A DNA stretch of 63,343 nt, from positions 1 to 63,343 of the forward strand of contig JAVBPT010000020.1 in the NCBI GenBank assembly GCA_031549455.1, given 5' to 3'. Under the pieces are notes generated by a model. That model did no database searches. It had not been told where the DNA came from and saw nothing but the letters and a program-made list of their open reading frames with translations. A program made the translations under genes and the position numbers. Position 1 is the stretch's first letter; the number at the start of each line of letters is the position of its first letter. Source of the stretch: Eubacteriales bacterium. Its GTDB lineage: Bacteria; Bacillota; Clostridia; Lachnospirales; JAKSVV01. Below, in pieces: positions 1 through 63,343 of this stretch.

Positions 1-1
1 T

Positions 2-3000
2 ATCGAGAATGGGAAACTAAAGGATCTCAAAGACAAACTATCTGGTGCAAAGTGCATCAAGGTACAGGGGAATTACCAGTACGACTCATTTAGCAAAGAC
101 TATTCGATCCTGGCCAGAAACATTGAAAAGGCGGCTCCATTTGTGTTGCGTATGGATTCATATGAGGGAACAAAAAGGGTGGAGCTACATGCCCATACCA
201 AGATGAGTGAAATGGATGCGGTGTGCTCTGCGGAGGAACTGATCAAGACCGCAGAGAGATGGGGACATAAAGCGATTGGTATTACGGATCATGGGGTGGT
301 ACAAGCCTTCCCAGAGGCTGCGCATGTCAAAACCAACGTCAGAATTTTGTATGGTGTGGAGGCCTACATTGCAGATGACCTGGGGAAGATTGCCACAGGA
401 ACCAAAAATCAAGACTTTTCAGGAAGCTATGTGGTGTTTGATATTGAGACCACGGGTCTCAATCCGTCCATGGACAAGATTACAGAAATTGGGGCGGTCA
501 AGATTGTGGATAAGAAGATTGTGGACCGCTATAGCACTTTTGTGAATCCGGGTGTTCCGATTCCGTATCGAATCACAGAACTAACCGGGATTACGGATGA
601 GATGGTGGCGGATGCGCCGAGCATGGACACCATTCTACCCGCATTTCTATCTTTCGTGGGAGAGAGTGCGGTGGTGGCACACAATGCCCCCTTTGACACA
701 AGCTTTATCAGACACTTTGCTCACCTACAGAAAGTAAAGTTTGATCCCACCGTGATTGATACGGTGAATCTTTCAAGGAGTTTATTTAAGGAGTTAAAAA
801 ATCATAAATTGAATACGGTGGCAGATCACCTTGGTGTTTCTTTGATTGGTCATCACCGAGCGGTGAATGATGCAGAGGCCACTGCAAACATCTTTTTAAA
901 GATGGTGGAGATCCTAGAACAAAAAGAGGTCCGGACAGTGGATGAGATGAACACCAAGGTGCTGGATGTGAATCCCAAAAACCTAAAAAGTTATCATGCG
1001 ATTCTCTATGCCAAAAGTACCGCGGCGATCCCACACTTGTATAAGTTGGTTTCGGATTCGCATGTAAAATATTTCAAGAGGCATCCAATCATTCCAAAGA
1101 GTGAGATCAATCTGCATCGAGAGCACTTTATACTGGGCTCTGCCTGCGAGGCGGGAGAATTGTATTCTGCCCTCCTCGGCGGAAAGGATGAGGCGGAGAT
1201 CCGAAAGATTGTTCAGTTTTATGACTATCTAGAGGTCCAACCCATTGGCAACAATGCCTTTATGATCTCAGACGCTAAGGATGACTATCGGATGATCGGG
1301 AGTAGTGAGGATTTACAGAGGATGAATCAAAAGATTGTGAGCCTTGGGGAGCGATACAATAAGCCGGTGGTGGCTACAAGTGACGCTCACTTTATTGATC
1401 CGGAGGATGATCTGATTCGAAAGATTCTCTTAAAAGGGAAAGGGTTTAAGGATGGGGACAGAGACTCCAACCTCTACCTAAAAACCACCAGCGAGATGTT
1501 GGATGAGTTTTCTTACCTAGGAGAGGAAAAGGCGTATGAGATTGTGGTGGAGAATACCAACCGGATTTGTGAGATGATTGAACCCACAAGCCCACTCTCA
1601 GAGGAGAAAGCCACTCCCCAATTTGAAAATAGTGAGGAGGATCTCCGGAAAATCTGTCATGAAAACATGGTGAAAATTTATGGAGAAAATCCACCCAGTG
1701 AGGTTACAGACCGATTGAACATTGAGCTCAATTCGATTATTCATAATGGATATACGGTGCTTTATATTATTGCGGAGAAGCTGGTGCGAAAGTCCAATGA
1801 GGATGGATATCTGGTTGGGTCCAGGGGATCGGTTGGCTCCTCTTTTGCTGCCACGATGGCAGGGATTACGGAGGTCAACCCCCTTCCGGCACACTACGTT
1901 TGTCCCGCTTGTAAATATGCAGATTTCACCTCAGAGATGGTGACGAGTTTTGTGGGCAACTCGGGATGTGATCTGCCAGATGCAAGCTGCCCACACTGCG
2001 GAGAGCAGATGGAAAAACTGGGGCATGACATTCCGTTTCAGACCTTCCTGGGCTTTGAGGCAGACAAAGAACCGGATATTGATCTCAACTTTTCGGGTGA
2101 CTATCAGGCCAAGGCCCACCAATATACCGAGGAACTCTTTGGAAAGGGTCGTGCGTATAGGGCAGGAACCATCGGTACACTGGCGGATAAGACCGCCTAT
2201 GGATATGTGGTGAAGTACTTTGAGGAAAAGGACATGACGGTGAGCCGAGCAGAGGTACAACGGCTGATTAATAAATGTGTGGGGGTGAAGAAGACAACGG
2301 GGCAACATCCCGGTGGTATTGTGGTGCTTCCAAAGGATAAAGAGATTTATGCGTTTTGTCCGATCCAGTGGCCCGCAAATGATGACACGGTTTCACTTGA
2401 AACCACCCACTTTGATTACCACTCGATTGATCGGAACCTGTTAAAGCTTGACATTCTGGGCCATGATGATCCCACGATGATCAAGCTACTTGAAGATCTA
2501 ACAGGGGTGGATGCCAAAACGATTCCGTTTGATGATTCCAAGGTGATGAGTTTATTTAATGATCTTTCAGCACTTGGAATATCGGCAGAGGACATCGGGG
2601 GATGTACGGTGGGGACACTCGGCATTCCAGAGTTTGGTACCTCTTTTGTTATTGAGATGGTGAAGGATACGAAGCCCAAACGGTTCTCGGATTTGGTTCG
2701 GATCTCCGGACTTTCGCATGGAACCGATGTATGGGTGAACAATGCGCAGAGTTTGATTAAAAACAATAAGGCCACTATTCGGGAGGTAATCTCCACCAGA
2801 GATGACATCATGCTCTTTTTGATTAGTAAGGGGATGGATAAGAAGATGTCCTTTAAGATCATGGAGAGTGTGAGAAAGGGAAAGGGACTCACCGAGGAGT
2901 GGGAGGAGGCAATGAAACAAAACGGAAACCTTCCAGACTGGTACATTAATAGTTGTAAGACGATTAAGTATATGTTCCCGAAGGCCCATGCGGTGGCCTA

Positions 3001-3508
3001 TGTGATGATGGCTTGGCGGATTGCCTACTTTAAGGTATACCATCCACTGGACTATTACACCGCTTTCTTTAGTGTTCGGGCGGGAAGCTTTGATTATGAG
3101 CTGATGTGTCAGGGCAAAGATAGGCTAAATTTAAATATTAAAGAGTATGAGGAAAAGGAAAAGAATAAACAGATCACGGCAAAGGAAAAGGAAACCTTAA
3201 AGGACATGAAGATTGTGCAGGAGATGTATGCGAGAGGTTTTGATTTTGTGGAGCTAGATATATACCGATCCAAGGCGAAAAAGTTTAAGATTATAGAGGG
3301 AAAGATTATGCCATCCTTTATGACCATAGCAGGACTGGGGGACTCCGTGGCACAAAAGATAGAGGAAGAGCAGACGAAGGGGGAATACACCTCGATTGAA
3401 GATTTTAAAGACAGGACAAAAACCAATAAAACGGTGCTGGAACTCCTAATTAGGATGGGACTATTGAAAGGGTTGCCAGAGTCTAATCAGATGACACTGG
3501 TGATGTAG
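2..3508 (+). CDS. polC: DNA polymerase III PolC-type alpha subunit (5'-partial, starts before window)
   Basis: Frame is open from base 2. PHP motif ELHAHTKMSEMDA, inserted 3'-5' exonuclease (VVFDIETTG, HRAVNDA), GSRGSVGSS, CxxC...CxxC zinc motif, catalytic PDIDLNF, KLDILGHDDPT. Confidence 0.98.
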   Translation: MENGKLKDLKDKLSGAKCIKVQGNYQYDSFSKDYSILARNIEKAAPFVLRMDSYEGTKRVELHAHTKMSEMDAVCSAEELIKTAERWGHKAIGITDHGVVQAFPEAAHVKTNVRILYGVEAYIADDLGKIATGTKNQDFSGSYVVFDIETTGLNPSMDKITEIGAVKIVDKKIVDRYSTFVNPGVPIPYRITELTGITDEMVADAPSMDTILPAFLSFVGESAVVAHNAPFDTSFIRHFAHLQKVKFDPTVIDTVNLSRSLFKELKNHKLNTVADHLGVSLIGHHRAVNDAEATANIFLKMVEILEQKEVRTVDEMNTKVLDVNPKNLKSYHAILYAKSTAAIPHLYKLVSDSHVKYFKRHPIIPKSEINLHREHFILGSACEAGELYSALLGGKDEAEIRKIVQFYDYLEVQPIGNNAFMISDAKDDYRMIGSSEDLQRMNQKIVSLGERYNKPVVATSDAHFIDPEDDLIRKILLKGKGFKDGDRDSNLYLKTTSEMLDEFSYLGEEKAYEIVVENTNRICEMIEPTSPLSEEKATPQFENSEEDLRKICHENMVKIYGENPPSEVTDRLNIELNSIIHNGYTVLYIIAEKLVRKSNEDGYLVGSRGSVGSSFAATMAGITEVNPLPAHYVCPACKYADFTSEMVTSFVGNSGCDLPDASCPHCGEQMEKLGHDIPFQTFLGFEADKEPDIDLNFSGDYQAKAHQYTEELFGKGRAYRAGTIGTLADKTAYGYVVKYFEEKDMTVSRAEVQRLINKCVGVKKTTGQHPGGIVVLPKDKEIYAFCPIQWPANDDTVSLETTHFDYHSIDRNLLKLDILGHDDPTMIKLLEDLTGVDAKTIPFDDSKVMSLFNDLSALGISAEDIGGCTVGTLGIPEFGTSFVIEMVKDTKPKRFSDLVRISGLSHGTDVWVNNAQSLIKNNKATIREVISTRDDIMLFLISKGMDKKMSFKIMESVRKGKGLTEEWEEAMKQNGNLPDWYINSCKTIKYMFPKAHAVAYVMMAWRIAYFKVYHPLDYYTAFFSVRAGSFDYELMCQGKDRLNLNIKEYEEKEKNKQITAKEKETLKDMKIVQEMYARGFDFVELDIYRSKAKKFKIIEGKIMPSFMTIAGLGDSVAQKIEEEQTKGEYTSIEDFKDRTKTNKTVLELLIRMGLLKGLPESNQMTLVM

Positions 3509-3516
3509 AGGGAAAG

Positions 3517-4176
3517 ATGAAAGAGATCAAAAAAGAGATTGTGTACGATTTTATCGAAGAATATATGGATTCTTTTGACCTGGGGTTAGAGGGAGACTTA
3601 AAAGAGCTTGAAGAACGATGTACTCAAGAGAAGGTTCCGATTATTAAAAAGGATGTGATACACCTACTAAGGGTTTTATTGAGTTTAAAAAAACCAAAGC
3701 GGATTCTGGAGATTGGGACCGCCTTTGGTTTTTCCAGCATCTTGATGGCAAACGAGGTAAAGGAGGCGATGATCACAACGCTTGAACGGGATGACTGGAT
3801 GTGTTTAAATGCCAAGAAGAATATCAAACAATTTGAACTAGAGGATAGGATAGGAATCATCCTGGGAGAAGCAATTGATACTCTAAAGGGGTTAGAGGAA
3901 AAGTTTGATTTCATTTTTATTGACGCCTCAAAGTCTCATTATGCAATTTTTATGAAGGAGAGCAAAAGGCTATTGGCAGAGGGCGGAATGATTGTGGCAG
4001 ACAATGTGCTCTATAAAGGAATGGTAGCAAAGGATCGGTATGATGTCCATAGGAGATTCAGGACGATTCATCGAAATATGAGAGACTTAATTAAGGGGGC
4101 TTATGAAGATAAGGATTATAAGACCTGTTTGGTTCCAGCGGGAGACGGGATTCTGATTACGACGAAACAGGCATAA
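3517..4176 (+). CDS. SAM-dependent O-methyltransferase (family 3, TrmR/YrrM-like)
   Basis: ILEIGTAFGFS, FDFIFIDASK, GGMIVADNVLYKG motifs. Confidence 0.88.
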   Translation: MKEIKKEIVYDFIEEYMDSFDLGLEGDLKELEERCTQEKVPIIKKDVIHLLRVLLSLKKPKRILEIGTAFGFSSILMANEVKEAMITTLERDDWMCLNAKKNIKQFELEDRIGIILGEAIDTLKGLEEKFDFIFIDASKSHYAIFMKESKRLLAEGGMIVADNVLYKGMVAKDRYDVHRRFRTIHRNMRDLIKGAYEDKDYKTCLVPAGDGILITTKQA

Positions 4177-4279
4177 TGGAAAGAAGATAAGAATAGTATT
4201 TATATTGAAGCGGGTGAGAGATCTGCGTTTCTTTGCACATATAAAAAAGCGAAAACTTGTAAAAATTTACCAAAAAGGA

Positions 4280-4308
4280 TTGACATTTGGGAAAATTTGT
4301 GATATTGT
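4280..4308 (+). promoter_or_regulatory. Sigma-A-type promoter
   Basis: TTGACA-17 nt-TATTGT with TG extension, upstream of RBS AAGGAGG and ATG 4359. Confidence 0.6.
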
Positions 4309-4358
4309 CTAGGTAATAGAGACATACAAAAGACAAATTTTTTATAAGGAGGGATTAA

Positions 4359-5906
4359 ATGAGACATACAAGAAAAAGAGCAGCAGCTGTATTAATGGCA
4401 TCCACACTTCTTTTTGGAGGCTTAGGAGCTTGTAAGCCAGCTCAAACCTATATGCCAGGGGGACTTCCCAATACATCAGCGGGAGAATTACCATCTCCAC
4501 CAAGTGCGATACCATCAAGTATTATAAAGGATCCAGAACAGATCGTAGATAAAGTATCTCCGAGTCCTTCTGTATCGCCAAGCCCGTCACCAAGCAATGC
4601 ACCGGAGGTGTCACCATCACCAAGTGTAGAAGTGAGCCCAAGTAAGGTTCCAGTTACACCTAGTAATCCAGTAACGCCACCACCAGCTGTGACGAAACCA
4701 CCTGTAACACCAACGCCATCACAAACACCGGTGGTAACACCAACACCATCACAAGCACCAGTGGTAACGCCAACACCATCACAGGCACCGACAGGAAAAC
4801 CACTGAGTCCTGGAGAGCTAAAAGGGTTTGATAAAGAACTATATGCAAATATTAGTTATACAATTAAAAATGGAAGAGAGCACAGCATGACTTCTACCGG
4901 ATATATGACGGATGCGGAAGCAAAGAGTCTGGATGAAAATTTACAAGCAATTGTAAAAGAGATAAAGAACAACTATGGATTAGATTTAAGAGGAATCAAA
5001 ACATGGCTTAATAATAACTATGAGTTTGAAAAATATTCAAGCTCCGAAAACACAAGCATTACTTCGAACCTTAGCGTTAGACTAGCAAACAGAAAGTCAG
5101 GACAAAAGAATCCAATCAGTGTATATGAAAATACGTTGTTAATGGGAGGGATTGTTGAGGCTGCTGGGCTCGGTAAAGTAGAGTTTGCGGGTTATTTGGG
5201 ACTGCTCATCGGAAATATCGATATAGGCGTAGGCAAGAAGTTAAATGTATTCATGAACATGGATGAAAGTGATTACTACAAGTCTGTTATGAACTTTCCA
5301 AAAGAACTAGCAGACCTGCATGAGAGCACTGCACAAGGAAAGAGCAATGCAAAAACATTCTCCTTTAACGGAGTTACATATAACATTGATGACTTCCTAA
5401 ACCCTGCCAATCATGAGCAAATGTTTAAGCTGATTGGCCAAGAGGTGGATATATTTGAGAAGAACTATAAGAATGGAAAGACTAATAATGATTTTATCCT
5501 GATAACAATGTACTATTATAAAGATGGAGAACTTTCTAGCGAAAGGGTCCCTGTAGTTGATATAGATAGAACAATACCATATAACGAATTCCAGACAGTA
5601 AAAGTACCTGCTGAGATTAGGTTTGCGGAATTTAAAATTGGAAAATTCGAACAATTGGTTAGTGAAGAAAGATATCAAGAGATAGCTGATAAAGTTGAAC
5701 CTTACCATAATGCATTAAAAGGGATTAAAGCGAGTATGGGTTCTTTTGGAGAATATCCACAAGATTTTAATACATATGCAATGATGCATCGACCTATTGA
5801 ACCTTCTTATCCAAGAATTGAAGTGGAATTGCCGGAGGAGTTACAGCCTACTGCTATGCAGACTGAGATGTTTGAGAAGTATAATCCGGACTTCGAACTA
5901 GAATAA
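4359..5906 (+). CDS. Lipoprotein with Pro/Ser/Thr-rich linker and C-terminal domain of unknown function
   Basis: Basic N-terminus, hydrophobic core, lipobox LGAC; about 120 aa PSPS/TPTP linker. Confidence 0.8.
   Translation: MRHTRKRAAAVLMASTLLFGGLGACKPAQTYMPGGLPNTSAGELPSPPSAIPSSIIKDPEQIVDKVSPSPSVSPSPSPSNAPEVSPSPSVEVSPSKVPVTPSNPVTPPPAVTKPPVTPTPSQTPVVTPTPSQAPVVTPTPSQAPTGKPLSPGELKGFDKELYANISYTIKNGREHSMTSTGYMTDAEAKSLDENLQAIVKEIKNNYGLDLRGIKTWLNNNYEFEKYSSSENTSITSNLSVRLANRKSGQKNPISVYENTLLMGGIVEAAGLGKVEFAGYLGLLIGNIDIGVGKKLNVFMNMDESDYYKSVMNFPKELADLHESTAQGKSNAKTFSFNGVTYNIDDFLNPANHEQMFKLIGQEVDIFEKNYKNGKTNNDFILITMYYYKDGELSSERVPVVDIDRTIPYNEFQTVKVPAEIRFAEFKIGKFEQLVSEERYQEIADKVEPYHNALKGIKASMGSFGEYPQDFNTYAMMHRPIEPSYPRIEVELPEELQPTAMQTEMFEKYNPDFELE
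4704..4790 (+). repeat. Intragenic 30-bp tandem repeat, about 3 copies (VTPTPSQ[T/A]PV)
   Basis: gtaacaccaacgccatcacaaacaccggtg / gtaacaccaacaccatcacaagcaccagtg / gtaacgccaacaccatcacaggcaccg. Confidence 0.9.
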
Positions 5907-5920
5907 GATTTAAAAGAAGT

Positions 5921-5955
5921 AAATGTTTCTAAACTTAGTTTAGAAACATTTTTTT
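5921..5955 (+). terminator. Intrinsic terminator
   Basis: aaatgtttctaaac-tta-gtttagaaacattt followed by a T run. Confidence 0.85.
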
Positions 5956-6010
5956 ATGCATATTTTTTCATTATTACTACATAAATTTTCCACCTTTTTT
6001 GGTATTATCA

Positions 6011-6039
6011 TTGCAAAAAATGTAAAATCATAGTATAAT
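6011..6039 (+). promoter_or_regulatory. Sigma-A-type promoter
   Basis: TTGCAA-17 nt-TATAAT. Confidence 0.65.
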
Positions 6040-6082
6040 AAAATAAGGTATTTTATATTCTTAAAAAAGGAGAGGAAAGTTT

Positions 6083-7285
6083 ATGAAAAATTCTATCATT
6101 TGTATCTTAAGCTTTACAGTAGTGCTGATCCTGGTAGCCTGTATAAGTAGTAAAGCAGAAACTGGGTTCAAAGATGTAGCAACCAATGCATGGTATGCAG
6201 ATGACCTAAAAATATTGCTAGATAAAAAAATTGTGAATGGTTATACGGATGGAACCTTTAGACCGGAAGAGCAATTAACCCAAGATGCATTTATTAAACT
6301 AATGGTGACAGCGTTAGGACATACAGATGTACAAAATGCAGAAACATATTGGGCGGTGAACTACATAGATAAGGCAGTAGAAATAGGATTGCTGAAGGAA
6401 ATAGGAGAATATGATTCCTATAAGAGCAAAATTACAAGAGAAGAAATGGCGGGAATTATAGAAAGAGCAGTAACATATAGTCCATATTTTGAAGGATACA
6501 AGTTGGCTAAGAAGAGTATTAAAGACTACGACAAAATAGGGGAGGAATATAAAGAAGGAGTACTAAAGACATATTACAGTGGTATTATAACAGGTTATAC
6601 AGATGGGACTTTTGGAGGACAAAATGTACTAACAAGAGCAGAATCTGTGGCAGTCATTAGTAGGGTGGTTAATGAAAATAAAAGAGCATTTGCCAAAACA
6701 CTGACAGCAGAAGAACTTACAAAGTTAAAAAGCTTTGACAGAGATGGCATTATCATGACGATAGAAAATAATAATTATGTAAGCGAAGAAAAGGCGACAG
6801 ATTTTGGACAAGCTTTAACTAGAGTAAAAGAGATCGAAAAGACAAATGGAATCAACATCATTATGATGACTAAAAAGTATGTACAACAGCTTGCTTATAA
6901 TCTGGATGCACAAGCGCTTATAGAAGAAAGAAACGAGTTTGATAAACTATTTACACAACTATTTGGCACAGAAAGAGAAGAAAACAGACAGATCTTATCA
7001 TTAAGAAAATCCAACCTGATCTCTAAGGCATTAGAGAGTGCAACAGAAAAAATTGTTCCATATTTTGAAACAGATGAAAATCTGATCTATCTATCTAGTG
7101 AAGGAACGATAAAGATCAGAGGGAAAGTTACATTAAAATATAAGGACTACGGTGCAACAGATTTTAAATCAAAAGAGGATGTTAAAAATGTTGAGGTTGA
7201 AATTACAAAAGATAAAAGCGGAAAATATGTAATAGTTAGGCATATAGAACTTATAGAAGGAAAGGATGGTGGATATGATGAATAG
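6083..7285 (+). CDS. S-layer homology (SLH) domain protein
   Basis: Signal peptide; SLH motifs FKDV..NAWYA, IVNGYTDGTFRPE, ITREEMA, GIITGYTDGTF, LTRAES. Confidence 0.9.
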   Translation: MKNSIICILSFTVVLILVACISSKAETGFKDVATNAWYADDLKILLDKKIVNGYTDGTFRPEEQLTQDAFIKLMVTALGHTDVQNAETYWAVNYIDKAVEIGLLKEIGEYDSYKSKITREEMAGIIERAVTYSPYFEGYKLAKKSIKDYDKIGEEYKEGVLKTYYSGIITGYTDGTFGGQNVLTRAESVAVISRVVNENKRAFAKTLTAEELTKLKSFDRDGIIMTIENNNYVSEEKATDFGQALTRVKEIEKTNGINIIMMTKKYVQQLAYNLDAQALIEERNEFDKLFTQLFGTEREENRQILSLRKSNLISKALESATEKIVPYFETDENLIYLSSEGTIKIRGKVTLKYKDYGATDFKSKEDVKNVEVEITKDKSGKYVIVRHIELIEGKDGGYDE

Positions 7286-10200
7286 AAACACATTGAAAAT
7301 CTTGCTTTCTTTAATGTTTATCGTAACATTTATTATTACAAATAGCACAATTAATGAAGCCACAAACAGGACAACTCCAGAAGTTTCTGGGATCGAATAC
7401 AGTGGAAATAGTGGAGGGCTAAAAACTGTTTTCGGGGGACTTAGTGAGGTAAAAGTAGATTATAAGATAAAACTAAAATTAGTGGGGGATAAATTTTCTG
7501 CAAGTTATAAAAACAAAGAATATACATATACGCTTTGTAGTACAAAATATGTTGCAGGAACAGATCAAAACATAGACTCTTTTGCAGCTTCTACTGAAGC
7601 AGATTTGGAGAAATACACCACGGACTGGACAACGGTGGCCGGGTATATTAAGCAAGCGATGGATAATAATAACATAACAAGCGTGGTAGAACAAGCTTAC
7701 CCGAGAGGAAGCACGAGTTATGATGATTGGATAACAGATTTGTTTAATAGCAATAAAGTTGCCAGTACAAAAACAATATATGGCTGTTTATTTACCAATC
7801 TATCTATAAAATCAAACCCGAAAGAAGGTTTTGCCGGGTGGGAATATAAGGACATAAACTTAACAAGGTATTTTGAAGAATCAAGTGAAAAGAAAAGTGA
7901 AAATTATAATGTTGTATCTAACAATGGTGCATTTGACTTAAGGGCTTATTGTATCTATAAAATAGGGATGAAAGTATCGGGGGGTCCTGTAGTAAATTCA
8001 ATGGATACTTACTTGAACTATTTACCTAAATATATACGGGAATATAGGATGGACAATAAGTTTGGAAATTTTTCAGTAGATAGCATCGCAAGTACAATAA
8101 AAAAGACTGTTGATGATAACTTAGATGGTGTTCCGAGTTTAGCAGGAAGTCCTAATTTTAGAAGTTTTCTAAGGTATTACTTGCACAGTCCGGATCCTGC
8201 ACCAGGGTTGGATTTGGATCAGACGATGGCCAAATATGTAGGAAGAATAGTAGAGATTACTTCTTCATTATCTCCTGCTTGGCTAGGAAAAACAGGACAT
8301 ATATTTAGAAGAGTTCAGTATCAAACCATTAATGGGGATATTAAACCAGATGAGGGAAAAGTAGATCTTACGATAGAATATATAGATACAGATGATAACA
8401 ATAAAGTGCTGCATTCTATTCCGGCCAAAATTGGGGCGGGGAAAGTAGACTTATCCATTCCGGCTAATAAAGGCACATCAAAGGATTATGAAGTTAGCGG
8501 AGAAGGACTTTCTTACACGGTTCCGGCAATAGAACCTATCTATGAAACTAAATCTATGAAATTAGAACCCGGAAAGGAGGTAACAAACAGTCCGTTTTTA
8601 ATAGATTCAACTCTCCAATCAGGTACTAAATATACCTTAAAAGTATACCTTAAAAAGAATACAGCTAAATTAAATATCATCTATATGGATGGCGGTAATA
8701 ATACTGAGATGGGTAGAGTAACCGGTCTTGACATTCCTTCTATGACAGGGGGAAGCATTAAGGTAAACTCAGATAACACGGTTAGTGGTAATGACACAAG
8801 TTATCTAGATGCGACTAAAATAGCAGGATTTAAGAGTAAACTAGAAGGAAAAGCAGTAAAAGAAATGAAAATTGTGAAGGTAGGGGGGACACCTACTACA
8901 GTCCAAGCAAGTGTTATACCAAATGTGACCATTGAAACAGGGAAAACCTATGACTTAACATTGACCTATAACACAATAGATTTTGAGCTTTCGGTTGTGT
9001 ATAAATTCTTCTTAGATGGCACAGAAAAAACAGCTGAAAGATATGAAGTAAAATTAGATGCTAGTAAAAGCATTTTAATGAAACCATTTAGTATCAAAAA
9101 AGGGGATGCGGTATTACATGCACCGTACTATGGACCAAATCCAAAAACATCCTCTTGGACATGCTTCTTTAATGATGCACAAAGAGCAGAGTATACAAGT
9201 ACGCTCGCAAGGTTTGACGGATACATCTTTAAAGATATGTATATTGCTAAGTTTAATGCGTCAGATACGGAAATCACACCGAAAGTGGCGATTGGAGCCA
9301 ATGCACCATATGGTGTGAACATGGAAGCGATTAATGATGCAAATGTGAAAAAGGTACAAATTGTATTCGAATTTAAAAAGTTCTCAAAGAACGTACAACT
9401 TACTTATAAATTCTTCCAAGGTAATGTAGAAGAAACAGATAAACAAGTTAAGATTACCTATGACACCCAATTTGAAAGTAGATACACCATCTTTGCTAAT
9501 CGGTATAACCTAAGCATTGATAGCGGCATCGATACACCACGTGTATCCTATAGCCAATGGTACTCGGATCTGAAGACAGAGGAAAAAGCAGAACTCGCAT
9601 TAAAGAAACCAGCCAACTGGGGTGAGTATAGCTTCTCCAAGATGGAGTTTGTGAAGACCAGTGCCTCGGGTGCTGTCACCACAACACCAATCACAGGAAA
9701 AAATTATACGGTTCCAGCTGTACTGGGTACCAATGAAACTCACAACTTTGTCGTTTACATGACAAGGGCAGGTGGGGACACGGCACTCCTAAATGTGGTA
9801 TATAAATTGTCATCGGGTACAACGCTTAAGACCGTACCAAACGTAATTATACCAGTTGCAACCAACACTTATGTAGGAGTTAGTGAAAACATACCAACTG
9901 TTCTCGGAAATAAAGTATATGATCAAAGCAAGATTACAGATATTTTGGATCGTATTACCGGAAAATCCATTAGCAGTCTGACCCTAACACCGGGATCATT
10001 CAGCGGAACGACACAGGTCGGACCACTCAACATTGTTAGAAATACAACCTATACATTAACAATTACCTATCTGGATAAACTGGTGGAACCAAGCACAGCT
10101 GGACTTGTATTTATTCCACACAGGGTGACCAGTTGGACAAAAGAAAATGTAGATGTCACCGTAAAGGTAACGCCTTCAACAAAAACAGATGGTGTTTGTT

Positions 10201-12449
10201 GGTACGATGATGTGTGTACCACAAAGGCTTCGGCAGCTTGTTCGACACACGGTGCAGGCAGAGGGCTACACTACTACCCATGTCCTTCGGGATCCTATAG
10301 ATATTGTTCACATGGAAATTCTAGTTCCCATGTAACGAATGATTGTGATGGACCACCATCAACCTGCTCACACGGAAGAACCGGCTCTCATGACATCATG
10401 ACAAATGGGGTTAAAACGGGTACCTGTGCAGGACCAGCTAGAACCTGTTCTCATGGATATACAGGATATCATGTAATATCACGTTGTTCTGGACCATTTG
10501 ATCGTTGTACACACGGAAAAACAAGTTCCAGCTGTAATGACAATTCTCATGGAAACAACTGTTCACATGGTAATTCAAGCCCTAAGGGAACAACTTCAGA
10601 TGGGAGAGAATATTGTAACATTTCTCACAATAATGTAGCTGTAAAAGTTGCAGATAATGGAATTGCTGTTAAACTTATAAATAATGCTGGAGCAAATTTA
10701 TCTGTAAGAGACTTTAACAGAGGAACAGCCAATACAACTTCTAAGGTTACGGTAACAAATCGAACCACCTTATATGGAATCGGAAGCTATACCTATAATA
10801 CAACCGGCAATACTTGTAGCTCAACAGCTGGAATTGCAGGAACGCATAAATTGGCTACAAATCAAGCCACAGGAACATCAGGAGAATACCTAATCGATAA
10901 AGAACCGCCTGAAATAACGGTTACGGGCAATCCAAATCGTTGGACAAATCAAGATGTTACACTGAATATTAGTATTACAGATACTGGTGGATCAGGTGTG
11001 GACTCTGCAGCTTCAACGGTTACGGTATATAAGGTTGGTAATGCAACCCAAACCGCATTCACACAAACAGGGGTATATACAGGAGCAGCCCATACCCTTA
11101 ACTTTAGAGAATCAGGGATCTACCGAATAGATATTGTCGGAAAGGATAATGCAAAGTGGCTAGTTGATCCAGGCAGCACTAATAAATATGACCCTAACTA
11201 CATTGAAGGTGAACCAAACAGTTCACGTCAAAGTGTGATGGTGTATATTGATAAAAAAGCACCAGTGATTAACTACTTAATGACGGATAGTGGGTTTACA
11301 TGGGCCAATGGCCGATGGGAAATCACACAGGAATCCATTGACAATGGAAACGATAGGATAAAGGTACAGATAGAGGACCAAAATTGGGCATATCAAAACT
11401 CCCTGTCTGGAATCAATACGCAAACCTACACCTGGAAGAATGCAAATAAAGTGCCTATCTCAGGATATGAGAACAAGGTGATTGCAAGTGGATCCATTCT
11501 GATGCCAGATGTTGTAAAACAAGGGGGTAGAGGTATTCTGGAAATCACAGCCACAGACGTTGCTGGAAATAAAACCATTTCAGCGATTGAGTTTGGTTCA
11601 GGGGGATCAGGGCCTACGACCAATCCAGGGGTTGTGCCATATAATCCAAAAACGGGAAATGATGCACCAGAATTAACGAATCCTTCAGAACCGGTAAAAC
11701 AACCCGCAATCGAAATCTTCGTCATCGGATTTGTTCCAAAGACAGAAGATGTGGGAGCAACACTAGCCATTACAAAGGTATATGACATAAAGTGGGGAAG
11801 TACGAAGATTACCCCTACGCAACCAGCTTACCCAACAACGATGGCGGTTTACCAAAACGAGATCAGTGATGCCATTGGACTTGGCTATCGAGTAGACTTT
11901 AGAATGAATACCATCGGTTATGGTAAAGACAATGGAGATAGTGTTGAGATCACAGTAGACTTGTATGGTAAAGTGGGATCGGCTTATAAAAAGCTAAATC
12001 TGACAGTGCCAGGTGAAACAGCATTGGGTAGATATAAATCATTCAAATATGTAAAAGGATCTTCAAGTAATCCATCCTCATTCATTCAATGGATTACAAA
12101 GACTGCATCCGTAGGCCATCGTATCGGGACTGAAGTAACGCAATATAACTCTTTAGAGTTTAATTACTTTATACCGGCGACCGCAAAGTTCACCTATGAT
12201 AGCAGCACACCATTTACAGGATCAGAAATTGCAGTTGTATTCAGTGAAATAAAACTAAACAAAAATGGAACCACAGCACTTGGTATGAACTACACGCCAA
12301 GAGCAGGATGGACCAGGACTGGAGAGATGGAGACAACGGTATATGGTAAAAAGAAGAACTCCGTTGGAGTAAACGGTCAAGTATTCTGGTATGATATCAA
12401 GAATACGGCCTTGACAGATATTGGCGGAGGTGAAACACAAAGGAATTAA
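7275..12449 (+). CDS. Giant secreted/surface protein (MucBP-like and Ig-like repeats, Cys/His-rich insert, DUF5704-like C-terminus)
   Basis: N-terminal hydrophobic signal; about five units beginning L[T/N/S]-[I/V]-x-Y; Ig-like DKEPPEIT..WTNQDV..DTGGSGV and ATDVAGN; overlaps upstream SLH gene. Start could be 7266, 7275 or 7278. Family names are from recall. Confidence 0.75.
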   Translation: MMNRNTLKILLSLMFIVTFIITNSTINEATNRTTPEVSGIEYSGNSGGLKTVFGGLSEVKVDYKIKLKLVGDKFSASYKNKEYTYTLCSTKYVAGTDQNIDSFAASTEADLEKYTTDWTTVAGYIKQAMDNNNITSVVEQAYPRGSTSYDDWITDLFNSNKVASTKTIYGCLFTNLSIKSNPKEGFAGWEYKDINLTRYFEESSEKKSENYNVVSNNGAFDLRAYCIYKIGMKVSGGPVVNSMDTYLNYLPKYIREYRMDNKFGNFSVDSIASTIKKTVDDNLDGVPSLAGSPNFRSFLRYYLHSPDPAPGLDLDQTMAKYVGRIVEITSSLSPAWLGKTGHIFRRVQYQTINGDIKPDEGKVDLTIEYIDTDDNNKVLHSIPAKIGAGKVDLSIPANKGTSKDYEVSGEGLSYTVPAIEPIYETKSMKLEPGKEVTNSPFLIDSTLQSGTKYTLKVYLKKNTAKLNIIYMDGGNNTEMGRVTGLDIPSMTGGSIKVNSDNTVSGNDTSYLDATKIAGFKSKLEGKAVKEMKIVKVGGTPTTVQASVIPNVTIETGKTYDLTLTYNTIDFELSVVYKFFLDGTEKTAERYEVKLDASKSILMKPFSIKKGDAVLHAPYYGPNPKTSSWTCFFNDAQRAEYTSTLARFDGYIFKDMYIAKFNASDTEITPKVAIGANAPYGVNMEAINDANVKKVQIVFEFKKFSKNVQLTYKFFQGNVEETDKQVKITYDTQFESRYTIFANRYNLSIDSGIDTPRVSYSQWYSDLKTEEKAELALKKPANWGEYSFSKMEFVKTSASGAVTTTPITGKNYTVPAVLGTNETHNFVVYMTRAGGDTALLNVVYKLSSGTTLKTVPNVIIPVATNTYVGVSENIPTVLGNKVYDQSKITDILDRITGKSISSLTLTPGSFSGTTQVGPLNIVRNTTYTLTITYLDKLVEPSTAGLVFIPHRVTSWTKENVDVTVKVTPSTKTDGVCWYDDVCTTKASAACSTHGAGRGLHYYPCPSGSYRYCSHGNSSSHVTNDCDGPPSTCSHGRTGSHDIMTNGVKTGTCAGPARTCSHGYTGYHVISRCSGPFDRCTHGKTSSSCNDNSHGNNCSHGNSSPKGTTSDGREYCNISHNNVAVKVADNGIAVKLINNAGANLSVRDFNRGTANTTSKVTVTNRTTLYGIGSYTYNTTGNTCSSTAGIAGTHKLATNQATGTSGEYLIDKEPPEITVTGNPNRWTNQDVTLNISITDTGGSGVDSAASTVTVYKVGNATQTAFTQTGVYTGAAHTLNFRESGIYRIDIVGKDNAKWLVDPGSTNKYDPNYIEGEPNSSRQSVMVYIDKKAPVINYLMTDSGFTWANGRWEITQESIDNGNDRIKVQIEDQNWAYQNSLSGINTQTYTWKNANKVPISGYENKVIASGSILMPDVVKQGGRGILEITATDVAGNKTISAIEFGSGGSGPTTNPGVVPYNPKTGNDAPELTNPSEPVKQPAIEIFVIGFVPKTEDVGATLAITKVYDIKWGSTKITPTQPAYPTTMAVYQNEISDAIGLGYRVDFRMNTIGYGKDNGDSVEITVDLYGKVGSAYKKLNLTVPGETALGRYKSFKYVKGSSSNPSSFIQWITKTASVGHRIGTEVTQYNSLEFNYFIPATAKFTYDSSTPFTGSEIAVVFSEIKLNKNGTTALGMNYTPRAGWTRTGEMETTVYGKKKNSVGVNGQVFWYDIKNTALTDIGGGETQRN

Positions 12450-12459
12450 AGGTAATATA

Positions 12460-12499
12460 AAAAGGATTGGATTCTGTAATCACAGACCAGTCCTTTTTT
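12460..12499 (+). terminator. Intrinsic terminator
   Basis: aaaaggattgg...ccagtcctttttt stem with inner ctgt/acag pairing. Confidence 0.75.
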
Positions 12500-12574
12500 G
12501 GTAAATAGGATTGACAAAACCACCATTTTATGCAAAAATGGATTACAACTCCATTTTTGCATAAAGGAAAAAAA

Positions 12575-12784
12575 ATGAATCAATATATTCAAAGAAGCTT
12601 GGAAGCCAAAATTTATCACTCACATGATCACGTGATAAGGCGGGGGGGCACGACCGCGCTGCTCGTTCATCTAGAGGTGGAGCATCCGTATCACTATGTC
12701 ACCTTAGATAATCCGATTGAAAGAGATTTGGCCAAAAATGATCCAGATTTATTTAAAAAAAATATGAAAATCATAAAAAAGTGA
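12575..12784 (+). pseudogene. Truncated N-terminal remnant of an AAA_14/DUF4143-type ATPase
   Basis: YIQRSLE...YVTLDNPIERDLAKNDPDLF resembles that family's N-terminus; Walker A degenerate (RRGGTT); stops after 69 aa. Confidence 0.65.
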
Positions 12785-12933
12785 TAATCGTTTTTCATGA
12801 AATGACAGTCAGTATGCGGATACGAAAAGATTAGAAATGCAAAAATTATAGAATATAAAATTTAGTTAATTATTTTTCCAGACGCATTTTGAAGAGAACG
12901 GAATTGAATTTATAGAGTAATTAGAGGTGATTC

Positions 12934-13344
12934 ATGTTAAAAATTGAAGAACTTAAAATATCTGAATTAGCTGAGTATAAGAAGTTAATAGATGAGTCTT
13001 TTGAATCTAGCAATGATTTAGAAGTATACAAAGAAAAGTATAAAAGCGATGATGGATATACTATTATAGTTGCAAAACTAGAAAATAAGATAGTAGGAAG
13101 CATAACTTTTTATAGAATTCATTTGTTCACTTTTTCATTTCAACCATCTATTGAGATATTTAATGTATGTGTGTTGAAAGAGCATAGAAGACAGAAAATT
13201 GCTGAGACATTGTTTGAATATGTCATTGACTATACAAAACAAAATGGGTACAAGTCATTATATTTAACCTGCCTTGATTCCGCTCTTCCTGCACGAAAAT
13301 TATATGAAAAAATGGGATTTAAGCAGAATGCGAGCGTTAAATAA
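12934..13344 (+). CDS. GNAT family N-acetyltransferase
   Basis: Acetyl-CoA motif A VCVLKEHRRQKIAETL and ARKLYEKMGF; RBS GAGGTG. Confidence 0.9.
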   Translation: MLKIEELKISELAEYKKLIDESFESSNDLEVYKEKYKSDDGYTIIVAKLENKIVGSITFYRIHLFTFSFQPSIEIFNVCVLKEHRRQKIAETLFEYVIDYTKQNGYKSLYLTCLDSALPARKLYEKMGFKQNASVK

Positions 13345-13680
13345 CACATGAGTATATAAAAATCAGAAATACTTTAAAATAAGAGATATGTGCATAAATA
13401 ATGAACATATATAAAAAATGTATAAATTTTTAACTTCTAAAATAGAATGGGATATTTTCTATTTTTTTGACTTTATAAATTAGGTGCGGTTACGCCGCTC
13501 CCGAAATTATGAAAAAACGCGGGACGGAAATATTCAATTCCACGAAATAAATCAAAATAGGGTTAACCTTTCAACTAATGGCTTCCTGCATAAACGAACA
13601 AAAAGATTTACTTATTTACTCAAATAGTATAAGATAGGAGAAGGAATAAAAAAGAAAACCGATAAAAGAATAGACAAAGA

Positions 13681-13700
13681 AAAAAAGCTATTACTAGCTT
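13681..13700 (-). terminator. Terminator for tRNA-Ser
   Basis: aagcta-ttac-tagctt hairpin with the U tract on the minus strand. Confidence 0.6.
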
Positions 13701-13704
13701 CTTA

Positions 13705-13792
13705 CGGAGAAAGCGGGATTTGAACCCGCGCGTCACTTTCGCAACCTATACCCTTAGCAGGGGTACCTCTTCGACCTCTTGAGTATTTCTCC
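13705..13792 (-). tRNA. tRNA-Ser(GCT), long variable arm, CCA not encoded
   Basis: Reverse complement GGAGAAATACTCAAGAGGTCGAAGAGGTACCC-CTGCTAA-GGGTA...GCGGGTTCAAATCCCGCTTTCTCCG folds as a class II cloverleaf. Confidence 0.96.
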
Positions 13793-13808
13793 AGACTCAC
13801 TGTAGAGT

Positions 13809-13837
13809 AGTATAACATTTAGCTTATTCTTTGTCAA
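13809..13837 (-). promoter_or_regulatory. Sigma-A promoter of tRNA-Ser
   Basis: TTGACA-17 nt-TATACT with TG extension on the minus strand. Confidence 0.8.
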
Positions 13838-13868
13838 ATCTTTTTAGTAAAAATGATTGAGGGAAATT

Positions 13869-14693
13869 ATGAAGAAAGTCATGCTTCTTATCTGTCTTAT
13901 TCTGTTCATAAATACCAAAAGTTATGCGGTCTATTTCGCGGATCTAGACCGTTATGAGTACGCCTATAATCCGATTTATAAGCTTGCAGAAGAGGGGGTT
14001 TTGGTTGGGACCAGCGATGGGATGTACAAACCAGAGGAAAAGATCACAAAGCCCTACTTTCTAAAGGTGATGGCCAAGCTGGTGGGATATAAAGAACCCA
14101 TTGTGAGTGTCTCGACAGAAGAGGACATTCAAAAGCTTGGGGGACTTTACACAAAGTATTATGAAATGATCTCGAGGTATCGAGAAAGCTATAAAATATG
14201 GGATAAAACCCTTGAGAAGACCATCCTCTTCCTTATGGACCAAAACTTGATAGAAGAGTCTTACTTAAAGAACATGATTGAAAAACAGGGGAATCTAGAG
14301 GTAGAGTCTGTGCTCACAAAAGAGGAGCTAGGGCTCTGTCTCATTCGGATGATGGACTTTTTGGGGAATGAGATCCCAGACGTGGAAACACTTTATCAGT
14401 ACAGCATCTTGAGGAGAGAGGATGAAGGGATGGTTTGTAAGGCTATTTTGGCGCTTAACCTTTACCGAATGCAAAACCATCTTGAAGAGACCACTGCAGA
14501 AGAGATTGAACTGCGGGGCGTGATCAATGATTGTGATCCGGATCGAATCCAGATCATGGATGATGAGAAGCGGGTTTCGGTTTACGTGCCGGATGAACTG
14601 GTCAAAGAAAAGCTCACCCACTTTGTCAAAGGGACAAAAGTCAAGATGAGGCTAAAAAATTTGGTGTTAAAGGATTTGGTGCGCGATGAATGA
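13869..14693 (+). CDS. SLH-domain secreted protein
   Basis: Signal peptide (..SYA); FADL..YAYNPIYKLAEEGVLVGTSDGMYKPEEKITK SLH motif. Confidence 0.75.
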   Translation: MKKVMLLICLILFINTKSYAVYFADLDRYEYAYNPIYKLAEEGVLVGTSDGMYKPEEKITKPYFLKVMAKLVGYKEPIVSVSTEEDIQKLGGLYTKYYEMISRYRESYKIWDKTLEKTILFLMDQNLIEESYLKNMIEKQGNLEVESVLTKEELGLCLIRMMDFLGNEIPDVETLYQYSILRREDEGMVCKAILALNLYRMQNHLEETTAEEIELRGVINDCDPDRIQIMDDEKRVSVYVPDELVKEKLTHFVKGTKVKMRLKNLVLKDLVRDE

Positions 14694-15219
14694 TAAAAAG
14701 AGCCTCCGAAAAAAAATGAGAGAGATGAAGCATACGGAGGAGGTTTCTGTCCTCTATCGGACCCTCTTTTCTCTGCCCGAATTTAAAACCGCAGAGGCAG
14801 TCTACCTCTTTAAATCCATGGAGGGTGAAATCGATACCGAACCCATCATTCATGAATGCTTCAGGTTAGGGAAAAGGGTCCTCGTACCTGTAATGGAAGC
14901 GCAAAATGAGCTTGCATTTTATGAAGTTAAAGAGGAAAGTTTGTTTCTTTTGAATGGGTTTGGGATTATGGAACCGATAGAGCGTGTGAAGCAAGGGGAT
15001 GTGGAACGTCGAATCCTCCTCACGCCGGCACTAGCTTATGACATCAACCGGAATCGGCTTGGTAAGGGGCTTGGCTGTTATGACCGGTTCCTCTCCAAAC
15101 ACACCTTTTCCTCTATCATTGGCCTTGCCAGAGAGGGAGAGGTTTTAGAGGACGTTTATTCTGAAGAGCACGATATCAAAGTGGATATTATCATTACACA
15201 AAAGGGAGTGATCAAATGA
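14686..15219 (+). CDS. 5-formyltetrahydrofolate cyclo-ligase
   Basis: KKSLRK, EIDT, FGIMEP, PALAYD..RNRLGKGLGCYDRFL, EEHDIKVD. Confidence 0.92.
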   Translation: MNDKKSLRKKMREMKHTEEVSVLYRTLFSLPEFKTAEAVYLFKSMEGEIDTEPIIHECFRLGKRVLVPVMEAQNELAFYEVKEESLFLLNGFGIMEPIERVKQGDVERRILLTPALAYDINRNRLGKGLGCYDRFLSKHTFSSIIGLAREGEVLEDVYSEEHDIKVDIIITQKGVIK

Positions 15220-15953
15220 TTATAATTGGTAAAAATGCAATTCTTGAAGCCATGAAACAGGAGAAGGAAATTGAGAAGATTTTACTCTCAAAAGAGCATC
15301 ATCATGCCTCTCTATCCGAGCTACTCAAAGTGGCTTCCGAAAAAAGGATTGTGAGACAGTATGTTCCAGATGCCAAGCTGAAGGAGCTTGCAAGAACAGA
15401 GAAACATCAGGGAATCATAGCCTTCGTCTCTGAGTATCAGTACTTTGACCTTGAAGAGGTGGTTTCTTCGGTAAGAGCAAAGGGAGAGAAGCTGATGCTG
15501 TATATTCTAGACAACCTCACCGATCCCCACAACTTTGGTGCCATTATACGAAGTGCAGAGCTAAATGGGGTACATGGCATCATCATCCCGAAGCGAAACT
15601 CGGTCACGGTCAATGAGACGGTGTCTAAGGTTTCTGCCGGGGCGATCTCACATGTAAAGGTGATCAAAGTCTCCAATATCAACGCCACCATTGAATCCTT
15701 AAAACAGAAAAATGTTTGGATCTATGGTCTCGTGATGGAGGGAACCCCCATTTATGATACAGATCTATTGGGGGATGTGGCCATCGTGGTGGGCTCAGAA
15801 GGGGAAGGCATTCGAAAGAGTGTGATGGAAAACTGTGACTTTAAAATTACCATTCCGATGTATGGGAAGCTCAACTCGCTCAATGCCTCTGTGGCAGCGG
15901 GTATCTCCATGTACGAGATGAATCGACAAAGATATATGTTCAAAAAAGTATGA
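15216..15953 (+). CDS. rlmB: 23S rRNA (guanosine-2251-2'-O)-methyltransferase
   Basis: HQGI, DPHNFGAIIRSA, GSEGEG, IPMYGKLNSLNASVAAGI SPOUT motifs. Confidence 0.95.
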   Translation: MIIIGKNAILEAMKQEKEIEKILLSKEHHHASLSELLKVASEKRIVRQYVPDAKLKELARTEKHQGIIAFVSEYQYFDLEEVVSSVRAKGEKLMLYILDNLTDPHNFGAIIRSAELNGVHGIIIPKRNSVTVNETVSKVSAGAISHVKVIKVSNINATIESLKQKNVWIYGLVMEGTPIYDTDLLGDVAIVVGSEGEGIRKSVMENCDFKITIPMYGKLNSLNASVAAGISMYEMNRQRYMFKKV

Positions 15954-16031
15954 AAAATATGATTTTTTTGAACATATGTTTATAGAAGAGAAAACGCTTA
16001 TCAATGAGCGTGATTTATGCAAAATAAATAC

Positions 16032-16059
16032 TTGAAAAAAAGAAATATAAATGTATAAT
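16032..16059 (+). promoter_or_regulatory. Sigma-A-type promoter
   Basis: TTGAAA-16 nt-TATAAT before RBS GGAGG. Confidence 0.55.
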
Positions 16060-16079
16060 AAGAGTAAATTGGAGGAAGA

Positions 16080-16493
16080 ATGAACAGCCGTACGAGTGAA
16101 GAGCTAATGGCAGAGTGCTCAAACCTGAGAGAGCAAGTTGAGAAGTATAAGGAAACCATTAAGCTTTATGAGCATCATTTTGAAAAAGCGAACAATGAGT
16201 TCAAACAGATGCAGGAAGAAACAAGATACATGAAACAAACAACAGAAGACTTAAGAGCTCAGATGAAAAGAATTATTACGGAGTATAACAACATTGTGAT
16301 TAAGCATAAAGAGATTGAAGAAGCTTTCATCAGCGTTTCATATATGGCGAAAACATCACCAGAGGAGTGTATCCGAAAGCTGAGTGATTACTATGACCAA
16401 TTCCAAACTGTTGTGGAGGAGACCATTAAGAAAGAGAAAGAACAACAGGCATCAAACGCCAGACATTTTACGATTATAAGAGGTGGAAAATAA
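16080..16493 (+). CDS. Hypothetical coiled-coil protein
   Basis: Strong RBS, E/K/Q-rich heptads, C-terminal FTIIRGGK. Confidence 0.75.
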   Translation: MNSRTSEELMAECSNLREQVEKYKETIKLYEHHFEKANNEFKQMQEETRYMKQTTEDLRAQMKRIITEYNNIVIKHKEIEEAFISVSYMAKTSPEECIRKLSDYYDQFQTVVEETIKKEKEQQASNARHFTIIRGGK

Positions 16494-16509
16494 GGTTTTG
16501 AGGAAGAGA

Positions 16510-17934
16510 ATGAATAGATATTGTAAAATCCTATTATTGATGTTTTTTACACTGCTATGTGTGCATACAGATTCGTTCGGGACAGAGGTAACAACTCTGC
16601 CTCTCAATCGCAATGCCGTTTTTAATTATATCAATGACTATCGAAGCTATTTTGGCATAGAGAAGTTATCACTGGATGATCGACTCAATAAGGCGGCGGA
16701 TAGTCATGCGGTTTACCTAAAAACCAATACCCTTTTAACCATTGAAGAAGAGAAAGAAAAGAAAGGCTTTACGGGCACCTACCCTTGGAATAGGGCCTCT
16801 TATTATGGTTTTGATTCCGCAAGTGTCTATGAAGAAGTTAAAAAAGATAGCAAGAACTATAGGCGAATTGTGATGGACATCATGAGCGATCCCATTAAAA
16901 GAGCCCAGTTTTTGAGCAGTGAATATGAAAAAATAGGCATAGGGATCATTGCTGACCTCTATGTTTTTGACTTTTCAAAATCCAAAGAGGGCACACTAAA
17001 AGATACGCTCATCGAATTTCCGAAATCCGGGAGCACGATCACAAACCTATTTCTGGATGCTCAAAAGAGCAACCCGACCGTTTCATTGACACTTTACTCA
17101 AGGGATGATGTGAGAGAGATACAAAGTGTGACAGGATTTATTCGAAACCAAAAACTTGGTAGGAATGAACAAGTGACCTTTTCCTCTCAGATTGTAAATA
17201 AAAACAAGGTGGTGGGTTCCATCAGCACCGGAAAAGCACTGAGCTTTAATACAGAATATACGGCGAGCATTAGCATTATCTATGTTACCGCATCCAATAT
17301 CAAAAAAACCGTGGAGAAGGTATGGAACTTTAAAATAGATATAGAAGCAAATCAGGATACCCTTTTCACGTATAAGCCAATCAAAAGTGTGAAGACGGTG
17401 AAGAATGCAAAGGATCATTGGGCTGAAGACGTCATCAACTCTTTTTATACCAATGATTATATCAGAGTAGACGCGAACGGAAATTATTCGATAGATCAAC
17501 CGATGAATCGAATCGAGTTTGCCGAAATGATTTTTAGGGCACTAGAACTAACAAGTAGTGGAAGCAAAAAAAGTTTTATAGATGTAATCGGAGACGAAAA
17601 GCAAAGGTATGCAAATGAGATGTACCAGTATAATATTATGCAGGGAGTAAGCGATAACGAGTTTTCTCCAAACACAAACCTGACAAGGGAAGAGGCGGCG
17701 GTTATTGTTGTAAACATTCTTGAAAAAACAACCGGAAAACTAATCATTGCACAAGATAAGCAACAAATTTTTACAGATCTTTTGGATTGTCAAGTTTGGT
17801 CAAGGGAAAGTGTTAAAAAGGCTGCTTCTTCTGGACTGATGAAGGGAAGAGAGGATGGAATATTTTATCCTAAGCAGGTTTTAACCAAGGCAGAGGCAAT
17901 CACTTTACTATATAGACTGATAAGAATGGTTTAG
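16510..17934 (+). CDS. CAP/SCP-domain plus C-terminal SLH protein
   Basis: INDYR..G...L..DDRLNKAADSHA, FTGTYPWNRASYYG (CAP); HWAE, LTREEAA, GLMKGREDGIFYP, LTKAEA (SLH). Confidence 0.85.
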   Translation: MNRYCKILLLMFFTLLCVHTDSFGTEVTTLPLNRNAVFNYINDYRSYFGIEKLSLDDRLNKAADSHAVYLKTNTLLTIEEEKEKKGFTGTYPWNRASYYGFDSASVYEEVKKDSKNYRRIVMDIMSDPIKRAQFLSSEYEKIGIGIIADLYVFDFSKSKEGTLKDTLIEFPKSGSTITNLFLDAQKSNPTVSLTLYSRDDVREIQSVTGFIRNQKLGRNEQVTFSSQIVNKNKVVGSISTGKALSFNTEYTASISIIYVTASNIKKTVEKVWNFKIDIEANQDTLFTYKPIKSVKTVKNAKDHWAEDVINSFYTNDYIRVDANGNYSIDQPMNRIEFAEMIFRALELTSSGSKKSFIDVIGDEKQRYANEMYQYNIMQGVSDNEFSPNTNLTREEAAVIVVNILEKTTGKLIIAQDKQQIFTDLLDCQVWSRESVKKAASSGLMKGREDGIFYPKQVLTKAEAITLLYRLIRMV

Positions 17935-17946
17935 GGGGGATAAAAT

Positions 17947-18744
17947 ATGTTAAACTTTATCATCTGTGATGATGATACAACGAGTGTGAGAGCAATTGAA
18001 AAGGCACTTGAGAAAATTATTGCAAGGAAAGAGGTTCCATCCGAGATTACACTTGCAACCAGTGAGCCTCAAAAAGTATTGGAGTATGTGGATCATGCCA
18101 AAATGACCACAGAGGTGACCAACGTTTACATCCTGGATATTGATCTAAATTATAAGATTACGGGTCTTGAGATTGCAAGAAGGATTAGGAAAGTAGACAC
18201 CTTGGCCTATATCATCTTTATCACAGGCCATCTTGAGTTTGCCATGTTAACGTATAAATATAAAATCAAAGCTTTTGAATATTTAACCAAACCCGTTAGC
18301 TTTGATGATTTTTCAAAATGTATAGCGGATTTGATGAAAGACTATAACAAACTGAGCAGTCTAATGGAGAGTGATGGTAATGTATACTTTCCGATTAAGG
18401 CGGGACAGATTGTTCACAATGTGAGAATCAACGACATTATTTATGTGGAAGCCTCTGGACCCAAGGTCATCTTTCACACACCGACAGCCATTATTGAGTC
18501 TTACACAAGCCTGACATTGGTCTATAATGCCCTGTGTGGTATGAGTGAAAACTTCTTTAGAATTCACAGGACCTACGTCATTAACCTGTTGCACATTAAG
18601 GAAATCAATTACTATAGCTTTTATGTGGTGCTTGACAACAATGCAAAATGTCCAATTGCAAGGGTCAAAAGAGGAGAGATTAGAAAAAAATTAAATTATT
18701 TTAAACCATCAGGGGATGGGCTAAAAAAAGGAGAAGCCAAATGA
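17947..18744 (+). CDS. agrA: LytTR-family response regulator (AgrA-like)
   Basis: ICDDD, ILDIDL, GLEIARRIR, IIFITGH, YKIKAFEYLTKP; LytTR FFRIHRTYVINL. Confidence 0.8.
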   Translation: MLNFIICDDDTTSVRAIEKALEKIIARKEVPSEITLATSEPQKVLEYVDHAKMTTEVTNVYILDIDLNYKITGLEIARRIRKVDTLAYIIFITGHLEFAMLTYKYKIKAFEYLTKPVSFDDFSKCIADLMKDYNKLSSLMESDGNVYFPIKAGQIVHNVRINDIIYVEASGPKVIFHTPTAIIESYTSLTLVYNALCGMSENFFRIHRTYVINLLHIKEINYYSFYVVLDNNAKCPIARVKRGEIRKKLNYFKPSGDGLKKGEAK

Positions 18745-19412
18745 TTACTGTGGGCCAAGCAATGACAAGAGTGCTGGTTGCCTTCGTCTTATCATTCCTA
18801 ATCGGTCTTGATCGGGAAAAAAACAAGAGGCCAGCAGGACTGAAAACACACGTTATTGTTGCACTTGGATCCTGTCTTGTGACAGTGGTTCCTTTTATTT
18901 ATGCCGATACTTATGGGGTGGATCCAACCAGAATCCCTGCACAGGTTATCAGCGGGATTGGGTTCCTGGGAGCGGGAACCATTCTTCGGTATGGAGAAAA
19001 TGTGGTGGGACTAACCACCGCTGCGACCTTATGGGTGAGCGGTTGTATTGGAGTGGCAGCAGGCTTGGGAGAGGTTAGCGTTTGTCTACTGGTGACCCTA
19101 CTCATATTTGTTGTGCTGAAGATTGTCCCCTATTTTGAAAGGAAATTTTTTGCAAAGAAATCAGACTTTCAGATCTCAATGAAGATGCATAATGATAAGA
19201 ATGAACTCCTGTTTATCTCAGATATGATGAAAAACAATGATATCAGTATCCGTGCGGTACATGTGGACCTTGATGAACACGGACACAAACTATTTAAGTT
19301 TAACCTTACGGCAAAGGACAAAGAGGCACAGCAGAACTTTATGGAAAAGTTTGCGCTTCTTGATAACCTACATTTTAAGCAAGAAGAAACGGAACTTAGT
19401 CCAGAAGACTAG
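18741..19412 (+). CDS. MgtC/SapB family membrane protein
   Basis: IGLDRE..RPAGLKTH, DPTRIPAQVISGIGFLGAGTI, GLTTAATLW. Confidence 0.95.
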   Translation: MITVGQAMTRVLVAFVLSFLIGLDREKNKRPAGLKTHVIVALGSCLVTVVPFIYADTYGVDPTRIPAQVISGIGFLGAGTILRYGENVVGLTTAATLWVSGCIGVAAGLGEVSVCLLVTLLIFVVLKIVPYFERKFFAKKSDFQISMKMHNDKNELLFISDMMKNNDISIRAVHVDLDEHGHKLFKFNLTAKDKEAQQNFMEKFALLDNLHFKQEETELSPED

Positions 19413-20530
19413 GATCCAGAATCTATTTTTTGATAAATTTTCAAGGTTTCTCTCGCACAATCTTTCCAGTCAAACTTCATGGCCTGTTTCAGGCCTTTTT
19501 TTGCGAGTTTTTTTCTGAGATCATCATCATAATATAAACGCTCAATATGTTCGCTAAATAACGCAACCTGCTTTGTATCAATACAGACCGCAGCATCTCC
19601 CACAATCTCAGGAAGGGAGGTATAGCAAGAGGTAATCACAGGTGTTCCGCAGCTCATTGCCTCTAGTGGTGGGAGTCCAAACCCTTCATAATAAGAAGGG
19701 TATAGGAAGAATAGAGCTCCGCTATAGAATATTGGAAGATCAGAGTCAGGAACGAAGCCAGTAAAAATCACCTGCTTTTCTATTTTCAAGTCCGCGCACA
19801 TCTTTTTTAGGGATTCGACCTCTTTCCCATTTCCAAGCAGCACAAGCTTCAGACTAGAACTGCTTTTCTTAACAAACTTTTCAAAGGCATAAAGCAGGTT
19901 TTTAACATTTTTCCTTTTATTAAAGCCCCCAATGTATAAGATATAAGACTCCGAAAGGTGATACTTTTGTTTTAGGTACTGTTTCACTCTGGAAGGATTT
20001 AGGGGTTTATAGATCTTATTTTTCCCCTCATAGATCACAGTGATCTTACTTGGATCGATATGATAATGTTCTATGATATCATTTTTGGAGGCATTGGATA
20101 CGGTGATGATATGGTTGGATTGTTCAAGAACCTGGGGTAGCCTTTCGGCAAATTTCTCATAGTAGCTTACGCCGCAGGACTCGGGGTCGATGACAGGAAT
20201 AATGTCATGAACGGTCACAATGCATTTTGTAGAGGTGTTAAGGGGCATATCCAACCCGTTTTGAGGGATGTGATACACATCAGGCTGAAAGTGCTTTAGA
20301 AGCTTTGGAATATATACTTGGTCGGAGATTTCTTTCGCATTTTTGGGAAACAGTTGGATATGAATATTCTTCCTAAAAAAAGGCTTTGGAATTTCATTGT
20401 TATTCCAAAAAAGGGTGTAGATATTTTGCTTATCGATCTCCACCAAAGAGTTGATTAGGTTTTCTGTGTAAGTGCCTATGCCCGTATATTTATATAAAAC
20501 GGCAGGACGTGCATCCATACATATATGCAT
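19409..20530 (-). CDS. Glycosyltransferase family 4 (GT-B)
   Basis: TGIGTYT, TVHDIIP, RKNV, YEGFGLPPLEAMSCGTPVI. Start moved to ATG 20530 (RBS GAGGT); the track's extension overlaps the next gene. Confidence 0.92.
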   Translation of the reverse strand: MHICMDARPAVLYKYTGIGTYTENLINSLVEIDKQNIYTLFWNNNEIPKPFFRKNIHIQLFPKNAKEISDQVYIPKLLKHFQPDVYHIPQNGLDMPLNTSTKCIVTVHDIIPVIDPESCGVSYYEKFAERLPQVLEQSNHIITVSNASKNDIIEHYHIDPSKITVIYEGKNKIYKPLNPSRVKQYLKQKYHLSESYILYIGGFNKRKNVKNLLYAFEKFVKKSSSSLKLVLLGNGKEVESLKKMCADLKIEKQVIFTGFVPDSDLPIFYSGALFFLYPSYYEGFGLPPLEAMSCGTPVITSCYTSLPEIVGDAAVCIDTKQVALFSEHIERLYYDDDLRKKLAKKGLKQAMKFDWKDCARETLKIYQKIDSGS

Positions 20531-20646
20531 AACGACCTCAGTTCCTGTTCTTGATTCATTATATGAGCCAAAACCATAAATCTTTCCACCCCCTTCCCAT
20601 TTTTTAAAAAATGTGATATGATTACAATAGTTTGGAGGATTTACAA

Positions 20647-21306
20647 ATGAAGATAACAAAATACAATCAGTCTTGTTTACTGATTGAATCGGAGGGGGGT
20701 CGTGTATTAGTCGACCCGGGAGATAAAGAATATAACAGTGAGCTAGTAGAAAAAGAGTGGGTGAACATTGATGGTATCCTTGTGACGCATAAGCATACAG
20801 ACCATATCGAACTAGGCGCCATTGATAAAATTTTGACCAGAGATAAGGCCATCTTACATACATCAAAGGAAGTAAAAGAAAAGCATAAGCTAAAGAGCTG
20901 TCACGTTGTGGCGGCGGAGGATGTTTTTAAGATTGGGAACTTAAATATTGAGGTAACCTATGCGTTACATGGATACCTTCCCAAAATGAGAGGGAATGAG
21001 GTTCTTGAGAATATAGGATTTATCATAAAAGACTCCAAAACCAGGCTTTATATAACCAGCGATACGATTGGCTTTCCAAACAATTATAAATGTGATGTGA
21101 TTTGTATGCCATTCAATGGAGGGGGACTTACGCTTGGGGTGTACGATGGGGCTCTCTTTGCTAAAGAAACCGAAGCAAAGCTTGTCATACCAGTTCACAC
21201 AGAACATCCTATTTTAAAAGTGGATATTGATGAAGTACAAGCGAAGCTAAAAGAAGAGGGAATGGAGTGCCAATATCTAGAAGTATTTGAGAGTATTATT
21301 CTATAG
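20647..21306 (+). CDS. Metallo-beta-lactamase-fold hydrolase
   Basis: VLVDPG, THKHTDH (HxHxDH), ALHG, SDT, IPVH; RBS GGAGG. Confidence 0.9.
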   Translation: MKITKYNQSCLLIESEGGRVLVDPGDKEYNSELVEKEWVNIDGILVTHKHTDHIELGAIDKILTRDKAILHTSKEVKEKHKLKSCHVVAAEDVFKIGNLNIEVTYALHGYLPKMRGNEVLENIGFIIKDSKTRLYITSDTIGFPNNYKCDVICMPFNGGGLTLGVYDGALFAKETEAKLVIPVHTEHPILKVDIDEVQAKLKEEGMECQYLEVFESIIL

Positions 21307-21353
21307 CCTGTAGAAATATGTCGAAAAGTTTTTCGGGGAAAACATAGAGAAAC

Positions 21354-21388
21354 AAAAAGCTGGGATTAGCTTAAATCCTGGCTTTTTT
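21354..21388 (+). terminator. Intrinsic terminator
   Basis: aaaaagctgggatt...aatcctggctttttt. Confidence 0.7.
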
Positions 21389-21527
21389 GAATGCATCAGA
21401 ACCCAAAATAGATTTTGATATTATAGTAATAAAATTTTAAAAGGAGAACACTAGACAAATAAAAAAATGAGTATAAGATAGGAAGTATCTTTTTGTTGAG
21501 AAATGTACAATTGTGTTTGGAGGTACT

Positions 21528-22913
21528 ATGGATTCGTTTTGGGAGTTTTTTAAAATGACATTGGTGATAAACATGTATTTTGGTCTTGTTTTTGCTTATG
21601 TAAATTTATTTGAATTAAAAATATTTATGGATATCAAATGTAAAAATATCATGAAGTATGTATTGAGTATTGCAGTCATGCTAGTTATCGTAAATATTTT
21701 TTTAGATAATTTGTCGAGAATTTCATATGTACTCTATGAGGCTGATAGCGCCGTTTTGTTTATTATAAAGTTTGTGCTCATGGCACTTACCCTCACGGTA
21801 GTCAATAAAATATTTTTCAAAAAGAGTTTTCTATATCTTTTTTTGCAGAGCTGTATCATGTTCGGGTTATTGAATATATCAGATTTTCTACAAATAAAAT
21901 ATAATCCTTTAATAGAATTAGGGAGCGAGGTTAGATTTAAAATAATATCAGATTTTCAGTTTTACTTTATTATTTCATCTATATCTTTATTGATTACTGC
22001 AGTGATTATCCTTGTGATCTATTTGATCCGTTTGTTTATTGATAGGTTACTAATAAACAAAAAGACAAGAAAAATTGTACCATATACGATTTATGCAATT
22101 TTTAGTTGTTATATTGTATACATTGTTGTTTTGAACATGATTGATATTGCGGGTTTAAGAAGTAAAAGTGAGCTGATAATTAGTAATACGCTTATCTGTT
22201 TATTCCTCTTAGTGTCAGTGCTCTTTATACAAATAATAAATAAATATCATATTGTAGATGATGAGAATGAAAATTTAAAAGCGTACTCGGTTGCAGTGGA
22301 TGGAAACATACTGGAGCTTAGACGATTTAGACATAACTATTTAAATATTTTAAATACCATGTTTGGGTATATAACAACGGATGATATGAATGGTCTGGAA
22401 GTCTATTTTAATCAGGTTTTAAATCAAAGCGAATCGATGAGAAATTTAACTTTAAGTGGTCTAGAAAAGATCATGGACCTACCATTAAAAAGCATTTTGG
22501 CTATAAAATTGAACAACGCTACAAGTAAAAATATAAGCATAGAAGTGTATGTGCCTAGAAGTTTTAAAATGTACAACATTGAGCTATGTGACTTATGTGA
22601 AATGTTGGGGGTATTTTTAGATAATGCGATAGAAGAATGTGAAAAGGTATTAGAGAAGACTCCCAAAATTCTAGTGAGTTTTGAAAGGGATTATGAGAAT
22701 AGTATTATAACCATTGAAAATACATATCACGAGAAACCGGAACTGAGCGATTTATATAAAATGGGGGTTTCAACGAAAGGAGAAAATAGAGGTGTAGGAT
22801 TAGTAAGTGTTCAAAAGATTATAGAAAGACATAAAAATGATGTCACGTTAAATACTAGACTTGATGAAGAAAAGGAATATTTTGTTCAAGAATTAAAAAT
22901 AAAAAGGAATTAA
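21528..22913 (+). CDS. agrC: AgrC-like (HPK10) membrane sensor histidine kinase
   Basis: About 7 TM segments; H-box RRFRHNYLNIL; LGVFLDNAIE; G-box STKGENRGVGL. Confidence 0.88.
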   Translation: MDSFWEFFKMTLVINMYFGLVFAYVNLFELKIFMDIKCKNIMKYVLSIAVMLVIVNIFLDNLSRISYVLYEADSAVLFIIKFVLMALTLTVVNKIFFKKSFLYLFLQSCIMFGLLNISDFLQIKYNPLIELGSEVRFKIISDFQFYFIISSISLLITAVIILVIYLIRLFIDRLLINKKTRKIVPYTIYAIFSCYIVYIVVLNMIDIAGLRSKSELIISNTLICLFLLVSVLFIQIINKYHIVDDENENLKAYSVAVDGNILELRRFRHNYLNILNTMFGYITTDDMNGLEVYFNQVLNQSESMRNLTLSGLEKIMDLPLKSILAIKLNNATSKNISIEVYVPRSFKMYNIELCDLCEMLGVFLDNAIEECEKVLEKTPKILVSFERDYENSIITIENTYHEKPELSDLYKMGVSTKGENRGVGLVSVQKIIERHKNDVTLNTRLDEEKEYFVQELKIKRN

Positions 22914-22942
22914 AAACTGGTGTGCGTACATACCAGTTTTTT
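22912..22942. terminator. Bidirectional terminator between convergent agrC and agrD
   Basis: aaaaactggtgtg-cgta-cataccagtttttt, A tract on one side and T tract on the other. Confidence 0.85.
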
Positions 22943-22951
22943 GTTGCAATA

Positions 22952-23062
22952 TTATTCAATCATGCATTTAGGCATTTTAGGTTCTTGCAAATATGCAAAC
23001 GGACAACTAGATGTTGAATGAGTTGCAGTGAACAGTGCACCTTTTACTAATAACTTCAACAT
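22952..23062 (-). CDS. agrD: AgrD-type cyclic (thio)lactone autoinducing peptide precursor, 36 aa (absent from ORF track)
   Basis: Translates as MLKLLVKGALFTATHSTSSCPFAYLQEPKMPKCMIE*; RBS GGAGGG; leader, then Cys, then EPKMP tail typical of clostridial AgrD. Confidence 0.9.
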   Translation of the reverse strand: MLKLLVKGALFTATHSTSSCPFAYLQEPKMPKCMIE

Positions 23063-23357
23063 AATACCCTCCAAACTCTTCTTTTCTACTTAATTCTACT
23101 ATTTTTTAAAAAGGTTATATTAAAAAACATATCAAATGGACATAAATTTTTATGAGTGGCTAAAAAATATAAAAAGGTTTTTGCTTGCGTTGCTTTTGAA
23201 CGGCCTTAATCAGTGGAAAATACGAATTGCACAGAAATATCTATGAGTAAAAAAAGCAAAAAAAAATACGCTCCCTATTCAATATACTGCAACTTTTATT
23301 CAGTAATAGCTCAATAAAGCTCCGCCTTTGTTATATTTAAGGTGGAGGTGTTGAATT

Positions 23358-23981
23358 ATGGAATATACAGAGAGAATTGCTTTATGGTTAACTGATAAAA
23401 TTGCGAAGAAGGGAGGCTACTCGGAAACAGAACTCGAGAAAATAAAATACGGAATTCATCTAAATTTAATGGGATTGAATAAGGGCGCTGTCATCTTTAT
23501 TCTTTCATATTTACTGGGAATATTCAGAATAACTTTAATAGGGTTTATTGCTTTTTCGCTATTTAGAACCTATAGTTTTGGTATGCATGCAAAAAAAAGT
23601 ATATTTTGTTTAAGCTCATCAATATTAACATTCGTAGGCACTGCCTACCTCATCCATTTTTTTAAATTAGAAACGTCTTATGTACAGGTTGGAATTTCAT
23701 ATATGATTATCTTATTGAGCGTGATGATCTATGCACCTGCAGACACAGAAGAGAGACCCATCTTACCCAAGTATCGGGATCAAATGAAAAAAAGAGCGAT
23801 TCGGAATACGCTCATTGCATTCACTATTTCGCTACTTCTGGTTTATCTAGATATGAAAATGTACGCCACCTCATTCTGTGTTATGGGACTTATAGAATCG
23901 ATGATGATCAATCCGATCACTTATATGATCTTTAGGCAGAGATATAATAATTACATTTACTATTTAAAAGGCGAGTATTGA
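23358..23981 (+). CDS. agrB: Accessory gene regulator B (AIP-processing peptidase)
   Basis: KIKYG, FRTYSFGMHAKKSIFC (catalytic His/Cys), IYAPADTEERP; RBS GGAGGTG. Confidence 0.93.
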   Translation: MEYTERIALWLTDKIAKKGGYSETELEKIKYGIHLNLMGLNKGAVIFILSYLLGIFRITLIGFIAFSLFRTYSFGMHAKKSIFCLSSSILTFVGTAYLIHFFKLETSYVQVGISYMIILLSVMIYAPADTEERPILPKYRDQMKKRAIRNTLIAFTISLLLVYLDMKMYATSFCVMGLIESMMINPITYMIFRQRYNNYIYYLKGEY

Positions 23982-23992
23982 CTCGCCTTTTA
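23965..23992. terminator. Bidirectional hairpin overlapping the agrB and whiA stop codons
   Basis: taaaaggcgagt-attg-actcgcctttta. Confidence 0.8.
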
Positions 23993-24838
23993 ATGTAACG
24001 CTTCAGATATATCCATGATTTTTCTAAGCCTATGATTTACACATGACTTTGAAAGGCCTACTAGGGACGCCAACTCAATAAGGCTTAAATCTCGATTATT
24101 CAACCTGGCTTCCGCCACCTCTTTTAGCGGGATGGCCAGATAATGGATCCCTTTTAACTTGATTATCTTTTCAATCGCTTTGATCTGTCTTAGTGAAGCA
24201 TTCACAGTTTTCTTAATATTGGATGTTTCACAGTTTATTTCCCTATTAATGACATTACGGACATCTTTTACAATCTTTGTATTCTCAAACGCCATAAGGG
24301 CATCAAAAGCTTCCACAATGCTAAGAAATTTACTGATCTGTTCAGAGTCTTTTAGATATAAGACGGAAACATTTTTTCTTCGTATGGATTTTACATGAAC
24401 CTCAAAAGAAAAAAGAATGTTCTGGATAAAGGTTTTATCCTTACTCTGTAAAAGAGGTATTTCAAGGTGATATTCTTTTGAGGGATCTTGTATATAGCCA
24501 CAGATTAAAAATAAAATCTTTATGTATTGTTTCTTATGGTCTGCACTCATATCTTCAGCGGTACATTTTTTGTGGTGTACCTCACTGATATCTCTCATGA
24601 TCTTCTCATCCTTGATCTCAATGGTATTTGATTTAGACGAATGTTTTAGGTTATAATAAAAATGGAGATCATAAATAAATCGTTCGAGTAATCGTTTGTT
24701 TTCAGATTTAAAGTAATACTTTCCGTCCTTTACCCAAACGAGATAGCGATAAAATACCTCTAACTCACATTTTACAATGTATCTGCTAGAAGGCACGTTT
24801 TCAAAGATCTCTTTTTTTACATCCTGACAAAAAGACAT
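23990..24838 (-). CDS. whiA: DNA-binding protein WhiA
   Basis: MSF..VKKE, DPSKEYHLE, YLKDSEQI, RNVINREINCETSNIKKT, SKSCVNHRLRK. Confidence 0.93.
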   Translation of the reverse strand: MSFCQDVKKEIFENVPSSRYIVKCELEVFYRYLVWVKDGKYYFKSENKRLLERFIYDLHFYYNLKHSSKSNTIEIKDEKIMRDISEVHHKKCTAEDMSADHKKQYIKILFLICGYIQDPSKEYHLEIPLLQSKDKTFIQNILFSFEVHVKSIRRKNVSVLYLKDSEQISKFLSIVEAFDALMAFENTKIVKDVRNVINREINCETSNIKKTVNASLRQIKAIEKIIKLKGIHYLAIPLKEVAEARLNNRDLSLIELASLVGLSKSCVNHRLRKIMDISEALH

Positions 24839-24839
24839 C

Positions 24840-25319
24840 TTAGTACGATGCCTCCCTAATAATGAACTTTTCTTCTTCTTTGGTTAAAGAGAAGAGGCCG
24901 GTTGTAAAGATTTCTGAATCAAGGCTTGAAAAATCTCCGTAAATTTTTGGATACTCGATATATCTCGCAACATTACTATCTCTTACAAAAACCAGTAGAT
25001 CCACGTCACTTTTAAAAGAAATATTGGTCTTATAGACATCGTCCCAATTAAATCCAAGAGCTGCCTCAATGTTTTCACATGAGGTTAAAGCAGGAAATAC
25101 ATGCATTAGATCCCATTCCTCCGGAACAATATCTTTAAAATTTAACATAATGGTACTATTGTTTACAAGGTTGCCAGCAAATGTCTTGATCTTTAACGCA
25201 ATCCTATGATCTTCTACTTTCTTATTTACATAGTACGTCCCATAAGCAGCCGCAGCAAGACCTGCAACCACGCCAGCACCTTTTAGCACAAAACCGAATA
25301 GTCCCCTTTTTTTACTCAT
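24840..25319 (-). CDS. Hypothetical membrane-anchored protein
   Basis: RBS GAGGAGGG, N-terminal hydrophobic helix, directly upstream of whiA. Confidence 0.75.
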   Translation of the reverse strand: MSKKRGLFGFVLKGAGVVAGLAAAAYGTYYVNKKVEDHRIALKIKTFAGNLVNNSTIMLNFKDIVPEEWDLMHVFPALTSCENIEAALGFNWDDVYKTNISFKSDVDLLVFVRDSNVARYIEYPKIYGDFSSLDSEIFTTGLFSLTKEEEKFIIREASY

Positions 25320-25503
25320 CTAAACCCTCCTCTATAAAATATTTGCTTCTATTTTACTATAATAATTATTATTGTCAAATGATAAAAATATATGATTATT
25401 TAAACCCCTATTATTATCATACCACTTTTTTGGCATTTGGCAATCATTTTATTAGAAAATGGATGCCCTTTGCTTTGCAACAAAAGAGCTGCAAAGCAAA
25501 GTA

Positions 25504-25531
25504 TTGACAAAAGGATTATTAGGAATACAAT
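25504..25531 (+). promoter_or_regulatory. Sigma-A-type promoter for cheW-mcp
   Basis: TTGACA-16 nt-TACAAT. A divergent TTGACA-16 nt-TAAAAT lies at 25351-25378 on the minus strand. Confidence 0.6.
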
Positions 25532-25572
25532 AAGGTCATATATTGTAGAAAAATGGGAGGGAGAAGAGTGAG

Positions 25573-26046
25573 ATGGAAGACTTAAAAGGCAGATATTTGA
25601 CATTTATTCTCGAGAATGAAGAGTTTGGCATTGGGATCAATCGCATAGTGGAGATTATTGGAATGATGCCAATGAGTGAGATTCCAAAATCCTTGCCTTA
25701 TGTAAAAGGGATCATCAACTTAAGAGGAAGAATTATACCGGTGATTGATCTGAGGCTTAGACTGGACAAGCTTGAAAAGACATATGATGAGAGGACAAGT
25801 ATCATTGTGGTTGAACTCACACAGGAGGAAGGGCAAAAGCAAGTAGGATTTATAGTGGACACAGTAAATGAGGTGGCAATCATCCAGGACGTCGACCCGC
25901 CTTTGGTAGAGAATATCAATGAAAGGATACTGCTTGGGATAGGGAAAATCGAAAGCAGGGTGATTATGCTGCTTGATATTGATCATATACTTACAGAAAA
26001 AGAAACGGAATATTATGCAGAACAAAACAAAGCGGAGGAGAACTAG
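25573..26046 (+). CDS. cheW: Chemotaxis coupling protein CheW
   Basis: YLTF, EEFGI, VKGIINLRGRIIPVIDLR, GFIVDTVNEV. Confidence 0.95.
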   Translation: MEDLKGRYLTFILENEEFGIGINRIVEIIGMMPMSEIPKSLPYVKGIINLRGRIIPVIDLRLRLDKLEKTYDERTSIIVVELTQEEGQKQVGFIVDTVNEVAIIQDVDPPLVENINERILLGIGKIESRVIMLLDIDHILTEKETEYYAEQNKAEEN

Positions 26047-26092
26047 ATCTTTATCAGAGTATGATGTTTAAAAATTATAAAAGAGGTGTAAC

Positions 26093-27184
26093 ATGGACAT
26101 TTCAAAAAAAGAGACCAAAAAAATAAGAGGAATAGCGATGTTGAATCTGGTTCTACTAATCGCCATCTGTGTTTTGAGCTGGATGAACATAAGCAAGATT
26201 GTGGTTATTTTTGTTGCAGTCATAATTTCCGTAAGCACAATATTAAGCACTCTATCGCTGAAACAGATTGATGAAAAAATGTATTGGTTTATCAACATTT
26301 TGGATTCAATTCCTTTTCCAATCTCAGTAACAGATATGAACATGAATTGGACTTTTGTAAACAAACCTGTTGAAGGAATGCTCTCTAAAAAAAGAGAAGA
26401 GCTAGTGGGCAAACATTGTAGCAATTGGAATGCCAATATTTGCAACACAGAAAATTGTGGGATTGCGTGTTTAAGAAGAGATATTTTACAGACCACATTT
26501 GAACAAGCGGGTATGGGATTCCAGGTGGATATTAGTTACCTACATAATCTAAAAGGTGAAAAAACGGGGCATATAGAGGTCGTACAGGAAAATACAAACA
26601 ATGTAAAGGTGCTTGTGAGTAAGCAAAAAGAATTGATCACGGCGCTTTCTGGCACAACCGGTGAGATTACTTCTTTTATCGAAGAATGTTCACAAAATGC
26701 CAAAAATGCGATGAGTAGTACAAATTTCCTATTGGAAAAGACAAACGAGGGAAATGAAAAAATAAATCGTTTAACAGAAGCAATGAATGAAATAAGTAGC
26801 TCCTCTAGTGAGATATCGAAAATTGTTAAAACGATTAATGATATTGCTTTTCAAACCAACATTCTAGCACTCAATGCAGCGGTGGAAGCGGCTCGAGCCG
26901 GCGAAGCGGGAAAAGGATTTTCGGTTGTTGCAGAGGAGGTAAGAAGTCTTGCAGGAAAGGCAGAGGAAGCCACAAAAATAATTACAAGCCTGATCCAAAC
27001 ATCTTTTGATTCGATTAAACACGGAGATGGGATTGCCAAAGAGACGGTGGCAACATTTAATGAAATTGTGGAAGAAGCCAATAAATCATACCAACTTATT
27101 AAGGATGTTGCCAATACAACCGAACAGCAAGCGGACGGAATCATGCAGGTAAATAGGGGATTAGAACAGATCGTACAGTTATAA
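26093..27184 (+). CDS. Methyl-accepting chemotaxis protein with PAS domain
   Basis: Two TM helices; [55 protein letters not shown]. Confidence 0.93.
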
Positions 27185-27256
27185 TCACAAAAGAAGTGGA
27201 AGGATAGAATTGTGTTTTGGGAAAATATGTGATAAGCTTACGAAAAAAGAGGCAGT

Positions 27257-28519
27257 ATGAGAATAGAAGAGGCAGAAAAATATTATAAGGATACAACGGT
27301 AATCAACAAGTCAGAGCTGGGCCTAGACAGGATGAATAAACTAATGGAAAAGCTGGGTTCTGTACAAGATCAGCTGAAGATTATCCATGTGGCCGGAACA
27401 AATGGAAAAGGAAGCACTGCTTCCTTTATTTCAGAGATTTTGATGGCGAGTGGATATAAGGTGGGAAGTTACACCTCACCCTCCCTTGTTCGCTACAATG
27501 AGAGAATCAGGATTGATCGAGACGAAATCAAGGATGAAGAGGTTGTAGAATACATAAAAAGGATTAATGCTTCGGGTGTTGTGGCCACAAGGTTTGAGGT
27601 TGAAACCGCCATGGCATACCTATATTTTTATGAGCAAAAATGTGACTTTGCAGTGATTGAGGTGGGTCTCGGAGGAAGGTTTGATGCCACAAATGTGGTC
27701 AAACAACCAGAGATTTCAGTCATCACCAGTATTAGTTTTGATCACATGGATCTGCTTGGCGATACGATCGAAAAGATTGCCTTTGAAAAAGCGGGTATTA
27801 TTAAGAAGAATTCAGATGTGGTCCTTTCAAAACAAAGCAGAGAGGCAGAGAACGTGATCAGAAGGGTATGTGCAGAAAAAGGGTCCGCCTTATGGGTGAC
27901 CGCTCCGGAAGAGACGACGCTCGTTGGATATGATCAGGAAAAGCAAACTTTTAACTATAGATGGGTTCAAAACATTCAGATTGCAATGCTTGGAACCTAT
28001 CAGGTCGGTAATGCGGTCACCGCAATCGAGGTCTGCTTAAATCTTAGAGACAAAGGATACGCCATTACAGAGAAAACAATGAGAGAGGGTCTAAAAAATA
28101 CCAAGTGGTCAGGGCGGTTTGAGAAAATCTTAAATGATCCTGTTTTTTTGATCGATGGTGGGCATAATACAGAGGGAGCCATGGTGCTCAGAGAGTCTAT
28201 TGATCGATATTATAAAGATCATCCCATCATTTTTATTGTTGGCATTTGTAGGGATAAAGAGTACCGAAAAATGCTTTCAATGATCCAAAAAAATGCGAAA
28301 TTTTTTATTGTGATCGAGGAAGTGTATGAAAGAATACTGAGTGCGGTAGAAATGAAAAAGGTTTTGGAAGAAATGGGACACACCGTGTTTGTGAAAAAAA
28401 ACATAGAAGAGGCGGTTTCATTTGCACTTTCAAGCGCAGAAGGAAATGACATCATCTGCGCCTGCGGATCACTATATTATATTGGATATGTAAAAGAATG
28501 TATAATTGGAAAAAATTAA
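27257..28519 (+). CDS. folC: Folylpolyglutamate synthase/dihydrofolate synthase
   Basis: HVAGTNGKGS, EVGLGGRFDATN, IAFEKAGIIK, DGGHN, CGSLYY. Confidence 0.96.
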   Translation: MRIEEAEKYYKDTTVINKSELGLDRMNKLMEKLGSVQDQLKIIHVAGTNGKGSTASFISEILMASGYKVGSYTSPSLVRYNERIRIDRDEIKDEEVVEYIKRINASGVVATRFEVETAMAYLYFYEQKCDFAVIEVGLGGRFDATNVVKQPEISVITSISFDHMDLLGDTIEKIAFEKAGIIKKNSDVVLSKQSREAENVIRRVCAEKGSALWVTAPEETTLVGYDQEKQTFNYRWVQNIQIAMLGTYQVGNAVTAIEVCLNLRDKGYAITEKTMREGLKNTKWSGRFEKILNDPVFLIDGGHNTEGAMVLRESIDRYYKDHPIIFIVGICRDKEYRKMLSMIQKNAKFFIVIEEVYERILSAVEMKKVLEEMGHTVFVKKNIEEAVSFALSSAEGNDIICACGSLYYIGYVKECIIGKN

Positions 28520-28588
28520 AAGTATGAAAGCAAAAGAATTGTCTATACTATAACCGATGGCAAACATCACAAATATAGGAGGCAATTT

Positions 28589-29038
28589 ATGCATAAGAAA
28601 CTTGTCATCATTCCCATACTAGTATTAATGTTCATATTGTTTATAGGTGCAGAAAACCCTTATATAAACAATTTAGAACTCAAAGCAAATGATATTGCTG
28701 ATAGAATTTCAACCAGTGTCCAAGGTGGACTAAAAAATGGTAAAGAAACCCAATTAAAGAAGATACCTGGGGTTACAAATGTAAAAACAATCACAAATAA
28801 AGATACGCTATATATTGCAATCATGATAGATAAAAAATGGAATGATAGAAACAGTATAAGGGAAAATATAAAATTGAAATTAGAAAATATCGATAATAAA
28901 ATAAAAACGGCGTATCTATTTATGGATCCAGAATCATATAATATGATAGAAGAAATGAAAAAAAATAAAAAAGGGTATACAAATAAACTAAATGAATTAG
29001 TTATAGCTAAAGATCATGAAATTATCAAGATAAGATAA
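28589..29038 (+). CDS. YhcN/YlaJ-like sporulation protein
   Basis: Signal-like N-terminus; LKKIPGVTNVKTI..KDTLYIAI, IKTAYLFMDPE pattern; possible sigma-G/F-like promoter GTATG-17 nt-TATACTA upstream. Confidence 0.55.
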   Translation: MHKKLVIIPILVLMFILFIGAENPYINNLELKANDIADRISTSVQGGLKNGKETQLKKIPGVTNVKTITNKDTLYIAIMIDKKWNDRNSIRENIKLKLENIDNKIKTAYLFMDPESYNMIEEMKKNKKGYTNKLNELVIAKDHEIIKIR

Positions 29039-29067
29039 ATAGGAACAAGAACGCTTCCTATTTTTTT
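29037..29067 (+). terminator. Intrinsic terminator
   Basis: aaataggaa-caagaacgc-ttcctattt followed by a T run. Confidence 0.7.
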
Positions 29068-29125
29068 GTTTCCACACTAACGAAAGTATATGAAAATTAG
29101 AAGTTTCGTTAGTGTGGAAACAAAA
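29064..29125. repeat. Perfect 22-bp inverted repeat with 18-nt spacer
   Basis: ttttgtttccacactaacgaaa ... tttcgttagtgtggaaacaaaa. Confidence 0.9.
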
Positions 29126-29275
29126 CTTCTACTTTTGCGCGATGTTTTATTTCTATATAAAATGGAATTAAATTTATGCTATATAGTATAGATTTTTTGT
29201 TAGAATGAGAAATTTAGTTGTATTTTTTATTTTACGAGTTAAAATAAAGACAATATGAAATAAAAAGGGGTATTT

Positions 29276-29983
29276 ATGATTGAGATAAAAGATTTGGTGA
29301 AATCATACGGAGACAATAAAAATGCAGTGGATCATATCAGCTTCACAATCGAGGATGGAGATATTTTTGGATTCATCGGAAGGAATGGAGCGGGCAAAAC
29401 CACGACAATTAAATGTATCATAGGGTTACATGACTTTCAGGGAGAAGTCATTATAAATGGAAAGTCGGTCAAAGAAAAGGCTTTGGAATGTAAAAAAGAA
29501 ATGAGTTATGTACCGGACAACCCTGAGATCTATGACTACTTAACAGGAATACAATATTTGAATTTTATAGCGGATATCTATGGCGTGGGTAAAGAAAAAA
29601 GAACAGAACTAATCGAAAAATACAGTAAAAAATTAGAGCTTGTCGATAGTCTTGGCAATCTGATTTCCTCTTATTCACATGGGATGAAACAAAAACTAGT
29701 GTTGATCTCTGCTTTGATTCATGAACCAAAGATTTTAATCTTGGACGAACCGTTTGTTGGGCTAGATCCGAACGCGGTTTTTACCTTAAAAGAGATTATG
29801 AAGGAGATGTGTAGTGAGGGAAGATCCATCTTCTTTTCCACACACGTACTAGATGTGGCTGAGAAAATATGTAATAAGGTGGCCATCATCAGCAATGGAA
29901 AGATTGCAGCGTGTGGGGATATTAAAGAGATTGCAAATGATAAGACGCTCGAAGAAACCTTTCTTACAATGGTAGGTGAGTAA
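29276..29983 (+). CDS. ABC-2 type transporter ATP-binding protein
   Basis: GRNGAGKTT, YSHGMKQK, ILDEPFVGLDP, STH. Confidence 0.95.
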   Translation: MIEIKDLVKSYGDNKNAVDHISFTIEDGDIFGFIGRNGAGKTTTIKCIIGLHDFQGEVIINGKSVKEKALECKKEMSYVPDNPEIYDYLTGIQYLNFIADIYGVGKEKRTELIEKYSKKLELVDSLGNLISSYSHGMKQKLVLISALIHEPKILILDEPFVGLDPNAVFTLKEIMKEMCSEGRSIFFSTHVLDVAEKICNKVAIISNGKIAACGDIKEIANDKTLEETFLTMVGE

Positions 29984-29984
29984 T

Positions 29985-31583
29985 ATGAGAGATTTTTGGG
30001 TATTAATCAAGGCGGAGTTCTTGAACAGTTTTTATGTCAATCGGATTATTCATGAAAAGAATAAAAAAGAAAAACGAAATCTGATATTAAAATTGGCCTT
30101 TTCGATTGCTCTAGCTGCCTTTTTGGTCTATTATTTTTACTATATTGTAAACATGGGTCTAAAGTTTTTTCATAGTAAAGAGATTTTACAGAGCGTTATG
30201 TTGATATTTGCTGCGCTGGCTTCATTTTTTATCTTCATTCGCATCCTATCCTTGACCCAAACCAGCATGTTTCGGGCGGGAAATTATGAGATGATTGCCA
30301 GTATGCCGATTCAAAAAAATGTGATTTTGATGGGGAAGATTATTGAGACAGTGATTGATGAGTATGCGATTATGTTTCTTTTTATCCTGCCATCCATCAT
30401 CATCTATTATCAGAACCATCCAGAGAATATCGTTCTTTTTGCATTCAAATTTCTCTTGGCTTTTCTTTTCTTACCACTCTTACCAACCATACTTGCAATC
30501 AGCTTTATTATCTTGATTGCCAGACTTTTGGTACGATTTAAAAATAAGGACACCCTCTTTTTGATTAGCACACTTGCATTGTCCCTTTTTATTATTTTTA
30601 ATAGTAGAAGTTTAATGCCTCTTTTGGAACAGCTTGAAACCAGCGCGGGAGGGATTACACTTTTCTTTAAGCAATATCTTCCCTTTATCTATTACTTTGT
30701 GGAGACAATCACAAATTTTAATGTCGTAAACTACCTTTTATATGTGGCGATGACCTTTATACCATTTTTCCTATTGACCTTCTTGTTTTCGAATCTATAT
30801 GAGAAGATTATGAAACGGTTTATGGTGGTTTCTACAGGAAATCGTCATTATGCAAAGAATTATGCACAAAACAGCATTCTAAAAGCACTCTTCAAAAAGG
30901 AGCTAAAAAGATACTTTGCCAGCGCAATCTACGTACTGAACACCTCATTTGGTGCCATCATGCTTTTTGCCTCATCCATTGCCACCCTTCTTTTTGGGGC
31001 TGGTAAGGTCATAGAGACGATGGGGTTTGCTGAGCTTACAGCCATCGTACCCTATTTCTTCCTTGTATTTATCTGTTTTGTGGCGAGCATTTCATGCACA
31101 ACCAATGCTTCCATCTCTCTTGAAGGAAAGAACTTTTGGTTGTTAAAAGTATTGCCGATCAAACCGATTCAGATTTATCAAGCCAAGATTATTTTAAATA
31201 TGATCATTGTCTTACCCATCACTTTTATATCGATTCTGATTTTGGCATTTAGCCTTAAGATTGATTGGCCATTTATTTTGCTCTACTTTGGAGCTGCTAC
31301 GGCATACTCCATACTGACTTCGATCCTCGGAATTATTATCAACCTCTATTTTCCAAGTTTTAAGTGGAAGAGAGAGATTCAGGTTGTAAAGCAAGGACTG
31401 TCCGTTTTGGTTTCAGTCTTTTTAAACATGGGACTTGTCATCCTTCCGGTGATGCTTTACTTTCCACTTGCCGCTTGGAACGTGAGTCTAAATCTTTATA
31501 TGACAATCGTGGGTGTTTGTCTCCTTTTACTCATTTTGCTAAGTTATCAGTTTTTGGGCAAAAAAGAGCTATGTAATGAATAG
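29985..31583 (+). CDS. ABC-2 type exporter permease
   Basis: Many TM helices; SISLEGKNFWLLKVLPI, INLYFP..W..E..VVKQ. Confidence 0.88.
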   Translation: MRDFWVLIKAEFLNSFYVNRIIHEKNKKEKRNLILKLAFSIALAAFLVYYFYYIVNMGLKFFHSKEILQSVMLIFAALASFFIFIRILSLTQTSMFRAGNYEMIASMPIQKNVILMGKIIETVIDEYAIMFLFILPSIIIYYQNHPENIVLFAFKFLLAFLFLPLLPTILAISFIILIARLLVRFKNKDTLFLISTLALSLFIIFNSRSLMPLLEQLETSAGGITLFFKQYLPFIYYFVETITNFNVVNYLLYVAMTFIPFFLLTFLFSNLYEKIMKRFMVVSTGNRHYAKNYAQNSILKALFKKELKRYFASAIYVLNTSFGAIMLFASSIATLLFGAGKVIETMGFAELTAIVPYFFLVFICFVASISCTTNASISLEGKNFWLLKVLPIKPIQIYQAKIILNMIIVLPITFISILILAFSLKIDWPFILLYFGAATAYSILTSILGIIINLYFPSFKWKREIQVVKQGLSVLVSVFLNMGLVILPVMLYFPLAAWNVSLNLYMTIVGVCLLLLILLSYQFLGKKELCNE

Positions 31584-31624
31584 ACTATAAAGAATGAATA
31601 GAATGAGCTAGCGCTCATTTTTAA

Positions 31625-31653
31625 TTGACAAAATTTGGGATATCGGATATAAT
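31625..31653 (+). promoter_or_regulatory. Consensus sigma-A promoter
   Basis: TTGACA-17 nt-TATAAT, perfect consensus. Confidence 0.85.
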
Positions 31654-31674
31654 AGCAAAAAATGGAGATAAACA

Positions 31675-33345
31675 ATGCAGGATGAAAGAAAATATTTAAT
31701 CGATCTATCGGTGGCGCTTGCAACTGGCTTGAAGCGTTTTGTGCAGGAATATGGAACAGGGATTGAAACGACCTCCAAGCTGAGGGGTGTAATCGAGTTA
31801 GTCGATGGGATTGAAAAAACGCTTTCACAAGTGACAGCGGATGTGGTGAAGAAACATGACAAAATTTATGACTTAGAGGTGCTCAGCGATTTAAGCCGTT
31901 TTTTGAAATGTTTTAATGGAGAACCAAAGAGGGTTCGGCTGGGTGAAATACACTATGTAGCGTTTGTGGGTCTAAGAGAGGAAATGAAGAGCATCCATCC
32001 GGCTCTTATTCTCGGGGAATATGAAGATCATGCATTTATTATGCCAATGACGAGGAGTGATTACTCCTATGAAAAAGGTCTGGCAAAAGAGAAGGGATAT
32101 TATATTCCCACCAAAAAGGAACAAGATGTCTTTATAGGAGACTTCAAACCCAAAACGCTTCTCCCTACATTTGCTAAGATGATATCTTGCCGAAGAATTG
32201 TTGACTCTGTTTGCACCACAGGGAATCGGATTGCAGGAATTGATCTGGAAAAAGAAGAGGGAAGAGAATTATTGTTTAAGCTACAGGCACTGGTTGTGGG
32301 GTCACAGTGTGACCTGGTTGAGCAGAGGCTGAGAGAGATGGCCGAGGCGATGGGGATGGACGCCCAAATGGGTCTTCATCGATTAATTCCTGCTTTTGAA
32401 AGAAAGGCGGTTTTGCAAAGAACAGAGGTAGAGGCAGGAGTTAGGCGCATAGAAAGTCTAACCGCAGAAAATCAAACGCTTCTTGAAGAGAATCAGAGAC
32501 TTGAAGAAGAAAAAAAGGTACTGTTACTGGGAAATGAAAGACTAAGGGAACAGAGGAGAGACGAAAAGGCCCTTAAACAAAAAAATGATGAACTAGTTGA
32601 TGAGAACAAACGTTTACATAGGCAGGTGGAGATTAGCGAAAGGGCAAGGGAATTAGCTTTGGCGGAGCAAAAAAGAATCTCAGAAAAAGAAGCGGGGAGA
32701 TTAGAAAGGGCACATCAGAGCGATTTGCAACAGAAGGAGGCTCGTATCCATAGGCTTGAAAGGCAGTGTGGTGAACTGAGTGAAGCGTTAGGAGAAGAAA
32801 GAGGCAGTTTAGAGCGTGTGGATCATGCATGTCAGCAGATCATTTTTGGAAAGGTTTTAAATAAAAATGATCTGCGGGGGACAAATCAACTTCAGATTGC
32901 TTCCCTTGTGGGAAAAATGATAGGAACGGTTGTAGAGAATCTGTGTTCTTTAGAGGCACCCTCTCTCAGATTCCTTCAAGAAATCATACGCGTATTGGAT
33001 GAGGACTCAGAGGAGTCAAATCGCTTTTTATCTAGCCTGGTTCTTCCTGCTCCTATTTTAGCGTCTTTTAAGAAGGTGGTTCTAGAGAGCATTTGTAGGG
33101 CGATTGAATACAAGGAAAAATTTCCGCAAGAAAAGATGGGGGATCCGTTTTTGGGGCTTAAGGTGCTGGCCATTGAGGTTGAAAAGGGGCCTGAAGGAGT
33201 TGAGGTAAGTAAAAAAATGGGACTTGATCCGGAGGAGGTTCGGATCATTGCAAAGCTGGTAGAGGGATGGGACGCGACGGAGACTCAGATGTCTTTTCAA
33301 GAAATATGGGAAGAATTGGTAGCTGGAGAGGAGCCAGAGGCATAA
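31675..33345 (+). CDS. Hypothetical protein: PemK/MazF-like domain, coiled coil and C-terminal helical region
   Basis: RLGEIHYVAF..EMKSIHPALIL..FIMPMT...KMISCRRI resembles the PemK fold; long E/R/K heptad run follows. Confidence 0.6.
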   Translation: MQDERKYLIDLSVALATGLKRFVQEYGTGIETTSKLRGVIELVDGIEKTLSQVTADVVKKHDKIYDLEVLSDLSRFLKCFNGEPKRVRLGEIHYVAFVGLREEMKSIHPALILGEYEDHAFIMPMTRSDYSYEKGLAKEKGYYIPTKKEQDVFIGDFKPKTLLPTFAKMISCRRIVDSVCTTGNRIAGIDLEKEEGRELLFKLQALVVGSQCDLVEQRLREMAEAMGMDAQMGLHRLIPAFERKAVLQRTEVEAGVRRIESLTAENQTLLEENQRLEEEKKVLLLGNERLREQRRDEKALKQKNDELVDENKRLHRQVEISERARELALAEQKRISEKEAGRLERAHQSDLQQKEARIHRLERQCGELSEALGEERGSLERVDHACQQIIFGKVLNKNDLRGTNQLQIASLVGKMIGTVVENLCSLEAPSLRFLQEIIRVLDEDSEESNRFLSSLVLPAPILASFKKVVLESICRAIEYKEKFPQEKMGDPFLGLKVLAIEVEKGPEGVEVSKKMGLDPEEVRIIAKLVEGWDATETQMSFQEIWEELVAGEEPEA

Positions 33346-33437
33346 TATTCAGAATTACCCATGGACAAATCCAAATTTAGTGGTATAATATGTATATTCA
33401 TGTAAAAAAAGTTGAAAATAAAGATGGAGGTGTTCTA

Positions 33438-33605
33438 ATGAGCGGTTATCACGAAAGTAGCTTTAGCAATCACCATGGGAGAAGCAGATTAACATTTATT
33501 CTTTTTATCGTCATGATCGTGGTGGTGTACTTGATATTAAACGAGTTATCATTACAGTACACAGGAAAGAGATTAGAAGATCACGTGATCAGCAATTTTA
33601 AATAG
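33438..33605 (+). CDS. Small single-TM membrane protein (55 aa)
   Basis: RBS GGAGGTG before ATG 33438; one hydrophobic helix; upstream TGGACA-16 nt-TATAAT. Confidence 0.7.
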   Translation: MSGYHESSFSNHHGRSRLTFILFIVMIVVVYLILNELSLQYTGKRLEDHVISNFK

Positions 33606-33613
33606 GGGGAGCT

Positions 33614-33982
33614 ATGCCGGATATAGAAGTAAACTTAAGGTTATTAATCGATATCCTAACCAAGAAAAACGAAGTGATGAACGAAATTTACAATATTTCG
33701 ATTAATCAGGAATCCATCATTTCTTCTGGGCATATGGATATGGCCCTGTTAGGAGAAACCGCTGACTTGATCAAATCCAAGACAGAAATGGTCAATACGT
33801 TGGATGAACATTTTCAAAAGACATATGATCTGATTAGCAAGGAGTTAAGCGAAAATATTGAACAATATAAGACCCATATTGCAGCGATGAAAGAAAAGAT
33901 CCAAAATGCGACGGAACTTAAGATTAGAATAAAGCTTCAGGAGGAGAGTAACAGCCAAAAACTTTCCAAGATTTTAGCCTGA
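33614..33982 (+). CDS. FlgN-like flagellar export chaperone
   Basis: LIDILTKK..NQE...K..LDEHFQKTY helical pattern of clostridial FlgN-like proteins. Confidence 0.6.
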   Translation: MPDIEVNLRLLIDILTKKNEVMNEIYNISINQESIISSGHMDMALLGETADLIKSKTEMVNTLDEHFQKTYDLISKELSENIEQYKTHIAAMKEKIQNATELKIRIKLQEESNSQKLSKILA

Positions 33983-33987
33983 TTTTA

Positions 33988-34016
33988 TTGACTTATCAGA
34001 TAAAATATGATATCAT
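33988..34016 (+). promoter_or_regulatory. Sigma-A promoter of the rpmG-secE-nusG operon
   Basis: TTGACT-17 nt-TATCAT with TG extension. Confidence 0.65.
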
Positions 34017-34079
34017 GCATACAAAAGTGAAGAGCTCCGACTCTTTTTTATTTGAAATTTTGGTGAAAGAGGTAGCATA

Positions 34080-34229
34080 ATGCAAGAGAAAATAACATTA
34101 GAATGCACAGAATGCAAGCAAAGAAATTATGACACAACGAAGAACAAAAAAAAGCATCCGGACCGACTAGAGTTTAATAAGTTTTGTAAATTCTGTGGTA
34201 AGCACACTCCACATAAAGAAACAAAATAA
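34080..34229 (+). CDS. rpmG: 50S ribosomal protein L33, zinc-binding form (absent from ORF track)
   Basis: [49 protein letters not shown]. Confidence 0.97.
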
Positions 34230-34240
34230 GGGGGAGTAAG

Positions 34241-34432
34241 ATGAATAAATTTTTCAAAGAATTACAAAAAGAATATAATCAAATCATATGGCCAACCAGA
34301 AATGAAACGGTTAAAAAAACCATACTTGTAATCGCCCTTTCTGCGTTCTTAACATTACTTATATTTGTATTTGACCTATCATTCGTTGAGATTGGAAGCT
34401 TAGTACTACAAAAGTTTAGTATAGGTGGTTAA
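34241..34432 (+). CDS. secE: Preprotein translocase subunit SecE
   Basis: FFKELQKEY.QIIWPTRNE followed by a TM helix; position between rpmG and nusG. Confidence 0.93.
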   Translation: MNKFFKELQKEYNQIIWPTRNETVKKTILVIALSAFLTLLIFVFDLSFVEIGSLVLQKFSIGG

Positions 34433-34433
34433 T

Positions 34434-34976
34434 ATGACGGATGGTTTAAAAGAATTAAAGTCAGATATCCTAAAGTGGTATGTAATTCACACTTATTCTG
34501 GCTATGAAAACAAAGTAAAAGGAACACTGGACAATATTATTGAAACCAGAAATATCAGGGAACTAATATCTGATGTGATTGTTCCTACATATGAAACGAT
34601 TGAAAACAAGGCCGGAGCTAAAAAAAGCGTTCAACGAAAAACATTGCCTAGTTATGTGCTTGTTAAGATGGTGATGAATGACTATACATGGTATATCGTG
34701 CGAAATGTGAGAGGTGTGACCGGGTTCGTAGGACCTGGATCAAAGCCAGTCGCACTCACCGAAAAAGAGGTCATGGATCTTGGACTCGAAAGAATAGAAG
34801 TGATCTTGCCGGTGGATATAGGAGACCTAGCCAAAATAACAACAGGGGCTTTTGCTTCCTCAAGTGGTGTGGTAACAGCAATCAATAAAAACAAAAAAAC
34901 AGTCACTGTAAATCTAAATGTATTTGGACGTGAAACACCAGTAGAGATAGATTTTGCAAGTGTTGAAAAAATATAG
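34434..34976 (+). CDS. nusG: Transcription termination/antitermination factor NusG
   Basis: WYVIHTYSGYENKV, VRNVRGVTGFVG, VFGRETPVE. Confidence 0.97.
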   Translation: MTDGLKELKSDILKWYVIHTYSGYENKVKGTLDNIIETRNIRELISDVIVPTYETIENKAGAKKSVQRKTLPSYVLVKMVMNDYTWYIVRNVRGVTGFVGPGSKPVALTEKEVMDLGLERIEVILPVDIGDLAKITTGAFASSSGVVTAINKNKKTVTVNLNVFGRETPVEIDFASVEKI

Positions 34977-34991
34977 AATGGAGGTTAAAAA

Positions 34992-35417
34992 ATGGCTAAA
35001 GAAATCACAGGAAAGATTAAGTTACAAATAGAAGCAGGAAAAGCAAACCCAGCTCCACCAGTTGGTCCAGCACTTGGGCAACACGGCGTAAACATTATGG
35101 ACTTTTGTAAACAATTCAATGATATTACGAAAGACCAAATGGGCATGGTTATTCCAGTGATTATAACGGTATACAAAGATAGAACGTTTACCTTTATAAC
35201 CAAAACACCACCTGTGGCAAACTTAATTAAGAAAACAGCCAATCTAAAAAGTGGTTCTAAGGTACCGAATAAGGAAAAAGTAGCAAGCCTTACAACAGCT
35301 CAAGTAAAAGCAATTGCTGAGCAAAAAATGAAAGACCTAAATGCAAACACTGTTGAGGCGGCAATGGAAATGGTTCGTGGTACAGCAAGAAGCATGGGCG
35401 TTACAGCAAAAGAATAA
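34992..35417 (+). CDS. rplK: 50S ribosomal protein L11
   Basis: [33 protein letters not shown]. Confidence 0.98.
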
Positions 35418-35426
35418 TAAAGAAGC

Positions 35427-35459
35427 GTGGGAGGGAAACCGTTATCACCACAAGGAGGA
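35427..35459 (+). promoter_or_regulatory. L1-binding autoregulatory RNA element
   Basis: gtgggagggaaaccgttatcaccac stem just before the rplA RBS, the usual Firmicute position. Confidence 0.6.
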
Positions 35460-35462
35460 AAA

Positions 35463-36155
35463 ATGAAAAGAGGCAAAAAGTATCAAGAAGCGGCTAAGCT
35501 TATAGAAGATTCAAAATTGTATGATGTAAAAGAGGCAATAAGCTTAGTAAGAAAAACATCCTATACCAAATTTGATGGTTCAGTAGAATTACACGTACGA
35601 CTTGGCGTAGACTCAAAACAAGCTGACCAACAAGTAAGAGGAGCAGTGGTGCTTCCAAATGGAACAGGAAAAGATATTAAAATTGTGGTTGTTACAAAAG
35701 AAGCAAATTTCAAAGCAGCACAAGACGCTGGAGCAGATTTTGTTGGAGGAGAAGATATCATAAGCAAAATTCAAACCGAAAACTGGTTTGGGTTTGATGT
35801 AATGATTGCAACTCCTGACATGATGGGCGTAATCGGTAAGATTGGTAAAGTATTGGGACCAAAAGGTTTAATGCCAAACCCTAAAACAGGAACCGTTACA
35901 CCAGATGTAGCCAAAGCTGTAAAAGATGCAAAAGCGGGGAAGGTTGAATATAGACTCGATAAAAACAATATTATACATATGATGATTGGTAAGGTTTCAT
36001 TTGATGAGCAAAAAATCTTTGAAAACCTAGATACCGTAATGAGTGCCATTATAAAAGCAAAACCAGCAGCCGCCAAAGGGCAATACTTAAAGAGTATTAG
36101 TCTAGCGTCCACAATGGGACCCGGCGTTGCAGTCAATCCAATAAATTTTTCATAA
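35463..36155 (+). CDS. rplA: 50S ribosomal protein L1
   Basis: [40 protein letters not shown] after AAGGAGG. Confidence 0.98.
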
Positions 36156-36177
36156 TAGATAATAAGCAATTATTATA

Positions 36178-36262
36178 TAGCCATAGACAGTAGGGACGGT
36201 TCGTTTAAATATCCTACCGAGGCGTGTACATAGAGAACATTCTTTTGTGCAGTCTTGGGCAA
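36178..36262 (+). promoter_or_regulatory. L10 leader (rplJ autoregulatory RNA)
   Basis: gccatagacagtagg...ttaa...cctaccgaggc signature upstream of rplJ. Confidence 0.8.
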
Positions 36263-36292
36263 AAGAATTTTTTTAATAGGAGGTGAAAATAA

Positions 36293-36781
36293 GTGGCAAA
36301 CCTAGATGACAAAAAAGAAGTTGTAAAAGAAATCAAGGAGAAGGTTGAGAAATCCATATCATTAGTACTTTTAAAATATGCGGGAATGAATGCAGAGTCT
36401 GAAACCGCTCTCAGAAAGCATCTATACGAAAACAAGATTGATTACAAAATTTATAAAAATAACCTGGTTCGTCTTGCTTTAAAAGGAACAAAGTATGAAG
36501 CGTTAGATGATGAGCTTGTGGGACCAGTGGCATATGCCTTTAGTTATGAAGATCCAACCGCAGCGGCAAGAAGCATCTATGAAAAGATCAAAGATATTGA
36601 AGCAGTTGAGTTAAAAGCAGGCGTAGTTGAAGGAACCAAATATGATCAAAGTGGAATCAAAGAAATCGCACAAATCCCAGGAAAAGAAATCCTGCTTGGC
36701 AGACTACTTGGCAGTTTCAATGGTCCGATTTCATCATTTGCAAGATGTATAAAACAAGTTGCAGAAAAGAAAGAAGCATAA
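36293..36781 (+). CDS. rplJ: 50S ribosomal protein L10
   Basis: GTG start with AGGAGGTG; KIYKNNLVRLA, LVGPVA, LKAGVVEG. Confidence 0.96.
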   Translation: MANLDDKKEVVKEIKEKVEKSISLVLLKYAGMNAESETALRKHLYENKIDYKIYKNNLVRLALKGTKYEALDDELVGPVAYAFSYEDPTAAARSIYEKIKDIEAVELKAGVVEGTKYDQSGIKEIAQIPGKEILLGRLLGSFNGPISSFARCIKQVAEKKEA

Positions 36782-36813
36782 TGATATAAAATTTTAAAAT
36801 TTGGAGGAAAAAA

Positions 36814-37179
36814 ATGAATGATAAAGTACAAAAAATCATAGACGAAGTGAAAACATTAACCGTGTTAGAATTAAATGAGCTTGTAAAAGCATGTGAAGAA
36901 GAATTTGGCGTTTCAGCAGCAGCAGGTGTCGTTATGGCAGCTGGTCCAGCTGGAGCAGCTGAAGAAAAAACATCCTTTGATGTTAAATTAGAAGATGCTG
37001 GAGCAAATAAAATAGCAGTTATTAAAGTGGTTAGAGAACTTACAAGCCTAGGACTTAAAGAAGCAAAAGACTTAGTAGATGGAGCACCAAAAGTGGTTAA
37101 AGAAGGCGTAAGCAAAGAAGAAGCAGAAGCTGCGAAAGCAAAATTTGAAGAAGCGGGCGCAAAAGTAACCTTGGCATAA
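36814..37179 (+). CDS. rplL: 50S ribosomal protein L7/L12
   Basis: [29 protein letters not shown]. Confidence 0.98.
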
Positions 37180-37199
37180 TACATAGGATAAAAATAGTG

Positions 37200-37228
37200 G
37201 AGTAGACTTAAAAAAGGTCTACTTTTTT
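37200..37228 (+). terminator. Intrinsic terminator
   Basis: gagtagactt-aaaaa-aggtctactt followed by a T run. Confidence 0.8.
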
Positions 37229-37372
37229 ATTGTTTTAATGAGCATAAAATCCATATAAGCAATATTTTACAAGAAAATAATACGGTTTATAATTAAAAAC
37301 AACGTATTTATCCAAAAACTTCGTTCGCATTTCCAGCTTTATAATAAGATGAACATTAGAAGTGGAGAAATC

Positions 37373-38952
37373 ATGGATGAAACAATGATTTTAGAGGACA
37401 AAGGACTTTGCGGCACTGTATTAAATAATCTGTACAAGATTGAAACACAGATTGGAAAGGGTACGATGGGGACAGTCTACCTTGCCACACATAAAATACT
37501 CGGCAATAAATGGGCGGTGAAGTGGTCTCCAAAGAGAGCAAGCATGCCAAATACTTCAAACAAGAAATTAGCATACTAAAGAGTATTAACCATCCCAACA
37601 TCCCCCATATTATAGACACCTTTTCGGATGAAAAAAATATTTATGCTGTTGAAACCTATATTCAGGGGACATCCTTGCATGATAAGATTGCAATGGTGGG
37701 ACGCCTCGAAAAAGAAGAGGCGCTTTTATACTTTATTCAGCTTGCAGAGTTGCTAGAATACTTGCATAATCAAAGACCCTATCCGATTATTTACAAGGAT
37801 TTAAAGCCCAATAACATTATTGTTACTCACAACAATAGGCTTGTGTTAATCGATTTTAGCATTTCAAAGATACAGAAAGAGATACAAATGGATAAGACCG
37901 TAATTGCAGGAAACTTATACTACTCTTCTCCTGAGCAGATGAGTCTGGATGAAGGATCGGATGAAAGGTCAGATATTTATTCCCTTGGCACGTTGATTAC
38001 AAAGCTTTTGACAGGGAGAATTAAGGAGAATATTCATAGACAATTGGAGGAGGATCAGCTGATTCCAAGAGAATTAAAAGAGGTTCTCATAAAATGCACT
38101 CAAAAAGAGAAGGGAGAAAGATTTCAGACGGCGAGTGAATTGCTTGCGACGCTCAGGTATTTGGAGTCTTTTGAAAAAGTGGTCACCTATAGCGGGTGCA
38201 AAAAAGTATTGGTGGATGGTGCAATAAACACCGGGAAAAGCACCATTATCAGTAATCTTGCTAATCTATATGCAAAGAAGGACGTTTCGGTGGCTATCTT
38301 GGATCTGACATACGAGATTGGGCTGGCCGCTTATCTTGACTTTCAGGATGGGGAAAACATAGAAAACATCTTGGAGGAGAAGGATACCTATAAAATCAAA
38401 AAGGCAGCTCACAAAGTGGGTAGGAATATCTCGGTATTTAAAGGTGAAATTGAAAGGGAAGATCAGGTTATCTCCTTTATAAATAGACTTAGTAAGTGCT
38501 ATCAGATTGTTTTGGTCGAACAAAACTTTAAGGAAGATTTTACAAATATTTATGAGTATGTAGATGAGATCGTATTGATTACAAAGCAGGAGGAAAAATA
38601 TATTTCGCTTACCAATAAAAAGATTGTTGAGTATTTAGATAAGAATGTAAGATTAAATGATATTAAATTGGTGATCAATCAGTATATTCGGGATGATCTG
38701 TCTAAGATCGAAATGCTGGAGTCCTTTAATCTCATTCCTGAGTTGTTTAAGAAAGCAGACAAAATAACACAACTCAAAACGGTACGAAACGTGGAAAGAC
38801 AAACTTTTTTAAAACAGTCAAGAAGGGGACAGGCGCTCTATTATAAGGATAATGAATTTGAAATGGATATAGAAGATTTAGCAAATGATCTATATCTTTT
38901 TGAGGTTGAATCAATTAAGAAAGGAATGGTAAGAAAGATTGGCGTATACTAG
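37373..38952 (+). pseudogene. Hanks-type Ser/Thr kinase fused to a ParA/MinD (TadZ-like) domain, frameshifted near 37520
   Basis: Subdomains I-II (IGKGTMGTVYLA..WAVK) lie in one frame; the rest (EISILK, YKDLKPNN, DFS, SPEQ, SDIYSLG) and TGKSTII..VAILDL lie in another. Confidence 0.85.
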
Positions 38953-39592
38953 AAAAAAAGAGAAGGGTGTGTTTGTTTTATGTGGGATCTTTATTGGAAT
39001 AACGCTTGCATCTATTGTGGCGTCAGGGTATCTCGTGCTTAATCAGAATCCTATTGAGGTAAAAAGAGAAGAGCCGGAGAACACGCAAAAGGAGATCTGT
39101 CTTGTTACCAAAGAAGAAATCAAAAAGGGGAGTCCAATACAGGAGGGACAGTTCATTGCTAAAAAGGTGGATACTCATTTGACACCGGAAAATAGGTTGA
39201 GCTTTTCGGAAAAGATAAATGTAATGGTCAGTGCGATTGACATTGAGCCAAATACCATTTTAACGGAGTCTATGTTTGTTCTGAAGGATGCCTATGTAAA
39301 TGATGCAAGATATCAAGATTACAGTGACATTAGACTTCCGCTGAACCTAATGAAAGGAGACACTGTGGATATTCGGATAAAAAGAAAGGCCGGGGACGAC
39401 TACATTGTTTTATCCAAAAAAGAGATTGTAGAAAGAGCCAATAATACAGTATGGATCATGATCGATGAACTAGAAAGGATGAGAATGAATCAGGCTATTT
39501 TGGAGTTCAAAAATGAAATGGCAGAACTGTACACCACAGAATATATAAATAAAATAGATCAGTATGCGCCTAGCGTTACTTATCTGAGGTGA
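38939..39592 (+). CDS. SAF-domain, CpaB/RcpC-like pilus assembly protein
   Basis: N-terminal TM helix; EIKKGSPI, IDIEPNTILTESM, LP.NL.KGDTVDIRI..GDDYIVLSKK. Confidence 0.75.
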   Translation: MAYTRKKEKGVFVLCGIFIGITLASIVASGYLVLNQNPIEVKREEPENTQKEICLVTKEEIKKGSPIQEGQFIAKKVDTHLTPENRLSFSEKINVMVSAIDIEPNTILTESMFVLKDAYVNDARYQDYSDIRLPLNLMKGDTVDIRIKRKAGDDYIVLSKKEIVERANNTVWIMIDELERMRMNQAILEFKNEMAELYTTEYINKIDQYAPSVTYLR

Positions 39593-39599
39593 GGTATCG

Positions 39600-41207
39600 A
39601 TGAAGACAGATATAAACACACTTCGAAATGAGGTGTCTGGTTACTTTTATGAAATTTTAAAAGACAATTTACTAGATATGGCTCTTTCAAAGGAAGAGTA
39701 TGAAATAAAAAACAGAGAAAAGATTGAGCTTCAGATTGCGTTGAAAGATTGTATTTTTCAAGATAATGCTGCAAAACAGATTGTGAAGAAACATATCCAG
39801 CGATTTATCATAGAGCAGTATAAAGTAAATGCACACAATATCCATAATCTGATGGACTTTGATGGGAACCTAGATGTAGAAGAAAAGTTTAATATTCTGC
39901 TGTACACCTATAAGCAAAAATACGGGAAGGATGCATTTAAAGTTTTAATCGACCGCTATGCGTTAGACCAGTTGAAGAAGAAAAATGAAGAGGAATACTA
40001 TGTCATTACATCAGCTGAAATAGAAGAAATATATGAGAAAGAGTGTCTAACGCTTGACTTTACGGACAGGCTCAATCTAATTGTGCAGAACATTTACTCA
40101 AAATACAAGGGATTTGGTGTGATTGATGAAATCCTTGAAATGAATGTGGATGGCATCAGCGGTGGTGTGAATGGTTACCCAGAGACCTTTGAGCGAGAGG
40201 GGGATCAAATCGTTTGTGCCTATGATAGCGTATGGTTGTTTTATAAAGGGAAATCCATTCATTTAGCATTTTTATCTTTTAAATCCTATGATGAGTTAAA
40301 AAGAATTTGTCAGAATATTTATAAGTTCGACAATCCCGGAGAGCTTTCTAGAAACATTGGCTATAAAATAAATAAATTAAAGGATGGATCGCGTGTTGTG
40401 GTCATAAGGCCGGATTTTTCAGAAACATGGATGTTTTTTATACGAAAATTTCATATTAAAAATGTTCGGCTTGAGGACCTAATTGGATTAGAAAATAAAC
40501 AGGTTTTAATAGATCTCCTACAGTACATCATGAAGGGGGCACAGAATATTGCAATTACGGGTTCGCAGGGGTGCGGAAAGACCACCATGCTGCTCGCGTT
40601 GATTGAATATGTTTATGCGGTCTATCCTCTACGGATCTGTGAATCATCCTTTGAGCTCAATCTCAGAAAAAGGTTTCCAAATCGAAATATTTGCAGTCTG
40701 CAAGAGATAGAAGGGATAGAGTGCCAAGAGGCGCTGGATGTGACCAAAAAGACAGATGGGATGGTCACGATTATCGGTGAGGTTGCATCTCACGAAATGG
40801 CATCAAAAATGATACAGGTGGGACAGCTTGCTTCTAAATTTACATTGTTCACGCACCATGCCAACAGTTTGAGGGAGCTTGTGATGGCACTTAGAAATTC
40901 ATTACTGATTACGGGCGCATTCAAAAATGAGAAGGTCGCAGAAGAACAGGTTGTGAGTGTGCTAGACTTTAACCTCCATTTGGAAAAAGACTTTTATGGA
41001 AATAGGTATATTGAAAGGGTGACGGAGTGTATTCCCATTTTATCAGTAGAAAAAACATATGATGAGGTGGATATTATTGTGCGTCAGGATGGTGGTTATA
41101 TAGTAAAAAACAAGATATCAGACCATAGAATTAGAGTCATGAAAAAAGAGATGAAGAATGAAGATAAGGTAAAATTTGAAGAATATTTAAAGGAAATAAG
41201 GGTATGA
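39600..41207 (+). CDS. tadA: TadA/CpaF-family secretion ATPase
   Basis: Walker A GSQGCGKTT, Walker B VTIIGEV, His box FTHHAN, DGSRVVV.RP, RYIERVTE. Confidence 0.85.
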   Translation: MKTDINTLRNEVSGYFYEILKDNLLDMALSKEEYEIKNREKIELQIALKDCIFQDNAAKQIVKKHIQRFIIEQYKVNAHNIHNLMDFDGNLDVEEKFNILLYTYKQKYGKDAFKVLIDRYALDQLKKKNEEEYYVITSAEIEEIYEKECLTLDFTDRLNLIVQNIYSKYKGFGVIDEILEMNVDGISGGVNGYPETFEREGDQIVCAYDSVWLFYKGKSIHLAFLSFKSYDELKRICQNIYKFDNPGELSRNIGYKINKLKDGSRVVVIRPDFSETWMFFIRKFHIKNVRLEDLIGLENKQVLIDLLQYIMKGAQNIAITGSQGCGKTTMLLALIEYVYAVYPLRICESSFELNLRKRFPNRNICSLQEIEGIECQEALDVTKKTDGMVTIIGEVASHEMASKMIQVGQLASKFTLFTHHANSLRELVMALRNSLLITGAFKNEKVAEEQVVSVLDFNLHLEKDFYGNRYIERVTECIPILSVEKTYDEVDIIVRQDGGYIVKNKISDHRIRVMKKEMKNEDKVKFEEYLKEIRV

Positions 41208-42961
41208 GAATATTAATTTTGTTTACAGCGCTATCCACACTATGCCTGGTGATGCTACTCATTCAATTACATATAAACAAAAAAAGAACAAACTTGTCCA
41301 AAACATATGATAGGTTGCAAAGCATGCCGGTTCTCGGAAGGTATATCAACCTGCTGGGAATCAGGTTATACATTGATACGGATTACGATGAAAACAAAGT
41401 AAAACGAAAAGTAATTCAAATTTTTGCAAACCTTATAATGCTTAACCTGTTCCTTATCATTGCTTGTTTATTCCTCTACGACTTTACATTTTACATGGTC
41501 ATTATTTCAGTTTTTATCTGCACTTTAATTTCCAATATTGCGCTTTCAAAAATGCTAGGAGACATCAACGGGAAAGTACTTTTCCAGTTACCGGATTTGC
41601 TTGTGGAGATTAAGAATAATTACTATGAAAAAAATATGATTGATGATGCGCTTTATGATGCAAGTATGAATGTGGAGTACGAGGTCTCCCTAAAAGCCAA
41701 AGAAATGCATAAAATCCTTACAAGACCCAATCTAAAACTTGAGGTTGAAAAGTATAACAGGGAGTGCAAGAATAAGTTCCTGAAAATCCTGATGAGTGTA
41801 TTTTACATCACAAAAGAATATGGTGATAAGAAGATTGGAGAGAAGTCGATTTTTGTTCAAAATTTGAATTACGTACTTGAGGAAGTCAATATTGAAATTC
41901 ATAAGCAGAATCTGATTAAGCAGAGACTTAAAGGGCTTGTATTTGCCGCCATATTTCCCATATTTTTTATTCACTTTATAGAGTATTGGTCAATTGCAAA
42001 CTTCCCGAAGTTAAATGAATTTTACACATCCAATATCGGGTTTATTATTAAAAATGTGGTGGTTATACTCACAGTAATCGTGGCGAGCATCATCATCAAG
42101 ATCCAAAATTTCGGTGAAAAGGCATCTAAAAGTATGAATATTAAATCTGAAAGCACAATCTATGATCGAGCCCTAAAAAATAGAATGTTCAAAAAAACCA
42201 TTCACTTCCTAAAGCCAAAAAAGGATTCAAAGGAATACCATCGTATCATCCGTTTGATGGAAAGCTCAAAGACAAAATACACAATAGAGATCATTTATCT
42301 CATCAAACTCGTTTCTGCAGTGCTTGCAACCTTTCTAACTGCCACAATGTTGATTAATTCCAACCAATATCTTGATGATATTCATCCATGGATCATTGTT
42401 TTTGAGATGGTCATTGCGGTCCTTATCGGCATTCTCTTCTATCGGGTTCCCAATTATTCAATGAAGATCGACGTTAAAATGAGGGATCTGGAATTATATG
42501 ATGAGGTTTGTAGATTTAATACCATTATCTTGCTCTTAATGCATTATGAAAGGACTTCGAGTGAATTGATATTGACGTGGATGGAAAGATTTAGCGAGAG
42601 CTTTATAAATCCAATTAAAAGGTGTATCAATAACTTTGAAAATGGAGGAGAAATGGCACTAGTGAGGCTAAAAAGCGAGACTTCTTATAAACCCTTTAAG
42701 CGAATTATAAATAACCTAATCCTATCTGAAAGGAGTATCAATGTAAAGAAAGCATTCAACTTCCTAGAGACGGAGAGAGAGTTTTATAAGGAAGAGAGAA
42801 AAAAGAGAAATGAAGAAAGCGTAATGGAAAAAGCCAATCTGGCGGCCATGATAGGGTATATTCCCTATTATGTTCTGCTGGGTCTATACTTTGTATTACC
42901 TATTCTTTATACAAGCATGAAGGAATTGTCTGGTTTGTTGGAACAAATAAAAAAGTTTTAG
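41204..42961 (+). CDS. TadB/TadC-like fused inner-membrane platform protein
   Basis: Two TM clusters, each followed by a T2SSF-like soluble region; overlaps the tadA stop. Confidence 0.7.
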   Translation: MRILILFTALSTLCLVMLLIQLHINKKRTNLSKTYDRLQSMPVLGRYINLLGIRLYIDTDYDENKVKRKVIQIFANLIMLNLFLIIACLFLYDFTFYMVIISVFICTLISNIALSKMLGDINGKVLFQLPDLLVEIKNNYYEKNMIDDALYDASMNVEYEVSLKAKEMHKILTRPNLKLEVEKYNRECKNKFLKILMSVFYITKEYGDKKIGEKSIFVQNLNYVLEEVNIEIHKQNLIKQRLKGLVFAAIFPIFFIHFIEYWSIANFPKLNEFYTSNIGFIIKNVVVILTVIVASIIIKIQNFGEKASKSMNIKSESTIYDRALKNRMFKKTIHFLKPKKDSKEYHRIIRLMESSKTKYTIEIIYLIKLVSAVLATFLTATMLINSNQYLDDIHPWIIVFEMVIAVLIGILFYRVPNYSMKIDVKMRDLELYDEVCRFNTIILLLMHYERTSSELILTWMERFSESFINPIKRCINNFENGGEMALVRLKSETSYKPFKRIINNLILSERSINVKKAFNFLETEREFYKEERKKRNEESVMEKANLAAMIGYIPYYVLLGLYFVLPILYTSMKELSGLLEQIKKF

Positions 42962-43020
42962 GAGGAAAAATGAATGAAGTGTACAAAAAAGTCTGATGAG
43001 GGTGTGAGCACTATGCTTAT
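42937..43020 (+). repeat. Degenerate direct-repeat copy of the tadBC end and pilin RBS/5' end (partner 43927-44019)
   Basis: tttaggaggaaaaa-tgaatgaa-gtgtacaaaaaagtctgatga-gggtgtgagcactatg versus tttaggaggaaaaaatgaatgaaaatgtacaaaaaagtttggtgatgggtgcgagcattatg. Confidence 0.85.
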
Positions 43021-43075
43021 TTACATTGGACATGTATGATGGAAACTGAAATAATATTGAAAGTGAGTTGACAAG

Positions 43076-43957
43076 ATGAACGATGAAAATAAGATACAGC
43101 TTTTTGAAGGCAGACAGATCCGTACAGAATGGAATGAAGGAGAAGAAGAATGGTACTTTTCTGTTGTAGATGTAATAGAAGTATTGACGTGTACAGAAAA
43201 TCCACGACGCTATTGGAGTGACTTGAAACGTAAAATGAAAGCGGAGGGAAGTCAGCTGTACGAAAAAATCGTACAACTGAAGATGCTTTCTCAAGATGGG
43301 AAAAACTATAGCACTGATGTTGCAAATACTAAGCAAGTATTGCGTATCATTCAATCTATCCCCTCAAAGAAAGCCGAACCATTTAAGCTATGGCTTGCAG
43401 AAGTCGGCGCTGAGCGTATTGATGAAACAATTGATCCGGAGCTCGCAATAGAAAAAGCGCTTAGACTATATCTTAAAAAAGGATATACGGGAGAGTGGAT
43501 TAATCAAAGATTGCAATCAATCCAAGTTCGTAAGGAATTGACAGATGAATGGGGAAATCGAGGTGTGAAAGCAGGAATAGAATATGCAATTCTAACGGAT
43601 GAGATTTTAAAGGCACGGAGTAGGATGACAACAAGGCAATATAAGAAATATAAAGGATTAGAAAAAGAAAATTTACGTGATAATATGTCAACCTTGGAAC
43701 TAACACTTAACCAGCTTGCAGAAGCCACAACAACCGCCATTTCCAAAGTAAAGCAGCCGGAAACCTTTGACGAAAACATAGAGGCAGCACATTCGGGGGG
43801 CGAAGTGGCAGGGATAGCAAGAAATGAGGTTGAAAAAAGAACCGGTGAATCGGTTATTACTAGAATGAATGCAATCGATTTTGCAAAATTACTTACTGAT
43901 GTTGTGAATGATGAAAATTATAAAGAGTTGGAACAGGTTAGAAATAAAAATATTTAG
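43076..43957 (+). CDS. BRO-N domain (phage antirepressor-like) protein
   Basis: IQLFEGRQIRTEW..EEWYFSVVDVI..L..PRRYWSDLK, RIIQSIPSKKAEPFKLWLA, NLRDNM. Confidence 0.9.
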   Translation: MNDENKIQLFEGRQIRTEWNEGEEEWYFSVVDVIEVLTCTENPRRYWSDLKRKMKAEGSQLYEKIVQLKMLSQDGKNYSTDVANTKQVLRIIQSIPSKKAEPFKLWLAEVGAERIDETIDPELAIEKALRLYLKKGYTGEWINQRLQSIQVRKELTDEWGNRGVKAGIEYAILTDEILKARSRMTTRQYKKYKGLEKENLRDNMSTLELTLNQLAEATTTAISKVKQPETFDENIEAAHSGGEVAGIARNEVEKRTGESVITRMNAIDFAKLLTDVVNDENYKELEQVRNKNI

Positions 43958-43966
43958 GAGGAAAAA

Positions 43967-44383
43967 ATGAATGAAAATGTACAAAAAAGTTTGGTGATGG
44001 GTGCGAGCATTATGGTTACAATTGGGGTTATTAGCATTGGGTTGATGATTTTTGGTCAGGGAACAGGGCTTGTAAAAGAGTCATCTAAAAATTTGGTGGA
44101 CATCACACAAGAATTGGCGAATAAAAAGTACATCGCCTATGATGACACAGTGGTAAGCGGATCAGAGGTGATCAATGCAATTGGTTTATACACGCAGAAG
44201 GGGCAATCAATCGAAGTTACCACAACAATGGGAAATAGTGTGGTCTATACAAGCAATAATCTGTATTCGAACGACAATGTGACGAGTGGAAATTATATCA
44301 ATGTGGGCGGAATGTTTAAATCCAGTATTACAAAAAATGCAAATGGCGTTATAACCAAGATATCATTTAGCCAGGTCGGATAA
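43967..44383 (+). CDS. Pilin-like protein (Tad-associated)
   Basis: Short leader, hydrophobic helix, then YDDTVVSGSEVINAI and YINVGGMFKSSI..NANG. Confidence 0.65.
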   Translation: MNENVQKSLVMGASIMVTIGVISIGLMIFGQGTGLVKESSKNLVDITQELANKKYIAYDDTVVSGSEVINAIGLYTQKGQSIEVTTTMGNSVVYTSNNLYSNDNVTSGNYINVGGMFKSSITKNANGVITKISFSQVG

Positions 44384-44384
44384 G

Positions 44385-44882
44385 ATGGATAACGTGATAT
44401 CCAAAATGGTAGCGATTCTCCTTGCTGTGTTTTTGATCTGTATTATACCGTCTTTGTATACCCAAATATTAATAGAAAGGATCATAGAAAATGAGATTCA
44501 TACGGAAACAAAAACGTTTTTAGAACAGGTTAGGGCCAAGGGATACATCACAAAAGAGCATTTTGAGCATTTCTTGAAGAAAATAGTGAGTGCGAATGGT
44601 GTCACAGATGTAGAACTGATACACCGAAAAAGTGTATTTATCCCAGATGATCTCTCGCTTGTGGGATATAAGGAAATCTATCTGGGCGTTGAAGGTGAGC
44701 AGATCATGGCGACAATAGAAAGGGAAGGGCGATATTGCATGGAGAAAGAGGATGAGTTTATCATTACAGTCATGGATAAGTCTAAGAAAGGAAGCAATAT
44801 TTTTCTAACAAAAATTTTTAGTATAACAAATCCACCAACATTTATTCGATATGGAGGGATTATTAAAAATGAAAGTGAATGA
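44385..44882 (+). CDS. Minor pilin-like (TadE/F-like) protein
   Basis: N-terminal TM helix; FLEQVRAKGYIT, RYGGIIKNE; operon context. Confidence 0.55.
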   Translation: MDNVISKMVAILLAVFLICIIPSLYTQILIERIIENEIHTETKTFLEQVRAKGYITKEHFEHFLKKIVSANGVTDVELIHRKSVFIPDDLSLVGYKEIYLGVEGEQIMATIEREGRYCMEKEDEFIITVMDKSKKGSNIFLTKIFSITNPPTFIRYGGIIKNESE

Positions 44883-45816
44883 TTTTTCGATTTTAGTCGT
44901 CGTCGTCCTGTTTATCTTTTCGATTTCTTTATTAATTAGTATAATGCATAAAGAAAGAAGCAACGCATTAAAGGCAAAATATGATCAGTTTCTGTCCCTT
45001 GCCACAAATGATGCAATGTATTACATTCACAAAATTCTGACGGAGAAGGATATGAATCTTTTGGCGGACGGCAAAGCGGTTATAACAGGAATTGATAAGG
45101 AAAACGCACTTGAACGATTTTTAAAGACACTTTACTTAAATATGGATTATGAATCCTACGTATCCGGGATCAGCCTAAAAGAAACCATAGAAGACTATGT
45201 AAATTTTTTTGCAATCGTGGATTATGATGGAATCTGGGTCAATACAAAGGAGGGAGAAGATCTAAACGGATATGAGCGGGTTTGGCAGGAGAAGGTCTAT
45301 TTTGAAACGTATCTTCCGGATGATCATCTTATTCTAACATTTCACTTAAAAGACGGGTTTGGGGTCCGGAATGCTTCCACAAACGAACCCTTAGATTATA
45401 CATTGGATGAACTGCGGGTGCGATACCACAATCCTCTATTTGAACCCCCAAATTTTGAGGATCTGAGAAGAAAAACAATTATTGATATTGTCAGAAGAAA
45501 TTTGGAGATGCATTCGGATAAGGACGAAAACTTTTATTTTCAGATTCCTTATATAGATGATACATTTTACAACACCATACGAAATAAAAGTATCATCGCT
45601 TTTCTAAAAGGGGTTCCACTCATTGGGAAGGAAGTATACAATACGTATGCCTTTAGCGGGGTTGCCTATGATGTAAAAAAGAAATATGTGGGAGAGATTA
45701 AACATGGTAGGAATGTGTACCATCAGCAAAAAATAGAGGACGCATTTTATAGTTATCAAGAGTATATTTTTGATTCAAAAAAAGAGGCCGCCTTAAATGG
45801 ATTTTATCCGGAATAG
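44869..45816 (+). CDS. TadG-like membrane-anchored protein
   Basis: N-terminal TM helix, A..RFLKTLYLN, IVDYDG, C-terminal SKKEAALNGFYP; operon context. Confidence 0.55.
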   Translation: MKVNDFSILVVVVLFIFSISLLISIMHKERSNALKAKYDQFLSLATNDAMYYIHKILTEKDMNLLADGKAVITGIDKENALERFLKTLYLNMDYESYVSGISLKETIEDYVNFFAIVDYDGIWVNTKEGEDLNGYERVWQEKVYFETYLPDDHLILTFHLKDGFGVRNASTNEPLDYTLDELRVRYHNPLFEPPNFEDLRRKTIIDIVRRNLEMHSDKDENFYFQIPYIDDTFYNTIRNKSIIAFLKGVPLIGKEVYNTYAFSGVAYDVKKKYVGEIKHGRNVYHQQKIEDAFYSYQEYIFDSKKEAALNGFYPE

Positions 45817-45825
45817 GAGAATGGA

Positions 45826-45851
45826 AACAGTGTGAGGGCATACTGTTTTTT
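45826..45851 (+). terminator. Intrinsic terminator ending the Tad-like operon
   Basis: aaacagtgtg-aggg-catactgttt followed by a T run. Confidence 0.75.
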
Positions 45852-45869
45852 GTTTTCCTGTAAACCTAT

Positions 45870-45896
45870 TAAGTTATTCCATGCTCCTGTCGATAA
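45870..45896 (+). promoter_or_regulatory. Sigma-28 (SigD/FliA) promoter
   Basis: TAAG-15 nt-GTCGATAA versus consensus TAAA-N15-GCCGATAA, directly upstream of fliK. Confidence 0.75.
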
Positions 45897-45930
45897 TTAG
45901 AATAAGCTAAATATTAGAAAAGGAGGGAAA

Positions 45931-47301
45931 ATGGACATATCAATACTAAAAGACCTTGGAATGGCAAGCGTGAAGACGGGATCTGGAAAAGTAGAAGATA
46001 GTACAAAGGGTAGTATATTTGCCATCATGCTTCAATCGGTTAACCAGGAGAAGGATCGTCCCACGGGACTAGAGGCAATGATTCCTTTTTTAAATATAAG
46101 TGCAGAAGATATCAACCTGGTGAATGGTGCTGGAGAAATAGAAAAAGTTGAAGAAAATATTCTGGAAGAAGATCAAGGGAATATGGTGAAACCATCGGAT
46201 GAACAAGAAGTTCCCTATGAAGCAATCCTTGTGACTTTGGTCGCATTCTTGCAAAACCTTACAGATGGGGCTTCGGAGATACAAATCAAAGCTGAAGCGG
46301 AAACCTTTTCAATAAACTTGGATGACACACAAATGAACAAGATAGTTCAGGATGTAAAAGAAAGACTGCCAAATCTTGAGTTGGATGATACTGAGATTAA
46401 AAAACTGGTTGAGTATACAAAAGATACAATACAAAATTTTGTAGAAAATGAAAATGTTCCATTTGAACAAATCTTACAAGAGATTAGTCAACAAATAGAA
46501 ACATTGGAAATGGTTGATGATCATAAAAATATAAAGATTGAAAAAGTGATTCAACTGGTTGAAAGAATCAATGTAAAAACGGTGACGACTGAAATAAAAA
46601 ATCAAAAAATAGGGGAAATGGAACCGAATGCCGGAACAGAAGAAGGCGTGCAAGATGCAGTCCGTGAGGTGCCTATTTCGGGCAGATCAACTGAGGGAGA
46701 AGCAGAGGAAGAAGGGGGAACTGGTGAGAAACAAAAACATCAGGATGCTTCCATTCAAGACAAAATGTCTATCGATCATGGACAGAAGGAAATAAAGACG
46801 GATAGAATAGAAATAGAAGAGAACACAAATGTAAATCACTACAATATTGATAGAGTGGTTGAAACAATTAGCCTGACGAAACAGGTAAATGATAACATAA
46901 AGGTATTTGTTACAGAGGGACATTCTGAAATAGAAATAAAACTGGAACCAGAAAGTCTTGGCAAACTAAGTTTAAAAGTGGTCACAGAACAAGGAATGAT
47001 GGTGGCAAAGTTTGAAGCTGAGTCACAAAAGGTAAAAGAAATTATCGAATCCAATATGAATACACTTAAAAGAAACTTAGAGGAACAGGGCGTAAAAGTG
47101 CAGAGTTTGGACGTTTCTGTGAGACAAGATTCGGGTGGACAATCCTCACAAAATTTTGAGAGGGATCTTAGAAAAAATAACAATCCTCATAAAAATTTGA
47201 GAACGGATATAAACAAAATAGTGCATAGTGTCGAAGTAAATACTAGTAAATCAAATGTTTATAAACCAAGAACGAGTTTAAAAATCAATTATACAGCATA
47301 A
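45931..47301 (+). CDS. fliK: Flagellar hook-length control protein
   Basis: C-terminal IKLEPESLGKLSL..F.AE..VKEIIESNM..LK..L.EQG. Confidence 0.9.
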   Translation: MDISILKDLGMASVKTGSGKVEDSTKGSIFAIMLQSVNQEKDRPTGLEAMIPFLNISAEDINLVNGAGEIEKVEENILEEDQGNMVKPSDEQEVPYEAILVTLVAFLQNLTDGASEIQIKAEAETFSINLDDTQMNKIVQDVKERLPNLELDDTEIKKLVEYTKDTIQNFVENENVPFEQILQEISQQIETLEMVDDHKNIKIEKVIQLVERINVKTVTTEIKNQKIGEMEPNAGTEEGVQDAVREVPISGRSTEGEAEEEGGTGEKQKHQDASIQDKMSIDHGQKEIKTDRIEIEENTNVNHYNIDRVVETISLTKQVNDNIKVFVTEGHSEIEIKLEPESLGKLSLKVVTEQGMMVAKFEAESQKVKEIIESNMNTLKRNLEEQGVKVQSLDVSVRQDSGGQSSQNFERDLRKNNNPHKNLRTDINKIVHSVEVNTSKSNVYKPRTSLKINYTA

Positions 47302-47312
47302 AGGAGGTTTTT

Positions 47313-47882
47313 ATGGCAAGCGTAGCAGCGAGTAGTTGGTATACGGATATGGGTTCGGTGTACACGCAAACAAAGGCAAAAGAAAGTACGACGGATAAAG
47401 ATATGTTTTTGAAGCTACTGGTAACCCAACTTCAATATCAAGATCCATTAAATCCAATGGAAGATAAAGACTTCTTAGCCCAAATGGCCCAATTTACAAC
47501 CTTGGAAGAAATGCAAAATATGAATAAGACACAACAAATGTCACAGGCATATTCATTAATCGGAAAACTGGTGGCAGGTAGTGTAACCAATTCATCCACG
47601 CTTGAAGTTGGAATGGTGGTTGGAGAAGTAGAGGGTGTAATCATCGAAAATGGAAAGGTATATGTAAGCGTCGACGGAATGAAAGTGGAGCTCGATAAGA
47701 TCGAAGCCATAACAACCGTGCCAAAGGGCAATACACCAGACTATGATGCTTTTTTGGAGGCTCTAAATAAAATATTAGAGAGATTGCAAAACTTAGAAAC
47801 GTTGGTAAAAAAGCCGGATGAAACTGAAGACCCAGGGGAACCTGAAACGCCGGAGGACCCGGGGACCGTTGAAGAAGGCTAG
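47313..47882 (+). CDS. flgD: Flagellar hook capping protein
   Basis: DKDMFLKLLVTQLQYQDPLNPM..FLAQMAQFTTLE. Confidence 0.95.
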   Translation: MASVAASSWYTDMGSVYTQTKAKESTTDKDMFLKLLVTQLQYQDPLNPMEDKDFLAQMAQFTTLEEMQNMNKTQQMSQAYSLIGKLVAGSVTNSSTLEVGMVVGEVEGVIIENGKVYVSVDGMKVELDKIEAITTVPKGNTPDYDAFLEALNKILERLQNLETLVKKPDETEDPGEPETPEDPGTVEEG

Positions 47883-47980
47883 TCGATATAAGATGAATCA
47901 GAAGGAACTGATAATGAAATGTACATGGATTGTATAGTAGAAAAAGTGAGTAAAATAAATGTGATAAAAGGAGAAAGAAT

Positions 47981-49342
47981 ATGTTAAGATCAATGTACTC
48001 AGGAGTATCAGGCCTTAGAATTCATCAAACCAAGTTAGATGTAATCGGTAACAATATAGCAAACGTAAACACAACAGGATTTAAAGCATCAAGAGTAACG
48101 TTTAATGAAATTTTCTCACAAACACTTCAATCTGCCAGCGGAGGTTCCGCAACACGAGGGGGAACAAACCCAATGCAAATAGGGCTAGGAGCCAACATAG
48201 CAAGTATTGACGTGCAAATGACGGAAGGACCAGCACAAAGAACGGATAATCCGCTAGACCTTAAAATAGAGGGAGAAGGCTTCTTCATTGTAACAGATGG
48301 AAAGGGATATAAATTTACAAGAGACGGTTCATTTAAGGTGGATGTACAAGGGAATTTGATTAACTCAGCTGGATATAGAGTGTGTGGATGGCTTACAGAC
48401 CCAGTGACGGGCGAAATCGTAAAAGCACCTGCAGAACCACTTAAGGTTATGACAGCAGAAACCTATACCATCGCACCACAAAAAACAAGTAAAATTGCTT
48501 ATGAAAAGAATCTAAATATATTAGACGGAGATCCAACCGGATCAGGTGTGCCAATTATGACCACTTTCTATGATTCACTTGGAAATAAGTATACTGCAAA
48601 AATGACAGCCAAATACTATACGAATGAGTATGCTACAGCAAATCCAGCAGATCCAGATGTTGTTGCGCTTGGTGGAAGTTTACCAGCGTGGTCCATATCA
48701 AAGATCGATTCTTTTAGAGATGTAAATGGAAATGAAGTGAAGTTTGGTGGAGCCGATATAGCGGGCACCCTTTTGTCAGCCCCTATTATCATTGAATTTG
48801 ATGTATCCGGTAAACCAATTAATACAACTTCATATGGTTTAGACTTCTCAACAGTGACACCATTCGATTCAGTTGAATCTGCAATGGGGGGAGCTGGAAG
48901 CGTTGTTACTTTAGACTTTTCTGGTCTAACCCAATACGACAGTGAAACGACGATCGCTTCACGTGGTTTAGATGGTAGAGCGCCTGGAAAATTTGATGGA
49001 TATCAAATTGGAGCAGATGGAAAGATCATTGTAAAGTACGATAATGGTGAAAGCAAAATTCTTGGACAGATTGCACTTGCCACGTTCATCAATCCAGCTG
49101 GTCTTCAAAAAGTGGGTGGAAACCTATTCGAGACAACCATTAACTCAGGTGACTTTGATGGAATAGGGGTTGATCCGCTTTCAGTTGGAACATTGAATGC
49201 GGGTGTGCTGGAAGCATCCAATGTGGACCTTGCCAAAGAATTCACAGAAATGATTACCGCACAAAGAGGATTCCAAGCCAATTCAAAGATTATAACCACT
49301 TCAGATCAAATCTTAGATGAGTTAACCAATTTAAAGAGATAA
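47981..49342 (+). CDS. flgE: Flagellar hook protein
   Basis: MLRSMYSGVSG, IGNNIANVNTTGFK, LEASNVDLAKEFTEMITAQRGFQANSK. Confidence 0.96.
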   Translation: MLRSMYSGVSGLRIHQTKLDVIGNNIANVNTTGFKASRVTFNEIFSQTLQSASGGSATRGGTNPMQIGLGANIASIDVQMTEGPAQRTDNPLDLKIEGEGFFIVTDGKGYKFTRDGSFKVDVQGNLINSAGYRVCGWLTDPVTGEIVKAPAEPLKVMTAETYTIAPQKTSKIAYEKNLNILDGDPTGSGVPIMTTFYDSLGNKYTAKMTAKYYTNEYATANPADPDVVALGGSLPAWSISKIDSFRDVNGNEVKFGGADIAGTLLSAPIIIEFDVSGKPINTTSYGLDFSTVTPFDSVESAMGGAGSVVTLDFSGLTQYDSETTIASRGLDGRAPGKFDGYQIGADGKIIVKYDNGESKILGQIALATFINPAGLQKVGGNLFETTINSGDFDGIGVDPLSVGTLNAGVLEASNVDLAKEFTEMITAQRGFQANSKIITTSDQILDELTNLKR

Positions 49343-49350
49343 AGATAGGC

Positions 49351-49384
49351 AATACTCCTCATACTGAACAGAGGAGTATTTTTA
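49351..49384 (+). terminator. Intrinsic terminator
   Basis: aatactcctc-atactgaaca-gaggagtatt followed by T residues. Confidence 0.8.
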
Positions 49385-49465
49385 TGTAAGATTTTGAGTT
49401 TTTTTGGACTGGCATTTTTAAAAAAGTGTGTTATAATGGTTTTATCAAATTTAAAGGAGGGTCCT

Positions 49466-50596
49466 GTGGAAGAAATGAGAAAGAGTAAGCTTGAGGTGGG
49501 AGAGCTTGGTATCGTGGCAATGAATGGTTCCCATGAGCTTGCGAGTGAAGTAGAACAGTATATTAAAGACATTCGTAGAGATGAAAAAACGCATATGATT
49601 AGAACATCCTTTCCTAGATTCGGTTCAGGAGAAGCAAAGGGCTTAATCCATGAAACGGTAAGGGGAAAGGATATTTTTATTCTTGTGGATTGTTTTCATT
49701 ATGGAGTGACCTATACCATGCAGGGAATGACCGTTCCAATGAGCCCGGATGATCATTTTCAGGATCTAAAAAGGGCGATTTCTGCACTTTGTGGGAAACC
49801 GAGGCGGATCAATGTGATTATGCCAATGCTTTATGCGGGCAGACAACACAAAAGAAGCGCAAGGGAATCTCTAGACTGTGCTGTGGCTTTGCAGGAGTTA
49901 CAGGCGCTGGGTGTTAAAAATATTCTTACCTTTGATGCACACGATCCTAGGGTGCAAAATGCGATCCCAAACAGTGGATTTGATAGTCTAAGTCCCACCT
50001 ATCAGATGATTAAAACTCTCATTGAAAATGAGAAAGACATTCGAATTGACGATGAGAATCTGATGATGATCTCGCCAGATGAGGGGGGTGTGCCAAGGGC
50101 CATGTATTATTCCTCTGTGCTAGGAGTAAATCTTGGGATGTTCTATAAGCGAAGAAATTATGCGGTTATTGTGGATGGGAAAAATCCAATCGAGGCACAT
50201 GAGTATTTGGGGAAAGAGATAAAAGGGAAAGATGTGATTATATCTGATGACATGATTTCATCAGGTGATTCCATGCTTGAGGTATGTGAAATTGTAAAGA
50301 AAAAGGGAGCAAGACGTGTATATGTATTTGCCACCTTTGGTCTATTTTGCAACGGAATTGAGGGGTTTGACGAAGCTTATAAGAAAGGAAATATCACCAA
50401 GATCTTTACCACAAATTTGGCATACGTAAGGCCGGAGATATTGCAAAGGGACTGGTATACCCAGGTAGACATGTCAAAGTACTTGGCCCATCTGATCGAT
50501 GCCATTAATTATGACGCATCCATCAGTGAGCTGATTGACCCATTTGTTAAGATTAAAACATTACTTGAGGAAACGGGAAATCGGAAGATTGGCTAA
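49466..50596 (+). CDS. prs: Ribose-phosphate pyrophosphokinase
   Basis: RFGSGE, YAGRQHKR, DAHDPRVQ, SPDEGG, DDMISSGDS; GTG start after AAGGAGG. Confidence 0.93.
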   Translation: MEEMRKSKLEVGELGIVAMNGSHELASEVEQYIKDIRRDEKTHMIRTSFPRFGSGEAKGLIHETVRGKDIFILVDCFHYGVTYTMQGMTVPMSPDDHFQDLKRAISALCGKPRRINVIMPMLYAGRQHKRSARESLDCAVALQELQALGVKNILTFDAHDPRVQNAIPNSGFDSLSPTYQMIKTLIENEKDIRIDDENLMMISPDEGGVPRAMYYSSVLGVNLGMFYKRRNYAVIVDGKNPIEAHEYLGKEIKGKDVIISDDMISSGDSMLEVCEIVKKKGARRVYVFATFGLFCNGIEGFDEAYKKGNITKIFTTNLAYVRPEILQRDWYTQVDMSKYLAHLIDAINYDASISELIDPFVKIKTLLEETGNRKIG

Positions 50597-50684
50597 ATAG
50601 ATGCAAATTTTACTAGTGCAAATACATAAAAAACATGTTATAATAAATAGTAACATGTTTTTTAATGTAAAAGGAAGTAAAAAA

Positions 50685-51287
50685 ATGGAAATTAATAAGC
50701 ACAATGTGGAATTAGAGATATCAGTTGGTCATATAAAACAAGTTCCTAGTAATAAATTAAAACATATTGTTTTGTTGGGAAAATCCAATGTGGGAAAATC
50801 CTCCTTGATTAATGCGCTTATTAATCGAAGAAATTTTGCAAGAACCAGTTCTACGCCCGGCAAAACAAGAACCATAAACTTCTATAACGTCGATAAAAAA
50901 TTCTATTTTGTAGACCTACCAGGGTATGGCTTTGCCAACATTTCAAAAGAGAAAAAAGAGGCATTCTCTACACTAATTGAGGAGTATTTGAACAGGATAC
51001 CCAATCCCAAAAAACTTGTCATGCTCATCGATATAAGGCATGAGCCAAGCAAGAATGACATGGTGATGTATGAGTATATGAAACAGATAGGGGAGAGTAT
51101 CTTGATTGTTGCCACAAAGGCGGATAAAATTTCTAAAAACGAGAAAATAAAAAACCTGAATCTACTGATCAAAACACTTAAAATTGATCAAAAGGATGAG
51201 ATTATTCCTTTCTCATCTGTAACGAAAGACGGAGTGGATTTGGTCTGGAAAAGGATAGAGGAGGAGATTCATAATGAAAATCATTAA
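50685..51287 (+). CDS. engB: Ribosome biogenesis GTPase YsxC/EngB
   Basis: GKSNVGKSS, SSTPGKTR, DLPGYG, TKADK. Confidence 0.95.
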   Translation: MEINKHNVELEISVGHIKQVPSNKLKHIVLLGKSNVGKSSLINALINRRNFARTSSTPGKTRTINFYNVDKKFYFVDLPGYGFANISKEKKEAFSTLIEEYLNRIPNPKKLVMLIDIRHEPSKNDMVMYEYMKQIGESILIVATKADKISKNEKIKNLNLLIKTLKIDQKDEIIPFSSVTKDGVDLVWKRIEEEIHNENH

Positions 51288-52956
51288 AATATTGATATTC
51301 ATTATAGCGATGGTGGGCGTATTCTATTTGGGCGCTTATATAAATAACCAATATGTACCCAGCTTTAAGATGATTTCCTTCAGAGAGATCGCTTTGGCAT
51401 CTGCCAGGAATAAGACGGCCCTTGTGATTGATGATTTAATTGTAAACGATGAAGCGGATGTTTTAATCTATGAAAAAGATTATTTGATTCCGGTAAGCGT
51501 GGTGCAAAGATATATGGATGATTCCATGTTTATTGAAGGGGATAAGATCCTGATCACTTATGCCAATAAGTACATCAAGATGCAATTGGATCACAAGGAC
51601 TATTATGAAAATGGACAAAAAAAGACATCGAATCTGGAGCCGAGACGTATAGCCGAAATGGATTACGTCCCAATCTCCACATTTTCAGCGCTCTATCACC
51701 TTGAAATATCATATATTGAAGAAAACGATATTTTATTAATCCAAAAAAAAGAAACCCAAAAGACATTGGGAAATCTAATTAAAAATACGGAGCTTAGATT
51801 GGGACCCGACAAAAAAATGCAGATTGTAGAAAAATTAAAAAAAGGGGCTGCTTTCTATATTTACGAAAAAGGTGAGGAATGGTCAAGGGTAAGAACACAG
51901 ACTGGAATGGTTGGCTATTTAAAAACAAAATATATAAATGAGATTGGCGAGGTGGAAAACACAGTTGTAGAAACAGCGATTCCAAAGAGGCTGCCGGAGG
52001 GAAAGATTAGCATGCTTTGGCATCAAATTACAGTAGTATCTGCCAATCCCAAAATAGAGGATCTGGAAAAAATACCCGGTGTGACGGTGATCTCACCAAC
52101 CTGGTTTGGAATAAAGAATATAAAGGGTGATCTAAAGGATATCGCGGAGCCGTCTTACGTGGAATGGGCGCATCAAAATGGATACGAGGTATGGCCCCTC
52201 ATTTCAAACAGTTTTAATGAGCAGGAAATGACACATGAGGCCCTGTCGAATGTGGAGACTCGTGAGAAAATGATCAATCAGATTGCCACGTTTGTGGAAG
52301 AGTATCATTTGGATGGGATTAACGTGGATATAGAGAATATAAAAAGGGACACGGGCAGATATTTTCTCCAATTTATCCGTGAGCTTGCAATCTGCGCGAA
52401 CCGCAACCAGTTTATTTTATCCGTTGATATGTATATGCCAAGTGGCTCAACTGAACACTATTATCGAAAAGAATTGGGAGAAGTCATTGACTATTTGTGC
52501 TTAATGGCGTATGATGAACATTGGTCGACATCAAGGGAGAGTGGTTCGGTGGCTTCACTTCCATGGGTTAGAAAAGGTGTGGAGACCACTATAAATCTTG
52601 TACCAAAGGAAAAGGTGATACTGGGGATTCCAACGTATACCAGGCTTTGGATTGAGAAGGATGGCACGTTAACGCAAAAGAGCGCGCAGGCTTTAGGCAT
52701 GGAAAGTGCATATAAAAACTTGATAGATCATCAGGCACCCATTTATTATGATGAGGAAACGGAACAAAATTATGGGGAATATGAAAAAGATGGATCCATC
52801 TATAGAATATGGCTTGAGGATGAGATGTCGATTGAGAAGAGGTTAGAAGTGATGAAGAGCTATGGATTAGCGGGCACTGCAACCTGGAAAAAAGGATTTG
52901 AAAAGGAGACCATATGGCCAATTTATAGTAAATATATTTTACAAGGAGAAAAGTAG
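51274..52956 (+). CDS. GH18 glycoside hydrolase with stalk and SH3b-like domains
   Basis: ISPTWF, catalytic DGINVDIE, LMAYDEHW, ILGIPTYTR, IWLED; EWSRVRT.TG.VGY (SH3b-like). Confidence 0.88.
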   Translation: MKIIKILIFIIAMVGVFYLGAYINNQYVPSFKMISFREIALASARNKTALVIDDLIVNDEADVLIYEKDYLIPVSVVQRYMDDSMFIEGDKILITYANKYIKMQLDHKDYYENGQKKTSNLEPRRIAEMDYVPISTFSALYHLEISYIEENDILLIQKKETQKTLGNLIKNTELRLGPDKKMQIVEKLKKGAAFYIYEKGEEWSRVRTQTGMVGYLKTKYINEIGEVENTVVETAIPKRLPEGKISMLWHQITVVSANPKIEDLEKIPGVTVISPTWFGIKNIKGDLKDIAEPSYVEWAHQNGYEVWPLISNSFNEQEMTHEALSNVETREKMINQIATFVEEYHLDGINVDIENIKRDTGRYFLQFIRELAICANRNQFILSVDMYMPSGSTEHYYRKELGEVIDYLCLMAYDEHWSTSRESGSVASLPWVRKGVETTINLVPKEKVILGIPTYTRLWIEKDGTLTQKSAQALGMESAYKNLIDHQAPIYYDEETEQNYGEYEKDGSIYRIWLEDEMSIEKRLEVMKSYGLAGTATWKKGFEKETIWPIYSKYILQGEK

Positions 52957-52957
52957 T

Positions 52958-53647
52958 ATGTACAAAGTTTTAGTTGTCGATGATGAGAAGTTGATTGTAA
53001 AGGGGATTAAATTTGCTCTAGAGCAGGATAGTATGGATGTGGATACGGCTTATGATGGAGATGAAGCAATTGAAAAGGCCAGAAACAATGAATATGATCT
53101 GATTGTTCTGGATGTGATGTTACCCAAAAAAGATGGTCTGGAAGTTTGTCAAACGATACGGGAAACTTCTAAGGTGCCAATTCTCATGTTGACAGCAAAA
53201 GGGGAAGATATGGATAAGATCATGGGACTAGAATATGGGGCAGATGACTATATGACGAAACCATTCAATGTCCTTGAGTTTAAAGCCAGAATTAAGGCAA
53301 TCTTGAGGAGGAGCGGTTATACAGTCATAAAAGAACCTGTAAATCCATCTTCTCTTATACAAGTAAAGGATCTTGAAATGAACCTAGAATCACGTAGAAT
53401 AAAAATAGCAGGGGTTGAGATTAATCTGACTGCAAAAGAATTTGATATTCTGCATCTTTTGATTACAAACCCGAATAAAGTATACAGTAGAGAAGTTTTA
53501 TTAAATAAAATATGGGGAGAGTATTTAGGAGACGTTCGTACGGTAGATGTGCATATGAGAAGGTTGCGTGAGAAGATAGAGGAAAATCCAAGCAATCCTA
53601 AATATTTATATACAAAGTGGGGAGTGGGTTACTATTTTAAAGATTGA
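52958..53647 (+). CDS. OmpR-family response regulator
   Basis: VVDDE, LDVMLP, MLTAK, GADDYMTKPF, RTVDVHMRRLREKIE, TKWGVGY. Confidence 0.96.
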   Translation: MYKVLVVDDEKLIVKGIKFALEQDSMDVDTAYDGDEAIEKARNNEYDLIVLDVMLPKKDGLEVCQTIRETSKVPILMLTAKGEDMDKIMGLEYGADDYMTKPFNVLEFKARIKAILRRSGYTVIKEPVNPSSLIQVKDLEMNLESRRIKIAGVEINLTAKEFDILHLLITNPNKVYSREVLLNKIWGEYLGDVRTVDVHMRRLREKIEENPSNPKYLYTKWGVGYYFKD

Positions 53648-54992
53648 TAAGATATGGTATAAAACCAAATGGATTCATAGTTTAAGATTAAAACTTGCGC
53701 TGATTTATATTTCAATCAGCGTCCTTTCATTGGCTTTTTTTACAACGGTTATCTATACCACTTTAGAGGAAGCCTTTGTAAAAGAATACAGGCAAGAGAT
53801 TGAGGTGAAGCTGGATAACCTGTCCAGATATATTGAGGAAAATCTGGATATTTATTACGATAATGAAGAGTTACTGTTTAAATATATTCGGTTGGTGGAA
53901 GAGGAATCGGGAATAAAAATCTCGATTGTGGATTTAAATCATGACATCGGCAATGAGGAGTTGCCCTCTAACATAGATGCAGAGACTTTTGTGGAAGACC
54001 AAGAAGGGAACCCCGTCTTACATATTTATTCTGTCAGCGAGTCGACAATTGTAAAGGACCTAATTAGTCATATTAGTGATAAGGTTGTCTATATCAGTGT
54101 TGGAACGATACTTGGATTGGCGATTATTGTATTTCTCATTACCGGATTTATCACCAACCCAATTCATAGAATGTTAAAAATCATTGATAAGATGGCTAAT
54201 GGAAAGTTTGATGAGAAGGTAAAAGTAAAAGGACATGATGAGCTTGCGGAGCTTGCGATGGCCTTTAATCAAATGAGTGCAAAACTTCAAAAAATTGATG
54301 CCAATCGGCAAGAATTTGTGTCGAATGTATCGCACGAATTAAAAACGCCACTCAGCTCAATGAAGGTATTAATAGAGTCCATGTTACTACAAGAGGACAT
54401 ATCAAGGGATGTGTACAAAGAATTTCTGGCGGATACAAATAGTGAAATCGACCGGTTGACGGAAATCATTAATCATTTATTGATGCTTGTGAAGTTGGAT
54501 ATAAAGGTCTTGCCACTGACGCTGGAGGTCATTAACCTAAATCAAATGATGGATGGAATTGTGAAAAGACTTTCTATTTTGGCGAGTAAGAAGAACATAG
54601 AACTTAAGATCATTGAAGAGAAAGATGAAGTGATTGCGGAGATAGATAAGATTAAGATGACTTTGGCAATTTCAAATCTGATCGAAAACGGGATTAAGTA
54701 CACAGATGACGGGTGCGTAGAGGTTAAGATTGATTCAGATCACCAAAATGCCTATATAACGGTTACGGATACAGGAGTAGGCATAGCAGAAGAAGAGCAG
54801 AATAAAATTTTTGATCGGTTCTACCGGATTGATAAAACCAGAGATAGGGAGACAGGGGGAACAGGACTGGGCCTCTCCATAACACATCGAGCAGTTTTGC
54901 TACATGAAGGGAGTATCAAAGTGATCAGCGAAGAAGGGAAAGGAACCTCATTTGTTGTAAGAATTCCGATTAAACAGAATAAAGATAAATAG
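53634..54992 (+). CDS. HAMP-domain sensor histidine kinase (start uncertain, possibly non-canonical)
   Basis: HAMP DELAELAMAFN, H-box VSHELKTPL, NLIENGIKY, GGTGLGL. Frame is open upstream of TTG 53730 through SLRLKLALIY. Confidence 0.9.
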   Translation: MLKIDKIWYKTKWIHSLRLKLALIYISISVLSLAFFTTVIYTTLEEAFVKEYRQEIEVKLDNLSRYIEENLDIYYDNEELLFKYIRLVEEESGIKISIVDLNHDIGNEELPSNIDAETFVEDQEGNPVLHIYSVSESTIVKDLISHISDKVVYISVGTILGLAIIVFLITGFITNPIHRMLKIIDKMANGKFDEKVKVKGHDELAELAMAFNQMSAKLQKIDANRQEFVSNVSHELKTPLSSMKVLIESMLLQEDISRDVYKEFLADTNSEIDRLTEIINHLLMLVKLDIKVLPLTLEVINLNQMMDGIVKRLSILASKKNIELKIIEEKDEVIAEIDKIKMTLAISNLIENGIKYTDDGCVEVKIDSDHQNAYITVTDTGVGIAEEEQNKIFDRFYRIDKTRDRETGGTGLGLSITHRAVLLHEGSIKVISEEGKGTSFVVRIPIKQNKDK

Positions 54993-55059
54993 AATTTTAT
55001 CCTAAATTGTAGAAAACTATTTTTAAATATGTTATGATGGTGTCAATATAGGTAGGGAT

Positions 55060-55611
55060 ATGGCAAGTCTAAGCAATGATGAAAGGTTTATAATCCTCTC
55101 AACTGAGAATGTGTATATTACATGGGAACAAATCGAAGAATGTGCTAGAATGATTGCGAAGGATATTGATCAAAAGTATAGAGATCAGAAAGTGTGTTTG
55201 TTGGGTGCTGCAAGAGGCGGACTGATTCCGCTTATTCGCATCTCGCATTTACTTGATATGAGGGATATTTCAATTATTCAGGTCAAATTAACGGCAACAG
55301 ATGACCCGATTTACGAAGGCAATACAATGAGACCGGAGATTGTGCTAGAGTGTTTAAAGAATCAATTTGACCAGTTTATTCTAATAGAAGATGTCATTGA
55401 GACAGGAACCACGTGTAATGAGGTCATTAAGTTAATTGAAAGCTATGGTAAAAAAGTGGTAGAAACGTATGCTCTGTATGTAAGAGAAAGTTTCATTGAA
55501 AAAGGGCGAGAATTGGAAAAAAATACCCCATTATCTTATATCTACACAAAACCAGATGAATGTTGGGCATTTTTGCCTTGGGAGGTAAAAGTGGACTTAA
55601 ATCAAATATAA
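55060..55611 (+). CDS. Type I phosphoribosyltransferase (purine PRT/Gpt-like)
   Basis: ITWEQ, GAARGGLIP, PRPP loop LIEDVIETGTT, WAFLPWE. Confidence 0.85.
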   Translation: MASLSNDERFIILSTENVYITWEQIEECARMIAKDIDQKYRDQKVCLLGAARGGLIPLIRISHLLDMRDISIIQVKLTATDDPIYEGNTMRPEIVLECLKNQFDQFILIEDVIETGTTCNEVIKLIESYGKKVVETYALYVRESFIEKGRELEKNTPLSYIYTKPDECWAFLPWEVKVDLNQI

Positions 55612-55631
55612 AAAAGCCGTAAGGCTTTTTT
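55610..55631. terminator. Bidirectional terminator
   Basis: aaaaaagcc-gtaa-ggctttttt between convergent genes. Confidence 0.85.
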
Positions 55632-56856
55632 ATATAACTTTATGTAGTGAGAGCTGATCATTTAAAAGATTTTCATTTGCAATTTTTGTGATCTCCTCTT
55701 CGATTTGTTTTTGATTAGAATTAAAGGCCTCAATGAACTTATCAACCAGTATGGTGTCAAATTGAGTAGAGGCATTCTTTTTTAATTCTTCTTTTGCGTT
55801 AATAAATGTTTTTGGGTCATTATAATTCCTTCTACTTGTCATGGCATCAAAAGCATCAGCAATGGCGACAATTCGAGCAATAAGAGGGATATTTTCGCCA
55901 CTCAGTCGATCTGGGTATCCATTTCCATCATATCTTTCATGATGGTTTCGGATGGCAGGTACCACTTTATCGAACATCTTGTTGTTATAAATCAAGGAAT
56001 GCCCAATAAGCGCATGTTTTTTAATGTGTTCATATTCTTCATTTGTAAGTTGTGTTTCTTTCTTTAGAATTTCATCCCGGATACCAATCTTTCCGATATC
56101 ATGGAATAAACCGCCGATTTTTAAGGCTTTTAGCATTTCCTCAGATAGATTAATTTGTTTTCCTAGATAAACGGAGAACATGGCAACCCGGTCAGCGTGA
56201 CCACGGGTATAAGTATCCTTGGCATCAACCACTTTCCGTAATGTATCAATTACTTCATAGTAATTATGCTCTAGTTCAGAATGTAGTTTTTCGACTTCTT
56301 CAGAGTAAGATTTGGCTTCCGCATACAATTGGCGAATTCGTTTATTTTGTTCAATTGACTTGATTCCGGATTGGATCCACACATTTAGCTCATCCATTTT
56401 ATCCGTCTTTTGGCAGTAGCCCTGTATATTTAAAGAGGCCACCGTTTCAAGGGGAGGCTTTCTATCGGAGTAACCGGTTACAATAATAATAAATAGTGAA
56501 AAATTGGTTTTTCTGATCTCAGAAACCAATTCGTCCCCATTAATTGGGGTCATAAGATAGTCGGTTATAAGAATATCAAAGGAGTCATTACTTTTAATCA
56601 TTTCTAGTGCTTCCACCGGGTTGGTTGTACGAGTTACCTTATCGATACCAATATTCCTTAGATTTATTTGCATTGTATCAAGAGCACCATCATTGTCATC
56701 GACAATGAGTACTCTATAGGTAGAGTTATTTTTCATGACTTCTTCAGAGAGCGCCTTTGCTTCTATTTTTTCTACATTAGCAACGGCTTCTCTTCTTTCT
56801 TCCTCGGTTAGTTCTAGTTTGTTTTCTTGCTGAGATGTGCCACTTCCGATTCTCAT
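55630..56856 (-). CDS. Response regulator with REC and HD-GYP c-di-GMP phosphodiesterase domains
   Basis: LIVDDN, ITDYLM, TG, QK in REC; AKDTYTRGH, HDIGKIG, HHERYDGNGYP, IADAFDAMTS. Confidence 0.95.
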   Translation of the reverse strand: MRIGSGTSQQENKLELTEEERREAVANVEKIEAKALSEEVMKNNSTYRVLIVDDNDGALDTMQINLRNIGIDKVTRTTNPVEALEMIKSNDSFDILITDYLMTPINGDELVSEIRKTNFSLFIIIVTGYSDRKPPLETVASLNIQGYCQKTDKMDELNVWIQSGIKSIEQNKRIRQLYAEAKSYSEEVEKLHSELEHNYYEVIDTLRKVVDAKDTYTRGHADRVAMFSVYLGKQINLSEEMLKALKIGGLFHDIGKIGIRDEILKKETQLTNEEYEHIKKHALIGHSLIYNNKMFDKVVPAIRNHHERYDGNGYPDRLSGENIPLIARIVAIADAFDAMTSRRNYNDPKTFINAKEELKKNASTQFDTILVDKFIEAFNSNQKQIEEEITKIANENLLNDQLSLHKVI

Positions 56857-58838
56857 ATTTCCTCCACTTTCTGCTTTTTAGGGATTTCAATGACAAACTC
56901 TGTAGAAATTCCCTTTTCCACAGCTACCTTGATGTCACCGTCAAATTTACTTTTAATGGTCGTGTAAGAGATGTAGAGACCGAGTCCGGTTCCTTTTGCC
57001 CCCTTTGAGGTGTACATTTCTTTAAAAATCTTATTCAGGATGGCATCTTTAATACCGCCTGCATAATCTTTTACAGAAATATAAATAAGTTCAGAATCAG
57101 AGTGAACTCGTATCTCGATAATTCCCTTTCGATTCGCATAAGCATCAATTGAATTTGCAATCATGTTGGTAATAACTTGAACAAGGGCCACGATGCTTCC
57201 GTTCACAACTTCATTATAGCATGAATTTACTTCTTCGTCTAGGATACAATTGTGTTGTCTTAAAGAGTCAGTTGTGATTAATCTTACTCGTTTTATAAGG
57301 TCATCAATGGAAAATTCAACATTGTGTTCTTGCGATGTGGCGGCAACCTGATCCTTGATGGTTGAGATTACGTCATTCATATAGGCAATCTGCTTACTTG
57401 CTTTCAATACCCACGCCATCATATCGATTGCAATATCTTCATGATCCTTTCTAGTAACATCGTCATTATAAATAGATTGTTTATATTCCTTAATCAGTTC
57501 ACTTAATGATTCTACATTTCCAGAGAGGGCAAAAATAGGTGTTTTTAGGTTATGGGCAATTCCGCCAATGAATTGTCCAATGGACAACATTTTTTCTCGC
57601 TCAACTAACACGTTTTGTTCCTCTTCTTTCATCTTTTGGAACTCATTAAAAGCGGATTCTAGCTCGCCAATTTCATCATCAGAAGTAATGGGAAGTGTTT
57701 TTGTTTTATTTGATTTCCGAATCAGGTCACGTAAACTCCTTGCCACGTCTTTTATATCTGTGGAGAGAGATTTCGAGAAGTAAAAAAGTATAACAGAATT
57801 AATGGCAAAAAGAACCAAAAAGGAGAGAATAAATATAAGCAATAGTTGGGTTGAGATCATATGAAATTTTATCCCTATGTAATAGACTTGATTATCAAAT
57901 TCAAATTTTAAAACCGCCGCTTGTTCATCCACGCCATAATATTCATATGCTCTGCCATTGTGGAGATCATAATAAGTATATATATACTTGATAAAGAATT
58001 TGCTGTATGTTTTGGAGCCATTCTTCTTAATAATTATGCCGTCTTGATTTATCAGAAAAGTATCATTGCTTTTATCAATTCGTTCAATATTACTTGTAGT
58101 TTCAAAGATTTCGTTTATCGTGGAATAAGAGCCGGATCTAATGTCGGATGCTATTTTTTCTAGTTCGGCTTTATAGGTGTAGAAAAGCACATCTGCTTTT
58201 TCTCTAGTTAAGTAAACATATCCGATCAGAGAGGTCATAAGGATCGCAACAGAAAACATGGGAATGATCTGCATAAAAATACTACCGCTGAGCCCAAACT
58301 TAAAGTTGTCCTTTTTGATTTTCATTCCTTCGTCTGACGAGTACTCTGAGAATTTGGAAACAATAATTTTTTTAATCTCGTTTTTGACCATCAAGAAGGA
58401 AATAATAGCGGCCAAGGTGAGTGAGGTAAAGACGAGTGTTATAAATTTAAATATTAAAATAATAGACGCATTCATAAAAGTAAGAAGGACTACCAAACCA
58501 AACGTTGGAATGAATATCTTCGTGATATAGGTGTTGATAGGGAAACGATAAAGTTTTTGTTTTGCATCTTTTTCACTTAGCGCATTATTAATAAGACATA
58601 TTTGAAAAGATACAACAATGATTTCAAATATAATGGTGAATAAAAATATAGAGGTATATTGCATGTCATATGTGTACTTTTCAAGCTCTATTTGAAAAAT
58701 ATTGTTAACAGAATCGGGTGGATAATTAAGAACGTAAGGCACTAAAAAATAAAAGCCTATTAAAACAAAAATATTTACAATGGTGTAAAAACCCATTATC
58801 TTCATTATATTTTTAGTATCTAATACCTTTTTGTTCAT
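56853..58838 (-). CDS. Multi-TM HAMP sensor histidine kinase
   Basis: About 6 TM segments and an extracellular loop; DEIGELESAFN, IAHNLKTPI, NMIANSIDA, DYAGGI, TSKGAKGTGLGL; RBS GAGGTGGGG overlaps the NRPS stop. Confidence 0.93.
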   Translation of the reverse strand: MNKKVLDTKNIMKIMGFYTIVNIFVLIGFYFLVPYVLNYPPDSVNNIFQIELEKYTYDMQYTSIFLFTIIFEIIVVSFQICLINNALSEKDAKQKLYRFPINTYITKIFIPTFGLVVLLTFMNASIILIFKFITLVFTSLTLAAIISFLMVKNEIKKIIVSKFSEYSSDEGMKIKKDNFKFGLSGSIFMQIIPMFSVAILMTSLIGYVYLTREKADVLFYTYKAELEKIASDIRSGSYSTINEIFETTSNIERIDKSNDTFLINQDGIIIKKNGSKTYSKFFIKYIYTYYDLHNGRAYEYYGVDEQAAVLKFEFDNQVYYIGIKFHMISTQLLLIFILSFLVLFAINSVILFYFSKSLSTDIKDVARSLRDLIRKSNKTKTLPITSDDEIGELESAFNEFQKMKEEEQNVLVEREKMLSIGQFIGGIAHNLKTPIFALSGNVESLSELIKEYKQSIYNDDVTRKDHEDIAIDMMAWVLKASKQIAYMNDVISTIKDQVAATSQEHNVEFSIDDLIKRVRLITTDSLRQHNCILDEEVNSCYNEVVNGSIVALVQVITNMIANSIDAYANRKGIIEIRVHSDSELIYISVKDYAGGIKDAILNKIFKEMYTSKGAKGTGLGLYISYTTIKSKFDGDIKVAVEKGISTEFVIEIPKKQKVEEI

Positions 58839-58846
58839 CCCCCACC

Positions 58847-61800
58847 TCACACTTTAATATTTTTTATGTATTCTTCATCTATTTGATCCCATCTGAAGTC
58901 TAAATTTGATAGTATGGTATTCGAAACCGAATTGGATAATGCAATGTTACTGTTTAGCGAGAGCTTGTTCTCCCTATAAAACAGAGTCATGAGCGCATGA
59001 TACTTATCTTGGTTAAAACGAATCAATTTGTCTAAATACTGAACAAACTCGGTTGCGGATTGCTTTTCTTGATTTGAAATATTGAGATAACTCAGTATTT
59101 TCCTAATTTTTATATAGTTGTCATTATATAAATGGAAACAAATTTGATCTGTTTTGGTGTTCACCAAACTGACTATGGCAGAAGCACATTGGTCAACAGG
59201 TGTGATCTCTACATAATGATCTAAAATCTCATCTGATATTTTTTCTAAAGAGATGAGTTCCTGCAATAGGTTATAGAAAAAATTCTCTTCTTTATTTATT
59301 TGCAATTTTGAACAGTTTTTCCCCCAGGTTAAGTTTCCGACTCTATAAATCCTTGATTTTAAACCTTTATTTTGTATTGCATTTAATACTTTTACCTCGG
59401 CTTCAAATTTTGTATCTATATATACATTTTGTTCATATTTTTGGTTGATGTAAAGGTGATTTTCGGTAAAAATGGCTTCTTTATCTGTCTCAACAAGATA
59501 ATTGCCGGAAACAGAGGTTGTTGAAATATGATGCATGGTTATATTTCTGTTAAGACAAAAGTCAATAATGTTTTCTGTTCCCAACACATTTGTATTGTAA
59601 AAGTCTTTATAATTGCCAAAATGTTTTACGTTGGCTGCGCAGTGTATAACATCTGTTAATCCGAAGTTGTCGTCGAATGAACTCAAATTTTTTTTCGTTA
59701 TATCTCCGCTAACAATATGTATCTTACAGATCATTTGATCGGATACATCCGAACCAAAGTAATAAGAAAGAATATTTTTCAATCGAATTTGGCCATCTAA
59801 AGAATTGCCTCTGATTAAGCAATATATGTTTTCGATGTTTTGATCATACAATTCTTTTAAGATATGTATTCCTAAAAAACCAGTACCACCGGTGATTAAA
59901 ATCGAATGGGAATTGGGCGAGTCTTTTTTTATAAACGGCGAATCTGGATTTTGAATATTTATAATATGATTCACGGGGATAGTATTCTTTGGTCTGGAGC
60001 TTTTAAGTAGCTCTTCAATGGTACCATTATTATAAATTTCCTCTATCGTGAAGTTGAGACCAACCTTTTGTAGGGAAAAGGCGAGCTTGAGTACATTTAT
60101 GGAATCTCCTCCTATATTGAAAAAATTTTGGTTGATGCCAACATATTCTTTATTTAAAATTTCACCAAATGTTTTGGACATTAATTTCTCAATCTTGCTT
60201 ATGGGTGGCTTTATTTCTGATAAATTTGCCAGCTGTCTTTCATCCATCATTTTTTTAATGTCAACTTTTCCATTTGAGGTTAAAGGAATGCTTTTTAGTT
60301 GGTATATTTCGCTAGGTACCATATAAGAAGGGATTGTTCTTAAAAGTTCTCCTTTAAGAACATCTGCATTCAAAATCTTATCGGAAACAATAAAAGCGAT
60401 GATTCTATAACTAAAATCTGTTTTTTCTGGAATAATAGTGACTTGTCTTACCCATGGGAATTCTTTTATCTTGGATTCAATTTCACCGAGTTCGACTCGA
60501 AAGCCCCTTATTTGGACTTGATTATCTTTTCTTCCGAGATAAACTAGATCACCGTTATCCAAAATCTTAGCCATATCCCCTGACCTATAGGCTTTTTCTT
60601 TCGAGTATTCACATTTTATAAATCTTTCATTTGTAAGCGTTTCATTATTTAAATAGCCGCGTGCGACACCATCTCCCAATACATAAATTTCGCCCTCTAT
60701 CCCTTTTGGCAGGAGTTTTAAATTTTTATCTAGTAAAAGCAATTTAAGTGTGGGAATAGGTTTTCCTATATTACTAATATTTGTAGTAATCTCATTATAA
60801 GTTATTTTTTTGAATGTACAGTGAACGGTTGTTTCCGTTATACCATACATATTCACGAACTTTATACCCTTATTTAATCTTCTCCATTCTTTAATAAGGA
60901 AAGGCTTGAATTCTTCCCCACCAAATATCACATACCTTAGTTTTAGATTTCGAATGATTTCCTCGTTTTTTTCTATTAGGAAATTAGAAAAAGAGGACGG
61001 GGTCTGATTTAAAACGGTCACTCTCTTATCTGAAATATACTTTAAAAAGAGGTCGTGGTTTAGAGTCATTTTTTCATCAATGATTAGAAGTTTACCACCA
61101 TATAAAAGGGCACCATACATTTCCCAAACTGAAAAATCAAAAGCGAATGAGTGAAAAAGTGTCCATACATCTTCGCTGTTAAAATAGTATTGAAATTTGG
61201 AGTTTTTCATTAATCGAACAACATTTTTGTGTTCGATCATAACACCTTTTGGTTTTCCCGTGCTGCCAGAAGTATAGATAACGTATAGAAGATCGCTTGG
61301 GGAATTAATTGGTTCGGGGTTGGTTTTATTTGCCACTTTTTCTAAAGAATCCATATCGATTTCAATTCTTTCATATTTAAAATCCAAATTTTCTACGTTG
61401 CAATTTTTTGTAAGCAAAATCTTAGCATTGCTGTTTTCCAGAATATATCTTTTTCTATCATCGGGGTAGCTTGGTAAAATAGGCAGGTAGGCGCCCCCTG
61501 CCTTTATGATGGAAATTGCTGCTAAAACCATTTCAATACTACGCTCTGCCATTATAGCCACGATGGTTTGACGGGTGACCCCTTTTTCTTTTAGTATTCT
61601 AGAAAGTTGGTTGGCTTTTTCATTTAGTTCTCTATAGGTGATTTTCAAATTATCATGCTCAATGGCAATGTTATCCGGCGTTTTAACTACCTGTTCTTCG
61701 AAAAGCTGATGCACTAATTTGCTTTTGGGATAAGATGCCTCTGCACCATTATAAGTATATAACAGTTCTTTTTCTTCTCTTTTTGAGATTAGTTTCAATT

Positions 61801-63097
61801 GTGACAGAGGTTTGCTACTATTTACTATCCCATCTAGTAGCAGATTTGTGATGTGTGTATACATTCCTTCTATTTCCCAATCTGAGAAAAGAGAACTTAG
61901 GTAGTCGATATTAAAGTTAAAATTGTTCTGGGCTTCTCGATCACTAACATGAATGGTTAGAGGAGTAATTTCGTTTTCCATAAATACCCATGTGTTCTCC
62001 GCGGGGAAATTTTTTGCATCATCATATTTTGCATTTTGGTATGAAAAGACAATATCATATAGATTGTCTTGCGTGTGGTGACTTTTTCTATAATACTGTT
62101 GGATATCATTGTAGGAGTAATTTTGATGCTTCAAAAGACCGTTAATCTCTTTTTCTATAATTTTTATATTATCAAAAAAGCATAGATTTTCATTAAGCTT
62201 GGCTCGTATAGGCATTACCTTAGCAAATAGCCCCGCTGCATTTTTTTCCTTTACCCCATTTCGGTTTAGGGTGGGGGTACCTATTGCAATATCCTCTTTG
62301 CCACCAACCCTTAAAAAGTATGTGAATACAGCAGTCATAAACAGAACAAAAGGAGTGATATTCATCTCTTTACAATATACTTTTAAAGCATTTGATATAC
62401 GTCGACTAAGTTTATAATTTTTCCGGACTGCTTTTGAATCGAGGAAATGTCTGCTGATTTGCTTATGAAATGTAAACTCACTGGGAGTAGAAAACTTATC
62501 CTCCCAATACATTTGATCTTTTTTATGTCCATCTGATAAAACATACAATTTTTCTCTTTCCAAAAGGGTTAGCGAAGAGGGAAACGAAATAGAGTCAATA
62601 TTTTCATCACTATCCAATTGGTTTAAGAAGTTCGATACCTGAGATACCAGTAAGGAAAGACCCCAGGCATCTACTATTAAATGGTGGAGTTTAAGCGCAT
62701 ATCCGGTGGTTCCATCAGGATACTGAATAATGTATGGACAATACAAACTGTCCGAAAAAATATTAATAGGTTCTTTTAAACGATCTGTTATAATTTTAGC
62801 TGCTTCATTATCGGTTTTGTTAGACAGATCGAGCAGTTCTACTTTCTTGCATTTATATTCTCTGATATACTGCATTGCATTTCCATTCATCTGGATAAAA
62901 GAGATCCTAAGGGCTTCATTTTTTTTAGAAAGCTCATTCAAAATAAAATCTAAAACATGAATATTTACGTCTACCTTAAACTTTGCATAGCCGGCTATAT
63001 TAAAAATATTTGTTCCAGGATAAAAAAACTCAGCATGATAAATGCTAATCTGTGGTTCGGATAAATTATAAAGATTCTTTTCGATGGGATGTTTCAT
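58847..63097 (-). CDS. Single-module NRPS, C-A-T-R (terminal thioester reductase), predicted Thr-specific
   Basis: C: LSEPQ, HHLIVDAW. A: YVIYTSGSTGKPKG, NMYGITE, YRSGD, GRKDNQVQIRGFRVELGEIE, NGKVD. T: FFNIGGDSI. R: ITGGTGFLG, HCAANV, YIDTK. Start set at ATG 63097. Confidence 0.95.
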   Translation of the reverse strand: MKHPIEKNLYNLSEPQISIYHAEFFYPGTNIFNIAGYAKFKVDVNIHVLDFILNELSKKNEALRISFIQMNGNAMQYIREYKCKKVELLDLSNKTDNEAAKIITDRLKEPINIFSDSLYCPYIIQYPDGTTGYALKLHHLIVDAWGLSLLVSQVSNFLNQLDSDENIDSISFPSSLTLLEREKLYVLSDGHKKDQMYWEDKFSTPSEFTFHKQISRHFLDSKAVRKNYKLSRRISNALKVYCKEMNITPFVLFMTAVFTYFLRVGGKEDIAIGTPTLNRNGVKEKNAAGLFAKVMPIRAKLNENLCFFDNIKIIEKEINGLLKHQNYSYNDIQQYYRKSHHTQDNLYDIVFSYQNAKYDDAKNFPAENTWVFMENEITPLTIHVSDREAQNNFNFNIDYLSSLFSDWEIEGMYTHITNLLLDGIVNSSKPLSQLKLISKREEKELLYTYNGAEASYPKSKLVHQLFEEQVVKTPDNIAIEHDNLKITYRELNEKANQLSRILKEKGVTRQTIVAIMAERSIEMVLAAISIIKAGGAYLPILPSYPDDRKRYILENSNAKILLTKNCNVENLDFKYERIEIDMDSLEKVANKTNPEPINSPSDLLYVIYTSGSTGKPKGVMIEHKNVVRLMKNSKFQYYFNSEDVWTLFHSFAFDFSVWEMYGALLYGGKLLIIDEKMTLNHDLFLKYISDKRVTVLNQTPSSFSNFLIEKNEEIIRNLKLRYVIFGGEEFKPFLIKEWRRLNKGIKFVNMYGITETTVHCTFKKITYNEITTNISNIGKPIPTLKLLLLDKNLKLLPKGIEGEIYVLGDGVARGYLNNETLTNERFIKCEYSKEKAYRSGDMAKILDNGDLVYLGRKDNQVQIRGFRVELGEIESKIKEFPWVRQVTIIPEKTDFSYRIIAFIVSDKILNADVLKGELLRTIPSYMVPSEIYQLKSIPLTSNGKVDIKKMMDERQLANLSEIKPPISKIEKLMSKTFGEILNKEYVGINQNFFNIGGDSINVLKLAFSLQKVGLNFTIEEIYNNGTIEELLKSSRPKNTIPVNHIINIQNPDSPFIKKDSPNSHSILITGGTGFLGIHILKELYDQNIENIYCLIRGNSLDGQIRLKNILSYYFGSDVSDQMICKIHIVSGDITKKNLSSFDDNFGLTDVIHCAANVKHFGNYKDFYNTNVLGTENIIDFCLNRNITMHHISTTSVSGNYLVETDKEAIFTENHLYINQKYEQNVYIDTKFEAEVKVLNAIQNKGLKSRIYRVGNLTWGKNCSKLQINKEENFFYNLLQELISLEKISDEILDHYVEITPVDQCASAIVSLVNTKTDQICFHLYNDNYIKIRKILSYLNISNQEKQSATEFVQYLDKLIRFNQDKYHALMTLFYRENKLSLNSNIALSNSVSNTILSNLDFRWDQIDEEYIKNIKV

Positions 63098-63149
63098 GCT
63101 AAACCTATCCTTTAAAATATTTGCGACAAGAATCGACTTTATGAATATA

Positions 63150-63177
63150 ATCATACAACTTTTTTTTCTATAGTCAA
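63150..63177 (-). promoter_or_regulatory. Sigma-A-type promoter of the NRPS operon
   Basis: TTGACT-16 nt-TATGAT on the minus strand. Confidence 0.5.
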
Positions 63178-63202
63178 TAATTCTATTGGTGATCGAAGGA
63201 TT

Positions 63203-63232
63203 AAAAAAAGAACTTCGTATGAAGTTCTTTTT
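63203..63232 (-). terminator. Terminator isolating the NRPS operon from the upstream gene
   Basis: aaaaagaacttc-gtat-gaagttcttttt hairpin with flanking A/T tracts. Confidence 0.85.
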
Positions 63233-63242
63233 AAGGATAGAA

Positions 63243-63341
63243 TTAGTCACGAACGTAGATTACGATACCGATTTCATCATCAAAACTTCCGTCATTATCA
63301 GTGTCAAGTTGTAGTAGATATACAGTTGTCACATCAGAGTC
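63243..63341 (-). CDS. C-terminal end of an upstream gene (partial)
   Basis: ...DSDVTTVYLLQLDTDNDGSFDDEIGIVIYVRD* with a DxDxDG-like motif, followed by a terminator. Confidence 0.6.
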   Translation of the reverse strand, partial: DSDVTTVYLLQLDTDNDGSFDDEIGIVIYVRD

Positions 63342-63343
63342 AG

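Follow-up and report, generated by a model that had tools for sequence, protein, structure and literature searches.

The locus poses the question of whether a small minus-strand open reading frame between an agrC-like kinase gene and agrB encodes a quorum-sensing propeptide, and which signal would be formed from a precursor lying opposite its own processing enzyme. The window (the whole analysed stretch of 63,343 nucleotides) comes from a genome of 1,481,651 bases in 74 contigs that is 98.3% complete (G000). Translation of the frame gave MLKLLVKGALFTATHSTSSCPFAYLQEPKMPKCMIE, a peptide of 36 aa identical to the one quoted in an earlier sequence-only reading, and the GGAGGG ribosome-binding site named there was located as well (Table 1). 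That reading had assigned the frame to AgrD and proposed a search with the TIGR04223 model. The search returned 24.8 bits (E 1.7e-5) against a curated cut-off of 19 bits, and the peptide scored 22.7 bits in a six-frame search of the genome, which holds a single TIGR04223 match and a single AgrB match, both at this locus. A separate AgrD HMM, for which peptides from other loci served as seed and the window's own was left out, recovered it with E 2e-9 from among 16,079 small genomic ORFs, the runner-up having E 1.7. The ExxxP follower motif is present (E27-P-K-M-P31). A Pfam scan of the peptide gave no family at E <= 1, the staphylococcal AgrD family included. The frame is a real member of the AgrD family, in accordance with the earlier assignment. 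The gene had also been described as unannotated and hidden; this did not hold, because the exact 36-aa protein is already present in a public predicted-protein collection (sources NCBI and Logan) and gene callers had therefore found it. Its cluster in that collection has a size of one, with no close homologue.

Other readings of the same stretch were considered. A longer 40-aa product starting at TTG 23074 was rejected, as that start would overlap the Shine-Dalgarno sequence and the resulting protein is absent from the collection. Two plus-strand small ORFs in the gap between agrD and agrB (23136-23246 and 23213-23317) were rejected as real genes for having no family match; two others (22920-23021 and 22922-23017) overlap agrD. 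The best DNA match to the locus was an invertebrate-gut metagenome run, X1. One of its contigs covers positions 21834-25000 with zero differences, X1 possibly being the source sample and not an independent one. No RNA run was listed as matching the locus, and the contigs of RNA runs X2 and X3 do not reach agrD and are uninformative on its expression. No phage-borne relatives were found in viral contigs searched with alignment A1.

Table 1. Features of the agr locus in the window, and CPBP/Rce1-like genes at related loci
Feature	Position	Strand	Basis
agrD, 36-aa propeptide	22952..23062	-	TIGR04223 match; translation; own HMM
agrD leader, aa 1-19	23062-23006	-	ring boundary taken from related peptides
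agrD predicted ring CPFAYL, aa 20-25	23005-22988	-	boundary taken from related and verified precursors
agrD follower QEPKMPKCMIE, aa 26-36	22987-22955	-	boundary as for the predicted ring
Shine-Dalgarno-like GGAGGG of agrD	23067..23072	-	sequence; 4 nt ahead of ATG at 23062
Possible -10 element TAGAAT of agrD promoter	23093..23098	-	picked by eye
Tentative direct repeat of LytTR type (period 21 bp), CCACTCATAA ... CATTTGATAT	23129..23159	-	10-bp model
agrB peptidase	23358..23981	+	PF04647, 106.7 bits (> 23); own GGAGG RBS
agrC-like sensor kinase	21513..22913; likely start ATG 21528 after GGAGG	+	domains; TM prediction
Bidirectional terminator-like hairpin between agrC and agrD 3' ends	22911..22942	.	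arms 22912-22924 / 22929-22941
Likely agrA (REC + LytTR)	17947..18744	+	detached from agrC, agrD and agrB; directly after CAP/SLH gene
CPBP/Rce1-like genes at related loci	L029:4147-4650, L030:4040-4663, L033:4024-4494, L042:4160-4732	-	PF02517
CPBP/Rce1-like genes at related loci	L051:5619-6149, L111:1199-1765, L124:2718-2999	-	PF02517

The strand layout of the locus was then compared with the usual arrangement. The position of agrD between agrC and agrB and its minus strand had both been given correctly by the sequence-only reading, which missed the plus-strand placement of both agrC and agrB. The gene is antisense to both of them, convergent with agrC across a gap of 38 bp and divergent from agrB across a gap of 295 bp. 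The canonical operon, with agrD downstream of agrB and co-directional with it, is not found here, and being on the opposite strand agrD cannot share the forward transcript of agrB and agrC. The 38-bp junction is of the usual convergent size (median 35 in 123 pairs, with duplicates counted). It holds the terminator-like hairpin, with z-scores of -5.1 on the plus and -3.2 on the minus strand and A/T runs flanking both sides; the hairpin overlaps the agrC stop codon and is absent from the consensus terminator scan. A misassembly was rejected as the cause of the layout, as one X1 contig bridges agrC, agrD and agrB without joints and other genomes share the order.

The partner genes were analysed for the functions that such a system would need. 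AgrB retains His77 and Cys84, both invariant, which are the published catalytic dyad of AgrB (PMC10482373). The AgrC-like kinase has six predicted TM segments, an FRHNYLNIL His box and a HATPase_c_5 domain; it matched NF046015 with E 2.7e-38, under the staphylococcal cut-off of that model, and is 32% identical to the kinase adjoining agrD in genome G017. A terminator-like hairpin (21354-21387, z -2.3) follows the MBL-fold hydrolase gene upstream of agrC, which suggests a separate promoter for agrC. Two LytTR matches were obtained in the genome, and only the protein listed as likely agrA, encoded 2.8 kb upstream of agrC, has a receiver domain. This protein is 37% identical to the AgrA adjoining agrB in G026, which has the same CAP/SLH neighbour, and shares 41-43% identity with the one match of each of G017, G045 and G062. 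On account of this orthology it is taken as agrA and is likely the partner of the present system. The gene after agrB is whiA, spo0A is present in the genome, and two CPBP/Rce1-like genes are located elsewhere in it, unlinked to the agr locus. The four components and the AgrB dyad are shared with S. aureus agrBDCA (AIP-I to IV), as is the ExxxP follower motif (DEPKVP in AgrD-II, QEPKMP here). S. aureus differs in its single operon, RNAIII, a leader of 24-25 aa and a five-residue thiolactone with an exocyclic tail, and the window's kinase and regulator score far below the staphylococcal equivalog cut-offs.

Some further genes were observed around these partners. A gene for a CAP + SLH surface protein (16483-17934, plus strand) lies directly upstream of agrA, likewise in G026 (L027:3410-4882), and an SLH gene follows agrA in G045 (L219); the CAP/SLH protein may be an agr-linked surface protein. 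A second AgrC-like kinase of 481 aa (C73:8084-9529, minus strand; HATPase_c_5, 64.5 bits) is encoded elsewhere in the genome, and no agrB, agrD or LytTR gene was found adjoining it. It could be an alternative receptor of this AIP or possibly an orphan that senses foreign AIPs. At C10:16104-17262 lies a gene for a LytTR-only regulator, with that of a membrane protein after it, a pair similar to a LytTR regulatory system.

The size of the ring was assessed from the distance between the ring cysteine and the conserved follower proline, which is 11 residues in this peptide (Cys20 to Pro31). The alignment of Molloy et al. (PMC8251862) has 10 residues over this distance in the five-residue S. aureus rings and 11 in the verified hexamer CWFWSY of Rc-AgrD1. 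The precursor of C. acetobutylicum reads CVLVTL/YEPKMP (PMC10301443 supplement), and its CVLVTL product was detected by HRMS2 as a hexameric cyclopeptide (PMC8251862). CPFAYL/QEPKMP stands in register with it, QEP aligning with the DEP/YEP of the verified precursors. The predicted six-residue ring CPFAYL of the sequence-only reading is well supported by this spacing and by the register with hexamers verified by mass spectrometry. The same reading had presented it as a departure from the common five-residue ring, which was weakened by the related peptides. A set of 120 distinct AgrD peptides with at least 20 bits on our own HMM was collected, comprising 106 with an anchored Cys, 11 without Cys and three that were not anchored. 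Six-residue spacing was present in 100 of the 106 and seven-residue spacing in the other six, in a census biased towards six, since six-spacing peptides had been the seed of the HMM and a choice between two available Cys was settled in favour of spacing 6. The cysteine was at distance 11 in 84 of 101 anchored related peptides. Judged from these alignments, six residues are the norm in this AgrB lineage and no rarity.

A different ring, CPFAY with five or CPFAYLQ with seven residues, would result if a divergent AgrB cut in another register. The window's AgrB does form a long branch, with at most 38% identity among its best relatives. The peptide of G026, which has the same gene layout, shows five-residue spacing (it falls below the score threshold and is outside the 106), and Gln at follower position 1 is found in the window's peptide alone among the 106 Cys peptides. 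Against these points, a Cys-to-Pro distance of 11 fits the verified hexamers and 10 the pentamers, and QEP keeps its alignment with DEP/YEP, so that another ring size is regarded as highly improbable and the hexamer CPFAYL is retained. Side observations on the ring were also made. Seven-residue spacing occurs in L164, L167, L171, L173, L181 and L066, five of these six having an HQPKMP follower and a 19-aa leader, and would predict a seven-residue ring or an alternative register. Eleven related peptides carry Ser or Thr in place of the ring Cys, namely Thr in L041, L127 and L147 and Ser in L038, L044, L068, L089, L104, L117, L153 and L169; lactone-type rings would be predicted for them.

Proline at ring position 2 had been pointed out by the sequence-only reading. 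It is uncommon, occurring after the ring Cys in seven of the 106 peptides including the window's, and it is not unique, being shared with six relatives and with the CPWII core of Clostridioides difficile AgrD1 (PMC4453554). The closest peptide to the window's is that of L045, CPWFYL/DEPKMP. C. difficile AgrD1 is unlike the present case in being modelled as a five-residue ring, its synthetic versions being inactive and its true structure left unresolved in that paper, and in belonging to a two-gene agrB1D1 locus described there as having no kinase (PMC4453554).

Two verified clostridial systems gave the nearest comparison. AgrD of C. acetobutylicum (CA_C0079) shares the arrangement of Cys, five residues and x-EPKMP in identical register, and has a much longer leader and follower than the window's peptide (PMC10301443). 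Its product Ca-AIP1, cyclo-CVLVTL, is a verified six-residue, tail-less, homodetic peptide (PMC8251862), and Agr controls granulose formation and sporulation in that organism. The genes there form agrBD and agrCA operons with agrB and agrD co-directional, and a LanM-like effector of the CA_C0082 type lies downstream of agr; the LANC_like family PF05147 had no match in G000, a search that matched in no control genome either. Rc-AgrD1 of Ruminiclostridium cellulolyticum (Ccel_2126) likewise has its Cys 11 residues before the conserved Pro (PMC8251862) and a short 11-aa follower containing Cys, with other ring residues and a 27-aa leader. Its product Rc-AIP1, cyclo-CWFWSY, is a hexameric lactam controlling sporulation (PMC8251862). 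That species has four agrBD gene pairs, of which Rc-AgrD1 belongs to one, unlike the one agrD opposite agrB here. The window's AgrD adds to the known class of six-residue clostridial AIPs; its sequence is ordinary and its gene layout uncommon.

The chemical form of the ring was considered next. The tail-less AIPs detected in several Clostridia, Ca-AIP1 included, were all S-to-N shifted lactams (Molloy et al., PMC8251862), and the half-life of the Rc-AIP1 thiolactone is 5.4 min (PMC8251862). By analogy, the final signal would rather probably be a tail-less lactam than a thiolactone, and the thiolactone CPFAYL proposed by the sequence-only reading is probably correct for the intermediate only. 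An [M+H]+ of 695.3221 was predicted for cyclo-CPFAYL by a calculation that returns the published 873.3389 for CWFWSY; homodetic, S-to-N shifted products escape NCL trapping. With the same gene and the same six-residue ring, the active signal could still be a thiolactone, as had originally been proposed. The leader might be cut one to four residues before Cys20 (S-, SS-, TSS- or STSS-CPFAYL), the N-terminus might be blocked, or a short-lived tail-less thiolactone might itself be the agonist. Staphylococcal AIPs bear tails of 2-4 residues, the C. difficile signal with its Cys-Pro core is reported as hydroxylamine-sensitive (PMC4453554), and a Paenibacillus AIP is described as acetylated. For Listeria, PMC11297923 describes a debated AIP form, with a one-residue-tail form reported and a tail-less thiolactone more active than its lactam. 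The synthetic CPWII thiolactones of C. difficile were inactive according to PMC4453554. As all AIPs detected by Molloy et al. (PMC8251862) are tail-less lactams, among them Ca-AIP1 with its EPKMP register, a thiolactone signal is considered unlikely and the all-amide ring is preferred.

The occurrence of the layout was surveyed in 151 genomes sampled evenly over the order, which gave 104 AgrB matches over the cut-off after four sub-cut-off rows were dropped. Each AgrB was paired with TIGR04223 matches at E <= 0.1 within 3 kb; 24 had no agrD within this distance and 80 pairs were left. These comprised 48 in the order B>D>, 19 in the order D>B>, six convergent (one probably a mis-pairing) and seven divergent, and the adjacent-divergent layout was present in five of the 80, namely in G000, in G026 and in three genomes that belong to a single genus. 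The counts show that gene order is plastic and that the adjacent-divergent layout is a minority. In a second set of 152 distinct loci, biased because it was picked by similarity to this AgrB plus same-order loci, agrD was co-directional with agrB in 117 (mostly B>D><C(<A)), opposite in 11 and undetected in 24, G026 being placed in the opposite group by inspection. Six of seven opposite-strand peptides examined passed the TIGR04223 cut-off. The order C><D B> recurs in G017, G045, G062 and G026 and in L051 and L124, and agrB precedes agrA-agrC (B>A>C><D) in L029, L030, L033 and L042. The opposite group keeps the head-to-head agrD/agrC junction, with agrB flipped (C><D B>) or moved, and the simplest history would be that agrB left the common B>D><C<A order by being inverted or relocated. 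Trees speak neither for nor against a single origin of the split layout. An 81-row quick AgrB tree needs three changes; a careful 30-row tree does not resolve the placement of the window's AgrB and gives neither proof nor rejection of one clade (p-AU 0.103). Another split layout was observed within this order, with agrD tail to tail with agrB (G152, G069, G093:C2, G032:C67 and G052; L192, L202 and L208), with 58-164 bp between the HMM matches.

The literature text searched contained no description of an agrD on the strand opposite to a neighbouring agrB; such an arrangement may be shown in figures or in the data files of a large census (PMC12180512). AIP families of the gut have already been mined at scale (PMC11953309). 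The nearest described case is agrD2C2 of Clostridium autoethanogenum, where agrD is likewise not co-transcribed with agrB and an AgrB acting in trans was hypothesised (PMC8748961). There agrD2 and agrC2 form an operon that lies far from agrB1 (PMC8748961), unlike the agrD of the window, which is convergent with agrC, and adjoins agrB and is divergent from it.

The leader of the peptide had been called very short. With 19 aa against a median of 23, it is at the short end and still within the range, leaders of 19 aa or less being found in eight of 106 related peptides. Its maximum helical moment is 0.35 against a median of 0.46 for the 120 related peptides, of which 20, the window's included, have an equal or lower value. 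A rival reading, for which the short and weakly amphipathic leader speaks, takes the agr genes as a relic in decay within a gut bacterium of reduced genome, where flipping of agrB broke the coupling of the system and the peptide has ceased to be produced or sensed. The small genome (1.48 Mb) is compatible with this, and no agrB, agrD or agrC match was obtained in the single other genome from the same family (69% complete), whose LytTR orthologue is only 24% identical. All four genes are nevertheless intact, with ribosome-binding sites, catalytic residues and a strong hairpin, and the split layout persists, its genes intact, in two further families of the order as well as in Clostridiaceae, which makes decay very unlikely.

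The region upstream of agrD was analysed for regulatory sites. Direct repeats of 21/22 bp are typical LytTR sites. Related stand-alone agrD genes have such repeats about 70-145 nt upstream, with best motif totals of 85 and 114 against 67-73 and 75-78 in shuffles. The repeat copies in the window precede the agrD ATG by 97 and 76 nt. A 10-bp model built on four related loci, in a register chosen post hoc, ranked this repeat first (8/2000 shuffles); it was not significant with 12- or 13-bp models (184/2000 and 175/2000 shuffles) and was not found by unbiased motif models. A search of the window for an AgrA box gave no 8/10 repeat at a spacing of 19-23. The repeat is considered a tentative AgrA site from its sequence. 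The possible -10 element was not listed by the promoter scan, whose two matches were at chance level.

Related loci gave a candidate for the leader cut. Molloy et al. called the clostridial leader peptidase unknown in 2021 (PMC8251862). A CPBP/Rce1-like gene (PF02517, the MroQ family) was observed directly beside agrB in all seven loci of the Clostridiaceae-type clade with stand-alone agrD, and a model from three of these genes matched no other locus among L001-L188. The CPBP/MroQ-family gene adjoining agrB is a candidate for the peptidase that removes the leader in the maturation of clostridial AIPs. At three of these loci (L029:8396-9937, also L030 and L033) the stand-alone agrD has a divergent neighbour, an M4 (thermolysin-family) protease gene. 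The two genes share an upstream region that holds a second 21-bp repeat, and the protease gene is a possible Agr target.

Taken together, the reading we favour, and hold to be probable, is that AgrD encoded opposite agrB and agrC is processed by AgrB to a CPFAYL ring, likely all-amide, which is sensed by AgrC and the detached AgrA. From the verified homologues, AgrB would cut between Leu25 and Gln26, shedding the 11-aa follower, and Cys20 would close a thiolactone onto Leu25. An unlinked protease, possibly one of the two CPBP/MroQ-family genes elsewhere in the genome, would cut between Ser19 and Cys20; since this cut frees the amine, an S-to-N shift to cyclo-CPFAYL would follow, the two steps jointly being judged probable. 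AgrC would autophosphorylate at its His box and pass the phosphate to the REC-LytTR protein. Because agrD appears to have its own promoter, autoinduction might perhaps act on it apart from agrB. The output, by analogy, would probably include sporulation timing.

A wider reading of the circuit is possible and is put forward tentatively. In it agrD would be a stand-alone, AgrA-driven unit, phospho-AgrA on the 21-bp-period repeat in the agrD/agrB gap raising the substrate supply only (or setting the divergent promoters differently), with AgrB and AgrC on their own promoters. The output would be cyclo-CPFAYL, a homodetic hexapeptide with a proline, which sets the timing of sporulation in an invertebrate-gut clostridium with a genome of 1.5 Mb, with the layout spread over three families of the order and a Clostridiaceae clade in which the agrB-adjacent CPBP/MroQ protein would be the candidate leader peptidase.

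The peptide alone is one more predicted six-residue AIP in a large known class. Being split from agrB, agrD genes of this kind are missed by surveys that search only downstream of agrB. The agrB-adjacent CPBP/MroQ gene in Clostridiaceae provides a directly testable leader-peptidase candidate. The split layout shows that clostridial agr loci can uncouple the precursor from its processing enzyme, and it permits testing whether positive feedback through agrD alone suffices.
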